Part shown: one piece after another, positions 1 to 64,000 of the stretch
How the letters are laid out: every line of letters begins with the position of its first letter
Position numbering within the stretch: position 1 is the stretch's first letter
Origin: an uncultured Chloroflexia bacterium
GTDB taxonomy: Bacteria; Chloroflexota; Chloroflexia; Thermomicrobiales; UBA6265
Direction of reading: 5' to 3'
DNA length: 64,000 nucleotides
Assembly (NCBI GenBank): GCA_963777865.1
Contig: CAVZSG010000004.1
Coordinates: 115,650 to 179,649 of the forward strand
The notes under the pieces: model-generated
What the model was told of the DNA's origin: nothing
Databases searched by the model: none
The model's input: the letters and a program-made list of their open reading frames with translations, nothing else
Translations under genes and position numbers: made by a program

Positions 1-2166
1 CATCGCGACCGAAATTGCTGGCGAATCGCTGGCCGATTCCTTAATGGCCGCCGCACGGGAACTGTTCCGGCTCAACCCGGCCGAAATCGTTCGACCCGCC
101 GGTGCCAGTGGTGATCATTTACCGATCCCTGAGTCAGGCTGGATTCCGGCAACAGCCACCCAATCGCACAACGAAGCGTGGCGATGGCAAACGGACCGGG
201 CAAGTGACGTTCTCCGCCGCCACTTCAAGGTCGGATCGCTCGATGGATTCGGGCTGACCGGCAAAGACCTGGCAATTCGGGCCGCCGGAGGACTTCTCCA
301 CTACCTGCTCGACACCCAGCTGACCGAGCTCCGTCAGATAACCCAGATCAAGTCGTACTCACTCGATTCATTCATGACGCTCGACCTGCAAACTCGCCGC
401 AATCTGGAGTTGCTGGAGAGCTCATCGCGGCGAAAAACGACATAGCCTGATTGCCGTGCTGGACATGACCCGCACGCCGATGGGTGGCCGGCTGCTTCGG
501 CAATGGCTCAATCAGCCCCTGCTTGAACTGGATGCCTTGCGATTACGCCAGACCGACGTACGCACCTTCCACGCCAACACCCTCGCTCGAACCGAACTCC
601 GTGCCGCGACTCGGCGCAATCGGCGATATCCAGCGCATCACAAACCGGGCACTGACCGGCAATCTGCAACCGCGCGAACTGGTCACGCTACGAACGTCAA
701 TTGATGCCATTCCCGACTTGATCAAGTCGGCCTCAATCCTCTCTGATGCGCCTGCAATCCCGGATCTGTCGGACGTTTCAACGCTCCTCGCGTCGGCAAT
801 CGTCGATGAACCTCCGGCCGTCATCGGCCGAGGGCAAACCATCCGACCCGGATTCTCCGCCGAGATGGACGAGAGTCAGCGACGTGCCCGTGAAGCCCGG
901 GAGTGGATCGCCAATCTCGAACGCATCGAGCGGGATCGCACCGGGATCAAATCGCTCAAGGTCGGATACAACAAGGTCTTCGGCTATTACCTGGAGATCA
1001 CCACCGCCGCCCTTGGCCACGGCAGAACGGGATCGCGGCGATGTGCTGCCGGTCGACTACATCCCCAAGCAGAGCCTGACCAACGCCACCCGCTACTTCA
1101 CACCGCAGCTCAAGGAGTACGAAACGATCGTGCTCAATGCTGAGGATGTGCTCGAGCCAACTGGAGACAGATATCTACCGGCGTGTGCTTGGCCAGGTCG
1201 CCGCCGCGGCCGGCCGACTCCTGGACGCTGCCAACGTCATTGCATACCTTGATGTCGTCTCCTGTCTTGCCGAAGTGGCGGTGCATCGGCAGTATGTGCA
1301 GCCGGAGCTGACTCACGACGACGTCATCGAAATCGAAGCCGGCCGCCATCCGACGCTGGAAACGCTGGTCCCGCGCGGCGAGTACGTTCCCAACGACGCG
1401 AAACTCGATTCGAGAGCACCGGATTGTGATCCTGACCGGACCCAATATGGCCGGGAAGAGCAGCTGGTTGCGTCAGGTCGCACTCATTACCTTGCTGGCC
1501 CAGATCGGCTCGTTCGTGCCGGCAACCCGGGCAAGGATCGGGCTGGTAGATCGCATCTTCACCCGGATTGGTGCCCAGGATGACATCGCCTCCGGCCAAA
1601 GCACCTTCATGGTCGAGATGCTCGAAACGGCCAATATCCTCAACCACGCTACCAATCGCAGTCTGGTTGTCCTCGACGAAATTGGCCGTGGCACGAGCAC
1701 GTATGACGGCCTGGCAATCGCCCAGTCAATCGTCGAATTCATCCACAACACACCCGATCTGCGTTGCAAGACGCTCTTCGCAACCCACTACCATGAGTTG
1801 ACGCGCCTCGAGTCCATCCTGCCTTATGTGCATTGCTCGCGCATGGATGTCCTCGAAGATGGCGAGCGGATCGTCTTCCTGCATCGGGTTGTCGAAGGCG
1901 GAGCCGACCGCTCCTACGGCATCCACGTCGCGGATCTCGCCGGAATTCCCAAGGCGGTCGTGAATCGTGCAAAATCGTTGTTGACCGATCTGGAATCAGG
2001 CTCGGTCGAGCGCCGGTCCCCCTACGCGGCACCGGTCGCTCAACTGCGATTCATTGAGGAACCTGATCCCGCCCTGGAACAACTGAAGTCTCTCGATATC
2101 GACGGACTCACCCCGATCGAAGCCATCACCCGGCTGTACGAACTAAAGGGGCTGATTCGCAAGTAA
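1..2166 (+). CDS. mutS: DNA mismatch repair protein MutS (5' truncated by window; several frameshifts)
   Basis: Consecutive ORF fragments give '[13 protein letters not shown]', '[14 protein letters not shown]', '[19 protein letters not shown]', 'IEAGRHP', Walker A 'TGPNMAGKS', 'STFMVEM', '[12 protein letters not shown]', 'FATHYHEL', 'SYGIHVA'. Confidence 0.97.
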
Positions 2167-2362
2167 CGCGTACTTGGTCTCAGAAAATTCACAATCTGCC
2201 TAGTGATGATGATCTAGACTACGGTTACGTCGGGTCACTATGGGATCGACTCGGGCGTCAACCCGCAAAATACGAACCCCTACATACCAGGAGGAGAAGA
2301 CCTTGGGTCTTGATTTGAACGCGAATGGTCGAATTGCAACAGCACCGGGTGCAGAGCAGTAC

Positions 2363-3073
2363 ATGATTGAATGCCGGGACGTCGTCAAGACGTATGACAC
2401 CGGGACTGCCAAGATCCAGGCACTGAAGAACATCAACTTCGCAGTCAATCGCGGCGAAATGGTCGCCGTGATGGGACCGTCCGGTTGTGGCAAAACGACG
2501 TTGCTCAACTGCCTGTCCGGTTTGGACAAGGTCGATTCCGGACAGATATTCCTCGAAGGTCAGGATCTCTCCAAGATGGGCGATCGAAAACGAACTGACT
2601 ATCGAGCTCGCCGGATGGGGTTCATTTTCCAGGTCTATAACTTGCTCCCCGTTCTGAATGCGGTAGAAAATGTGGAACTTCCGCTCATTGTTTCCGGCAC
2701 CAAGCCCAAAATCGCTCGAGAGAAGGCTATGAACGCCCTCGAAACTGTCGGCCTCAGCAAATGGGCAACGCACCGACCAGCAGAACTATCTGGTGGCCAG
2801 CGTCAGCGGGTGACGATCGCCCGCTCTATGGTCAACGACCCAGCCATTGTCTGGGCAGATGAGCCGACCGGAGCGCTGGATTCTGGCGCCGCCCAGAACA
2901 TCATGGATTTGATGATCGATTTGAACCGCCGAAGCCTGCTGACATTCGTCGTGGTAACCCACGCGGAAGAAGTCGGTGCGCAGTGCAATCGAATCGTCCG
3001 CATGCGTGACGGTGAGATCGTTGGCCAGGACGTACTGGGCTCACTGCCTACGCCAGTTCAGGCTACCCACTAG
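2363..3073 (+). CDS. ABC transporter ATP-binding protein (LolD/MacB-like)
   Basis: Walker [18 protein letters not shown] signature, [13 protein letters not shown]; lies upstream of an FtsX-type permease. Start may be further upstream (ORF opens at 2240). Confidence 0.93.
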
Positions 3074-3114
3074 ATTGCGTGAACTGACGTTCAGGAAACG
3101 GTGAATTACGAATC

Positions 3115-6093
3115 ATGAAAGAACTCTTCGGCATCCCCATGTCCAGCATCGCCACTGTTTTGGGTGCGCTGCTGGTCCTCTGTCTGCTTACCGTGCTCTA
3201 TATCTTTTTGCGAAAGCCTATTGTCTTCAAAATGGGTCTTCGGAATATCCCACGCCGACCCGCTCAGACGGTCCTGATCATCATTGGCTTGATGCTTAGC
3301 ACTCTGATCGTCGCTGCGGCGCTCGGTGTCGGCGATACGCTGGACACCTCAGTCCGCAATACGGCTTACACCCAGCTTCGAACCATCGACCAGACAATCG
3401 TGACCAGCCTTTCCGGGGAAACCAACCGGAATACCGGCAACACATTCCCGGAGTCGCAGGTCGCCGACGTTGAAACTCGACTGGCCGGAGTCGAGGGAAT
3501 CGCGGGCATCCTGCCGGCCCTTCAATCCCGGGTGGCCGCGGTCAACGAGTCCACCCAGCTCGCGAACTCCCAGGTCAACATCGTGGGCCTGGAGATCTCC
3601 CGCCTTGATGCGTTCGGTGGGTTCACCACGCTCGACGGTGATCAGATCGATCTCGCCAGTTTCGCTCCGGGAACAGTCGTAATCAGCGAAACGCTGGCCA
3701 GAGAACTCGATCTCGACGTCGGCTCCCAATTCGTCGTTTTCGTCAGTGGCGCACCAACAACATTGACCGTCGGCGGAATCACGCAAAACCAGGCGATGGT
3801 CGGATACACAAACGGCAACGACGGATCAGTTAATGAATCCGGAATCGGGATGCCGCTCGCCGAAGCCCAGGTACTGCTTGGCCAGGACGGAATGATCAAC
3901 CAGATCTGGGTGACCCAGGGCGGAAAAATCGAAAAGTCCCGCGAAGAAATTGAAGCCGTGCGCGATATTGCCGCTCCCCTGCTGGACGGGTCCGGCCTGG
4001 GGATAAATGCGACAAAGGCAGACTTCATCCTGGCCGCTGAGGGAATCAGTAGCGGCTTCACGAGCATCTTCATCGTGCTCGGACTCTTCTCGATTGCCGC
4101 CGGTGTCCTGCTGATCGTCCTGATCTTCACGATGCTCGCCGCCGAGCGTCGCTCCGAAATGGGTATGGCTCGAGCAGTCGGGCAGCGCCGTCTTCAACTG
4201 ATTCAGCAGTTCATCAGCGAGGGTGCTGGGTACGCGTTGCTGGCCGGCCTCGTCGGTCTCCTTGGCGGCGTCGGAGCTACCTTTCTGATCGCCGAAGTAA
4301 TGGGCGGATTGTTCGGCGATGCCTTCCCGATCAAGGGGCATATCTCCACGACAAGCCTGATCTCGGCCTACTCGCTGGGTGTCTTCATCACATTTGCGAC
4401 GGTAGTGGCTGCATCCTGGAAAGTCAGTCGGCTTAACATCGTAGCCGCTGTCCGGGACATTCCGGATGAAGAGACGTCCAAACGCAAGAAGAAGACCCTC
4501 ATTTGGGGTTCATTGCTTACGCTGATCGGGGTCTTGCTGCTGCTCAGTGCCGGCGGTTCCGCGTTCCCGTTCTACGCAGGTCTCAGCCTGACGCCCTTCG
4601 GAATCGCAATCCTGCTGCAATGGTTTGGCGTTCCGGGTCGGGCGGTCTTCTCAGCTGTTGCCATCTGGCTACTGGCCGTCTGGCTGCTTCCGGACAGCAT
4701 CTTCAACCGGATATTCGGAGAGAAGGACGGGGACATCGAGATGTTCTTCCTTTCCGGAATCTTCCTGGTGATCGGATCAACGCTCCTTATAGTCCAGAAC
4801 ACGTCAACGCTGCTCAAGTTGGTCACAGCTATGGGCGGACTATTCAAATCGAAGCTCGCTGCGGTCAAGCTGGCTGTTGCCTATCCTGGGCAATCCCGTG
4901 GTCGCACTGGTATGGCTATCGCGATGTTCAGCCTGATCATCTTCTCACTGGTCATGATCGCCACGATTACACAGAATCTGACCGCTGCGTTCCTGAACGA
5001 TGAGGCCCTCGCTGGCTGGAACATCACTGCCCAGGGCAATGCTGGCCAGACCGTCGATGACTTCCCGGCCAAGGTTGCCCAGGCAGACATTGATCAATCA
5101 CAGATCCAGCAGATCGGTAAGGTCTCGCAGCCAAGTGGTGGTGCCGCGGCAATGCGGCAGGTCGGGCCGGTCCAGGGCGAGACAGGAACGTATGACCTGT
5201 ACCTTATGGATCAGACGTTCCTGGACACGACCGAATGGACATTCGACTATCGCGCTACCGGCTATACGACGGACCAGGCGGTCATCGACGCGCTTCGATC
5301 CGATTCATCGCTGGTCGTAATGGATATCCTCGCCGCATTCGGAAACGACTTCGGTCCGCCTCCGGGAATTGAGTTCGTCAACTTCACTGAAACCAATGGC
5401 GTGTTCGATCCGATCCAGGTTGAGATCCAGAACGCCGACGGTTCTGGTTCCGAGACGTTCACGGTCATCGGCTTGATCAGTCCGGAACTTCAATTCCTGT
5501 TCGGCATGTACGGCACCGGTCCGAATCTCGAAGCTGCGATCGGAACAGATAGTCTCGACACCTACTTCATCAAGACGTCCACCGGAGCGGATTCTGAAGC
5601 AATCGCCCGTGCGATTGAAGGTCAGGTTGTCCAGGACGGAATGAAGGTGACGTCGATCCAGGCAGTGCTTGAGGATGCCCAGCGCATCTTCTCCGGTTTC
5701 CTGTATGTCATCCAGGGCTTCATGGGACTTGGATTGATCGTCGGGCTGGCTGCAGTGGGAGTGATCTCCTTCCGCTCAGTCGTCGAGCGACGGCAGCAGA
5801 TCGGTATGCTGCGGGCCCTTGGTTTCCAGAAGAACATGGTCTCAACCGCGTTCCTGATCGAAACCGCCTACATCGTGATCCTGGGAGTCGTTGCCGGCAC
5901 GATTACAGGTCTCATCCTGGCAAGAAACCTGTTGACCTCCGATTCGGAGGACCTTCAGGTCGATTTCCAGGCTCCGTACGGATTGATCACCATCATTCTG
6001 GTCGGCACGATAGCTATCGCCCTGCTGACGGCCTGGGTTCCATCCCGGCAGGCATCGAATGTCGCACCGGCGGATGCCCTCCGGTACGAGTAG
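3115..6093 (+). CDS. FtsX/MacB-like ABC transporter permease with two permease domains
   Basis: 992 aa, multiple TM segments, two FtsX motifs 'AERRSEMGMARAVG' and 'VERRQQIGMLRALG', C-terminal 'PADALRYE'. Confidence 0.92.
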   Translation: MKELFGIPMSSIATVLGALLVLCLLTVLYIFLRKPIVFKMGLRNIPRRPAQTVLIIIGLMLSTLIVAAALGVGDTLDTSVRNTAYTQLRTIDQTIVTSLSGETNRNTGNTFPESQVADVETRLAGVEGIAGILPALQSRVAAVNESTQLANSQVNIVGLEISRLDAFGGFTTLDGDQIDLASFAPGTVVISETLARELDLDVGSQFVVFVSGAPTTLTVGGITQNQAMVGYTNGNDGSVNESGIGMPLAEAQVLLGQDGMINQIWVTQGGKIEKSREEIEAVRDIAAPLLDGSGLGINATKADFILAAEGISSGFTSIFIVLGLFSIAAGVLLIVLIFTMLAAERRSEMGMARAVGQRRLQLIQQFISEGAGYALLAGLVGLLGGVGATFLIAEVMGGLFGDAFPIKGHISTTSLISAYSLGVFITFATVVAASWKVSRLNIVAAVRDIPDEETSKRKKKTLIWGSLLTLIGVLLLLSAGGSAFPFYAGLSLTPFGIAILLQWFGVPGRAVFSAVAIWLLAVWLLPDSIFNRIFGEKDGDIEMFFLSGIFLVIGSTLLIVQNTSTLLKLVTAMGGLFKSKLAAVKLAVAYPGQSRGRTGMAIAMFSLIIFSLVMIATITQNLTAAFLNDEALAGWNITAQGNAGQTVDDFPAKVAQADIDQSQIQQIGKVSQPSGGAAAMRQVGPVQGETGTYDLYLMDQTFLDTTEWTFDYRATGYTTDQAVIDALRSDSSLVVMDILAAFGNDFGPPPGIEFVNFTETNGVFDPIQVEIQNADGSGSETFTVIGLISPELQFLFGMYGTGPNLEAAIGTDSLDTYFIKTSTGADSEAIARAIEGQVVQDGMKVTSIQAVLEDAQRIFSGFLYVIQGFMGLGLIVGLAAVGVISFRSVVERRQQIGMLRALGFQKNMVSTAFLIETAYIVILGVVAGTITGLILARNLLTSDSEDLQVDFQAPYGLITIILVGTIAIALLTAWVPSRQASNVAPADALRYE

Positions 6094-6096
6094 TCA

Positions 6097-7264
6097 TTAC
6101 GGCAAATACGCGCCACAAACATCGTTGGCAAACAGCAAGCCACGATGCGTCAATCGGACTCCCTGGTCGTCTTGATCAAGGAGTCCGATCTCTATTTGTG
6201 ATCGAATCACGTCGCCGAAAGTCTCAAGCAATCCAACGCCGTGCCGGGACGCAAACTCGTCGAACCGGACACCCTCGCGTAACAGCCTCAGGCCAAGCAT
6301 CATAGTCTCACCCATGGCCATTCGCTCGTCGATCACGTCGGTGTTCGAGACACCCGAGCCTTGATCAATTGCGTCGATGTAGGTCCGCGGGAGTAGATGC
6401 CTCATCGTCCGATCAAACCCAATCCGACCGTGCGATCCGGCCCCTATTCCCAGGTACTCGCCGTTGCGCCAGTAGAGCATGTTGTGGACTGACCCTCGAC
6501 CGGGCTCGCGGCTCCAGTTCGAGACCTCGTAGTGCTCCCAACCAGCCGCGGCCATGGTTTCCATCGCCTGCTCGAACATGTCGGCCGTCGCATCGTCGTC
6601 TGGAACAGTCATGATTCCGCGCATGAACGGCATCGGCCATCGGCGTGCCGGGCTCGACTATCAGCGAATACAGGGAAAGATGATCGACTGCACCGCCTGC
6701 CCAGCTGGTTACAGCGGCCAAATCTGCTGCCCATAACGCCGTGGTTTGACCCGGCCACCCGAAGATCAGGTCCAGGCTTATCCGCTCGAATCCAACTTGC
6801 TTGGCCGCGACGACTGCACGTTCCGCATCCGCTGCTTCATGCATCCGCCCAAGTCGGCGCAGTCCCCGCCGATCAGTAGTTTGCAAACCAATACTCAGGC
6901 GGTTGATTCCTGCGTCATGCAGGCCAGCGAGATATTCCGCCGTCAGGCCATTGGGATTTGCTTCGAGCGTGATTTCGGCATCGCCGGCAACATCGAACCT
7001 GTCCCGCGTTTGATCCAGAATCGCCCTGATCTGGTCAGCACTCAGCAGTGAGGGCGTACCCCCGCCAAAGAAAACCGAGTTGACCGCGCGGCGACCAATC
7101 CGAAGGGATTCCAGGGAAAGATCGGCAGCTACTGCCTCGACATAGCGCGGTATCAGTTCGCCCTGTCCGGCGTAAGTGTTGAAATCGCAATACGGGCAGA
7201 TATGCGTGCAAAACGGCACGTGAACGTAGATTCCGATGGGTGCCTGATTGGGTAACGGGGCCAC
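6097..7264 (-). CDS. hemW: Radical SAM heme chaperone HemW (HemN-like), frameshifted near 6630
   Basis: '[20 protein letters not shown]' CxxxCxxC, 'FGGGTPS', 'ITLEANP'; C-terminal part in another frame has 'HYEVSNW', '[10 protein letters not shown]'. Confidence 0.9.
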
Positions 7265-7308
7265 GAAAATACCTGACTGACGCACAACGAACGGTCGTTG
7301 CAGGCAGT

Positions 7309-10159
7309 CTAGGCGGTATCCCGTCGCCCGTCCGAGTGCTCGCGCATTTCCCGTCGCTGGCGAAGGTAATCAGTCAGACCAACCACGTCGGGAGGATTGT
7401 CCGGATCAATGTTGAACGGGTTCAGGCGTTTGCGCCGATGCTCTTCCCGCAAAAGCGCAGTGCTGGTCGAAACTGCCGCCACAAAATCCTCGACCAGGTT
7501 CGGGTCAAACTGTGAACCGGCTCCCTTGCGAAGTTCCGCGAGTGCCTGGTCGAGGGTCCGCCCTTTGCGATACGGTCGATCGTGCGTCATGGCAGCCAGC
7601 GCATCGGACATCGCCAGAATGCGGCCGAGCAGCGGAATCTCGTCGCCCTTTTTCCCGTAGGGATAGCCGAGGCCATCCCACCGTTCGTGGTGATGCGCTA
7701 CCGCAGCAATGACCGATTCAAGATTCGGTATGCCCTTGATGATCAGTTCACTGAAGACCACGTGTTGCCGGATGAGCGCCTCCTCCTCGGGAGACAGCCG
7801 ACCCGGTTTGCGCAGCACAGAATCTGGTACCGCTATCTTGCCGACATCATGCAGTTGCCCGGCAACGTCAAGAGCGTCAATCTCTTGATACGGAAGATTG
7901 ATGTACTTGCCAAAGCGCACTGAATACTCAGCCACCAGATCAGAATGATCCTTGGTGTACCGGTCCTTACGGTCGACCGCACGAACCAGGCCACTCAATG
8001 CACCGAACACCGTAACCTCAAGGGAGCGGGTGCCCTTCTCGATTGTTCCGAGTTGACCGCCACCGCACTCCTTGGCGGAGTACATCGCCGCGTCACCATA
8101 GGCAATCAGTTCCTGGCGGTTGGTCGCGTCCTGCGGGAACGTGGCGACGCCAACAGATATCCGGACCGGCAACTCCATGTTGCTGACGTGGAGGGATGCG
8201 CCTTCCATCCGCCGAAGCAATCGCTCCGCAACTCCCGCGGCGACGTCCTGTGTGGTTCCAGGCAGGATCAACAGGAATTCGTCGCCGCCATATCGGGCCA
8301 CATAGTCCCGTGTGCGGCAGGAATCGCGCAGGGCAGAAGCCACCTCAACCAGAACCCGATCACCGGTCAGATGACCGTGGGTGTCATTGAAGAACTTGAA
8401 GTCGTCCAGGTCGATGATGATGATCGAGAGTGATTCCGAAAGCTTTGCGGGCGGCCGCAAGTTCCCGGTCGAGGGTTTCAAACGCGGCCCGGTGATTCAG
8501 TAATCCGGTCAGACCGTCCGTTTCCGCGCGTCGCCGTAGCTGTCCAAAGAGATTCGCGCGATCAATCGCATGAGCCGCCTGAGACGCAAGTTCCTGGCCG
8601 ATCTTGATTGCATGTGCTGGCAGGCGTCTCCGACGTCTGCTCATCAGGCTGAGGACCCCGGTCGCCGAATCACCAAGCATGATCGGAAACGAGTGGAAGC
8701 TCTGGATTCCATCGGCGACATGATTCGCACGTTCTCGTGCGCTTAACTCCTGATCCGAAACGTGGAATCCCCGTGGGGCAGCCGATTGCATAACCGCTCG
8801 ACATGATGGCCAATCGGTTACCTGGTAGCGGTCCGATACCTGATAGAGCATCTGCCAATCGCGAACGCTTTGCATCGCTCCGATTTCAAATTGATCCTGC
8901 TCCTTGTGCCAGAGCAGCACCCGGCACGCTTCGACGCCATCGAATCCAAGGCTGACCCGTGCAATCTCCGAGAGAATGACGTGCAGATCCTTGCCAGAAA
9001 TCACCGCCTGGGAAACGCGCAACAACGCGGTCTGTTCGTCAGCTTGCTGCTTTGCCTGATCCGCATACTGACTATGCTGAATCGCCAGCGCGGCATTCGC
9101 GCCGATCTCCTCCACGGTTCGCAAGTCACGCGCCTCAAGCGAGCGATGCGTTCTTGAAAAGAGCAACACGACTCCAACGGCTTCACCCAGCACCACGAAA
9201 GGAACTGCGAGCACGGCGGCTATCCCCTGCTCGCCCAGGTGGGTTCGCTCGTACTCGCTGAGCGTTTCCGAGTGATCCAACCCCAACTGGTAGGGTGAGC
9301 AGTTGTCCAGGGCAAACCGGAGATTCTGCCAGTCATTCAGGCGCATCCGTTCGCCTGTCCCTGGAATCCCCGACACATCGTCTGATCGCTTGACCGATGC
9401 CTGCACCGTCAAACAATCGATATCCCGGGAGTAAACGCCGACAACACAGGCATCCCAATCGCTGATAGACCGCACGGCCGATGCGACTTCGATCAAAACC
9501 AGATCAAGGTCTTGCATCCCCACAACCGTCTGCGTGATACGAGAAACCAATTGGCGCTCGAGGGTGCGATGCCGCACGTCGTCTTCGGCGCGAGCAAACT
9601 GGATGGCAAGCGCCACTTGATCAGCTGCAGACATGGCGATCTCAAGATCACTCTCCGTGTAGCCATCTTTGTGTTCGCGCAGCAGAACTAATGCGATAGC
9701 CGGTTCGCCATCGCACGAGACTGGAACAGCCAACGCATGACACGCACCGAGGCCAGGCAGAAAATCCGGCCCAATTACCATCCCGCCTGATCGCGAAGCG
9801 CTACGAATTCGGTCTCCAAACACCAGGTCCAGGGCGGACATGTGCACGCCAGAAAGTTCGCTGGAGCCGACCGTGTTGCTAAGAACTCGACCGCCGATCG
9901 CATTTACATCGAGCGGTACCAGAACGGCGTGCGTCGAATCGGCAACGTCAGCGGCGGCCGTTGCTATTGCCTGAACCGCGGCGTCAAACGAAACCTGATC
10001 GAGTCCAGCATGTCCAATCGATCGTAGCAGCCGAGCAATCGCGTTCGCGTCAACTGACTCTACTATCTCGGGGGCGTTCGGCACATCACTAGTTGCCGCC
10101 GACCGATTGGCACGCGACGACCGCTTCGATTCCCTGGATTTTTCACTACGCGTAAGCAA
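7309..10159 (-). CDS. Multi-GAF sensor diguanylate cyclase / HD-GYP phosphodiesterase (frameshift near 8460)
   Basis: GAF-like repeats, 'TDGLTGLLNHR', 'DLDDFKFFNDTHGHLTGD', I-site RTRD plus GGDEF, then 'LHDVGKI' and 'HHERWDGLGYP'. Confidence 0.92.
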
Positions 10160-10322
10160 ACCGGGTTCCTTGCGTCGGTCAAAGTCGACCTGGAACCCAT
10201 ATTAGGAACTTCGGCTGTCTGATCCCATGGGAACAATTCGCCAGAGGTCGCGGTACGTTGGTCTCACGGGTGGCTGGGAGAGGCCGGGCACGCGATCGTT
10301 GACTGTTCCAATACTGGGTTGG

Positions 10323-11117
10323 TCAGGCCCAGGATGCGGTTCCGCGAGCGGTCCACCTGCCGTCAACGCGGCCGACAATTACCTCGATCCCAAATGCGTC
10401 CGAGACCAGCGGACTCGTCAGCACGTTCTCGATTTCACCGGCGGCGATCATCTGACCATCGGCAAGCAACAGTGCGTGGGTGGAGGTTGGCGGCAGTTCC
10501 TCAAGATGGTGCGATATCAATATCGTCGCGAGCTCGGCATCAGTTCTCGACAATTCAACCAGCGCCGAGATCAGCGCTTCTCTGGCCGGCAAGTCCAGTC
10601 CACCGGCTGGCTCATCGAGAACGAGAATGCGGGGTCGGGTCATGAGCGCACGAGCGATCCGTACCCGTTGGCGTTCACCCTGCGAAAGTGTCTTGATTTC
10701 GCGCGTCTCCATGCCGGAAAGGCCAAGTTTGGCAATCAGTTCCGCGGCAAGTGGGAAGTGGTGGGGTTCATACCGATCTGGCTGGGGCTGCACCGTTCCA
10801 AATGCTCCGGTCAGGACAATCTCTTCAACCGTGAACCACTCGTACATCGTCTGATGCGGATCGACGATGCTGATCTGCTCGCGAAGCTCAAGCATGCTTG
10901 CCTCGCCAAAACGACGACCGAGAACCTCGACGATGCCTCGGGATGGGTATCGACGCGCCGTTGCGACGTTGAAGAGCGTGGACTTACCGGCCCCATTCGG
11001 ACCAAGGACCGCCCAGTGTTCCCCGGCTCGAACGGTCCAGGTGATGTCGCTGAGAATTTCCTTGCGGTCCTCAAGCCAGACAGTAACGCCCTCAAGCACG
11101 ATCAGCGGTTCGTTCAA
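10323..11117 (-). CDS. ABC transporter ATP-binding protein (ModF/YlmA-like)
   Basis: 'GEHWAVLGPNGAGKS', 'LSQGERQRV', 'LDEPAGGLD', 'SHHLEE'. Start uncertain (11117 or 11144). Confidence 0.88.
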   Translation of the reverse strand: MNEPLIVLEGVTVWLEDRKEILSDITWTVRAGEHWAVLGPNGAGKSTLFNVATARRYPSRGIVEVLGRRFGEASMLELREQISIVDPHQTMYEWFTVEEIVLTGAFGTVQPQPDRYEPHHFPLAAELIAKLGLSGMETREIKTLSQGERQRVRIARALMTRPRILVLDEPAGGLDLPAREALISALVELSRTDAELATILISHHLEELPPTSTHALLLADGQMIAAGEIENVLTSPLVSDAFGIEVIVGRVDGRWTARGTASWA

Positions 11118-11146
11118 GCCCGTGCAGTCCTCACTGAAACTCAACT

Positions 11147-11181
11147 AAAAAATGTTGGGCAGCTTTTGCGCCGCCCAACAT
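11147..11181 (-). terminator. Intrinsic terminator after the repeat-protein gene
   Basis: Stem ATGTTGGGC/GCCCAACAT (11152-11160/11173-11181), followed on the minus strand by a T6 tract. Confidence 0.7.
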
Positions 11182-11215
11182 ACTCAGGTTCGATCTCTAA
11201 TGTGTAGCCAGAGAT

Positions 11216-11785
11216 CTAGAGATTGTTCTTCGCTTCCTCAGCTGCTGCTTTAGCATCGCCAACGGCTGAATCTGCTGCGGCCTTTGCGTCGCCGACTGCT
11301 GAATCTGCGGCAGCTTTTGCATCGCCAACGGCCTTGTCAGCCGCTGCCTTCGCATCATTGACTGTGGAGTCGGCGGCGGCTTTCGCATCTCCGACAGCAC
11401 TCTCTGCAGCTGCTTTCGCATCGTCAACAGCGGAGTCGCCCTTTGACGTGATGTCGTCAATGGTCGACTTGGCCTTGTCCGTCAGGTCGGATCCGAGATC
11501 CTTGGCCTTGTCCGTCAGATCTGAGCCAGTGGCCTTTGCCTTGTCGGTCAGATCTGCGCCAGTGGCCTTTGCCTTCTCGGTCAAATCAGCTCCGGTCGTC
11601 TTTGCCTTCTCGGTCAAGTCGGCTCCGGTTGTCTTCGCCTTCTCGGTCAAATCAGCTCCGGTTGTTTTCGCCTTTTCACCAAGATCAGCGCCAACTGTTT
11701 TGGCCTGTGACGCGGCGTCGGTCGCCTTGGATTGCGCCTGCCCAAGCAGACCCTTCAACTTGTCACCGAGTTCACTCAAATTCAT
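11216..11785 (-). CDS. LEA group 3-like hydrophilic protein of 11-residue repeats
   Basis: AGGAGG RBS before ATG at 11785; tandem 11-mers 'KAKTTGADLTE' (about 7) then 'DAKAAADSAVG' (about 6); no Cys or aromatic residues. Confidence 0.8.
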   Translation of the reverse strand: MNLSELGDKLKGLLGQAQSKATDAASQAKTVGADLGEKAKTTGADLTEKAKTTGADLTEKAKTTGADLTEKAKATGADLTDKAKATGSDLTDKAKDLGSDLTDKAKSTIDDITSKGDSAVDDAKAAAESAVGDAKAAADSTVNDAKAAADKAVGDAKAAADSAVGDAKAAADSAVGDAKAAAEEAKNNL

Positions 11786-12067
11786 AGCCAGACCCCTCCT
11801 CAATAACGGATTCATTCGTCCCCACCAACCAAATGCCGCTGTGCGTGGGTTTCCATCTAAAGAATACTCCGAGTCGCCAATCGATGACGCGCCCCGTCCG
11901 GATTCCGCGATCAACATCCAATCAGTGAGGTATTGAACCCCTACCAGAGATACTCTTGGACCTGTTCCGAACTTGCTCCGGCACAGCTATACTGATTCCC
12001 ATCCGGGCGACATATGTTGCCGGTTGCGCTATGCCATTTCGGCTTCCGCGGGGAGCACAAACTGATC

Positions 12068-14169
12068 ATGTTTCGATGCAAAGTCTGCGGCTGGATTCAC
12101 GATGGGGTCGCGCCGCCGGATGAATGCCCGTCGTGCGGCGCCACCGGCGGATCGGTTCCGACCGATGGATTCGACCGAAGTCGGGCTGGCCACCGGGCGA
12201 ACTGGCCAGCCACGGGATCGTCGGGCAGGGCTATCGATATCGAGGTCGAGGACACGCGGCGCATCCGGCTGCTTGCGTTCGTCGACGCCTCCTTCTTCTC
12301 ACCCTATCACCGAGCGCACCGGCAAGCGCTATCGCATCTCCACCGGCGACGCGCAGTGGTTCTCGGACAACATTCCGTGCATGACGGCCTGCCCGTCGCA
12401 CACCGATATCTCGCGCTACATCGCGCTGATCGCCGACGGCCGCTATTCCGATAGCTACGAGCTGAACCGCGAGCAGCAATGTCTTCCCCGGCTGTCTCGG
12501 CCGCATGTGCGCCCGCCCGTGCGAGGACGCCTGCCGCCGCAAGGAAGTCGATGCCCCGATCGGCATCTGCTATCTGAAGCGCGTCGCGGCCGACTATCCG
12601 TGACAAGACCCGGCGCGAGAATTCCGCCGCCGAACGGCCTGACCGTCGCCATCATCGGCGCCGGCGTGAACGGTCTGACCTCCGCCCGCCAACTCGCTCG
12701 CAAGGGATACACGGTCACGATCTTCGAGCGCTACCCGGTGCCGGGCGGCGTGATGTGGGTGGGCGTGCCGGAATGGCGCCTGCCGCGCGATGTCATCATG
12801 GAAGAGGTCGAGCAGATTCTCGATCTCGGCATCGACATTCACTACAACACCGAGATCGGCAAGGACATCTCGTTCTGCCGATCTGGTCGAGCCAGTACGA
12901 CGCGGTGCTCATCTCGGCCGGCTGCCAGATTGCGCAGGAACTCGGCATTCCGGGCGAAGCACCTGAACGGCGTCGTTTCCGGCTATCAGTTCCTGGAAGA
13001 TGTCAATCTCGGCCAGAAGGATGTCTGGGTCGGCAAGCAGCGTCGTCACCGTCGGTGGTGGATTCACCTCGATGGACTGCGTGCGCACCGTGCTCCGCAT
13101 GGGCGCCGAGCGCTCGGTCATGACCTATCGCCGCTCGATCCAGGAGATTCCGGTCGAGGAACACGAGCTCGACGAGGCCGAGATCGAAGGCGTCGAGATC
13201 CAGTACATGGTCTCCCCGAACCGGGTCATCGGCGACGCCAACGGCAACGTCATCGGGATCGAGCTGATCCGCAACGAGCTGGGCGCGCCGGACGCACGCG
13301 GCCGCCGCCGCCCGGAGCCGGTGCCAGGCTCGGAATACATCATCGAATGCGACATGGTCATCAGCGCCATCGGCCAGAAGCAGGACAGCTCGCTTCCTGG
13401 GCGACGCGCTGCCGAACCGCGACCGCCGCGGCGTGCCGCTGCTGGACCAGAACCTGCGCACCGAGCTGCCGAATGTCTGGGCGGCTGGCGACTACGTGAT
13501 CAATCCGACCAACTTCATCTCGTCGATCGGCGAAGGGAAGCGTGTGGCCGATTTGATCGACACGCAGATGCGCGGCACCAAGCCGAAGATCAAGGATATG
13601 GAGATCACCCGCGTGCCGACCGAGTACATCTCCACCCCGAACGCGCTGCTTTCCGAAGGCGTCGCCGAGTGGTCGCTGACGCGCGATGAGCCGCCGCCTC
13701 GTCTGGGGCGACGACTATTCCGCGTCGGCCGGCAGGATGATGCCGGCTGCTGCCGGTGCCGCATGCGCGGCATGGGCATCGGGCGACACCACCATCGAGG
13801 TCGAGATCGGCTACACCAAGCCGATCGGATTCGAGGAAGCCAAGCGCTGCCTGCAGTGCCAGCTCAACATCTTCATCGACGGGCAACCGCTGCATTCTCT
13901 GCAACGGCTGCGTCGATGCCTGCCCGCACCAGTGCATCGAGATGATTTCGCCCGATCGCATCTACTCGATCGACAACGATGTCGAGCTGGCGCAGCTGGC
14001 GCGCGCCGAACTCGGACCGTACGCCGCCGCGATGGTGATCGACGAGCGATCGCTGCATTCGCTGCGGCATCTGCGTCGACTGGTGCCCGACCGAGTGCCT
14101 GACCATGGACCACTTCCGCCTGACCCCGGCCGGAACCCGCGAAAGCGTCGATCTGGCGATCGTGGCTGA
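12068..14169 (+). CDS. Rubredoxin-domain, FAD/NAD(P)H-dependent Fe-S oxidoreductase (GltD/NfnB/DsrL family) with C-terminal 2x[4Fe-4S] ferredoxin; many frameshifts
   Basis: N-terminal '[23 protein letters not shown]'; '[11 protein letters not shown]...[11 protein letters not shown]'; 'IIGAGVNG'; 'VGGGFTSMD'; 'YRRS'; 'EAKRCLQC'; '[12 protein letters not shown]' and a second CxxCxxCxxxCP near the end. Confidence 0.85.
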
Positions 14170-14201
14170 CTAAGCCCCTCTACAACACGTACAGCCAATG
14201 G

Positions 14202-14240
14202 AAACGCGCCCCGAAAAGGGCGCGTTTACCGTCTTTTATT
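14202..14240 (+). terminator. Intrinsic terminator
   Basis: 10-bp stem AAACGCGCCC-cgaaaa-GGGCGCGTTT followed by a T-rich tract. Confidence 0.75.
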
Positions 14241-14355
14241 ACCCTTGTACTTCCCTACCCCTTCCATTTTGCCTAATATTGCGTAAGATTGACCATAAAT
14301 GGGGCGACTCATTTATGTAACACCGTGCACACCGGGGAATCTGGTGGATCAATCG

Positions 14356-15279
14356 ATGCAGTTAGCGTTCTCAAACACAGACAGTTCGTTAGCCTCTGAC
14401 GAGCGCATCGCCGACCTCATCTCCGCAGCAGAATCCAATCTGACCGGGGACAGAGTCCGCGCGTTGTTTTTTGCCAACGAGGCGTTACAGCTCTCGGAAT
14501 CGCTTTCCCGACCAGATGCCGAGCTTCGTGCCCTCCGAATCATCATTGATGCAATGCAGGGCGATGGTCGCACGGCGGACGCCACTCCATACATCGTCCG
14601 CGCTATCGATCTGGCCGAGTCAATTTCTGACCGGGAAGCCCTCGACTCACTCGTCATGCTTCTGGGGCAATGGGCGGTGGAGATTGAGCGTACGCCAGCT
14701 GGTCAACGTCCTGGCGGCCGTCGTCGGCAGGAACCGTCACTCACATGGGTTCTCAGCACCATAGCTCGCCTCGAGCGCTCAAGGCCGGCCGTCAACTCCG
14801 ACCTCGATACCTTGGACCTGCCGGCAGAGCCGCTGCTGACCCGCCGACCAGATCTGGGAATCGAAGATCCCGAGACCGGTCTTCTCAATGCCAGAGGAAT
14901 GACCGTCGAATTGCTCCGCATAGAGGATCAGCAATCGAACTTCGCGGTAATCCAGGTCGCGGTTTCGGATGCGTTCTCCAATCTGTTTCTAGACACGGCG
15001 CGTGTAACTGCCGAATTGATCGGGGTAAACGGCGTCGTTGCCCGAAATGGAGAACTGATGGTCACCGCCATTCTCCCTGGTATCACCGGAATTGCCGCAA
15101 TGATGCTGGCCGAGCAACTGCGCGCCGGAATTGCCAGACTCGCCGCCGAGCAAAACGCGACGATTGGCATTGGCGTATCGATCAAACAGCCAGGCGATTC
15201 CAGCCGGGACATCCTCAGGCGAGTCGCTGATCGCCGGGAAGAGGCCACGTTCAGCGGCGGCGTGACTGTCGTCGGCTGA
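14356..15279 (+). CDS. TPR-like protein with degenerate GGDEF domain
   Basis: Helical N-terminus ('ALFFANEALQLS', 'YIVRAIDLAE'); 'DPETGLLNARG' GGDEF entry motif; active-site loop reads 'VARNGELMV', not GG[DE]EF. Confidence 0.65.
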   Translation: MQLAFSNTDSSLASDERIADLISAAESNLTGDRVRALFFANEALQLSESLSRPDAELRALRIIIDAMQGDGRTADATPYIVRAIDLAESISDREALDSLVMLLGQWAVEIERTPAGQRPGGRRRQEPSLTWVLSTIARLERSRPAVNSDLDTLDLPAEPLLTRRPDLGIEDPETGLLNARGMTVELLRIEDQQSNFAVIQVAVSDAFSNLFLDTARVTAELIGVNGVVARNGELMVTAILPGITGIAAMMLAEQLRAGIARLAAEQNATIGIGVSIKQPGDSSRDILRRVADRREEATFSGGVTVVG

Positions 15280-15349
15280 CATCGGTTCCAATTACCCGGG
15301 TATGGGTTAGTACCAGTCGCTTATCCGGACATCTCAACCTCATCGGGCC

Positions 15350-17323
15350 ATGACCGTACAGTCTCGACATGAGGGCAAATGCTCTCTCCGTTCGACGTAC
15401 CCCGTGGATCCATCCGCCGTGCCAAACGCAACACGGACCGAACAATCAAACCTGCTGAATTTGACCGAGATGATCGGTGATTGGCCCATGGCTCGCATTT
15501 GGCTGGAACCAATCGGCGCTGTTACCGTCGGCCGGGAAATCCTGAACGCCGCCGTGGCCCTAGGAGATTGCAGCGCAACCGCCTGGGCTCATGTGATCAT
15601 TGCCAGCGGTCTCTCGGTCCAAGGCACGCACACTGAGGCCGAACCCCATCTCGATGAGGCCATGGCAATCTTCACCGATCTGAAGGACGAGATTGGCCAG
15701 GCCACCACGATCCTCCGAAACGATCTGGTCTGGCTCGATCGTGAGGATCACAGCAAAGCTCTGGACAATCTCTTCCGGGCGCTGGAACTTGCCCGGAAGC
15801 ATGAGGATCGGGAACTCGAAGGCGCAATCCTGAATGATCTTGGACTGCAGTTCGACCTATCCGGACAACCCGAAGACGCCGCCACCCACCTCTTTCTGGC
15901 TCTCGAGATCGCTAACGACGATGATCGGCAGTGGCAAGCTACCCTCCTGTACAACATTGGTTATGTCATATCAAATCAACCGGATCATGAGACGGCCGTT
16001 CAGTGGCTCGAGGAGGCGTTGGAACTGTCCGACCAGATCGGCGATTTCTCGACGGCAATCTACGCCCACGAATCACTGGCGGTCAGCCTTGAGCACCTCG
16101 GTTGCACAGAGATGGCCCTGGTCCACCTTCTGGAGGGGCTGAATAAAGCAGAGCACAATAACTACCTTCGCTCATTCGCATCACTCAGCCTTGATGCCGG
16201 CCGCATGCTCGCCAGGACGGACCCCACATCGGCTCTCGCCCATCTTGCACGGTCGGCCGAGGTTGCCCGCGGTCTGGGTGACGACATGCTGATGGCAAGA
16301 GCATGTCTGGCCGAATGGCGCGCGGCCCAGATAACAGGCGAATGGTCTGTTGAGCTGTTGGAATTGCTGCAACAGGCCGTTGAACTTGTTGAGCGCGTTC
16401 GCCCATCAGAGCAAACAGCGATCCTCTTCTACGACGCGCTGGTAGACACATGCCGCGCGCTTGATCGTCCAGCAGAAGCTCTTGAGTACGCGATGCTCGG
16501 TGCCGAACGGAAGGAACGCTATTGGCGCCGACTGGCCGAGTCGCGCGGGGTCCAAAGCACCCGGAGGCATCAACTCGACCATGCCGAGGCGGTCGCCAAG
16601 CGGGAGCGTCAGCAACGAGTTGAACTTACGAACGCCCTTCGTGAACTGGAGGCGGTGAACAAGGTTAATGAGGATCTGGTATTTCAGCTTCGCGAACAAG
16701 CGATCCTCCTTGAGCGCCAGGCGACGGAAGATTCACTGACTCTGCTGGGCAACCGTCGCTTCTTCGATGACCAACTGGATCGTGAGATTGTTCGAGCGGC
16801 AACGTTCAACCGGCCAGTCTCCGTTGCACTGGCCGATGTCGATAACTTCAAACTGATCAATGACCGGTACACGCATCGGGTTGGCGACCGGGTCCTGCAA
16901 ACACTGGCCGAACTCTTCCGTACCGACAGCCGCGAGACCGACAGCATCGCCAGGTATGGGGGTGAAGAGTTCGCGTTCCTCTTTCCGGAGACAACCCTGG
17001 AGGGGAGCAGTCAACGGGCGGAACGACTTCGCCGGTCAATCGATTCGTACGATTGGTCGCAAATAGCCATCGGTTTGCGGGTCACAATCAGCATCGGCGT
17101 GGTTTGTGGAGAAGGGCGGGTCGACGCCAACCATATGATGGCCAGCGCTGACGCACTGCTCTACCTGGCCAAGCATCGGGGACGCAATCAAGTTCGAAGT
17201 AGCGCAATGTCTGACATCGCGACTGAACCAGACCTGAATTGGCGATCGACGACATTCTCATCACCGTCCCAACCCCTACCGAAATCCCTCAGCACGGACG
17301 CGCTTCGCCGGGTTGCCATATAA
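15350..17323 (+). CDS. TPR-repeat diguanylate cyclase
   Basis: TPR-like repeats, coiled coil, 'EDSLTLLGNRR', 'DVDNFKLINDRYTHRVGD', 'RETDSIARYGGEEF', 'AKHRGRNQV'. Start uncertain. Confidence 0.92.
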   Translation: MTVQSRHEGKCSLRSTYPVDPSAVPNATRTEQSNLLNLTEMIGDWPMARIWLEPIGAVTVGREILNAAVALGDCSATAWAHVIIASGLSVQGTHTEAEPHLDEAMAIFTDLKDEIGQATTILRNDLVWLDREDHSKALDNLFRALELARKHEDRELEGAILNDLGLQFDLSGQPEDAATHLFLALEIANDDDRQWQATLLYNIGYVISNQPDHETAVQWLEEALELSDQIGDFSTAIYAHESLAVSLEHLGCTEMALVHLLEGLNKAEHNNYLRSFASLSLDAGRMLARTDPTSALAHLARSAEVARGLGDDMLMARACLAEWRAAQITGEWSVELLELLQQAVELVERVRPSEQTAILFYDALVDTCRALDRPAEALEYAMLGAERKERYWRRLAESRGVQSTRRHQLDHAEAVAKRERQQRVELTNALRELEAVNKVNEDLVFQLREQAILLERQATEDSLTLLGNRRFFDDQLDREIVRAATFNRPVSVALADVDNFKLINDRYTHRVGDRVLQTLAELFRTDSRETDSIARYGGEEFAFLFPETTLEGSSQRAERLRRSIDSYDWSQIAIGLRVTISIGVVCGEGRVDANHMMASADALLYLAKHRGRNQVRSSAMSDIATEPDLNWRSTTFSSPSQPLPKSLSTDALRRVAI

Positions 17324-17443
17324 GTGCGAGTGTCCAAAGTGACGTCTTGTTCACGCTTGACAGTACCTGACACCCATACATCAACCTTCACGGCCCGATC
17401 TCTGGAAACTAGATTGATTCGAGGTTTAAGGAGACGGATTAGA

Positions 17444-19321
17444 TTGATTCACAACGCCCGGCACGTGGCCAGTAATGAGCCGCGATCGTCCATCAAGGAC
17501 GAGATTGATGCTCGCCTCGCTCGCTGGAATTCCACGGAGATCTGGGCCGATCCAGACGCGGCCAAACAGGCAGGTCATTGGGGCCTTGAGGCAAGCTCGG
17601 CAATCGGTTACATCGGCGGCCAGGCGCAGGCTTTACTGATCCTCGCCGGTACGACCTACCTCACGGGAGATTGCAGCTCATCAGAAGAGCTCCTGAATCG
17701 GGCAGACGATCTCTTCGCATCAATCGGAGATGAGCTGGGCCGCGCCCGTGTCATTCCACATCGGGGTTTCATCTGGCTGGAGCGGGAGGATTTCGTAACC
17801 GCGTTGGACGCCCAGTCGAAGGCGCTGGAGGTCGCTCGCAGATACGGTGACATCGAACTGGAGGTTGAGCTGCTCAATGACATGGGCACCCAGTTCCATT
17901 ACGCCGGGCAAATGGACGATGCAATCAAGTGCCTCTATGAAGCGCTTGAGCTGGCTCGGGACCTCCCCACGCGTACCTGGGAGGCGTACCTGACCATGAA
18001 CATTGGGGCTACGTCCATTGAACGCTCGGAGATAACTGAATCTCTGGAGTGGATCGCTCGTGCTGGCCAAATCTTTGAGGATTTAGGGCATGCGGCGGGC
18101 CAATCCTACGTTCAGATCAATCTCGCTGAAGTTGCCGAACGCAATGGCAATCTGAGCCTCGCGCTGGATCACTTGCTTACCGCCAGGTCGCTGGTAAAAG
18201 ATCAATCCGCCCGGGCTCACATCCTGTTCGAGATCGGCCGCCTGTATTCCGACCTGGGCGATGCAGACCTGGCAATCGATGCCTTCCGGGAAAGTGCGGC
18301 ACTTGTCCGCCTCTTCCACGATGAATATCAGCAATCTCGGGCAGCGCTGGCCGATTGGCAAATCGCCCGGCTTACGAACGTTTACGGAAAAGAGTTGTTG
18401 GCCGAACTGCAGTACGCAGAGGTCGTCTTCTCTCGCTCGGGTGGGTCAGTTCGCAAGCTCTTCAGGGTGTACGACGCCCTTATCGACGCGTGCCGTAACC
18501 TCGGAGAACTTGACCTTGCTCTGGATTACTCTGCAAGGGCCATGGAGGCCAAGGAGCAGTTCTGGATGAATCTGGCCGAGCAGCGCTCCATGCTGACCAG
18601 CAAGTTGCATCAACTCGGTGACGCGCAGGCCGTTGCCGAACGGGAACGTAAGCAGCGAAGGGAAGTGGAGCAGCTCTACCAGCAGAATGAATTGTTGATC
18701 ACCCAACTGCGCGAACAGTCGGCCATGCTGGAGCGCCAGGCCACCGAGGATTCCCTCACGCTTATCGGCAACCGCCGCTACTTCGATGGACATCTCGAGC
18801 GTGAACTGGTGCGAGCTGCCCGCTTCGCACGACCCGTTTCCGTTGCACTCGTCGACGTCGATCACTTCAAGCTGGTCAACGATCAGTTCACGCACCGAAT
18901 TGGTGACCAGGTTCTTCAGCACCTCGCCAGGATCATGCGCAACGCCATTCGCGAGACAGATTTCATCGCCCGTTACGGAGGCGAGGAGTTCGCCGTGCTC
19001 TTTCCGGAATCTGATCTGGAAACAGCCTCAGAACAGGCCGAATCGATTCGCAGGGCAGTTGAGGCGCACGACTGGCACGATCTGGTTCCCGGTCTTTCAG
19101 TCACGGTGAGCATTGGTCTGGTGGCTGGAGACGGACTGTCAAGTTTCAACCGGCTAATGGCGAGTGCGGACGCAATGCTCTACCTCGCCAAGCACCGCGG
19201 TCGGAATCAGGTTCGGAGCATCTCAATGGATGAAAGCTCAATCGAACCGGGCAAGACCTGGCAAGAAAACGACCTCACGATTACGGCCGAACGTATGCAA
19301 CGCTTCGCAACCGCCTCTTGA
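17444..19321 (+). CDS. TPR-repeat diguanylate cyclase (paralog of the preceding gene)
   Basis: Same architecture: 'EDSLTLIGNRR', 'RETDFIARYGGEEF', 'AKHRGRNQV'. AAGGAG RBS before an in-frame TTG at 17444. Confidence 0.92.
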   Translation: MIHNARHVASNEPRSSIKDEIDARLARWNSTEIWADPDAAKQAGHWGLEASSAIGYIGGQAQALLILAGTTYLTGDCSSSEELLNRADDLFASIGDELGRARVIPHRGFIWLEREDFVTALDAQSKALEVARRYGDIELEVELLNDMGTQFHYAGQMDDAIKCLYEALELARDLPTRTWEAYLTMNIGATSIERSEITESLEWIARAGQIFEDLGHAAGQSYVQINLAEVAERNGNLSLALDHLLTARSLVKDQSARAHILFEIGRLYSDLGDADLAIDAFRESAALVRLFHDEYQQSRAALADWQIARLTNVYGKELLAELQYAEVVFSRSGGSVRKLFRVYDALIDACRNLGELDLALDYSARAMEAKEQFWMNLAEQRSMLTSKLHQLGDAQAVAERERKQRREVEQLYQQNELLITQLREQSAMLERQATEDSLTLIGNRRYFDGHLERELVRAARFARPVSVALVDVDHFKLVNDQFTHRIGDQVLQHLARIMRNAIRETDFIARYGGEEFAVLFPESDLETASEQAESIRRAVEAHDWHDLVPGLSVTVSIGLVAGDGLSSFNRLMASADAMLYLAKHRGRNQVRSISMDESSIEPGKTWQENDLTITAERMQRFATAS

Positions 19322-19393
19322 CCCCAACCCATCCGTAGCTCAAGCATGTGAGAATGTGACCCGGATACGATTTGCTTCGGTCAGGATCACCGT

Positions 19394-20239
19394 ATGTCGC
19401 TCGCCCGTGCCACCGTCTGCCTTTCGTTCGACTTCGATGCTATTTCCGTCTGGATCGGGCCACGTGGCTCGAATTCCCCGAGTGCGATCTCGCGCGGTGA
19501 ATATGCCGTGCTCGGTGTCAAGCGGGTGCTTAAGGTACTCGCCGACCGCAACATTGCAGCGACGTTCTATGTACCAGGCCACACCGTTGAGACCTACCCT
19601 GCCTCGATTGAGGCAATCCTCGCAGCTGGGCACGAGATCGGGCACCATGGCTATTTGCACGAGAACCCGAGTGCCTTACCATCGAAAGATGAAGAGCGCC
19701 GAATCCTGGAGCGTGGTCTGAAGGCAATTGCCGATGTCGCCCAGATCACTCCAACTGGCTACCGGTCTCCGTCCTGGGACAACTCCCCACACACCATCGA
19801 CCTGCTGCTCGAATACGGCTTCCGCTACGAAAGCTCCCTCATGGCTCAGGACTTCGAGCCGTACTGGTGCCGGGTTGGTGACCAGCTGCACTTCGACCGC
19901 GCTGCCGAATTCGGAGTCAACGTCGATCTGGTCGAAATGCCGGTCAGCTGGGTACTGGACGATTTCCCCCACTTCGAGTTCCTGCGCAATCCAGAGGTTG
20001 TCTTTCCCGGCCTCTCCGCCGGCAGCAAGGTCGAGGAAATCTGGCGCGAGGAATTCACGTTCATGTACCGGGACGTCCCGAACGGTATCTACACATTGAC
20101 GATGCATCCAGAGATTATCGGCAAGGGGCACCGCATTTTGATGCTGGAGCGGCTGATCGATTGGATGGCTGGGCACGACGGCGTCGAGTTTGCCCGAGTC
20201 TCGGACACCGCCGAGAAATGGCGCTTGGCACAGCGCTGA
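19394..20239 (+). CDS. Polysaccharide deacetylase family protein (CE4, PuuE/PgdA-like)
   Basis: 'LSFDFD', 'GHEIGHHGYLHE', 'GYRSPSW', 'LTMHP' CE4 motifs. Confidence 0.88.
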   Translation: MSLARATVCLSFDFDAISVWIGPRGSNSPSAISRGEYAVLGVKRVLKVLADRNIAATFYVPGHTVETYPASIEAILAAGHEIGHHGYLHENPSALPSKDEERRILERGLKAIADVAQITPTGYRSPSWDNSPHTIDLLLEYGFRYESSLMAQDFEPYWCRVGDQLHFDRAAEFGVNVDLVEMPVSWVLDDFPHFEFLRNPEVVFPGLSAGSKVEEIWREEFTFMYRDVPNGIYTLTMHPEIIGKGHRILMLERLIDWMAGHDGVEFARVSDTAEKWRLAQR

Positions 20240-20270
20240 ACCCATTCGAACAATTCGGGCACATCGCATA

Positions 20271-20331
20271 TTGACAACCGGATTGCCTAAACTATCGTAT
20301 AGTAAGTAATGTCTGACCCGGAACGTCAGAC
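20271..20331 (+). promoter_or_regulatory. Putative sigma70 promoter with Rrf2/IscR-like inverted repeat upstream of the A-type carrier gene
   Basis: TTGACA at 20271-20276, AT-rich -10 region (TATCGT/TATAGT), then GTCTGAC-N7-GTCAGAC at 20311-20331. Confidence 0.55.
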
Positions 20332-20383
20332 TCTGGATTAATGGATCTAGCACACCGCAGGGTGAGGATATAAGGAGTTCAGC

Positions 20384-20773
20384 GTGGCTGTAACGACTAC
20401 CCCAATGCTTTCTATCACCGAGGACGCCGTCACGCAGTTGAAGTCGTTCCTTGATGAGCAGGGCACCCCGGATCACGCATTGCGCGTATTCGTGGCCCCT
20501 GGTGGCTGCTCCGGCCTTCAATACGGTATGACGATCGAAGAATCGGCCGACGAAGGTGATGAGGTCATCGAGACCGATGGCGTGCGAATCATCGTCGACA
20601 ACTTCAGTGCAATGTATCTCGGTGGCGCAACAGTTGACTTCGTCAACTCGCTGATGGGCGGTGGGTTCACTATCCACAACCCAAATGCGGTCGCCTCCTG
20701 TGGCTGCGGACACTCGTTCGATACGGGCGAGAATGAGCAGACAGCGCACGGATGTGGTTGCGGAAGCCACTAG
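20384..20773 (+). CDS. Iron-sulfur cluster assembly accessory protein (HesB/IscA/ErpA family)
   Basis: 'GGCSGLQY' and 'NPNAVASCGCGHSF' signature cysteines; AAGGAG RBS. Confidence 0.95.
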   Translation: MAVTTTPMLSITEDAVTQLKSFLDEQGTPDHALRVFVAPGGCSGLQYGMTIEESADEGDEVIETDGVRIIVDNFSAMYLGGATVDFVNSLMGGGFTIHNPNAVASCGCGHSFDTGENEQTAHGCGCGSH

Positions 20774-20799
20774 GCCCCAATCCAGTACAACAAGACTGA

Positions 20800-20838
20800 G
20801 CGGTGTGAACGGGAAACCGGCCACACCGCTTCTTTTTG
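20800..20838 (+). terminator. Intrinsic terminator
   Basis: AGCGGTGTG...CACACCGCT stem followed by TCTTTTT. Confidence 0.7.
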
Positions 20839-21039
20839 CACGTCATATCGTCCTGGCATCACGGTACGAACATTCCGGAATCTCTCATTCCATCTCTCTT
20901 CCAGTTCCCTGACAGCAACGTGAGCACTGCTACCAGTCAGGGGTTGCGCCTACCTATATGATGGTGGGGAGGTGACGCTTTGGAGAAAGAACTCTGCAAC
21001 CGGATTCGATGCAGTACCCCCTTCCCAAATCGTCAACTC

Positions 21040-21055
21040 TGTGATAATATTCACA
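21040..21055. promoter_or_regulatory. Perfect TGTGA-N6-TCACA palindrome (Crp/Fnr- or Rex-type box) upstream of the sigma factor
   Basis: Sequence TGTGATAATATTCACA, overlapping an extended -10-like TGTGATAAT. Confidence 0.55.
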
Positions 21056-21346
21056 AGTTGTGGGGCGGAATGTTGTACCACAACAAACCGCACGCACTGA
21101 CTCGCAAACAAGACCGGATCGCGAGCAGCCGCTCTTTTATCTTGTTGAAGAACCGCAGTTTCAGGAACCGCGTGCGCCACGGCGACGCACCTTTGCGTGT
21201 CGCGACTTTAGCGACAACATGAGCGCCAGGTTCCCGATTTCCCCGCCGGTCTCAGCTCGATGGGAGCGCTCTCTCACTCAACGGTCGGCATGTATTCAGT
21301 TTTCATCCGCTATGCCGTTCGCACCCTGTAAGGAGCAATGCACTTA

Positions 21347-22361
<1,015 letters not shown>

Positions 22362-22390
22362 CGCTGGATCTCCCTAGCCAACCCTATTTC

Positions 22391-22426
22391 GCAGGCCAGG
22401 CCCCCTCGGGGGTGCTGGCCTGCTTT
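22391..22426 (+). terminator. Intrinsic terminator
   Basis: GCAGGCCAG...CTGGCCTGC stem followed by TTT right after the sigma gene. Confidence 0.65.
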
Positions 22427-22464
22427 GCTGTACGCCGGAGAAAAATTGCCCTCACCGGGCGCTG

Positions 22465-23829
22465 ATGGATAGCATCCTCAAACTTGTCGCCGTGTTCGCC
22501 CTGATTCTGATCAACGGACTCTTTGTCGCGGCCGAATTTGCCCTCGTTGGCGTTCGCCCGACCAGAATCGATCAGCTCGTTGCGGAAGGCAATCGCTGGG
22601 CCAAGCTGGTCAAACGGGCAATGGCGGATCCTAACCGCTTCATCTCGGCCGCACAGGTCGGCATCACGGTCGCCAGTCTTGGCCTCGGTTGGCTCGCTGA
22701 ACCTGCTGTAGCGACACTGATTGAGCCAGTGATCCATTCGATCTTCGGCGAAAGCTCTCGAATCAGCTCACATGTTATTGCCGGTATCATCGCGCTCACC
22801 ATCATCACCATGCTGCATATTGTCCTTGGCGAGCAGGTCCCGAAAATGATTGCCCTCCAGCGATCAGAATCCACCATACTCACCATCGCCCCAATTGTGT
22901 CGGCCATCGCCGTTCCGTTCCGCCCGCTGATCGCGTTGCTGTACTGGTTAACCGGACTCGTCCTGAAAGTGCTCCGTCTCGAGTGGAAGGGCGAACATCA
23001 CCTCGTCTACTCCGAAGATGAGCTCAAGATGATGATCACGGCCAGTCATCAGAAGGGCATTCTCGACGAGAACGAGGAGGCGATGATCAATCGCGTCTTC
23101 GGGTTCGCCGAAATGGTGACCGAGCAAGTGATGGTCCCCCGCACTGAGATCGAGGCCATTCCAGTCCGGGCCACCCTCGAAGAGACCATCAAGATCGTGG
23201 CCGATAGTGGGCACTCCCGCTACCCGGTTTATGGCGAGAATCTCGATGACATCCGCGGCGTCTTTCATGCCAAGGACCTGTACACCCTGCTCGCCCGCAA
23301 TGAGCAGCATCGGTTCAGCCTAAGGCGCATGGTGCGCATTCCGCTGATGGTCGCGGAGTCGACCAATCTCGATGTCCTGCTGACCCGCATGAAGCGGGAG
23401 CGCACCCAGATTGCGATCGTCGTCGACGAGTACGGCGGCACCGCTGGCATGGTCGCTATGGAGGACATCCTTGAGCGGATCATCGGCGACGTGCAGGACG
23501 AGTTCGAGACGGACGGCGAAGACATCGTGGTGCTTGATGCCGGCAACGCCCGAATCAGCGGATTGATCTCACTTGAGGACGTCAATGAGCGCTTCGGCCT
23601 GAAACTCGAAGACGCGCATTACAACACCATCGGCGGATTCGTCTTCGGTCAATTGGGTCGGCGCCCGGAGGTCGGGGATGTGGTCACGATCGACGATCTC
23701 AAGCTGACCGTATCCGAGCTGGATGGCCTGCGCATCGACCGGATCGAGATTTCCCGCATCCCGCTCGACAACAACGGTAACGGCGCCGAGCATACCGAAT
23801 CAGATCTACCGGAAGCGACGGACAGCTAG
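22465..23829 (+). CDS. Hemolysin/CNNM family protein (DUF21-CBS-CorC/HlyC)
   Basis: 'NGLFVAAEFALV', 'QVGITVASLGLGW', 'GEQVPK', 'VMVPR', 'HSRYPV', 'VDEYGGTAG'. Confidence 0.94.
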   Translation: MDSILKLVAVFALILINGLFVAAEFALVGVRPTRIDQLVAEGNRWAKLVKRAMADPNRFISAAQVGITVASLGLGWLAEPAVATLIEPVIHSIFGESSRISSHVIAGIIALTIITMLHIVLGEQVPKMIALQRSESTILTIAPIVSAIAVPFRPLIALLYWLTGLVLKVLRLEWKGEHHLVYSEDELKMMITASHQKGILDENEEAMINRVFGFAEMVTEQVMVPRTEIEAIPVRATLEETIKIVADSGHSRYPVYGENLDDIRGVFHAKDLYTLLARNEQHRFSLRRMVRIPLMVAESTNLDVLLTRMKRERTQIAIVVDEYGGTAGMVAMEDILERIIGDVQDEFETDGEDIVVLDAGNARISGLISLEDVNERFGLKLEDAHYNTIGGFVFGQLGRRPEVGDVVTIDDLKLTVSELDGLRIDRIEISRIPLDNNGNGAEHTESDLPEATDS

Positions 23830-25085
23830 TCTCCGGACGATGTCGGTGTCACACCCCACGTGCCGACGCGTTGCTTATCGACATCGATCTTCTGCGTGAA
23901 GTACAGCGACGCGAACACGAAGACGGTTCCGAAGATGAACGGGAACCGATACCCCAACGTATCCCAAAGCGTCGCTCCAATGATCGGCACAGCAATTGCG
24001 GTCACGTGAGCCAGCGAAACTCCCATCGCCAGCGTCGGGGTCAGGTCTTCACGCCGTGCGATCTTCTTGATGTAGGTCGTCGTGCCGATACTGAAGAGCG
24101 AGAGGAAGTTGTATCCGAGATACGCCACATACGCGAACCAGACATTTGGAGCGAGTGCGAATCCCAAAAAGGTCGCCAGGTGCAGACTGTAGGCGAGATT
24201 GAGTGTCCACTTCTCGCCATGCTTGTCGACCAGCTGACCAATCGGTTCGCCCAATTTCCATTTGATCAACGCCGCCAGCATCAGGACCAGAATCAAGTGG
24301 CGTGCCGGCACATCGAATCGCTCTACCAACACAAACGGAGCGAACGCGAAGTAAATTTGCTGGCGGGAACCGTCCAGGGTGGCGAGCACGTAGTACAGCC
24401 AGTAATCCTTGCTCCAGGTTACCCGTGGCGCATCCCTTGCCGCCTTCCAGTCACGATCCGATTGCGGGAACTTGCGAATCACAACCGCACCGATCACTGC
24501 AACGATTCCGGTGAATATCCAGAAGATGCGCAGGATCTTGTCCTGATTGTCGTCTCCGGTAATCCACTCTGACCCCTGAAGGGCAGTCCAGACCAGCACG
24601 AGAGCCAGGAACGTTCCCAGGAAACCAATGCCCTGCAGTTTGCCGAGGGTCGACCCCTCTTCACCGTTCCGGGCGAGCGTCAACCCCAACGCATACTGGA
24701 GTTGCAACCACGAGTGATACCCAACCGAGGCAATCAGGATCGGAATGATCGCCTGGTTGAAGGTGTGGGTAAACGCAAAGAGAGAGAAGCCAATACCGGC
24801 GATGAAGATGGATAAACATGTCGCCCAGGCCAGGCCCCGACGCAACATGATCGCCGAGATGAAAATCAGCAGAAACCCGGGCACCTCGCGAATCGCGATC
24901 AGATAGCCGTTCTGCTTCCCATCCATGCCGAGACTGTCGCGGAAGAAGTTCGCCTGGATTGAATCGAAGCAACTGAGCGCCAGGGTCATGCAGAACGTGG
25001 TTATCGCCAGCAGCTTGAAGCCATACACGACCTGAGCGCGCGTATAGGCCATCGCTCGCGGGTTCGGTCGAAATCGATTGTGCAA
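23826..25085 (-). CDS. MFS transporter
   Basis: About 12 hydrophobic segments, 'IREVPG', 'GQLVDKHGEK' loop motif. Confidence 0.82.
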   Translation of the reverse strand: MHNRFRPNPRAMAYTRAQVVYGFKLLAITTFCMTLALSCFDSIQANFFRDSLGMDGKQNGYLIAIREVPGFLLIFISAIMLRRGLAWATCLSIFIAGIGFSLFAFTHTFNQAIIPILIASVGYHSWLQLQYALGLTLARNGEEGSTLGKLQGIGFLGTFLALVLVWTALQGSEWITGDDNQDKILRIFWIFTGIVAVIGAVVIRKFPQSDRDWKAARDAPRVTWSKDYWLYYVLATLDGSRQQIYFAFAPFVLVERFDVPARHLILVLMLAALIKWKLGEPIGQLVDKHGEKWTLNLAYSLHLATFLGFALAPNVWFAYVAYLGYNFLSLFSIGTTTYIKKIARREDLTPTLAMGVSLAHVTAIAVPIIGATLWDTLGYRFPFIFGTVFVFASLYFTQKIDVDKQRVGTWGVTPTSSGD

Positions 25086-25139
25086 CCACGGAGAATGTGA
25101 CCCTACGCTAAGTGAACCGCCACGATTCGGGATTGTACG

Positions 25140-26409
25140 TCAGTCAACGCGCCGATTTGGGCCAGTGATTAGCCGGACGCGCCGGTGGAAGGTCAGGTAT
25201 CCCCACACCCAGTGCGACATCACCAGCAGACGGTTCCTGAACCCGATCAGGTTAATCAGATGGATCATCACCCAGGCAAGCCAGGCCATAAGCCCCTGCA
25301 ACTTCAACCCGAACACAACGGCGATGGCGTGATTCCGTCCGATCGTCGCCATATTGCCCAGGTCCTTGTACTTGAAGGCGGTTTCGGGCTCACCCTTCAG
25401 TCTCCGTGCAATGTTCCTCGCCGCCCATTTCCCTTGCTGTATCGCCACCTGAGCGACTCCCGGATACTGCTTGCCATCCGGTCCGTTCAGCGCAGCCAGG
25501 TCCCCGGTCACATAGACCTCGTCGTGTCGTGCCAACGCCAGATTCGGTTGAACCACAACACGACCCGCCCGGTCTGTCTCAACCCCAAGCGCCCGTCCCA
25601 ACCCGGACGCCTGAACCCCGGCAGCCCACAATACGGTGGTCGCTGCGATCTGCTCGCCCGAGGCCAGGGTGACTCCAGACGCGTCGATATTGGTAACCAT
25701 CGAATTCAACCGGACATCGACACCGAGGTGTTCGAGATCCTGCTGTGCCCGGGCGGCCAGCTTCTCCGGGAAGGCAAGGAGAATGCGTGGCGCGGCCTCG
25801 ATAAGCAGGATCTTCGCCTGGGTCGGATCAATGGTATCGAAGTCCCGCGCGATGCTGTGCCGGGCGATTTCCGCGATCGCTCCAGCCAGTTCAACCCCGG
25901 TTGGGCCTCCTCCAACAATGGCAAACGTAAGGTGTTTGCGCCGCTCGTCGTCCGACTTGGCCCGTTCCGCTGCCTCGAACGCCAGCAGAATCTGATTGCG
26001 GATTCCGACCGCGTCATCCAGATTCTTGAGACCGCGGGCATACGGTTCCCATTCGTCATGACCGAAGTACGAATGCGTCGCCCCCGCGCCCTACGATCAG
26101 GTAGTCGTATGAAAACGATTCTCCATCAATGAGCGTCACCGATTTCGCACCGAGGTCGATCCCCGACACCTCGCCGAGAATGACCCGGACGTTCTCCTGT
26201 TTGCGGAGAATCGCACGGATCGGCGCAGCTATATCGGCTGGTGAAAGTGAGGCTGTCGCAACCTGGTACAGGAGTGGCTGGAACACGTGGTGATTGCGCT
26301 GGTCGATGAGCGTGATTGAGACTGGCGCGTCTTTCAGCGCCTTGGTCGCGTTCAGTCCGGCAAAACCGCCACCAACGACAACGACATGGGGCCGGGTAGA
26401 CGTGGACAT
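25140..26409 (-). CDS. ndh: Type II NADH:quinone oxidoreductase (frameshift near 26090)
   Basis: 'VVVVGGGFAG', 'HHVFQPLLYQVATA', 'IVGGGPTGVELAG', 'WAAGV', 'AQVAIQQG', 'YKDLGNMATIGR'. Confidence 0.9.
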
Positions 26410-26432
26410 CGTGGGATTCCCCCAGGCATGAA

Positions 26433-26723
26433 TCAGTACGGGATCAGTTCGGTCTCGACTTCACCCATTGAACCCAGTTCCACGTTGCCATCGACAAACG
26501 CGATCACTGCATTCAATACGTCGCTGCAATGCGCACCGCTGTTACTCACACAGGTCACGCCAATGGTCGCAATCTTGTGGTCGTCCAGATCGGCGACTTC
26601 GGCGGCGGCAACATTGAACCGATTGTGAATCCGCTGGATCAGCGATTTCACGACCCGTCGCTTTTCCTTGAGCGACTGGGACGCCTGAAGGTAAAGCGTA
26701 ATCTGGGCAACACCGATCGTCAC
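26433..26723 (-). CDS. DUF503 (YlxP) family protein
   Basis: 'SLKEKRRVVKSL...FNVAAAEV...D' characteristic motif. Confidence 0.9.
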   Translation of the reverse strand: MTIGVAQITLYLQASQSLKEKRRVVKSLIQRIHNRFNVAAAEVADLDDHKIATIGVTCVSNSGAHCSDVLNAVIAFVDGNVELGSMGEVETELIPY

Positions 26724-26726
26724 GGT

Positions 26727-27233
26727 TTACGCTCCAGCCGGAACCACCCGAACCTGAACCGCATCCTCTACCCGCTCCCAGGTCCAGCTGACTCCGCACG
26801 CCGTTGCAATCGGCGTGATCAGATCGAACATGATGTCACCATCGACGTGCTCAAGACCCATTCCTTCGAGAATCTCGAGATCGGGAAAATGGTGAATCAC
26901 CGCCGTCGCGAAATCGTCAGCAAATTCCGCCTGCACGGCCTCGCCGCCGAACGTCGTCAAATTGACGATGGTCGCATCGAGGAAATCTTCCGGAGTCCAT
27001 GTTTCCTCAGTGTCCCAACCGCGGGCAAACACAGTACCCAGCTCATTGGCCCAATCGGAAGCTGATAGTCCGTTCTTCTCGAGGAATGAGACCGTGGCCA
27101 ACGCCATCGCCAGCGTGTTCGCTCGAAGCAATTCAAGCTGGTCCTCAGGCGTGAACTCCAGCATCTCATCCTGGTCGTCGATCTCATCGTGTTCAGTTTG
27201 TTCAGTCATTGGAGTTCCCTGGTGGTCCGTCAT
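26727..27233 (-). CDS. Hypothetical acidic protein
   Basis: 168-aa ORF, co-directional with and closely spaced to DUF503-ndh; no recognised motif. Confidence 0.65.
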   Translation of the reverse strand: MTDHQGTPMTEQTEHDEIDDQDEMLEFTPEDQLELLRANTLAMALATVSFLEKNGLSASDWANELGTVFARGWDTEETWTPEDFLDATIVNLTTFGGEAVQAEFADDFATAVIHHFPDLEILEGMGLEHVDGDIMFDLITPIATACGVSWTWERVEDAVQVRVVPAGA

Positions 27234-27309
27234 CGTCAGGACACAGTATCGACCAGAATGACCGGGCGACGTCGGTTAGCATTCCCGGTACGAGCAGAAT
27301 CCAGGAAAG

Positions 27310-28878
27310 GTGCGTACCGTGCCAGCGAATACCTACGATGTTGTGATTATCGGTGGCGGCCACAACGGTCTGATCGCGGCCAGTTATCTCGCGAAAGCGG
27401 GGCATTCAGTTTGTGTCCTGGAGCGCTATCACGAGGTCGGCGGGGCAGCGTACACCCAGGAAATCCATCCGGGCTATCTGCTCAGTGAAGGCAGCTACGT
27501 TCTCTCGTTAATGCCCCGCAAGATCATTGACGATCTTGGGGTGACCGACGACATCCAGTTGGTCAAGCGCAACCCACGCTTCTTCATGCCGTTCCTCGAT
27601 GGCCAGTCACTGACGGCCTGGGAAGACGACTCCCGCTTCCTCGATGAAATCCGCAAGTTCTCGCACAAGGACGCGGAGAACTACCCCCGGTACGACGCGT
27701 TCGTCGAGAAGGCGTCCGAGGTGATGGACAAGTACATCCTTCGCAACCCGCCCTCATTCGCCGAGTTCGCCAACGAGTTCCAGTCGGTCGATGACGCACG
27801 TATCTTCCAGAAGATGATCCTTGGCTCCGCTGCCGATGTTGCCGAGTACTTCTTCGAGTCCGACCAGATCCAGGCAAACTCGGTTGCGTTCGGTCTGATC
27901 GGAACATTCCGTGGTCCGCGCGATGCCGGAACTGCCTATGTCAAGCTCTACCACTCGATGGGTATGGTCACCGGTCGTCGCGGTCAATGGGCATACGTCA
28001 AAGGCGCGATGGGTGCCGTAAGTCAGGCGTACAAGCGGGTCGCCCTTGCCAATGGCGTCACTATCCGCACCAGCGCCGACGTGGCCAAGGTCTGTGTCGC
28101 AAATGGACGGGCTAGCGGAGTTGTGACGACCGATGGCGAAGAGTTCCACGCCAAAGTCGTGCTCTCCAATGCCGATCCCAAGCGAACGTATCTGAAGCTG
28201 GTTGATGAGGCGCATCTGCCCGTCGATTTCATCGCGGACATTCAGGCTATCCAGATGACGTCACCGGTCATGAAGATCAACCTGGCGCTGGACGAATTAC
28301 CCCGGTACACCGCGGCCGGCGACGATCAATCCCGGGCACACACTGGTGGCGTCTTCATTGCGGCCAGCATCGATTACATGCAGAAGGCGTATGAAGAAGC
28401 CCGAGCCGGCAAGCCATCCGACTACCCCTTCTTCAGCGTCCACACCCAGTCGGCGCTCGATCCATCCGTAGCACCGGACGGCAAGGCCACGCTCTCGATT
28501 TTCACCCAATACTTCCCATATGAGCTTGCAGAAGGCACCTGGGATGAGCGCCGCGAGGCAATTGCTGACCACGCAATCAGGCGATACGCCGAGTACGCCC
28601 CGAATGTGCCGAACGCAGTGGTCGCTCGCCAGGTTCTCGCCCCGCCAGACATCGAGGATCGATTCGGCCTTACCGGGGGCCACATCTTCCAGGGTGAACT
28701 GGTCCCCGAGCAGGCCTTCGACATGCGCCCGGTGCCGGGATCAAAAGAGTACGAAGGCCCGATCAAGGGTCTCTATCTGTGCGGTTCCGGAGCATGGCCG
28801 GGTGGTTGCGTGATGGGCGCCGCTGGTCACAACGCCGCCCACGAGGCAATCGGCAAACTCAAGTCCGGTCGGTGGTAA
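27310..28878 (+). CDS. Phytoene dehydrogenase-like NAD(P)/FAD-dependent oxidoreductase
   Basis: 'YDVVIIGGGHNGL', 'LER...VGGA', 'GLTGGHIFQGE', 'GLYLCGSGAWPGGCVMG'. Confidence 0.88.
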   Translation: MRTVPANTYDVVIIGGGHNGLIAASYLAKAGHSVCVLERYHEVGGAAYTQEIHPGYLLSEGSYVLSLMPRKIIDDLGVTDDIQLVKRNPRFFMPFLDGQSLTAWEDDSRFLDEIRKFSHKDAENYPRYDAFVEKASEVMDKYILRNPPSFAEFANEFQSVDDARIFQKMILGSAADVAEYFFESDQIQANSVAFGLIGTFRGPRDAGTAYVKLYHSMGMVTGRRGQWAYVKGAMGAVSQAYKRVALANGVTIRTSADVAKVCVANGRASGVVTTDGEEFHAKVVLSNADPKRTYLKLVDEAHLPVDFIADIQAIQMTSPVMKINLALDELPRYTAAGDDQSRAHTGGVFIAASIDYMQKAYEEARAGKPSDYPFFSVHTQSALDPSVAPDGKATLSIFTQYFPYELAEGTWDERREAIADHAIRRYAEYAPNVPNAVVARQVLAPPDIEDRFGLTGGHIFQGELVPEQAFDMRPVPGSKEYEGPIKGLYLCGSGAWPGGCVMGAAGHNAAHEAIGKLKSGRW

Positions 28879-28903
28879 CGGGAGAGCCCGTGCTCTCCCG
28901 TTA
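28876..28903. terminator. Bidirectional hairpin between convergent genes
   Basis: Perfect 12-bp stem TAACGGGAGAGC-ccgt-GCTCTCCCGTTA. Confidence 0.7.
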
Positions 28904-28906
28904 TGC

Positions 28907-30220
28907 CTAAAGCGTGCTGTCGTCTGTTATCCGCAGCGGTTCGCATTCACCATCGACAACGCAACTGACCTGCGAATCTCCCAGATCCTGGGCGAGCGCC
29001 AGCGCATCCTCTATTGACCCTTCACCCTGAACGTCAATCGAAATGAGTTGATCGTCTATCTGCAGGAAAAGCCGAACCGAATCCAGCTCACCTTCTCCCT
29101 CCGGACTTGCAAATACGAACGCCAGGCTTGCGTCCACTCCGGCAACATCAATTTCGTCAGTTTCATCGAGCAGATCGTACCGCGGCATGATCGCGTCGGT
29201 ATTGTCCATTGCCGCTTCAACTGCCTCAGCCGACTCAAACGTAGTCACTCCGACGGTTACGTATGGCAGAACCGCCGTGATGCTCTCAGAGAAGGACCCG
29301 GAACGGAAGTACCCGCTCAAATATCCTGTTGGTGCCAGTTCGGGATCGCTGACGAGGAACGCTTCGCTCGATGTCTGGTATCCCTCGGAAACGCCGGTCG
29401 TCTCAAACGTGACCACCTGATCGGGCAGCGAGTAATCGATCTGCTCCACAGGTTCGCCAGCAATTACTGCTGTCGCCCGAAGTTCAATGTCGGACGCCAT
29501 CTGATCGACGACGTTTGTGTCAGGCTCGGACCCATCATACGTTTCCATTGCCGCGCCAATTTCGTAGCGACCGACCGTAAAGGAAACATCGTACGAATTG
29601 GTCTGTGTACCGTCACCATTCTCGATCGTGCCCGTGCTGATCTCCGACGGCTCCGAACCAACACCCTCCAGGCCAGGCAAATCCTCAAAACTGCCATTCG
29701 GAACCAGCGTTTCTTCATCCTCAAGAATGGCGAATCCGTCCGCGGCGCCCTCAGGGGTTTCGAAGGAAATGATGTACGTCCGAACTGTGTTGCCCTCGGC
29801 ATTTACGTAGTAGCTGTCGTAATAAAGCTCGAGGCCGGTCGCCAGCAAAGCGGCAGGATCAATCTGTCCGGCCAGGCTGTTTGCAAGGTCCTCTGCACTC
29901 GTATACCCCTCACCGATCAGGAACCACCCCTCCGGCAAGGAGCTTGAATCGAGCACCATCGCTGCGAGCGATACATCACCGCCAGCGACCGGACTTGCAA
30001 CTGACTCCGGTGTGGCGTCGTCCTCATCGTCAGCGTCGGTATTCCGAATCTTCGCCTTCGTCCGATTCACCGGCACCTGGTTCATCATCAGCACCGGGGT
30101 TTCGAGCTTGATGGGACTGTTCGGGTCTGGTCCGTCACTCTGGGCCAAGCCAATTCCCGTGGCTGAGAGTGTCAGTAACAGAACAGCAAGCAACGTGAGC
30201 AATCGTTTGAAAATGGGCAT
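28907..30220 (-). CDS. Secreted acidic hypothetical protein
   Basis: Sec-type signal 'MPIFKRLLTLLAVLLLTLSATGIGLA'; 'ATPESVASPVA' linker; very Asp/Glu-rich. Confidence 0.8.
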   Translation of the reverse strand: MPIFKRLLTLLAVLLLTLSATGIGLAQSDGPDPNSPIKLETPVLMMNQVPVNRTKAKIRNTDADDEDDATPESVASPVAGGDVSLAAMVLDSSSLPEGWFLIGEGYTSAEDLANSLAGQIDPAALLATGLELYYDSYYVNAEGNTVRTYIISFETPEGAADGFAILEDEETLVPNGSFEDLPGLEGVGSEPSEISTGTIENGDGTQTNSYDVSFTVGRYEIGAAMETYDGSEPDTNVVDQMASDIELRATAVIAGEPVEQIDYSLPDQVVTFETTGVSEGYQTSSEAFLVSDPELAPTGYLSGYFRSGSFSESITAVLPYVTVGVTTFESAEAVEAAMDNTDAIMPRYDLLDETDEIDVAGVDASLAFVFASPEGEGELDSVRLFLQIDDQLISIDVQGEGSIEDALALAQDLGDSQVSCVVDGECEPLRITDDSTL

Positions 30221-30310
30221 CGAGCGTCTCCTGAGCCGGTATCGATCTGGTTCCTGTGACTGATAGTACGATGAAATTGCGGGTGTCAGACGTATCTCAC
30301 TGGACCGAGG

Positions 30311-31393
30311 TCAAGGTAGGGAGACCAGTTCCGGACCAATCTCGATCGGATGCACCTGATTCTCGCTTGCTTCAATCAACGCGAGCATGATCCTGGTGGC
30401 GATCGTCTCGGTCTTCTCCAGGTTTGGATAGCCCCAGATATCCACACACCAGATCAAGTTGCCAATTGCCTGGAACAGCACTCCGTTCCAGGTTCCCGAG
30501 GCATGCTCATACGCATACAGGAGCGCATCCGGCAGCCCCCGATCTATCGGAATGAAGGTGTGCTCCAGCATCCAGGTAGCCATCAAACCGGACTTGTTCT
30601 GGACGGCTTCAGCAGCCTGCTCAGACTCGCCAAATCGCAACACGTCCACCGCATGCAGACGCCTCGCGGAACCGTGTGCCACCCAGGCGTCCGTCCATCC
30701 TCGTCGATAGCAGGACTTGAACCCGACAGCAGCATCCTTCTTATCGGCCAGACTGTACCGACTGGCCCGATGCAGATAATTCTCAAAGGTGGCCGGAGGC
30801 GAGAACAGCGGAACTATGCGGGGCAATTCCAGATCAATGCCCTCTGGCTCCGCTCCAGACTGCACTATCTGAAACCGTTCGACCGCTGCAAGTGCGGCTC
30901 GATTTGCCCCCTGCGGAGCAGAGCGCATCGCGATGTCATTGACTCGCTCAGCCGCATGCCAGATCGCCCGAACCGAAAGCGCTCCGATTGCATAGGCCAC
31001 GGCGCAAACCGGAAACACGCGATCCTCACCGTCGTCCTCCTCAAGCACAATTCCGGAGTGGACTACTGATCGCAAATCAGGATCGAGCAGCATGAGGTTG
31101 TCTTCGGCGAAATCACTTTCGGCAGCCATCCGGTCCAGACTGCCATTGGCAATCACCAGATCAAGATCGACTGTTGCCGTTTCGGCGAACTGGAGGATCT
31201 GCACCTCCATGAAGCCACCACCATGTCTCTGTTCGTAGGTCGCTTCATATGCGCCGACGAGTGCGCCGACAGGTGCCTGCCAGCCAGTTGCGATAGCGTG
31301 GACTCGTTCGAGTGCAATGTACGCACCGTTGGTCAACTCGTATCCAGGAGGCATGTCCAGATCGGGAGGGACTATCGCAGCAAGATCAATCAT
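30311..31393 (-). CDS. Hypothetical protein, probable diverged paralog of the neighbouring secreted protein
   Basis: GGAGA RBS before ATG at 31393; shares motifs with 28907..30220 (see findings). Confidence 0.65.
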   Translation of the reverse strand: MIDLAAIVPPDLDMPPGYELTNGAYIALERVHAIATGWQAPVGALVGAYEATYEQRHGGGFMEVQILQFAETATVDLDLVIANGSLDRMAAESDFAEDNLMLLDPDLRSVVHSGIVLEEDDGEDRVFPVCAVAYAIGALSVRAIWHAAERVNDIAMRSAPQGANRAALAAVERFQIVQSGAEPEGIDLELPRIVPLFSPPATFENYLHRASRYSLADKKDAAVGFKSCYRRGWTDAWVAHGSARRLHAVDVLRFGESEQAAEAVQNKSGLMATWMLEHTFIPIDRGLPDALLYAYEHASGTWNGVLFQAIGNLIWCVDIWGYPNLEKTETIATRIMLALIEASENQVHPIEIGPELVSLP

Positions 31394-31425
31394 CCGCTTG
31401 TCTCCCGATGGTCGAACTGCAATTG

Positions 31426-31939
31426 CTATTCGCCGACTTGTCCATCGATGAGTTCCCGGATCAGGTCCGCGTGACCGCAATGGCGACCAACTTCTTCGAC
31501 CATATGCGTCAGGATCCAGCCAACGTTGTAGCCACGTTCGACATTGCGGGGATGCTTCGGAATGTCGTCCCATCCGATACCCGCCAAAACCTGCTCGGTG
31601 CGAATGGCTTCAGCTTGATACTCAGCCGTGAGCGCGTCGAGCGTATCGGCCGATGTCAGCTTCCATTCGCCATCCGGATCTTCGTCAGTCCAGTCAAACG
31701 TGACGTCCAGACCCCCGATGCCCTGGGCAATCCACGAGCGTTCAACGTTGATCGAATGTTTCAGGATCGCAAGCAAGCAGGTTCCGGATTCGACCGGCGA
31801 CCATCGCAGCTGTTCCTCGGTCAAACCGGAACATTTCCAGATCGAGCGTCTCCCGCAAGAACCGATGGAACCCCATTACTTGCTCGACTGGACTTCCAGA
31901 GTGCACTGGTTCGTGTCGACCCTGCTCATCAATCATCAT
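31426..31939 (-). CDS. DinB/DUF664 family protein (frameshift near 31840)
   Basis: 'LTEEQLR', 'LLAILKH...VERSW', 'WILTHMVEEVGRHCGHADLIRELIDG'. Confidence 0.88.
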
Positions 31940-32015
31940 TTGGCGTCGTTGCTCCTGTTCACGGGAATGCGGCGTTCGGAGGATGATACCCAACCAGACC
32001 GCACAGGCGACGCGA

Positions 32016-32951
32016 TCAGGCGAAATAGAGAATTGCCAGCGAGGTAACTACCCATCCAATGATGCAGGAAATCAGACCCGGATCCTTGATCAGGAGAATT
32101 TCCGGACTTCCGCCTTCCCCTCGCCGGTAGACCAGATAGAGATACCGGAACAGTCCATACGCGACGAACGGAATCGTGAACATCATTGCGTGGCTATCAG
32201 GGACGTTGCTGGCATCAAAGGTGTACAGGGAATACGAAATCAGCATCGCGGCCGATACGATCGCGATGATCTGGTCCAGCATCGGCAGGCTGTATTCCTC
32301 GAGATTCGCCCGATGCTGACCTGCTGTCGCCTCGAGCGTCACCAGCTCGTTCCGCCGCTTACCAAATCCGATGAACAACGCTCCGAGCGCGGTGCAGACG
32401 AACAGCCAGGGCGAGGCGGTCACAGAGATCGCTACCGCACCACCAGCGGCCCGCAATACGAACCCGGCGGCAATCGCGAACACGTCCACGATCACAAGCG
32501 TCTTCAGGCCGTATGAATAGGCAATCATCAGAGCGATATAGCCGATGATGATGAGCGAAAACGCTGGCCGAATTGCTACCGATGTAATCAACCCCACCGT
32601 AAGCAGCATGATGGCAACACGGGTTGCCTGAGCAACGCTGACCTCTCCCGCCGCAATTGGTCGGAATTGCTTCTTCGGGTGATGCCGATCCTGCTCGATG
32701 TCTCGCACGTCATTTATCAGGTAGATCGCGCTACTGACCGCGCAGAAGACCATGGCCGCAGCTAAGCAGCGCCAAACCGCATCGAACTCGAAAACTCGTC
32801 GGTCAAACAAGAGGGCCGCAAAGACCAGCGAGTTCTTGGTCCATTGCAACGGACGCATGGCGCGGATCAATGGAGGCAATGCCGCGTATTGCCTGGCAAC
32901 CGCTGCCTGCGCTCCGCGTGAATATCCCTCTGCCTGAACAGCGTTACTCAT
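32016..32951 (-). CDS. UbiA-family prenyltransferase, decaprenyl-phosphate phosphoribosyltransferase-like
   Basis: 'MRPLQWTKN', 'YLINDVRDIEQDRHHPKKQFRPIAAG', 'GFVLRA', 'KRRNE', 'YGLFRY'. Confidence 0.9.
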   Translation of the reverse strand: MSNAVQAEGYSRGAQAAVARQYAALPPLIRAMRPLQWTKNSLVFAALLFDRRVFEFDAVWRCLAAAMVFCAVSSAIYLINDVRDIEQDRHHPKKQFRPIAAGEVSVAQATRVAIMLLTVGLITSVAIRPAFSLIIIGYIALMIAYSYGLKTLVIVDVFAIAAGFVLRAAGGAVAISVTASPWLFVCTALGALFIGFGKRRNELVTLEATAGQHRANLEEYSLPMLDQIIAIVSAAMLISYSLYTFDASNVPDSHAMMFTIPFVAYGLFRYLYLVYRRGEGGSPEILLIKDPGLISCIIGWVVTSLAILYFA

Positions 32952-32967
32952 GTACCCGTCGTCTTGC

Positions 32968-34034
32968 CTAGAAGAATCGCTTCAATGTGCCGACCGCTCC
33001 CTGTTTCCAGGGGACCCGGTGGGAAACACCGGACGCATTTTCAAAATCAGCCTGGTGCGCCTTGTACCACTCGAAGTTACGCAGGAGCGCATCCTGATTG
33101 GAGTATTTCGGCTGCCAACCGAGTTGTCGCTTTGCCTTCTCGATAGAGACAAACGAATCCTTGGAGGCGGTCTCATAAACCCACTTGTAGAGTGGCGAGA
33201 CATTCAGCTTCTCCAGCACGCGCAAGGGCCAGAATAGCCGGACCAGCAGGAGTCCCCCGCACCTTCTTGCCGAATCCCGCGGCGTCAATAACTGCCTGGT
33301 AATCCTCGGCCATCGTTGCGAATTTTTCGGCGCCAACATTGAATGTGTCGTTAACCGTTGCGTCGTCCTTGATCAGACACAACCAGATCGCCTGGCAGAG
33401 GTCCTCGACGTCCAGCAACTGATAGCGGTTCTTGCCGTTGCCCAGCATTGGGAAGCCACGACCGTCCAACGCCCAGTCATAGAGAAGCGAGAAAACTCCC
33501 AATCGCTCCGGCCCGATAAACGACTTTGGCCGAATAATCGGAACGACCAGACCAAGGGCACGCTGCTCGAGTGCGACCATTTCCGCCTGGATCTTGGCTT
33601 GCCCATACGGACCGACCCCATCCAGCTTGTCATCTTCCATCAATGGGTGATGATCCGGGATGCCATACACCGCGGTGGATGAAATGTGCACGGCGCGTTT
33701 GATTCCGCGTTCACGGGCGGTTGAGAGCACGACCCGGGTTCCAACCACATCGGTCGTATGGATGTCATCGGGGGTATAGAGCGGCAAGTGCAGCGGCACA
33801 GTGAACCACCGCATCGCAACCGTCCATTGCCAATTCGACCGCAGCCTTGTCCCGGATATCACCGGTGACGATCCGCACCCGGTCGCGGACGTCGGAGTAA
33901 TCAAAGGAAGCAATATCGAGCGAGGTCACATCGACATCACGCTCAAGAAGGTAGCGGATCAGATTGATCCCCAGAAATCCCGCACCACCGGTGACCAGCA
34001 CCCGGGTCGGTCGAAACACAGTCTCGTCAGCCAC
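32968..34034 (-). CDS. NAD-dependent epimerase/dehydratase (extended SDR), frameshifted
   Basis: 'VLVTGGAGFLG', 'HISSTAVYG', 'YGQAK' YxxxK; split over three ORFs. Confidence 0.88.
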
Positions 34035-34360
34035 AAATATCTCGCCTGAACGCAAAGCACTGGACGCCGGAATCCCCCTCCGGCCACGACTGAGCATACG
34101 TGTTCGTACACCCAGCGTCTACGTCCAAACCGGTACGTAAGACCAATTCACCCCTGACCGATGGTGCCCCGCGCGGCACGCTGTCTCGCTCCTCATCGAT
34201 GCAGTACGGCGGATTCTGCTTACGGATTCACCAGTTTGGATCTGGATGAAACGAGCAGGGCTCGCATCCTCCGTAGAGACCGATACTTCGACAGGGTCGG
34301 CCATTTATGCAAGAATGGCGCAGCACTTAACCTTCCTGAACAAAATATCGGAGATGAGTC

Positions 34361-35640
34361 ATGCGCAACGATGGTCGCTTCAGTCCGCCGCTTGCACGCT
34401 TGTGCGCAGTCGTTGTGCTCCTCTTCGCGGCGATTGGATTCGCCCAGCCAGCACGCGCTGCTGCAACCTGCATCATTCTTGATGTCCCGTACACCGCAAC
34501 CATTACCGGTTCCGGGACGATCAATGGAACTCCGGGCAATGACGTCATCATCGGCTCCAACGGTCGCGATGTAATCAAGGGCAATGGCGGTCAGGACATC
34601 ATCTGCGCACGGGGTGGAAATGATGATGTGACAGGCGGATCTGGCGACGACGCAATAGTTGGTGAGGGTGGAAACGACACTCTTCGCGGTCTTGCCGGAA
34701 ACGATTACGTAGACGGTTTCGCTGGGGATGACTCGCTGGCCGGAGGCGACGACGACGATTACGTTTACGGAGGTGAGGGGAACGACAAGATTACCCTCGG
34801 CATCGGCACCGACGTCGGCAACGGAGAAGGTGGCAAGGACCGCATCTATGGCCAGGCAGGCGATGACATTATCGATGGCGGCGTGGGAGACGACTCGGTT
34901 TCAGCCAATGCCGGAGATGATGACCTTACTGGCGACAGCGGCAATGACAAGTTGGTTGCCGGCGATGGCAATGATGAACTGTCGGTGGAATGCCGGTCTG
35001 GATCGACTGTATGGAGAAGCCGGCAACGACAACCTATATGGCGGGCCCGAGGACGATTATCTGTCCGGCTCGGCAGGCGACGACTGGTTATTTGGTAACG
35101 AGGGAAACGACACAATTCTTGGCAGCACCGGGGCAGATCTGATTGCTGGACAGGAAGGCAATGACACAATCAGCGGTGGGCCCGGAGACGACACGATTGG
35201 AATTTTGTTCGTTCAGTTTGCTGACGACGAACCGGGCAATGACACCATCACGGCTGGCTCAGGATTCGACTTTGTCATGGGCGGCTCAGGCGCCGACTCA
35301 ATCTGGGGTGAGGGAGACGGCGACGATCTCTGGGGCGACTATGAGGTAGAGGACCCAGGTCCAAATAGCGGCGACACTATTGATGGCGGCGATGGCGACG
35401 ACTCCATTCATGGTCAGGCAGATTTCAATTCATTGGAAACCAGCCCGAACATCCTGATCGGTGGAAATGGCAATGACGACATCTACGGCAGCGCCGGTAT
35501 TGACAATCTCTCAGGGAACGAAGGTACGCGACTATCTGAACGGGCAAGAAGGTGATGACCAACTCGACGGGGGTAACGGATCAGATACGTGCCCAGACAA
35601 CATCGGAACCAACATCTTCATATCCTGCGAATCGGTGTAG
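34361..35640 (+). CDS. Secreted calcium-binding RTX-repeat protein 1 (frameshifted)
   Basis: Signal peptide ending 'PARA', Cys-containing N-cap, many GGxGxDxLx nonapeptides, C-terminal 'DTCP...SCESV'. Confidence 0.85.
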
Positions 35641-35763
35641 CGGCGCCCACCTCGCATTTGCGAAAGCTGGAATCTTACGTCGACTCAGATGTCGAGAGTG
35701 AAGGCAGGTTCACAGTGACGTTGAATCGCGGTGGCTAGGCTCCCGTGAACGCTGCTCCTGGTT

Positions 35764-36675
35764 TCACCTGACTGGACGTGAACTGGTTGCGCGAGAGCTG
35801 TTGTTCCGGGATGGAAGAGCCAGCAGAGATAGGCCGAGCAGAATCAGAAACGCTCCGCCAAATCCGGCTCCCGAAAGGTGTTCATCAAGTACCACTACTC
35901 CCAGCACCGTTGCCACGACTGGCTCGGCAAGCGTGAGTGTGGCAACGGTTGCGGCTGGTAACACCTTCAGGCCGGCTCCGAAAAGCAGGTATGCGGCCAA
36001 TGTCGGAACGAGGCCCAGATAGATCGCCGTGGTCAGTCCACCCGCACTGTCCAGTCCGCCCGGCCAGCGAACAATCAAGACCGGCAGGAGCAGAAGCGCG
36101 CCGACGCCGAATACCAGACCCATTGCACCGTCATCCCGCTGCCCTGCCGACATCATCCGACTACTGACCACCGTATAGGCCCCGTAGCAGAGTCCCGCAA
36201 GTAACGCGAGAATCATGCCCTCCACCCGGCGCTCTGACGATCCGCCATCTGCCCCCGAAAAGACCAGAATGGCGCATCCAACAATCGCCAAAACGGTCGC
36301 GATAGCCCAGGTCACGGTCGGTCGACTCCGGTCGACGCCCCATTGGATTATCCCTGTCCAGACCGGACCAGACCCAATCGTCAACACGGTGCCTACGGCA
36401 ACACCGGCCCACTGTACGCCGGTGAAGAATCCGAGTTGGTACGCGGCAACGGTCAGACCTCCAAGCAGAATGTGGCCCCGGGGTGGCATCGCTCGGTCAA
36501 TATACGCACCTCGGCTGCGGGCATAGAGGAAGAGCAACGAGCCGCCGATTACTACACGTGCCGCGCCCACTGCGAGCGAGTCAAGCCCGTCTGGCCCAAG
36601 CGCCATCGCTGTACCAGTGGTACCGAACAGCACCGCAGCCGCCAGAACAAGCAAAGTACCGGTACGTGCATTCAT
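35764..36675 (-). CDS. EamA/DMT family transporter
   Basis: About 10 TM segments, 'LFGTTG', 'TLTLAEPVVA', 'VVLDE'. Confidence 0.9.
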   Translation of the reverse strand: MNARTGTLLVLAAAVLFGTTGTAMALGPDGLDSLAVGAARVVIGGSLLFLYARSRGAYIDRAMPPRGHILLGGLTVAAYQLGFFTGVQWAGVAVGTVLTIGSGPVWTGIIQWGVDRSRPTVTWAIATVLAIVGCAILVFSGADGGSSERRVEGMILALLAGLCYGAYTVVSSRMMSAGQRDDGAMGLVFGVGALLLLPVLIVRWPGGLDSAGGLTTAIYLGLVPTLAAYLLFGAGLKVLPAATVATLTLAEPVVATVLGVVVLDEHLSGAGFGGAFLILLGLSLLALPSRNNSSRATSSRPVR

Positions 36676-36773
36676 TGAATCAGTATGTGATAAGTCCGAC
36701 CAGTAGAATCACGTATCCGGACGCAACCTTGATAGAGCACCTTAGGACCCATGGGCAATTCAATCTTGCGGTG

Positions 36774-37928
36774 CTAGGGCACTCCAGCAACACTTTCGCA
36801 TCCATCGTCCAAGGCAAGAGTGTCAATCCCGCTGCTTCCCGGAGCAGTAGTCTCCAGAGCCATCTCCACCACCAAACTGGTCGTTCCCCGCTTCGCCGTA
36901 GAGCCGATCGTTGTTACCACCCTGTCCCCACAATGTGTCGTTGCCATCCCCACCGACTAACTTGTCCGAACCGCCCTCGCCATAAAGGTCGTCGTTCTCC
37001 GATCCACCCGATATCTGGTCGGATCCAGAATCGGAACTTGATCCTCCCGAGGAACCGAAAATAGTGTCATTTCCCTCCTCGCCGTAAAGTTTGTCGTTGC
37101 CGGTTCCTCCGTAGATGTAGTCATCTCCGCTGCTACCGGTCATATTGTCCGCACCCTCATCACCAGTGATGTTGTCATTACCAGGCCCGGAATCAACTGT
37201 GTCGTTGCCGGAACCGGCAGAGATCAGATCAGCTCCGGCCCCTCCAGATATCTGATCGACCCCCGAATCGCCAAACAACTTGTCGTCGCCGTCCTGTCCG
37301 TAAATCCGGTCATCGCCCATCTGCCCATTAACTTCATCGTTACCAGTCCCGCCAATCAGCACATCTCCACCGTCGGCAACTGGCCCGCCCAGGGCGCGAT
37401 GGACCCCGTACACCCAGTCGTTTCCGGGCCCGCCGTCGAGACGATCTGCTCCCAGGCCACCATCCAGTTCGTCGATTCCGTCTCCACCGCGGATGACGTC
37501 ATCTCCATCGTCGGACTCAAGCTGATCATCACCGTCATTCCCGCTGATGTCGTCATTGCCTGCACCTCCGAAGATGTCATCCGCATCGGCGCCACCGACG
37601 ATCAGATCATTGCCGGTATCACCGGTGATCCGGTCAAGGCCGGTGTTTCCGTTGATCTGATCGTGCCGCCGCGACCACAGATAATGTCATCGCCACCGAA
37701 ACCATCGATGACATCCACTCCATTGGTCCCGCGGATGACGTCGTTACCGGACGTACCAATTGTCGGGACACCAGCAACCGCATTGATTGTGGCGGGGAAG
37801 GTGCCGCCACGGAACGAACAGAACAATGCCGCAGTCTCGGATTGTGCCCTGGCAAGACCTGGCGTCAGTGCGGCGAGGGTCAGTAGAAGGGCAATCCAGA
37901 GTCGGAGTCGAACCATTTGCATGTCCAT
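36774..37928 (-). CDS. Secreted calcium-binding RTX-repeat protein 2 (frameshifted)
   Basis: Signal peptide 'LRLWIALLLTLAALTPGLARA', 'GTSGNDVIRGT...DDIICG', GGxGxD repeats; frame-corrected end 'DYC...DDGCESVAGVP'. Confidence 0.82.
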
Positions 37929-38026
37929 TTCCAGAGGGGGCCAGCAAGTGTAGGCCCGCAGGTTGGGGGAGTCGCCTCATGATATCGGGTTGGCCTCGAA
38001 TGGCAAGAGTCAGATACAGGCTGGAA

Positions 38027-39567
38027 TCATGCCAGCGACTTGACGTGCACACGTTGCCCGCCGAGCGATTCGAGCATATGGTCCGCTACCCGGATGGCCT
38101 GGGCTCCGATTGTGCAGGCCGGATTTACGCCAGTCGACGACGGGAAGAACGAGGCATCGACAACGTACAGGTTGTCCAGATCGTGCGCCTTGCAATGCTG
38201 ATCAAGCACGGAGGTCGCCGGATCGTCACCGAACTTCATCGTCCCGACCTGATGGGAGTTGGTTTCGATCCCCATTACCCGATCAATCATCACCTTGTAT
38301 CCGGCCTCCCGGAAAATGTCTCGTGATACCTTGATGAACTCGCGATGTGTGACCGTATTGTTTGCTCGCCAGTTGACCTGTATCGAGCCATCATTGGCCA
38401 AGCGTGACCCGGTTCTCCGGATCGGGCAGGTCCTCGCTCATCACCCACCAGTCGGTGCTGTGACTGGCAATCTGCCCGAGAACAGCGGATGGCACATGCG
38501 GGACCGAGCTCTTCAGCATCGGAGTTCGCACCTTGCCAACTGGTTGCAAGTTCCCGAGTGGATATGGCGAGTTCGGGCCGCTTAAGTAGTAATCATTGAT
38601 CGACATCGTCTTCTGGAATGTGGTCGGGTTGGTCCGTTTGGGATCGATCGCGATCAGTACCGCGTTGTTGTGGACCATGTAGTTCCGACCGACAAGATCG
38701 GATGAATTGGCCAAACCTGTGCGATGCCGGTCGTTGGCAGATCGGAGCAGCAGCGCCGCCGAATTCACCGCTCCGCATGCAACTACAACGGTGCCGGCCG
38801 TTATCGTCTCAAACTCGCCGTCACGAACAGTTTCAACTCCGGTAACCGTCCGTCCAGACGGGTCCGTAATCAACCGTCGCACGTACGTCCCGGTACGCAA
38901 CTCGACGCCGCCCGTCGCGATCGCCGGTCGTACTCCGCAGGACTCACTGTCCCCTTTCGCGTCATAGAGGCAGGGGAACGCATCACATGTTGAACAGAAG
39001 GTGCATTTGCCACCGGTTTGCAGGTCGATACCGATGGGTAGCGAGAACGGATGCAATCCGTTCCGCTCGAGTCGATGACGCAGATCGGTCATGTACTCGT
39101 CGGCCGGAACCGGGGGATGTGGAAATGGGGATGAACGCGGCCCCTCGGTTGGGTCGATTCCCGATTCGCCATGCACCCAATACCAGTCTTCCATTATCCG
39201 GTAGTAGGGTTCGAGATCGTCATACGAAATCGGCCAACCAGGAGACGTCCCTCCTTCGTGTTCCAGATCGTCGAAATCCTGGGGACGCAGACGAGGAAAT
39301 GCGGCGCCGTACACCTTGGTATTGCCGCCAACCCAGTAGTGGACTCCCGGGATGAAATGGCCTACCGGCCTGAACGTCGTGCCAGAGTTCTTTCGCTTTG
39401 TACCGGTTCTCGATGAAGAGCGCAGCTGGATCCTGATTCTGCCGTTCCTTGGGAAGTTCGGTTCCCCGTTCCAGAAGCAGGATGCTCAGCCCCTGCCCGG
39501 CCAGAGCACGGGCGAGCGTTCCTCCGCCCATTCCTGTACCGATGATGACTACGTCGTACCCAGCCAT
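38027..39567 (-). CDS. GMC family oxidoreductase (frameshifted)
   Basis: 'YDVVIIGTGMGGG', 'WPISYDDLEPYY', 'C..CSTCDAFPC', 'SHQVGT', 'NLYVVDASFFPSSTGVNP'. Confidence 0.9.
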
Positions 39568-39891
39568 CAAGAGTCCCCCAATGCGTCAACTATTGCGTCT
39601 GTCGTGTGTATCGCATGATCCCACAGCGCCTCATAACCAGTGCGGCGACTAGGTGCTGATCGTCGAGCAAAAGGCAGGACAATCTGCAGGTTGGAACAAG
39701 CGTGATGACGGAACGAGCTCTGCTTTTCTCATTTCAACCGTTGTTCTGATCTCGCCTGGCGATTATTTCGGTGTACAACCACGCCTAAGTGAGCTCAATC
39801 AGACCATCCACCCCGATGGGGGGGTCGCACAATCACCCTTCTATTAGGCACAATAGAGTGAACAGGTTCGATACCGGGGAGGACCGCGATT

Positions 39892-40506
39892 GTGTGGCGA
39901 CTGAAATATCTGATTATTGGAATGCTGCCAGCCGCAGTTCTTGGTGTTGTGCTCTATTTCCTGGCACCGCAAATGGCCGATGCGCTACGCGATGCTGTTC
40001 GCGAATCTGCTCAGGATGCCGTGACCGAAGTCTTTGAGCGAGAAGCGCCTGAACGGGTAGAACCCGGGCAAATTGTTATTACTGAGGTTCAGCTCGCTCA
40101 GGCAATCGAAAATGCCGATCGCCGAGACGAGACCTGGCAAGTCGATGACCTCAAAGTGATCATCGCTGACGGGCGCGTGCGTATTGTGGGTCTCGATAGC
40201 GACCTGGAAAATGATCAGATCGACTTCGCATCGTCGGCACCGCAGGTTGTAGGAGGTCGCCTGGTTATGACTGATCGGTCCGGTGTATTGGCCATCTTCA
40301 AGTCTGCCCGCGACGCGATTGCTGATCAGGTCGAAATTGAAATTGCAGCAATTTTCGAGCGGAGCGGGGTTGTTCCGGTCAGTGTGACAGCCGAAGACGG
40401 TCGCCTGGTGATTGTGACTGAAGAGGTCGCCGGCGGTACAACAATCGGCACTACTCCGTCCCCACAGGCTGGGCTTGGGCTTCGGACACCAACTCCCGTT
40501 TCCTGA
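39892..40506 (+). CDS. Membrane-anchored hypothetical protein
   Basis: GGAGG RBS, single N-terminal TM helix, soluble C-terminal domain. Confidence 0.7.
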   Translation: MWRLKYLIIGMLPAAVLGVVLYFLAPQMADALRDAVRESAQDAVTEVFEREAPERVEPGQIVITEVQLAQAIENADRRDETWQVDDLKVIIADGRVRIVGLDSDLENDQIDFASSAPQVVGGRLVMTDRSGVLAIFKSARDAIADQVEIEIAAIFERSGVVPVSVTAEDGRLVIVTEEVAGGTTIGTTPSPQAGLGLRTPTPVS

Positions 40507-40522
40507 TCACCCCTCCAATCGT

Positions 40523-40559
40523 AATGGGCCGCTTCTGAAATCCAGAGCGGCCCATTTTG
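40523..40559 (+). terminator. Hairpin terminator between convergent genes
   Basis: AATGGGCCGCT...AGCGGCCCATT stem, ending in a TTTT run. Confidence 0.65.
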
Positions 40560-40560
40560 T

Positions 40561-41740
40561 CTACTGAACTGCCGGGGCGCCAAGAAGCTTGTCGAGCGCC
40601 TCCACGAAAAAGTACTCACCCCACATCACGCTCTCATCGACGCCAAGTCCAAGACGTTCGTGGTAGGTACCGTGCTTGAGGATTCCCTCCCACCCGGGAG
40701 TTTGATCTGCCAGAAACTCGGGACTCAATAACGTATCCATGATTCTGGTTGCGTACGCTCGATAGCTATTCGACCGTTCTCGATCCTGAACCAGTTCTGC
40801 CAACTGGAACAGACCCGATGCGGTGATCGCTGCGGCTGAGCTTTCCCATGGGCGCGGAGGATTGGTCTCTTCCCAGTCATTTGGCGGCACACCGTCTGCT
40901 GACGTGCGATCCATGTAGAACGCAGCAGTCCGCTCGGCCGCGTCCAGGAATCGCTCATCCCGTGAGAACCGAAACGCCGTGCCGAATCCGTAGATCGCCC
41001 ACGCCTGACCACGTGCCCAACTGGAATCGTCGCGCCAGCCTTGATGGGTTGACTGTCGGATAAACTCGCCGGTCTCGACGTTGAACAGACCTTCGTGAGA
41101 CGTACTGCCATCTCCACGCATCAGATAGCGCCGGGTCGTCAGGCAGTGCTCAGTCACAATGTCGCAGTAGTTCGTCGTTGCCAGATTCCTGAGCGGCGTA
41201 GAAGATGATGCCGATGTTCATCATGATGTCGATGAAGCAACTCTCTGGCGACACGAAGGAGCGCAGGTACTTGCCGTGTTCATTGAACCGGTAGCCCATG
41301 GTCGTTCCCGCCGTGACCACAACATCCTTCAACGCTATGTCACCTGAGAGATCGAACCAGCGCTTGTAGGTCGACCAGAACACAAACCCGAGGTCATGCA
41401 CGTCGCGATCGTGCTTCCGCTCTTCGAGTGCCCGTGAGTAGTGTGCCGCCCGGTCGGCCCATTCGGGATCTCCAGTCCGACGGGCGAATATCCACATCAT
41501 GCCGGGCAGAAATCCATCGCACCAGCGGGTCCACGCGGGCTTGTCGTGTTTCCACTTCCCGCCTTCGGTGTACATAGGATAGAAATCGGGATGTCGGGTG
41601 ATATGCCCGAGTACTTGCTGCTGAGCAAACTCCATCGCCTGGTTGGCTCGGAAATTCTGGTTTGAAGAACCTGATGTCAATCCAAACTCCACTTCTTCTG
41701 CCTGGGTCAGGCTTGCCAAATTCGCAACATCGTCGGTCAA
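40561..41740 (-). CDS. Glycoside hydrolase family 88 (unsaturated glucuronyl hydrolase-like), frameshift near 41155
   Basis: 'WCDGFLPG', 'HDLGF', 'IDIMMN', 'THQG...SSWARGQAWAIYGF', 'ESSAAAI', 'WGEYFFVEAL'. Confidence 0.9.
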
Positions 41741-41838
41741 TACATGTGCCAGGGCATTGAACAGTAGCCGCCCAACGCGTCAAGATAAAAAAGCATTATG
41801 CGGTGCAGGACTGGAAATCAGATCGTCCAGATTCGAAT

Positions 41839-42210
41839 CTACACGTGCTGATCATTGACGGGGCGTTCAGCGTCAGAACTCCTAATTCGTTCGATGTTGT
41901 CGATCAGCTCGGGGAGCCTATCATGCGCGAGACGATACAGAAAGTGATCGTCTATCTCGCCAAAGTTGTGAATGATGCTATTGCGAAGTTCGATCAGATT
42001 CCGGTAGCGATGGATGCGACGCGCAGTTGTTCGATCTGAATCGCGAAGTTGATGGACAGCTTCGCCAATAATCTCGAAATTGCGCTCGACTGCCTGCCGG
42101 AGCATGCGGCTCGAAACGTATTCTTCCAGTGAAAGGTCGTCGGTAAGTTCCACGATGTACCTGGCAGCGTCCTCAATGTCCCAGAGTAGGCCTTCACTTT
42201 TCGGCCGCAT
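41839..42210 (-). CDS. hepT: HepT-like (DUF86/HEPN) ribonuclease toxin
   Basis: 'AVERNFEIIGEA' DUF86 motif and RX4H site 'RNSIIH'; overlaps the upstream nucleotidyltransferase gene. Confidence 0.88.
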   Translation of the reverse strand: MRPKSEGLLWDIEDAARYIVELTDDLSLEEYVSSRMLRQAVERNFEIIGEAVHQLRDSDRTTARRIHRYRNLIELRNSIIHNFGEIDDHFLYRLAHDRLPELIDNIERIRSSDAERPVNDQHV

Positions 42211-42535
42211 AAACAGGCCTCCGAGTCTCGGTCACATTGCGATTGAAGATTGGATTCCGGCGCGGACTGTCGAATATCAGATCGACATCCCGGCCGAGCA
42301 GCGACTCCAGATCTGCCTTGAGTGCAAGATGTTCGTCCAGCCATGGGCCAAGATCAACGGCTGATTTGTAGGACACCAGAAAGTCCACATCGCTGGTTTC
42401 CGGATCGAATTCGTCGGTAGTGATTGAACCAAACACGTCCAGTCGCTCAACACCATACCGAACACAAAGCGCTCTGATCCCGTCCAGATTTGCGGCAATC
42501 AACGCAGGAAGCTCCGAAACATTCATCTCACTCAT
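42194..42535 (-). CDS. mntA: MntA-like minimal nucleotidyltransferase antitoxin
   Basis: 'YGVERLDVFGS...SDVDFLV', 'LESLLGRDVDL', 'RNPIF'. Confidence 0.9.
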   Translation of the reverse strand: MSEMNVSELPALIAANLDGIRALCVRYGVERLDVFGSITTDEFDPETSDVDFLVSYKSAVDLGPWLDEHLALKADLESLLGRDVDLIFDSPRRNPIFNRNVTETRRPVYAAEK

Positions 42536-42578
42536 CGCATTGCTCCGGGAGGGTACCTACGTCCGCACCTGTAGCCAA

Positions 42579-43355
42579 CTATCGATCATCGAAGGTCGGT
42601 GATCGCTTTTCCCGATAGGCAGCGAGTCCTTCCTTGCCGTCTTCGGTCATCGCGGCGAGCGCACCGGCCATCGCCTCCAGCGCGATGCCCGTACTTCGAC
42701 CGCCCGCCCCATCGATCGCTGCTTTAGCCAATTGCACGCTGATCGGTGCATTCGCCGAGATCGACTCAGCCACAGACTGAACGCGATTACTGAATTCACT
42801 GGCCGAAACGACTTCGTTGACCAGACCCCACTGTTCCGCCCGCATCGCAGTGACTCGCTCACCGGTGAAGATCATTTGCTTTGCTCGAGCCGGACCGACC
42901 AGCTCAGTCAATCGATACGTGCCGCCCCAACCTGGAACGGTGCCGATCTTGACCTCGGGGGAGGCCATTTGCACCGACTCAACGGCAATTCGCATGTCGC
43001 ACGCCAGCGCTAACTCAAGTCCGCCACCAAATGTGTATCCATTAAGTGCAGCGATGGTCGGTATTCGGAGACTGGCGATCTGATCAAATATCGCAGACCC
43101 CTTTCGGACCCACGTTCGCCACATGTCGATCGGTTCCAGTTCCGACCACACCCCAATATCGGCACCGACACAAAATGCCCGGTCACCGATTCCCGAGATG
43201 ACAAGAACCCGAGCATCTCGCGAGCTATCGAGTGTCCTCACGTGCATCTCAATCTCGTCCAGCATGCCGGGATCCAGTGCATTGAGCTTCTCTGGTCGAT
43301 TGAGCGTCAGGGTGGCAACATGCCCGTCGATCTGAAAGATGATTTTCTCGCTCAA
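42579..43355 (-). CDS. Enoyl-CoA hydratase/isomerase family protein
   Basis: 'LNRPEKLNAL', 'FCVGADI', 'GGGLELALACD', 'PEVKIG'. Confidence 0.93.
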   Translation of the reverse strand: MSEKIIFQIDGHVATLTLNRPEKLNALDPGMLDEIEMHVRTLDSSRDARVLVISGIGDRAFCVGADIGVWSELEPIDMWRTWVRKGSAIFDQIASLRIPTIAALNGYTFGGGLELALACDMRIAVESVQMASPEVKIGTVPGWGGTYRLTELVGPARAKQMIFTGERVTAMRAEQWGLVNEVVSASEFSNRVQSVAESISANAPISVQLAKAAIDGAGGRSTGIALEAMAGALAAMTEDGKEGLAAYREKRSPTFDDR

Positions 43356-45610
43356 CCTTCTTCTCCCTTGCCGAGTCTCGCGACCAGATCCTCTGCGGCC
43401 TTGTAAACGAGCGCCCAGAGGGTCAGGGTCGGATTGATCCCCGGACAGGTTGGCATCGCTGAACCACCAAAAACATACAGTCCGTCGGTATCGTGCACCT
43501 TCAACCCGGCATCGACCACGCTGCTTCCCGGATCTGGGCCCATCCGCGTTCCACCAAGATCATGACTGCTTCCGACACCCGTGAAATCGGGTCCGTTCCA
43601 CGTCTTTGTGGCCCCCATCTTCCTGAGGATATCCCCTGCCGTTTCATGGAAGAACCTCGCAATTCGGCGTTCGTTCTCCTTAAGGTCGTACGTAACGCGA
43701 ACCACAGGCATTCCTAGCCCACTCTTGTCGCGACGATGGGGATCGATATCCGCATAATTCGACGTGTATGACAGCGCCTCTGGTTGTGCCCGAACCACGC
43801 CCAGATGCTGCCATTCACGCAGGTGATGCTTGTATCCAGGTCCCCAACGCGGGACATCCGCCGGCAGGCTCTCACGCGCGATCTGGATCGGCAGAAATTG
43901 GTTCTCGGCCCCAAGTGTCATTCCACCCAGGAATTGCCCCGAGGCCCAGGAGTCGAATCCCTCCTCGAGGTAATCGTCAAGAACAACTCCCTGCGCGGCC
44001 GGGCCGGTATGTCGATTGAAGTTCTCGTCCGGAAAGTAGCCACCAACATGCGCAAACATCTTGATCATCAAATGCTTACCAAGCTGCCCCGAGTTATTCC
44101 CCAATCCGTCCGGGTGCTTTGCGTCGGCGGAAAGGAACATCAGGCGCAGGTTTTCCCACGTGTATGAGCAGAGGATGACGGTCGTCGCCATTTGCTGATG
44201 CGTCTTGCCGAGCGCGTCAACGTATTCAACTCCAGTGGCTCGCCCGTCGGAGTCTGTCAAGACTCGAGTCACGCGGCAATTGGTCCGCAAATCGAAATTG
44301 CCAGTCGCCAATGCAGCTGGAAGTGCGGTCAGCGTTGGCTGCCACTTGGCGCCAGTCCAGGAACCGAAGCCGTTGTCCCACGCGGTGTAGCTCGCGGCCG
44401 GATACCCGTTGTATGGCTCAGTGTTGTACCCCACCGGGACTGGGTGCGGATGCAGACCCATGTTGCGGGTGGTCTCCGAGAAGCGCTCCCCAAGGCGAAA
44501 CGGACGAGTCGGCGGGAGCGGATAGCCCTTGCTGCGGCGGAGAAACGGATTGCTGTCGTCTCCGGCTATTCCGATTTCCCAATCAAGTCGTGTGAAATAG
44601 GGTTCAAGTTCGTCGTAACTCACTGGCCAGTCTGCGACCGTGCAATCCGCCGGAATGACCGATTTGCCCCAACGTTCCTCGATGTGCGTACGCAGCTTGA
44701 AGTGGTGAGGGTGAAAACGGCGCAACCAGGCACCGTAATGGATAACTGACCCTCCAGCGTTGTTCATCATCCGACCGAGGGAATAGGTTGGATCCTGGGT
44801 TGGGAGATCTTCTGCTGTGCGCCATCGGACCTCTTCGGACATGAATTTGGGTCCCAGGTTCTGACGGCAGTAGTAGGTCGCTCCGAGTTCGTCTGGCACA
44901 AACTCTGAAAGGCTTCGCAGGGGACCGGCCTCCAGACCGACGACCTTCAAACCAGCGCGGGCAAGAATCGGGGCGATCAATCCACCGACCGCGCCAACCC
45001 CAACCAGAATGACGTCGACCGGTCCGCTCGGGGGGAGTACTCCAGCCTGAGGATCGAAATTGGGATAGTCAGGATCAGGACTCGTCTGTGCGCGAAGTTC
45101 CTCCTGCACATCAGCAAGCGATTGGATGCGTCCGCCGAAATCGACTGGACCGCTTGAGAGATTGTCCTCGGCCGTATTGGCCAGCGTGATCCCCGGATGC
45201 CCCATGTATCGCCAACCGGCCTTGTCGACATTCCCGCCATACATCGGATCAGCAAACAGGCCCTCCTGACAATGCGCCCGCATCATCGCGAAGAAAGCGA
45301 CCTGATCGACTGCGGCCATCCCTGTCAAACGACCATGTTCAAGCTCAGTCAGCAAGTGGTCTTGATCAATTGATCCAAGGTCGGCAAAATCCGACCTGAA
45401 CTGGGTTCGAGCCACGGCATTTAGTCCGGCTAGCCCGAGGCGGTAGCTTGGCAACAGGGACGAATGCCAACCACCAAGCGTGCGATCCAGGTAGGTAACG
45501 GCTCCGATCTCGACGGCGCCAGGCCCACGTTCATCAGCCGGGAAAATGCGCTCGAAAACAGCACCGACCGTTGCCGCTTCAGTTCGGGTTAGCGCCATAA
45601 GTTCGTTCAC
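43352..45610 (-). CDS. GMC oxidoreductase fused to an N-terminal gluconate 2-dehydrogenase subunit-3-like domain
   Basis: N-terminal 'ERIFPADERGPGA...EGLFADPMYGGN...GWRYMGHPG'; then 'VILVGVGAVG', 'WPVSYDELEPYF', 'SHDLGGTRMG', 'NPTLT' in one uninterrupted ORF. Confidence 0.9.
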   Translation of the reverse strand: MNELMALTRTEAATVGAVFERIFPADERGPGAVEIGAVTYLDRTLGGWHSSLLPSYRLGLAGLNAVARTQFRSDFADLGSIDQDHLLTELEHGRLTGMAAVDQVAFFAMMRAHCQEGLFADPMYGGNVDKAGWRYMGHPGITLANTAEDNLSSGPVDFGGRIQSLADVQEELRAQTSPDPDYPNFDPQAGVLPPSGPVDVILVGVGAVGGLIAPILARAGLKVVGLEAGPLRSLSEFVPDELGATYYCRQNLGPKFMSEEVRWRTAEDLPTQDPTYSLGRMMNNAGGSVIHYGAWLRRFHPHHFKLRTHIEERWGKSVIPADCTVADWPVSYDELEPYFTRLDWEIGIAGDDSNPFLRRSKGYPLPPTRPFRLGERFSETTRNMGLHPHPVPVGYNTEPYNGYPAASYTAWDNGFGSWTGAKWQPTLTALPAALATGNFDLRTNCRVTRVLTDSDGRATGVEYVDALGKTHQQMATTVILCSYTWENLRLMFLSADAKHPDGLGNNSGQLGKHLMIKMFAHVGGYFPDENFNRHTGPAAQGVVLDDYLEEGFDSWASGQFLGGMTLGAENQFLPIQIARESLPADVPRWGPGYKHHLREWQHLGVVRAQPEALSYTSNYADIDPHRRDKSGLGMPVVRVTYDLKENERRIARFFHETAGDILRKMGATKTWNGPDFTGVGSSHDLGGTRMGPDPGSSVVDAGLKVHDTDGLYVFGGSAMPTCPGINPTLTLWALVYKAAEDLVARLGKGEEG

Positions 45611-45929
45611 GCTGGGTCGTCCTTCTCAACGATCTGCCGTGTCTCATCAGAACTGATGCTGGTTCCTGTGCTGAGACTCAGCTCGGGCCCACATTAGCAG
45701 GAGACTCGATGACGAAGCGGTGGATTTTCTGGTAGCCCCGCTCGTCTGAAATACCGACGGAGCATATCAATTGAATCGCCTGAGTCGTGATCAGACGCTT
45801 CGGGGCCATGCACGCTCGCCTGCTTTCCCGACCAAGCTTGCAGTTGCACCAGACGAACTACTGTTGGGCTAGTCCGGAATCTTCTCAGAACTATGCATAA
45901 TCGCTACGATGACTCCGTAATCGTGCGAA

Positions 45930-48562
<2,633 letters not shown>

Positions 48563-48578
<16 letters not shown>

Positions 48579-50261
48579 AAATCCACCACGCGGACTTCTA
48601 CCCGGCTCCGTCCATTCCAGGTTGAGATCGATGGCTCGACGACAAGGTCATACTTCTGATCACTGCGGGGTTCCCCCAGGCGCGCTGCATCCTTGAAGAG
48701 CACTCCGCGAACCGAGTAGTTGGTATCCCCGATTTCCATCTGCACGGTTTCGCCGGTCTTGCCAACCTTCTTCAGGTACATGAGATTTGCACCTCGCCAG
48801 AGCAGAAGAGGACGCGGGTTTCCGCGACCAAATGGTGCCAGGGTCTCGATCTTGTCGACCAAACCAAACGGCAGTCCTTGCGTCGTGACTTCGGCATCGA
48901 TCGCGATGGTCGCTGCGGCAACCTTGTAGGGGACTTGTTCTGCGTATGCATTCATTGCAGATCTGAACTTGGCGAGCTGATCACGGGAGACGGTCAATCC
49001 AGCCGCTCCCCCATGTCCTCCACTGTGCAATATGTATTCACTGTTCGCTCTGAATGCTTCAGCTATGTCCCATCCGGGAACCGACCTGCCTGAACCGGTC
49101 AATTGATCATCCGATCCACCAAGTACGATCGCTGGCCGACCATATCGCTCGACCAGTTTGGTTGCAACCGGTCCCAGTACGCCGCTGTGCCACTGATCAC
49201 CAGTCACAACCAGAATCGGATCATCCCTGGACAACTCGGCGGCAGTGAACGCGGCGGCCATGACCTTCTCGCTCAGCGTTTTACGTTGCTTCGATAGCGT
49301 CATGACCGAGCGCGCCCCTTCGGACGAACGATCAAAATTCGATGCGAGCAGCAGATCCAGTACCACGTCCGGCTCACCCAGGCGACCGGGACTGTTCAGA
49401 ACCGAAGAGATCTTGAATGGAATGTCCTCGGCCCGGATTTGCTGGAGATCGAACTTGGCCTCCCGAGCAAGCGCACGCAGGCCGTGGCGACGCGCGTCCC
49501 TGAGCTGAGCGATTCCGTCTCTGACCAGCGGTCGGTTGATGCCAGTCAGCGGAGCGACATCGGCCACGGTTCCGATAGCGGCCAGATCCAGATAGCGGCG
49601 ATGCCCCTCTCCATCCGGACACACCCGCACGCCGCGCTGCTCCAGCATCCGGACCGCCATCCACGCCAGACCCGGCTGCCGTCATCACCGTCGAGTCGCC
49701 ACCCGGGGCAAGTTGGGGATTCGCGAGACGAACGTCGGTTGGCAATTGCGCAGAGATCTGATGGTGATCGATCACGACCACGTCGATGCTGCTTTCTCGA
49801 ACTCTCGCTATTGTGTCCACGTCGTTTGAACCGCAATCGATCAAGATCAGCAGATTCGGCGAGGCCGCCAGGACTCGCGAGATTTGCGAATCGCGCAATC
49901 CGTATCCAGCATCCCGGCTCGGCAACATCCAAAGGATGTCTCGGTGGTTCACAGCAGCAAAACAGAGCGCCGAATAGAGAATCGCCGTTGAGGTGATTCC
50001 GTCGCAGTCATAGTCGCCGAAGATCAGGATTCGTTGACCCTCTGCGATCGCACGGGCAACCCGGTCGACTACTTCAATCAAGCCCGGGACGTGCGTCGCA
50101 TCAGCAGTCGTTTCCAGGTCAACGTTGAGCCAGGCCGCAACCTGTTCATTGCTCTCGAAGCCACGGCGCTGAAGGATTTCGTCGACTAGGCTGAAACCAG
50201 TGGCTGTGATCTTGCGTACATCGAGGGGAGCGGGTTCCTGCCAATGCGGGGGGATGGTCAT
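48563..50261 (-). CDS. recJ: Single-stranded DNA exonuclease RecJ (DHH/DHHA1), frameshift near 49670
   Basis: 'FGDYDCDG', 'IDCG', 'IDHH', 'GTVADVAPL', 'GSGRS', 'GGHGGAAG', 'PFGRGNP'. Confidence 0.92.
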
Positions 50262-50414
50262 GCTATCTCGAATGGTAGGAACGGGTACGAGAGTGTACGT
50301 TCACCCTTCGTGGTATTATAGCGATCTACCCCACAGGTCGATTCCCGATATCGGTCAGGTTCCTTAATCACGGAGCTTTCACGTTTGTTACGTCTGAATT
50401 CCAAGGAGTACTCG

Positions 50415-51621
50415 ATGCCGCGCAGTCAGGTATTGGGCTGTCTGATCACACGCCTGGTTCGAAACACCCGTCCAACATTGCGAAACTCAGTGATGTTTGT
50501 GGCCCTGGTAGCTCTGTTTGCCAGCATTCTCGCTCCGATGGCCGCCGCCCAGGACGAGGCATTTGTTGCGCCGTCCAAGGTTTGGGTCGAGGACACGGGC
50601 CATACGGTCGATCAGACATTCCTGAGAGATTGGCGCTCATACCAGATTCTGCTCGGTGACCCGATCTCCCAGGAGGTCCGCGACCGCGTCAAGATTGAGG
50701 GTGTGCCAACCAAGGAACGCACCATCCAGTATTTTGAGAATCTTGTGCTCGCCTCCACTGGTGATGCCGAACAGTCCGGCGACTCCTGGCATGTCCAGGC
50801 GCTTCCTCTCGGCGAGTATGCCTATGAGAAGGATGCCAAAAAGCTGGCCAAAGAAGATCTTGCCACAAGCGTCCGATTGTGATGGGTTTTCGGAGCAGGA
50901 TTGCTACCTCTTCGAGGACACAGGCCACACGGTGAAACTCGGGTTCAAGGGCTATTGGGAAGTAAACAAAGGCGAGCAGCTTCTTGGCTCTGCCCTGACT
51001 GAAGAATTCGTAGCCTCAGATGGTTGGACAACGCAATACTTCCGTAACGGCGTTCTTCGCTGGAAGGATGGCGAGGGAATCGTCCCCCGCGCTCTCGGCA
51101 AGGAAGCCGCCAAACGCGACAAGGTCAAGACGAGTGCAATTTCCCAGCCTGAGGGCATACCGGCCTATTCGGAAGCGATCTTCTCGCCTCCCGTCGAGGT
51201 GGTGGAGGTAACCGCGCCAACCGGTCCGGGTCCGCAGCAGGGTGCCTACAAGGAAATCGTCATCTCCATCTCACAGCAATACATGTGGGCATACGAAGAT
51301 GGCGTTACCGTTCTTGAAACCTACGTCAGCACCGGGACCGCAGAATCGATTGAAGTCACGACTCCAATCGGATACTGGTCAATTCTCACGAAGTACGACT
51401 CGCAGACGATGGAAGGCACGATTAGCAACGAGTACTACCGCGTCGAGGATGTTCCGTGGGTCATGTACTTCGACAACCTCGGCAACGCGATCCACGGGGC
51501 GTACTGGCACAACAACTTTGGTGTTCCAATGAGCCATGGTTGCGTAAACCTGCCAGTAGACATAGCTCAGTTCATGTACGGCTGGGCACCAATTGGCACG
51601 GCCGTCTCGGTCATCGCATAA
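50415..51621 (+). CDS. L,D-transpeptidase (YkuD) with N-terminal Chloroflexota-type repeats, frameshift near 50870
   Basis: Signal peptide; two 'xEDTGHTV...QYF' repeats; 'AIHGAYWHNNFGVPMSHGCVN' catalytic motif. Confidence 0.9.
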
Positions 51622-51665
51622 ACGACCCTGGACGGTAGACATCGGGTTTTCGCAACCGGAGCCCG

Positions 51666-52801
51666 ATGTCTCATTTCTCCGAGTCGCCGCCGTGGTATCG
51701 TCTCGGCGTGATTGATTTCCTCTACTCCGCCACTAAACCTGTCTTTTTCAGACTCGATCCCGAGCGAGTGCACGACCGTGTGATCTCCGTGCTCGGTCGC
51801 ATCAGTCAGACCCCATTCGCCCTCAACCAACTCCAACGTGCCGCCGCCTCACCTGATCCACGACTGTCGATTTCCATCGGCACGCTCAATCTGGCCGGGC
51901 CCGTAGGCATTGCCGCGGGTCTCGACAAGAATGCCGTCGCCTATCCTGCCCTCGGTGCACTCGGCTGGGATTATGTCGAGGTCGGAACCATCACTGTCGA
52001 GGCGCAAGATGGCAATCCCAAACCGAGGATGTTCCGTCTCCCCGAGGACCACGCGCTTGATCAACCGAATGGGTTTCCCGGGGCAAGGCGCCGACGCAAT
52101 TGCCATGAACATCGTGCAGCGACGGAAATGCGGCGTGCCGATCGGCTGCAACGTCGGGCCAAACAAGGCGAGCGTCGAAGCCGGACTTGATGCCGTCGTC
52201 CGGGATTGCACCGAACTGGTCAGACGATTCGCATCGCTGGCCGACTACCTTGTGATCAACATCTCCTCACCCAACACCGCCAAACTCCGGGACCTGCAGG
52301 GGAGCGAGGCGCTCCGGGCACTGCTGACCGAGGTTAAATCCGCCCGTCCCGCCAACGCGCAAAAGCCGCTCTTCGTCAAGATCGCGCCAGACCTGACCGA
52401 TGGGGAAATTGATGATGTCGTGAGTGTGGTTCTCCAGACCGGGATCGACGGGATCGTCGCGACCAACACGACCATTGCCCGCCCCGACTCACTCCAACAT
52501 CCGAACCGCACCAAGCCCGGTGGATTGAGCGGCGAACCATTGCGTGCCCGGTCACTCGAGGTAGTCGGCAGAATTGCCACGCGCGACGAACGGGACGTTA
52601 CCGATCATCGCGGTCGGCGGAATCTCTTCCGGTGCGCACGCCCTGGATGCGATTCGGGCTGGAGCATGGCTGGTGCAGGTTTATTCTGGTCTCATTTACG
52701 AAGGTCCCGGACTGGCCAACCGGATTCATGCCGAGCTATCCGCCGAACTGGACCGCACCGGTGCCAAATCCATCAATGAGCTTCGCGGTACCCATCTCTG
52801 A
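51666..52801 (+). CDS. pyrD: Quinone-dependent dihydroorotate dehydrogenase (class 2), frameshifted
   Basis: '[10 protein letters not shown]', '[10 protein letters not shown]', 'INRMGF', 'INISSPNT', 'VKIAPDL', 'ATNTT', 'GGLSG', 'YEGP'. Confidence 0.93.
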
Positions 52802-52804
52802 CCG

Positions 52805-53654
52805 CTAGAGCAAAATGCGTTGCGGCCGAGTGTACAGGTTGAACGACTCGCCGCGGAGGAAGCCGATCAGGGTCAGGTTGAACTCTTCGGCGAGCTCGAC
52901 TGCCAGACTGCTGGGTGCAGAGACGCCAGCCAGCACGGGAATCCGGCCGACGACCGCCTTCTGGGCCAACTCGTAGCTCAATCTGCCGCTGACCATCAGG
53001 ATCGGTCCGCCCGATCGCCTGGGCCGGATTGAGCAGCGACCAGCCGAGCAGCTTGTCGACGGCGTTGTGGCGACCGACATCTTCCCGCACGGCCAGCACC
53101 TCACCATCGGCCGTGAACAGAGCCGCGCCGTGCAGTCCGCCGGTGCTCTCGAACAGCGTTTGCCGTTTGCGCAACTCGGTCGGTAGCAGTTCGATGACAG
53201 CTCGATCAACGGTGACCAGGTCGGGCACCGGTTCGATTCCGCGCATGCTCAGCTCATCAAGCGATGCCTTGCCGCAGACGCCGCAGGCACTGACCGCGGT
53301 CCGGAAATGGGCACCGGCTCGGCGATCGGGATCGGAACCGGTGACCGTCGCGCTGACGATGTTGAAGTTCTGCACCGCCGAGCCCTTGGGACCGACGCAG
53401 AACTCCATCTGCCGGATCTGATCGGCGCGCTGGACGATCCCTTCGGCCCAGAGCAACCCGGCGGCGAGCTCGAAGTCGTTGCCAGGGGTGCGCATGGTGA
53501 CGTGGTTGAGGATCGGTTCGCCGGTCAGTTCGTCAGTCACCCGGATTTCGAGCGGCTCCTCGGTTGCCAGCCAGTCGGCTTTGCGCTTGACCCCATCCGG
53601 ACCCACCGAGGTCAGCCGCACCCTGGTCTTGCTGGACTTGCGCAGCTCGGTCAT
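52805..53654 (-). CDS. fdhD: Formate dehydrogenase accessory sulfurtransferase FdhD (frameshift near 53015)
   Basis: 'EEPLEIR', 'TMRTPGND', 'SACGVCG', 'TGGLH', '[12 protein letters not shown]', 'SGR', 'SAPSSLAV'. Confidence 0.93.
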
Positions 53655-53655
53655 C

Positions 53656-55894
53656 TCAGTCGGCTGCCTGACTGGTCGCGACGCGCTCGATGGTCACGAA
53701 GGCGTTGTAATCGGGCACGTTGGAGAGCGGCGACCGGGCCGATCGATCGAGCAGCATGTTGCCTTCCGGCCAGTAGACCTGGACGTTCCGCGGCTGGACT
53801 CGCGAGGTGAAAACGCGACCGGTCATCTCGCCGAAGCCGTTGCGAAGCGTGACCGTTTCGCCCTCGGTCAGGTTCAACGCGGCAATGTCGTCCCGGTTCA
53901 TGAAGACCGCATCCCGAGCTTTCGTTCCGGTCATGGCGTCGTGCTTTTCGTGGACCATGGTGTTGAACTGCTTGCCACGCCGGGACGAAACCGCAAACAT
54001 GCCGTCCGGAATCGCGACGTTCGGCAACTCGACGACGCTGAAATTGGCGCGGGCGTCGGCAGTCGGGAAGACCCAGTCGGCGCAAAGGTGTGGCCCGCCG
54101 TACTGGACCTGATCGCCGGTCGTGACGAGCGTCTGGATGCCGTCGTACGCCGGGACGATCCGGGCAATCTCCTCGCGGATTGCCTGGGTGCCGGTGAAGC
54201 CGATCCGGTCTGCCAGATCGGGGCGGACCCGACTGGCCAGTTCGCCGAAGACCTCCCACTCGGGCCGCGCCTCCCCGATTCTGCGACCGGCGATTTCCGG
54301 GCTGTACATGATCCGCCGCTCGGTGGAGGTCTGGGTGACGCCGCCGGGAACTTCGTAGCGAGTGGCGGCCGGCAGGAGGATGACCGTATCGGCCGGATCG
54401 GTGAACATCTGACTGCTGAGCACGATGTCGAGATGCACCCGCAGCGGAATCCGGGCCAGCGCGGCATCGACGTACGCCGGATCAGGCATCGCCTCGAGGA
54501 AGTTGCCGCCCATCGCGAAGAGGACATCCAGCTCGCCATTGGCAGCCGCGTCGATCATCATCGGGGCGGTCAGGCCGGGCGATTCGGGCACCGGGAATCC
54601 CCACGCTTCGGTGAGCGTGGCAGCGGATTCCGGCGTGATCGGGATCGTGCCGGGGAATGCCGTTGCGTACGCCCCCATCTCGGCGCCACCCTGGACGCCG
54701 GAGTGCCCGCGAATCGGCATCAGTCCGCACTTGTCCCGCCCGACGAACCCCTTGCTGAGCGCGATGTTGACGATCGCCCGGACCGTCGCCTCGCCGTAGG
54801 TGTGCTGGGTGACGCCCATCGACCAGACGAAGACGGCCGTTTTCGCATTGGCCACCAGTTCGCCGAACGAGCGCATCCGGGCCGTGGTCGTTCCGGACGC
54901 AGCCTCAAGATCGGCCCACGAGAGCGAGCCGACGTGCGCTTCGGCGGCGGCGAAATCGTTTGTGTGCTTGTCCACGAAGTCCCGGTCGATTGCGCCCCGC
55001 TCGATCATGTGCTTGAGCGCGCCGGAGAGGAAGGCGACGTCTCCGCCGGTCGAGATCAGGAAGGTGTCGTCGACCAGCTTGGTGCCGAAGAGTGCGCTTT
55101 CCGGGATCGACGGAATCCAGTAGCGCTCCATGCCCGGCTCGCGCATCGGTGTTGATGCTGACGATCTTCGTCCCCTCGGCTTTGGCGTGGTGCATGTACT
55201 TGGTCGTGACCGGCTGATTGTTGGCCGGGTTGGAGCCGATGAAGACGAGCAGATCGGTGCCGATCCAGTCGGTGTAGGAGCAGGTGGTGGCCGAAACGCC
55301 GAGGGTTGCCTTGAGCGAAACGGTGCTGGGCGAGTGGCAGATGCGGGCGGCGTTATCGATGTTGTTGGTGCCCATCGCCCGGACCGCTTTCTGGGCGGCG
55401 TAGTAGGTCTCGTTGGGGACGCCGCGGCTGGTCAGGTAGTAGCCGGTGCGGTCGGGGTGGACGTCCCGGATGCGCTGCGAGATCAGATCCATCGCGACGT
55501 TCCAGGTGATCCGGGAGAAGCCGCGATCGCCCTTGCGCCGGATCATCGGGTAGGGCAATCGACCGAGCTCGCGCAGTTCGGCACTCGATCTGGACCGGTA
55601 CGCCGCGACATCTGCCAGCGGTCGGTGATCGAGGGCGGGCATCGTGTTCAGGCGGAGCAGGCGGAGGCGGATGTTGCAGAGATGCGGACCGTCGAGCGTC
55701 CAGTCGTGCAAACCGGCGACCCCGAGTGCGCAGCCATCGCAGACGCCCTGGGAGAGGATGCGCCAGGCGAACCCGGCCTCATCGCGGTTTTCCCAGAGGG
55801 CGCGGGTGACTTCGGCGAAGTTGTTGGGATGTTGCTCGCCGATGCCGAATGGCTTCAGGCTGGCCCAGAGTGACGGGTTAAGCGGACGCGCCAT
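53656..55894 (-). CDS. FdhF/YdeP-family molybdopterin oxidoreductase (frameshift near 55145)
   Basis: 'GVCDGCALG', 'YYLTSRG', '[14 protein letters not shown]', '[10 protein letters not shown]', 'RRGKQFN', 'WPEGN', 'PDYNA'; adjacent to fdhD. Confidence 0.9.
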
Positions 55895-55961
55895 GGTTAC
55901 CTCGCATGTTGGGGCAAGTATCCCATCCCTGGGGTTGGAGGTTGTTGGTTGAAGGTTGGGA

Positions 55962-56050
55962 CGGGGTTCTGGGTTTCAGGTTTTGGGTTTTGGCAGTGGG
56001 CGGGACTGGCGACTTTCCTCCTAATCCCTCAATCCCTTCGGCTAATCCCT
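55962..56050. repeat. Degenerate 7-8 bp tandem repeats (GGGTTTT-like; AATCCCTC-like)
   Basis: 'gggttct gggtttc aggtttt gggtttt' and 'aatccctc aatccctt...aatccct' in the serA-fdhF spacer. Confidence 0.55.
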
Positions 56051-58280
56051 ATTTCGCGGCTTCTGATCGGCGGCTGCGACCAACCGGGCCTGGGCTGGGG
56101 GGAGGGAGACGCGGTAGGCGGTTTCGACGCCCGGGATGGTCTTGATCTCGTCCAGCGCGGCCTGCGGAATTTCGTCGTCGACATTCAGCACCATCAGGGC
56201 CTCGCCGCCGCGATGATGGCGACCGACCTGCATGCCGGCGATGTTGACCCGGTAGAGCCCCATGATCGTGCCGACCCGACCGACGATGCCCGGCACGTCG
56301 CGGTGATGCGTGATCAGGACGTCGCCGGCCAGTGCGCGATCGAGGGCGAAGCGATCGACCTCGACGATTCCGGCGGTTCTCCGATCCCACATGACGCGGA
56401 CGTGATGCGACGTTTCGCCGAGCACTTCGAACGAGAACGACGGCTCGACATCGGCTTCATTGGCACCGGTCAGGGCGGTCAGACTGATGCCCAGCTCCTC
56501 GGCGACGATCCGGGCGTTGACCGAGGTGGTGAAGCGACCGGTCCAGCGGTTGATCGCTTCGGAGAGGGCGGCGCTGGTGACGTGCTCGATGACATCGGCC
56601 GGGACGATGCCGCGGACCGTGACCCGGAAGTCGGTCGGAATCTCCGGCTGCACGACCGTCAGCAAGTGACCGGCAGCTGCGGCAACCGAGGTCAGGCGCT
56701 GGAGATCGGGAGCGAGCAACGAGGCGGGCGGCAGATTGACCGCGTTCGGGACCGACTCGCCGGCCAGCGCGGCCAGGGTTGTGGTGCTGATCATCTCGCC
56801 GACGTTGGCCAGCGCTTCGGCACTCGAGCCACCGGTGTGCGGGGTCAGGACGACGTTCGGCAGCGAGAAAAGCGGGCTCTCGGTGGTCGGTTCGAACGGG
56901 AAGACATCGACTCCGGCGCCGCGCAGGTGACCCTTGGCGACCGCTTCGGCCAGCGCATCCTGATCGACGACATCGCCGCGCGCCGCATTGATGACGATCG
57001 AGCCCGGTTTGATGAGCGCGATCCGTTCGGCATCGAGCATGTGCCGGGTCTGATCGGTGCTCGGGCAGTGATAGGTGACGACATCGGCGCGGGCGAGCAG
57101 ATCCAGGTAATCGACCTGCTCGACGCCGAGTTCATCGAATCGCTCCGGGCGGATGAACGGGTCGTAGGCGATGACGTGCATCTCGAACGCCTTGAGCCGG
57201 GTTGCGACGACCGTGCCGACCCGACCGAGACCGACGATGCCGACGGTTTTGCCGGCCAGATCGATCGGTTTGATCTTCTTGCGTTCCCAGCGACCGGCCC
57301 GGGTGCCTTCATCGGCGATGTTGATCTGGCGGGTGACGGCGAGGAGCAGGGCGATGGTGTGCTCGCCGGCCGAGATCCGGTTCGCTCCCGGCGCATTCAG
57401 GACCAGCACGCCGCGCCGGGTGGCGGCATCGAGATCGACGTTATCGACCCCTACTCCGGCCCGGGCGACGACCCGCAGTTTCGGTCCGGCGGCGAGGACT
57501 TCCTCGGTCACCTGGGTCTCGCTGCGGACGACCAGGGCATCGGCATCGGGCAGAACGGCGAGCAGGGCGGGCAGATTGGTGCCATCGACATCGGTCAGTT
57601 CGGCGGCCGAGGCGAGATGGGCGCGGGCACCGGGATCGATCTGATCGGCGATGACGATCCGCGGTCGGTTGCGCATCAGGTTGCTCAGTCGCTCGTTCTC
57701 GCGCTTGAGCTCGTCGAGCCGGTAGATGATCGCCATCAGGCTGGAGACCGGCCAGATCTTTTCGTGCGGTTCGAAGGCCGGGGTCGATTCGGTCGTGATC
57801 AGAAACGTCGTGATACCGGCTTTGGCGTAATTGACCGCGTGGCGAACACTGTCCTCGACCGCGAATGTGCAGCCCTCGGCGCCGGCGACTTCGGCCTTGT
57901 CGTCCGAGAAGAGCATCTTGACGTCCGGGAAGCCGTGGCGACGGAGCCAGGCCGCGGTCATCGCGCGCGATTCCTCGTTGCGGGCGGTCAGGATGCGCAC
58001 GTGCTCCATGCCGAGCAGTTCGATGATCCGGGCGATGAATTCCTGGGCGTCGGCGCCTGGCATCAGGTGCGAGGCCGGTCCGTCGTCGGAATAGACCCAC
58101 TCGCGGACCGCCATCGGCACATTGAGACCGGCCGAATCGATAAATGCCGACTCGGGCAGATCCATGCCGAAACGTGGAATTGGCGGCCACGGCAAGCGGA
58201 CGCGGATGCTCGGTCAGGACGCCATCGAGATCGATGGCGATATTGAGCGAATGTGGCGACGAAAGCGGCGTCGACGACAT
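56042..58280 (-). CDS. serA: D-3-phosphoglycerate dehydrogenase with N-terminal HAD (5'-nucleotidase/YqfW-like) domain; frameshift near 58170
   Basis: HAD motifs 'IAIDLDGV', 'ILTAR', 'DDKA', 'VEDS'; then 'VRSETQV', 'ARAGVGVDNVD', 'GLGRVG', 'INAARG', 'DVFPFEP', 'TPHTGGSS' and ACT domain 'HRDVPGIVGRVG'. Confidence 0.9.
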
Positions 58281-58358
58281 GGGGTCGGGTATCTCCGGGT
58301 GCAATCAGTCAGAAGGGGGACGCGCCGGTGGGTCCGTGCTGAGAGTATAGGTTGGTAA

Positions 58359-58423
58359 GTCGAGGAGTCGAGTAGGCGAGAAGTCGAGGAGAGACGAAAA
58401 GACGAGGAGACGATCAGACGAAT
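58359..58423 (+). repeat. Degenerate 8-bp tandem repeat (AGTCGAGG/AGACGA..)
   Basis: agtcgagg agtcgagt aggcgaga agtcgagg ag agacgaaa agacgagg agacgatc agacgaat. Confidence 0.75.
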
Positions 58424-58554
58424 CGGCAGAGATGCCCAGCGGGCGCACCTGTAGATAGTGGTCGAGATTGCGCTTCGATGAGATTACCTGGAACGACGCC
58501 GGGACTGATCAGTTCGGGGAGCGGGATTGGGGTTTTGATGGGGTGGTTTGGGGT

Positions 58555-58700
58555 TGCTCTGTTGCGGACGGGGTGGGGTCCGGGAAACGGGGTGGTGCTG
58601 ACTAACGAGGCGGGTTCCCTCGTGGCCCTGTACGGAAGGCTGGTCCAACACAAATTTTGCACTGCCCAGGCCCGCCCTCCATGTCATGGGTGCCACTTGG
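58555..58700 (-). ncRNA. Candidate ncRNA, copy A
   Basis: Directly downstream of a consensus promoter; shares CAAGTGGCAC, GCGGGCCTGGGCAG, the CGAGG..CCTCGTTA hairpin and CCGTT..CCGGACCCC with copy B; no convincing ORF. Confidence 0.45.
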
Positions 58701-58704
58701 GCGC

Positions 58705-58753
58705 ATAGTAGCACATGTGTTCTGTTCTTGTCAAGAGTCGTAACTATCGTTCG
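58705..58753 (-). promoter_or_regulatory. Sigma70 promoter with LexA-type box (copy A)
   Basis: Minus strand TTGACA (58734-58729)-N18-TACTAT (58710-58705); AGAAC-ACAT-GTGCT at 58723-58710; second weaker CGAAC-GATA-GTTAC at 58753-58740. Confidence 0.7.
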
Positions 58754-58952
58754 CAATGAAGCTACCATCGAAGGCTATTCAGATCAATTCCGACGGGGGT
58801 GAAGACCCCAATCGACCGGGAGTATCCTGGTGCAAACGGTCAGGTTGGATGCTCTTTGGTGGGTCCACCCTTGAGCGGCCGGAATCCAATGCGGTCTGCC
58901 CTGCCGAAACGCTCAATCGAAAGGACCTGGGTCACAATCGTCTCATCCCATG

Positions 58953-60294
58953 TCATGGGATGCTGATTGTCGTCTCACAGTCGTCTAGAAGGATGTCGGA
59001 GCGACTGTCTGTACCGTCGCCACCGTTGCACTTATCGTTCGGGCCCGGGCCCCCGCCTAGCCAATCCGATCCGTCGCGGCCAAAAAGGGTGTCAGTACCT
59101 CCCTCGCCATCAAGAGAGAGTCGGCTCCTGCTCCGCCATAGATGCCATCGTCCCCCGCGCCGCCGTAGATGACATTTACGGACAGGTCCGGAATCGAGAT
59201 TGAACCAAAGCCGCCAATGGCAGGTCGTTCCCATCATCGCCATAAATCGTGTCGGCATATGACAAGCCGGTGATTGCTGGGCCGCTCTCAAAGTCACCCA
59301 GTATGTAGTCGTCGCCGGGTCCGCCATAGATGAGGTCATTCCCGGGATCCGGCGCTGATCTGATCGTTTCCGCTTCCGCCGGTGATGGTGTCGTTGCCCG
59401 GGTCCGCATCGCCTGCGATCGTTGGGGGCAGGAGACCGATCAGATCGGCTTCCGGTCCGCCATTCTCTATGTGGTTGCCAGGCCCGCCCAGGAGCAGATC
59501 GCTACCTGAGCTAGCGGAGAGGTAGTCATGACCGGGGCCACCCCACAGGCGGTCCGATCCGGATTCTCCGTACATCCGGTCGTTGCCGTTTTCGCCTTCG
59601 ACTGTGTCGTCGCCGCTGCCAGCGACCAGCTTGTCGTCACCATCTCCTCCAACCACGACATCGTTGCCATCGCCCGCCGAGAGCGAATCGTTGCCGACCT
59701 CTCCGGAAAGGGAGTCATTCCCATTCTGACCGTAGATGCGATCGCGGCCGCCCCCTCCGCTGGCGGCATCCCATCCATCTCCGAGGGTGATCTTGTCGTC
59801 ACCTTGTCCGCCGAATTCCCGGTCGTCGCCAGTTCCGCCGGCCAGCGAATCGTTGCCACCTTCTCCATAGATGTCGTCATTGCCGCCGCCACCACGAAGT
59901 TTGTCGTTCCCCTGCCGCCGTAGAGCTTGTCGTTTCCGTTGTCAGCGGTAACGTCGTCGTTGCCGTTTCCTGCATAGACCGTGCCTTCGCTTGATGTGAT
60001 GTCGATTACATCCGAGCCGTCACCGGAATCGATCTTGACTGTGCCGACTCCGGTGACGATTCGATCATTACCGGTACCCGAACAGATCAGATCATTGCCC
60101 CCTTTGCCATTAATGACATCCGGACCGGCCGAACCGACAATCACGTCCGATCCGGTTGTTCCGGAAAAGGTTCCTGATCCAGTGATCGTGGCTGATTTGC
60201 CGAAGCAGCTCGCAGCAAGGACAGGTTGGGCAGAGGAAGTAAAGAGCACAAATAGCAGGGGCGCGAGTACGGAAAGGCGTTGAAGACGGATCAT
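58953..60294 (-). CDS. Secreted calcium-binding RTX-repeat protein 3 (several frameshifts)
   Basis: AGGAG RBS, signal peptide ending 'PVLA', 'SCFGKSATITGSG...NDLICSG', GGxGxD repeats, end 'GPGPNDKCNGGDGTDSRSDILLDDCETTISIP'. Confidence 0.85.
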
Positions 60295-60352
60295 CGGCAA
60301 ATCTCCTCAGGTACGCAGCCAGAGACCAGTGGCTGAAATGTCGGTTCGCTCT

Positions 60353-61690
60353 TCATGGGATGCTCACAACCGTCTCACAGTCGTCCAGTAGGATGTCAGA
60401 CCGAGAATCCGTGCCTTCTCCGCCGTCACATACGTCGTTGGGGCCAGGACCGCCGCCGAGCCAATCACTGCCTTGAAATCCGTAAAGCGAATCGGTGTCC
60501 GCTTCGCCGTAAAGGGCATCATTGCCACCAGCACCGAACAGCAGATCATTTCCGCTCCCACCAGACAAGACATTGGCGGATTGATCATAGTTTCCAGAGT
60601 AAAGCGTACCGCCAAGAATGACGTCATCTCCGTCTCCGCCATTTATTTCATCGCCAGAGTCGTACAGTGATCCGTTGACGCCATCTCTGAACTCGCCCAT
60701 CAGGTAGTGTCGTTCCCCCCTGCCCGTAAATGACGTCTGCTCCGGTACCACCGGCGATGTAGTCGTCTCCAGAGCCGCCGTCGATCAGATCGTTACCGGG
60801 ATCCTGGTCGTTGGTAGCGTCGTCCTATAGGCACCAATCTGATCGTCTCCGGACCCGCCATTCTGGATGTCGTTACCCGGTCGTCCATAAAGGAGGTCGC
60901 CACCATCGTTACCCGACAGATAGTCGTCCCCGTTGCCTCCATCGAGCAAATCACTCCCGCCCTCTCCATAGAGACGATCGTTACCCGCAAATCCATACAT
61001 CTTGTCATTTCCGGAACCAGCAACCAGCTTATCGTCTCCACCTCCTCCGTCTGAGAAGTCTTCCCCACTCCCTGCTGAAACTGAATCGTTCTCCGATCCA
61101 CCAAAAATATGGTCATCGCCGTCCTGACCGTACATCCGGTCGCGGCCTGCATCTCCACTGGCTTGGTCGTTCCCCAAACCGAGCGTTATCTTGTCATCTC
61201 CCTCACGGCCGATAAGCGTATCGTTGCCATCACCTCCGGCCAGGGAATCCGACCCGCTCCCTCCGTCGATTGTGTCATTGCCCTCGCCACCGCGAACCTT
61301 GTCATTGCCGTTGCCTCCGAACAACTGGTCAACGAAATCTCCACCGGTGAGATCGTCGTTGCCGTCACGTCCGTAGATGGAGTTGGTGCCAGTGCCTGCG
61401 ACGACAATGTCCGAACCTGGCCCGGCGTCTATGGTTGCGTTACCGATACCGGTAGTAATCCGGTCGTTGCCGCTACCACCGCAAATGAGATCGTTTCCTC
61501 CCCCGCCACTTATCACATCCGGTCCTGGCGATCCCCAAATTACGTCCGCACCAGGTCCACCAGAAATTGCTCCTGAACCAGTGATTGTCGGAATCTCGCC
61601 AAAGCATGAATCTGCCGCGCGCGTCGCGGGCGGTGGCGACGCGACGATGAGCAATGCTACGGACGCGAGAAACATGTTGACATGTCGCAC
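60353..61690 (-). CDS. Secreted calcium-binding RTX-repeat protein 4 (frameshifted)
   Basis: Signal peptide ending 'ATRA', 'SCFGEIPTITGSG...NDLICGG', GGxGxD repeats, end 'GPGPNDVCDGGEGTDSRSDILLDDCETVVSIP'. Confidence 0.85.
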
Positions 61691-62079
61691 GGTGGTGACC
61701 TCCATCAGCTGGCACTAGTCGAACAGAAGCCCTTTCGAGGTGCTGCGCTGGAGCCTTTCACCGACTTCTGACACGCTCAAATTAGGGTGATGATGTTGCC
61801 AGCGGTATCCGTAAGGTTACGTATTCCGTTGCCGATCGGCTGAATCAAGACCAGCTGTCGGCAGAAGGATCCGACCTGTGAACAAGCAATGAAGGCAACA
61901 AGGCACGAGAAAGGGGCATTCCCACAAGCGGCATTGCCTGGCTCCACTGGCCGGGCGCGCAATTGTCTTTGCGTTAGTTTCAGTAGGGATTTATGACAAT
62001 CGAACCCGCATCGACCAATCATCAACCGCACGAGGACCGATTCGTCCCCGCCCCCGACCAAATCTACGGATGCGAGAGG

Positions 62080-62105
62080 GCGGGCTGATTGCCACGTGCC
62101 CCTAC
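62080..62105 (-). repeat. GTAG-type REP-like imperfect palindrome
   Basis: Minus strand GTAGGGGCACGTGGCAATCAGCCCGC: GTAG tag followed by a short GGGC..GCCC stem. Confidence 0.35.
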
Positions 62106-62152
62106 GAGTCGCGACGTGGCTCATTGCCATCAACCAACAATCTCATTACCGA

Positions 62153-62198
62153 CGAACGTGGTACGCCCATTGACACAATAGAACACGTGTACTACTCT
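62153..62198 (+). promoter_or_regulatory. Sigma70 promoter with LexA-type box (copy B)
   Basis: TTGACA (62170-62175)-N17-TACTCT (62193-62198); AGAAC-ACGT-GTACT at 62180-62193 inside the spacer. Confidence 0.75.
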
Positions 62199-62204
62199 GT
62201 ACGT

Positions 62205-62380
62205 CAAGTGGCACGTTCGGTATGAGCGCGGGCCTGGGCAGCGGTAGTATCGTCCCGAGGTTGTTCCTCGTTAATGCCACTGCCGGTGTCAGGACCGGCC
62301 ATCCGGGGGCTGAAAGACGCACAATTCCTCCCTGTCCACACGAACGGTCGCTCCGTTCCGATTCCGGGACCCCGAGAGCA
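62205..62380 (+). ncRNA. Candidate ncRNA, copy B
   Basis: Begins about 7 nt after the -10 box; AGTGGCA (62207-13) can pair with TGCCACT (62275-81); internal CGAGG/CCTCG hairpin; downstream GCCGGT/ACCGGC hairpin; motifs shared with copy A. Confidence 0.5.
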
Positions 62381-62387
62381 GACAAAA

Positions 62388-62452
62388 TAGTTGTCAGTTT
62401 GCGGTTGTCAGTTGGCAGACAAAAGAGTTTCTGGTTTCTAGTTTCTCGTTTC
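62388..62452 (+). repeat. Heptamer tandem repeats (GTTGTCA-like; GTTTCTN)
   Basis: 'gttgtca gtttgcg gttgtca gttggca' and 'gtttctg gtttcta gtttctc gtttccc'; GTTGTCAGT recurs twice at 62870-62893. Confidence 0.7.
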
Positions 62453-62486
62453 CCGCCTGCAAACGACGCACCCAACAGCGCGATCG

Positions 62487-62555
62487 CCCCTCTCCGCCAA
62501 ACCGAATCTCTATCCGCAGTCACCGTTGATTGGCGGAGAGGGGTTGGGGGTGAGG
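62487..62555 (-). repeat. REP-like palindrome of the CCTCACCCC..CCCTCTCC/GGAGAGGG type
   Basis: Perfect 14-bp inverted repeat CCCCTCTCCGCCAA (62487-62500)/TTGGCGGAGAGGGG (62530-62543) followed by TTGGGGGTGAGG. Confidence 0.65.
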
Positions 62556-62625
62556 TCGTGCAGTGCGCTGCGTGGCACGGGTTTCGTTCATTCCCGAAGT
62601 GCCCAGGTCGCATTGCCATGCGACG

Positions 62626-62853
62626 CTACGGGGTGTTTTCGGATTTGCGGCGTTTCTTCCCTTTCGAGCTTCCGCCCAGGGTGCCGAGGAAGGGGGAGCC
62701 GGCGCCGAAGAGGAAGCCGAGGTCGTACCAGCTTCCGGCGCGTTGCGGGTCGTAGACCGGTTGGCCGTCGAAGATGCCGATGATGTGTCCGCCCAGGACG
62801 ATCCAGCCGGTGATTCCGTTCCAAAGTCCCCAAAGCAGGTCGTGCCACCACAT
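62626..62853 (-). CDS. Small membrane protein
   Basis: AGGAG RBS before ATG at 62853; 'LWGLWNGIT...VYD...WYDLGFLFG' and a basic tail; 75 aa. Confidence 0.75.
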   Translation of the reverse strand: MWWHDLLWGLWNGITGWIVLGGHIIGIFDGQPVYDPQRAGSWYDLGFLFGAGSPFLGTLGGSSKGKKRRKSENTP

Positions 62854-62997
62854 ATGTCGCTTCGCTCCTGTTGTCAGTTCGCGAGTTGTCAGTGTGTCCG
62901 AGGGTAGATTTCCGTTTCCAGCCATCCGGTTGCCGACCGAGGTAATCGGGGTTTTCACCCCGACACTACGTTGTGGACGCTGTCTCGAACTGCTCGC

Positions 62998-63700
62998 CTA
63001 CTTCAGGCTGAAGGGCGGGTAGACGTCGATCACGAGGGTGCCGGTGTAGGCGATTACGTCGGCTTGTCCCAGCGCATTGACGCCCTCAACGAATTCGAAC
63101 ATGGCCGCGCGGTAGCGTCCGGTGAAGACGATCGGCGAACCAGGCACCGATCACGACGACGAGTCTGCGGCCACGCAATAGTCGACGAAGAAGAGCGCGA
63201 TGAAATGCGCGGCATGGCCAGCGAATTCCACTTGTACGAGTTCGGCGTTGTACCGGTTACAGGTCGTTGTCGGCACGTCCGGATAGGCGAAGTCGAGATG
63301 GACCGATTGCTGTTCATCGTCGTTCGAGGGGTACTTGTCGTCCATGCAGGGCGACGTAGGCCACGACGCCGGTTGGTAAAGCGTTGCAGCTCGAGGTTCC
63401 AGTCGAACCACCACCGCTCGGGTACTTCTGCCGCAAGACGATCATCATCGCGGTCGCGGCGACCAGGATCGCCACCGGTCCACCCGGCGCTTGCGACCCG
63501 TCGGCTCAGCAGTTGCCTTGTCCGTGCATGGACCGCACGCCGTCGGGCCAGGTCGGAGCCGCCATCACCGCCCCCGCGATGATCAGGATCGGGATGGCGA
63601 CGATCCGGGCGAATCAAAGTCGACCACCGATTAAGCGGGCGATGCCAGGCATAGTCGACGGAGAATTCGCAGTGGATACGGTCGTTCGGTATTGCCTGAG
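62998..63700 (-). CDS. DUF4389 domain membrane protein (heavily frameshifted; start uncertain)
   Basis: Across frames: 'FSVDY..RPLNRWSTL..IVAIPILII', 'WWFDWNLELQRFTNR', 'DDKYPSNDDEQQSVHLDFAYPDV', end 'AYTGTLVIDVYPPFSLK*'. Confidence 0.78.
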
Positions 63701-63820
63701 CGACCCTTGCCAGACGATTCCGCGGATTGGACCGGTAGCCGGGGTCGCAATCCGTCGGACCAGGTGATCGTCATCGGTTCCGTTCGGAGTCTCGCATGTG
63801 GCAATGCCGCGACAAGTCAT

Positions 63821-63855
63821 AAAAGCGGAGCCCCTCGCCTTGCGGCTAGGGGCTC
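63821..63855 (-). terminator. Intrinsic terminator
   Basis: GAGCCCCT/AGGGGCTC stem followed on the minus strand by CGCTTTT. Confidence 0.65.
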
Positions 63856-63863
63856 GTTAGTTA

Positions 63864-63896
63864 TTCGTCTCTTCGACTTCTCGACTCCTCGACTTC
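63864..63896 (-). repeat. Second copy of the 8-bp AGTCGAGG-type tandem repeat (opposite orientation)
   Basis: Minus strand: agtcgagg agtcgaga agtcgaag agacgaat. Confidence 0.7.
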
Positions 63897-64000
63897 TAGC
63901 TCAGCGAGAACGGTGGGTACTTGTCGGTGACGAGGGTGCCGGCGTAGGCGATGACGCGGTTGTTCCAGCGGAGGACGCCTTCGACGAAGTTGAACATCCA
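63896..64000 (-). CDS. DUF4389 domain protein, 3' end (runs off the window)
   Basis: My translation of the minus strand: 'WMFNFVEGVLRWNNRVIAYAGTLVTDKYPPFSLS*'. Confidence 0.85.
   Translation of the reverse strand, partial: WMFNFVEGVLRWNNRVIAYAGTLVTDKYPPFSLS

Follow-up and report, generated by a model that had tools for sequence, protein, structure and literature searches.

Among small RNAs, sibling families are represented by Qrr1-5, LhrC1-7 and OmrA/B, which comprise 2–7 members and are conserved mainly in the seed and the terminator. Bacterial Y RNAs are structured, sometimes occur in several copies and are raised after UV or DNA damage; their genes adjoin rsr, the gene of the Ro protein. 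In Klebsiella pneumoniae, the LexA-controlled small RNA DinR derives as a single fragment from the 3' UTR of the dinI mRNA, depends on Hfq and acts on ftsZ as its target (PMC10907235). Small-RNA genes bound by LexA have also been reported in Mycobacterium tuberculosis (PMC3381160). The 6C RNA of Actinobacteria is a structured, C-rich small RNA with a link to the SOS response; its gene is reportedly single-copy, driven by SigA/SigB and not preceded by a LexA box (PMC5014011).

The window analysed here, a contiguous stretch of 64,000 nucleotides, harbors two loci, copy A on the minus strand and copy B on the plus strand, which are confirmed as genuine members of a hitherto undescribed family of genes for small non-coding RNAs from one uncultured Thermomicrobiales group. 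On balance, we favor the view that both are genes of a multigene family whose product is a stand-alone structured non-coding RNA of about 125–180 nt. As in DinR and the LexA-bound small-RNA genes of M. tuberculosis, non-coding RNA is placed, here putatively, under the SOS repressor. However, whereas DinR is a single fragment, the present family comprises 8 to about 38 free-standing genes per genome with a candidate operator at each. At the level of sequence, these results support the initial annotation, which had read the two units as a multicopy, probably damage-inducible structured RNA of no known family.

In copy A, direct reading of the minus strand gives TTGACA, AGAAC, AGAACACATGTGC including the box GAAC-N4-GTGC, TACTAT and, from position 58698, AAGTGGCAC. 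The −35 hexamer TTGACA (58729..58734, minus strand) and the −10 hexamer TACTAT (58705..58710, minus strand) were also returned by a promoter scan as TTGACA-18-TACTAT at 58734..58705, with 10 out of 12 matches and a TG ahead of the −10. The LexA-type box of this copy, GAACACATGTGC (58711..58722, minus strand), is situated in the −35/−10 interval and deviates from GAAC-N4-GTTC by one mismatch. Copy B reads TTGACA (62170..62175, plus strand), GAAC-N4-GTAC, TACTCT (62193..62198) and, from 62206, AAGTGGCAC; its box GAACACGTGTAC (62181..62192, plus strand) likewise occupies the −35/−10 interval with one mismatch to GAAC-N4-GTTC. In both copies the box abuts the −10. Consensus promoters with a LexA box between −35 and −10, the box being given as GAAC-N4-GTTC, had been assigned to both units; the position of the box holds, but since the right half-sites are GTGC and GTAC instead of GTTC, the boxes of the window are one-mismatch boxes. 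The −10 of copy B matches TATAAT at only three of six positions (A2 and T6 are kept) and its promoter is absent from the list of the consensus scan.

The predicted A-type RNA of copy A extends over 58555..58698 on the minus strand and is matched at 58698–58610 (E = 1.1e-9) by R1, a covariance model of the 5' core of the family; its 5' end was inferred from the promoter and the onset of conservation, and its 3' end is approximate, being the point where the likeness among the three A-type copies ends. The predicted B-type RNA of copy B comprises 176 nt (62206..62381, plus strand), with an R1 match at 62206–62297 (E = 2.6e-13) and with both ends set by the rise and fall of identity among the five B-type copies. 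Since a scan found no intrinsic terminator after copy A or copy B, the 3' ends are placed by conservation only. Pairwise alignment of A and B reveals the promoter, CAAGTGGCAC and GCGGGCCTGGGCAG as common blocks. The invariant block GCGGGCCUGGGCAG, the final 12 bases of which are unchanged in 76/76 aligned copies, is located at 58662..58675 on the minus strand in copy A and at 62228..62241 on the plus strand in copy B. Hairpin hp1 of copy B, CGUUCG-GUA-UGAGCG including G-U pairs (62214..62228, plus strand), is placed by the R1 alignment. Hairpin hp2 reads CGAGG-UUGUU-CCUCG in copy B (62256..62270, plus strand; sequence reading and model alignment) and CGAGG-GAACCCG-CCUCG in copy A (58606..58622, minus strand; sequence reading), where R1 set its hp2 columns upstream of this hairpin. 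At the DNA level, the hairpin CGAGG-loop-CCTCG is followed by TTA in both copies (58622–58606 in A and 62256–62270 in B), and the blocks CCGTT..CCGG(G)ACCCC..AGAGCA are common to both. The proposed homology of the two units, including this shared series of downstream blocks, is borne out by promoter, blocks and hairpins alike, and R1 matches copies A and B and nothing else in the 64-kb window.

A search for copies revealed 8 in the host genome, five B-type (87–100% identity) and three A-type, with A and B included, and more in relatives. In the 3.44-Mb genome there are exactly 8 sites with the 14-mer GCGGGCCTGGGCAG, each of them within a family copy. Within the taxonomic family of the host (f1), 32 of 108 genomes, belonging to 16 of 32 genera, are R1-positive, with 1 to about 38 copies per positive genome in a scan that scored 40 candidates per genome. 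Outside this family, R1 matched none of 132 sampled genomes from other families of the class. All genomes are metagenome bins with 1–7% contamination, and related genomes do not represent independent samples.

No relationship to a known RNA family emerged, in agreement with the initial annotation. Rfam 15 gave no match at E ≤ 1 for positions 57500–64000 of the window and none at the gathering score for 20 loci of other subfamilies, which yielded sub-threshold miRNA-type hairpins and Acido-Lenti-1, the latter scoring 22.9 bits where the gathering score is 37 and lying, by coordinate arithmetic, on the strand opposite to the RNA gene. ARAGORN detected neither a tRNA nor a tmRNA here. Like 6C RNA, the family comprises structured, C-rich small RNAs linked, here by prediction, to the SOS response. 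However, 6C is an Rfam family and was not matched in the searches of positions 57500–64000 and the 20 loci; moreover, in contrast to the reportedly single-copy, SigA/SigB-driven 6C gene, the present family is multicopy and located behind LexA-type boxes. A Y RNA forming a Ro ribonucleoprotein was also considered and rejected: the genes are dispersed, unlike Y RNA genes next to rsr, Rfam gave no Y-RNA match, and a TROVE/Ro gene (PF05731), which the same search found in Deinococcus, was not detected in the host genome and five high-copy relatives, these being 89–96% complete.

The 5' sequence AAG-GGCAC and GGGCCUGGGCAG are invariant in 76/76 aligned copies; over the 76 distinct 5' cores the unchanged columns are A1, A2, G3, G5–C9 and GGGCCTGGGCAG. 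Two covarying hairpins, hp1 and hp2, are situated between and after these invariant motifs, with two-sided changes across the family in 4 of 6 and 4 of 4 base pairs, respectively. A third helix, P3, displays one-sided changes only, owing to the invariance of its 5' strand. Taken jointly, 75.7% of the cells in the three helices are paired, compared to 66.1% after shuffling (none of 500 shuffles reached the observed value) and 38–51% with slid partners, and the covariation score of 0.309 compares to at most 0.122 for slid partners. G-U pairs are abundant and compatible only with the strand downstream of the promoter. A covariance model could be built and two helices covary, in keeping with the structured RNA that had been suggested. 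The overall fold varies between subfamilies, the spacing spanned by hp1 ranges from 13 to 18 nt among copies, and the predicted folding energy is no better than that of shuffled sequences (z = −0.88 for B and +0.56 for A).

The boundaries of the unit are visible in the 11 copies of a related genome, G173. Their identity is about 1.0 from AAGCGGCAC to CCCACCGCC (approximately 128 nt) and at background level beyond, and upstream of the RNA conservation is confined to TTGACA, the box and the −10. Within one genome, the RNA is about 98% identical among copies while the promoter spacers are scrambled. This pattern resembles multicopy tRNA genes, with dispersed copies, a near-identical mature part and unrelated flanks, and it implies that the RNA as a whole is subject to selection or gene conversion. 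Fold and motifs, however, are unrelated to those of tRNA, and the predicted control is by a stress repressor rather than of the housekeeping type.

The same pattern bears on the question whether the family could be a selfish mobile repeat, MITE-like or SINE-like, which carries a promoter but has no function for the cell. A high and variable copy number (1 to 38 among genomes), the location of many copies at contig ends in fragmented assemblies, and one copy of the host genome lying directly beside a tRNA gene would fit such an element. Scrambled spacers next to an RNA of about 98% identity, however, point to long-standing gene copies that are subject to selection or gene conversion and not to recent transposition of the whole unit. 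Furthermore, no reverse transcriptase (RVT_1) was found in the host genome and the five high-copy genomes, no transposase or integrase adjoins the 8 host and 11 G173 copies, and neither terminal inverted repeats nor target-site duplications were noticed when the flanks were read by eye. Phage and plasmid collections gave no match, and IMG/VR contigs gave chance matches only, with a promoter or box in 0 of the 62 viral contigs containing the pattern. An IS, MITE, retroelement or phage element was therefore rejected on the grounds that mobile genes are missing nearby and that spacers are diverged while the RNA is identical, and a functionless mobile repeat is considered very improbable.

A coding role for the transcripts, for a small protein or a type I toxin on either strand, is scarcely conceivable. 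Both copy A and copy B have an ATG upstream of the invariant block, and the reading AGLGS is obtained in both. In the 83 copies inspected, however, the longest forward ORF keeps no single frame relative to the invariant block but uses each of the three (42/26/11 copies, while 4 have no such ORF). Among the B-type copies of the host, a 1-nt indel just past the candidate ATG shifts the frame between copy B and the copy at C2:91601, and copy C14 has ACG in place of the ATG. On the antisense strand, 41 of 77 copies lack the candidate ATG, and in the others it falls into frames 15/14/7. No reading frame is conserved across the copies on the sense or the antisense strand, which agrees with the description of the units as ORF-less. 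With inconsistent frames, the indel and the lost start codon arguing against a type I toxin-antitoxin system or small-protein gene, the alternative suggestion of the initial annotation, a type I toxin-antitoxin or leader-like element, is not supported.

Another reading takes the units as dispersed SOS-inducible promoter cassettes or leaders that serve to drive or regulate the downstream gene, with the conserved transcribed part acting in cis. The family copies are surrounded by unrelated housekeeping genes, and no constant neighboring gene was found among the loci examined in the host genome and G173; the homologues are not consistently the 5' UTR of one gene. At 4 of 5 decidable host loci, the next gene has the same orientation and follows within some 140–400 nt (serA-like, luciferase-like, GNAT and NTP-transferase genes), and read-through effects are therefore possible; the first of these, downstream of copy A, had been named serA and is indeed serA-like by its 2-Hacid_dh and ACT domains. 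A same-strand gene is also present at 4–5 of 11 G173 loci, one of them encoding an ABC ATPase with a zinc-finger motif, and the missing terminator after A and B would fit a leader. However, the downstream genes share no kinship, the following gene with Pfam support is oriented convergently at 5 of 11 G173 loci and 1 of 5 decidable host loci, and the conservation in G173 ends sharply about 128 nt past the start, well short of any gene. A cis-regulatory leader or riboswitch was rejected because downstream genes are unrelated and partly convergent, and the cassette reading as a whole is regarded as improbable.

Of the rivals to the stand-alone structured RNA favored above, the one with a small but appreciable likelihood is a large set of SOS-induced sibling small RNAs that base-pair with the ribosome-binding sites of target mRNAs. 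In this case, and with a comparably modest chance, the pairing regions might be the invariant 5' sequences or C-rich stretches such as UUCCUCCCUGUCC in B-type copies. Like Qrr1-5, LhrC1-7 and OmrA/B, the family has several paralogous genes per genome, a common segment and a common, here predicted, regulator. Every gene is an independent, promoter-driven unit without a conserved ORF, conservation at the 5' end is what a seed region typically shows, C-rich stretches with CCUCC are shared by the B-type copies and those of the sister species G002, and a LexA-controlled small RNA that represses ftsZ provides a precedent (PMC10907235). In contrast to these sibling families, however, there are up to about 38 members, paralogues within a genome are identical over the full length and not in a seed only, and no terminator hairpin is visible. 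Nor was a long complementary target found: apart from the family copies, the genome contains only three sites complementary to the invariant 14-mer, each with one mismatch and with no evident tie to gene starts. Unlike DinR, with its dependence on Hfq and its target ftsZ, neither a target nor, in the 74% complete host genome, an Hfq gene was found. In a crude test for duplexes with the ftsZ leader, three of four pairs were no better than background, and the background of the fourth was mismatched.

The RNA presumably acts in trans. Because paralogues are identical over their whole length and gene dosage is high, as for tRNA, and because no long complementary target was found, our guess is that it acts via its fold, engaging a protein as partner or decoy or serving in another structure-dependent role that requires it in bulk, rather than by classical antisense pairing.

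Comparison of the promoters across the family indicates that its genes are candidate members of the LexA regulon and probably SOS-induced. GAAC-N4-GTTC is the LexA operator of Gram-positive bacteria and Chloroflexota. Among 78 distinct promoters, 39 contain a perfect GAAC-N4-GTTC box, 19 a box with one mismatch and 20 a box with two or three, compared to 4.6% of control windows (n = 20,000, from the same loci) with at most one mismatch. Where the box has one mismatch or none (58 promoters), it is mostly situated in the −35/−10 interval; its start precedes the RNA by 23–29 nt in 54 cases, by 13 nt in 3 and by 54 nt in 1. The lexA gene of the host (G000:C14:100275-100907, 185 bits) has the promoter TTGACA-C-GAACACGTGTTC-G..TATTCT, and the same operator design is found at the lexA promoters of six relatives. 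The LexA-type operator postulated for the two units is thus perfect in half of the family promoters and matches the operator at lexA promoters. In the host genome, perfect boxes also precede an IMS (Y-family polymerase) gene and ruvB. A search of this genome, which is 74% complete, did not detect recA; lexA was found in 102 of 108 f1 genomes.

From these promoter sequences we infer that the family RNAs would be transcribed, bound by LexA at their operators and induced by damage. Each gene would possess its own sigma-70-type promoter with a LexA operator overlying the core promoter between −35 and −10, and in the undamaged cell LexA would block these promoters. Once the DNA is damaged, LexA would undergo RecA-stimulated self-cleavage, which would release 8 promoters together in the host and as many as about 38 in relatives, and the family RNA would fill the cell.

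In the host genome itself none of the 8 operators is perfect: 7 have a GT[A/G]C right half-site and one is decayed further, the observed right halves being GTGC, GTAC and GCCC and GTTC occurring in 0 of 8. Changes in the GAAC/GTTC half-sites reportedly weaken LexA binding in Bacillus subtilis, and repression in the host may therefore be leaky. It is also conceivable, although doubtful, that these operators have decayed, leaving the RNAs constitutive or under another regulator of AGAAC-N4-GTRC-TA, outside the LexA regulon. A distinct motif class is hinted at by the variant box with abutting TA at three further promoter-like sites of the host genome, ahead of a glyoxalase/bleomycin-resistance-family gene, an HD-domain gene and an unidentified ORF; by our estimate, however, about three extra sites of this 15-base motif are expected by chance in 6.9 Mb, counting both strands. 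Moreover, only one position separates the variant box from the LexA box, and the variant is placed like the perfect boxes of homologous promoters. Among these promoters are those of 2 of the 3 copies read in G002, a species of the same genus, which display AGAAC-N4-GTTCT, the third having a single mismatch. In the five B-type promoters of the host, most spacer positions differ, yet AGAAC is kept in 5/5 and GTAC in 4/5. Boxes with 2–3 mismatches form the majority in genus g19 (G132 and G020). Across subfamilies, the position of the box relative to the −35, the −10 and the transcription start shifts, but the box itself is retained.

The two look-alike stretches described in the initial annotation are real, since copies A and B align pairwise over the promoter and the blocks originally listed, namely CAAGTGGCAC, GCGGGCCTGGGCAG, a CGAGG-loop-CCTCG hairpin with TTA behind it and a less tightly matching block on the 3′ side. 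As read from the sequence, copy A is a minus-strand unit, in which the −35 element TTGACA (58734–58729) is followed by AGAAC and then by AGAACACATGTGC, within which lies the box GAAC-N4-GTGC (58722–58711). The −10 element TACTAT (58710–58705) is situated six bases upstream of the predicted RNA start AAGTGGCAC (from 58698). In copy B, read likewise on the plus strand, the −35 element TTGACA (62170–62175) precedes CAAT, the box in AGAACACGTGTAC (62181–62192) and the −10 element TACTCT (62193–62198), located seven bases upstream of the same predicted start AAGTGGCAC (from 62206). In Gram-positive bacteria and Dehalococcoides, the LexA box has the form GAAC-N4-GTTC. The earlier description of both promoters as LexA-boxed and consensus calls for two corrections: each box carries one mismatch to GAAC-N4-GTTC, and the −10 element of copy B is weak (3/6 matches), its promoter being missed by a consensus promoter scan. 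Intrinsic terminators were not found for either copy.

The assembly (3.44 Mb, 26 contigs, 74% complete) harbors eight copies of the family, five B-type with 87–100% identity over about 215 nt (C4:177789, C2:91601, C13:308468, C10:122312 and C14:89558; contig and position) and three A-type (C4:174311, C6:90351 and C2:196566). An invariant 14-mer occurs exactly eight times in this genome, every time within a family copy. With the 5′ part as query, BLAST was positive for 8 of the 36 genomes searched within the same taxonomic family, and for none of 24 genomes of four sister families. An exact-pattern search was positive in 25/107 family genomes, with 0–1 matches per genome for the reversed pattern; four further matches outside the family (in f3 and f4) lack both the promoter and the AAG start and were therefore read as chance or coding. 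R1, a covariance model built from 76 distinct 5′ cores, is positive in 32/108 family genomes and 16/32 genera (29/105 genomes without the unpublished G008, G011 and G177), confirming the proposed multicopy character, whereas 132 sampled genomes of fourteen other families of the class yielded zero copies. The highest R1 counts (38 in G172, 37 in G035, 35 in G130 and 34 in G132) are rough, as just 40 candidates per genome were scored. Every genome is a metagenome bin, and related genomes are non-independent samples. A scan of public genome contigs with the loose pattern GGCAC-N8-22-GGGCCTGGGCAG returned at least 120 stretches, mostly chance matches in GC-rich genomes. Among the matches listed, seven stretches, from six metagenome-assembled genomes labelled Thermomicrobiales or Chloroflexia, combine an AAGC start with an upstream LexA-type box.

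Within an alignment of 76 sequences, A1, A2, G3, G5–C9 and the 12-mer GGGCCTGGGCAG are invariant, while variation between the invariant blocks and after the 12-mer preserves base pairs. Taken together, the three annotated helices of the 5′ core (hp1, P3 and hp2) are paired in 75.7% of cells, compared with 66.1% in column shuffles (0/500 equal or exceed the observed value), the alignment and helix annotation having been derived from the same sequences that were tested. Because kinship alone can outscore shuffles without any structure, the control with slid partners weighs most: sliding the 3′ partners by 1–3 columns lowers pairing to 38–51%, and the covariation score from 0.309 to at most 0.122. 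In hp1, two-sided changes occur at 4/6 pairs, one of which is found as AU 42, GC 18, CG 7 and UA 4 times; in hp2 they occur at 4/4 pairs. Both helices covary, and a covariance model, as proposed in the initial annotation, could be built. P3 shows only changes from G-C to G-U, one-sided since its 5′ strand is an invariant block, and for this reason P3 is plausible, short of proof. G-U pairs are abundant and consistent solely with the strand downstream of the promoter. A stable fold is unsupported on two counts: single-sequence folding is no better than background (z = +0.56 for copy A and −0.88 for copy B), and the overall fold is not uniform, differing among subfamilies. RNAalifold on the mixed alignment recovers hp1 and part of P3, nothing more; in one subfamily, an 18-sequence alignment suggests a variable-length hairpin and a two-domain fold. 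Tentative long-range helices, picked by eye, would pair 5′ GYGG with 3′ CCRC, GGGCAG with distal CUGYYC, and the P3 loop with a 3′ GAUC motif. In one genus, g19 (G132 and G020; loci L267, L274, L277, L278 and L281), a second module, GUGGGAGCGCGCGUGCGGGUCCCGUCGGC..GCCGAA, lies 100–150 nt 3′ of the RNA core and has a covarying terminal hairpin; the RNA may be longer there or paired with a second element.

The boxes suggest a link between these genes and LexA. A lexA gene is encoded in the same genome (G000:C14:100275–100907) behind the promoter TTGACA-C-GAACACGTGTTC-GTTCG-TATTCT, a design with counterparts in six relatives, and perfect boxes also precede ruvB and the gene for a Y-family polymerase (IMS). 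Among 78 distinct RNA promoters, GAAC-N4-GTTC is perfect in 39, carries one mismatch in 19 and two or three in 20; control windows taken at these loci have at most one mismatch in 4.6% of cases, a conservative value given that some of them overlap promoters. The box starts 23–29 nt upstream of the RNA start in 54 of the 58 promoters with at most one mismatch; in a few subfamilies it is shifted onto the start site or against the −35 element, yet retained. Three copies read in G002, a sister species within the genus, comprise two perfect AGAAC-N4-GTTCT boxes and one with a single mismatch. Against the link, all eight copies in the genome under study deviate from the perfect box, seven of them reading GT[A/G]C and one being further decayed, and in g19 the left half-sites are mostly decayed while the lexA operator of that genus is canonical. 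Support for the predicted LexA control is therefore good at the level of the family; for copies A and B such control is plausible but more weakly backed. Since lexA is nearly universal among the family genomes (102/108), its presence cannot be correlated with that of the RNA. The recA gene was not found in the 74%-complete assembly.

Further putative LexA sites were noted. Together, L019 (C14:100200), L314 (C5:202590), L315 (C9:6671), L329 (C2:215141) and L330 (C3:563575) make up a draft SOS regulon of this genome, in which the perfect boxes at lexA, the IMS gene and ruvB are joined by variant AGAAC-N4-GTRC-TA promoters ahead of one gene of the glyoxalase/bleomycin-resistance family and one that is HD/dGTPase-like. 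At L317 (C3:620991), TTGACA and a perfect CGAACGTGTGTTCG box are followed by no ORF of at least 90 aa, and this locus may be a further LexA-controlled small gene or RNA. In a relative (L311, G173:C5:760200–765200), a large ATPase of the ABC type that bears a zinc-finger motif is encoded about 400 nt downstream of an RNA gene, on the same strand; this ATPase could be UvrA, whose gene is a classic member of SOS regulons.

The boundaries of the conserved unit are sharpest in the well assembled genome G173, whose 11 copies are near-identical over about 128 nt, AAGCGGCAC through CCCACCGCC, and at background identity outside. Upstream, the spacer bases are scrambled around a preserved TTGACA, a preserved AGAAC-ATAT-GTTC box and a preserved −10 element, which shows separate selection on each of the three elements. 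The five B-type copies of the genome under study show a like pattern across 176 nt, in which a single internal loop varies. The copies therefore resemble tRNA genes, which are likewise dispersed with the mature part kept and the flanks unrelated, and look like long-established, scattered genes maintained by selection or gene conversion, unlike a recently transposed unit.

Several other readings were considered. A known RNA family finds no counterpart, as Rfam gave no match within 57500–64000 and sub-threshold chance matches only at 20 loci of other subfamilies, in line with the earlier failure to assign one; ARAGORN found no tRNA or tmRNA within 57000–64000. A protein-coding gene is contradicted by the AGLGS frame, which is broken by an indel and a lost ATG among B-type copies, by the longest ORF being spread over all three frames (83 copies) and by the hp1 spacing of 13–18 nt; the antisense frame is conserved no better than the sense frame. 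Nor are the homologues consistently 5′ leaders of one gene. Their neighbors are unrelated and include RTX-repeat, serA-like, luciferase-like, GNAT, NTP-transferase, RelA/SpoT, beta-lactamase-family, RNase J, phosphoketolase, MetRS and ABC transporter genes, among others. At 5/11 loci in G173 and at 1/5 decidable loci in the genome under study, the nearest downstream gene with support is oriented convergently. Read-through into downstream genes may nevertheless occur at four loci of the latter, where a same-strand gene follows, including copy A ahead of the serA-like gene. The units are not visibly mobile: no reverse transcriptase (RVT_1) was found in six genomes and no transposase or integrase beside 19 copies. 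In viral contigs, none of 62 stretches with the GGCAC-N8-22-GGGCCTGGGCAG pattern had a promoter or box, and copy B had no BLASTN match in phage or plasmid collections. A Y RNA system was rejected, as no Ro/TROVE gene was found in the searched genomes.

Comparative analysis thereby establishes, at the level of sequence, a family of free-standing, many-copied genes for one structured RNA, each with a strong −35 element and a LexA-type operator over the predicted core promoter. The main proposal of the initial annotation, a multicopy, probably DNA-damage-inducible structured RNA outside known families, is borne out as far as sequence analysis reaches. The RNA family is new, its predicted regulation is of a known kind and its copy number is unusual; a literature search, supplementary files aside, found no paper on LexA-linked RNA in Thermomicrobia or Chloroflexi.

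Functionally, LexA would repress the RNA promoters, and DNA damage would release them jointly, giving a burst of RNA. Our guess is that this RNA acts via its fold, by protein binding or another structure-dependent role needed in quantity, given the conservation of the whole molecule, the invariant bases at helix junctions, the high gene dosage and the lack of a long complementary target. A serious rival is that the copies are sibling sRNAs acting through their conserved 5′ end or C-rich CCUCC-type stretches, for which the nearest precedent is DinR, a repressor of ftsZ in Klebsiella (PMC10907235). However, a search of the genome for complements of the motifs found, besides the antisense strands of the genes themselves, a small number of scattered sites, without any long complementary target. 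A duplex test against the ftsZ leader was uninformative, whole-length duplexes not exceeding background in three of four pairs and the background of the fourth being mismatched. No Hfq gene was found in the 74%-complete assembly. The fuller reading, on which a new structured-RNA class is the largest SOS output in this uncultured Thermomicrobiales family, comprising dozens of LexA-gated genes whose one RNA would flood the damaged cell and, as its invariant junction nucleotides and covarying helices would indicate, act through its three-dimensional fold and not as an antisense regulator, is put forward tentatively and regarded as rather doubtful. Under this fold-based reading, the RNA might take part in the DNA-damage response by scaffolding a ribonucleoprotein, by acting as a decoy for a protein, by binding a ligand or by catalysis as a ribozyme.

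LexA regulons are usually viewed as sets of protein genes. RNAs under direct LexA control are rare, according to the 2024 DinR paper (PMC10907235). Here, the RNA family would account for eight LexA-type promoters in the genome under study, and relatives would have as many as about 38. Bacterial LexA regulons usually comprise a few dozen genes, and if this size applies, the family may supply a large share of the LexA regulon promoters in high-copy relatives. Provided that the RNAs are damage-induced, they would point to an SOS response with an RNA branch in a phylum about which little is known. With perfect boxes in some genera, one-mismatch boxes in the genome under study and decayed boxes in g19, the family also offers a clean comparative set for operator retention and loss. 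It further provides a new structured RNA, with invariant junctions and covarying helices, for which a function could be pursued biochemically without a cultured host.

The surroundings of the copies display several further features. On C14, at about 89,800 (L005), a B-type copy begins about 60 nt past the 3′ end of a tRNA-like sequence (ending ...GGTTCGAATCC...CCA) and is also preceded by a GC-rich hairpin with a T run, resembling a terminator of that sequence. Degenerate 7–8-nt tandem repeats (GTCGAGGA-like, GTTGTCAGTT and GTTTCTN) run through the window spacers at 58345–58420, 62385–62450 and 63860–63905, and comparable low-complexity runs lie downstream of RNA genes in G173 (L305, L309 and L310). 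A REP-like hairpin at 62490–62556, CCCCTCTCC..GGAGAGGGG followed by GGGGGTGAGG, recurs 100–250 nt 3′ of RNA genes at L024, L031 and L039 (G016), L238 (G132) and L278–L280 (G020); as it is missing from other copies, it is probably a repeat distinct from the RNA family. Among the sequencing runs listed as sharing sequence words with 58300–62700, none is an RNA run, and two sediment-metagenome DNA runs contain small shares of the words. Between the outward-facing copies A and B lie two minus-strand RTX calcium-binding-repeat (HemolysinCabind) paralogues (58953–60300 and 60353–61705) with similar 3′ ends, each broken into at least two overlapping ORFs, a state suggestive of frameshifts or of errors in the assembly. 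The serA-like gene (56042–58304, minus strand) encodes 2-Hacid_dh and ACT domains preceded by about 170 aa of N-terminal extension, and a 287-aa ORF without a Pfam match overlaps its 5′ end, an arrangement that may reflect a fusion or a frameshift.
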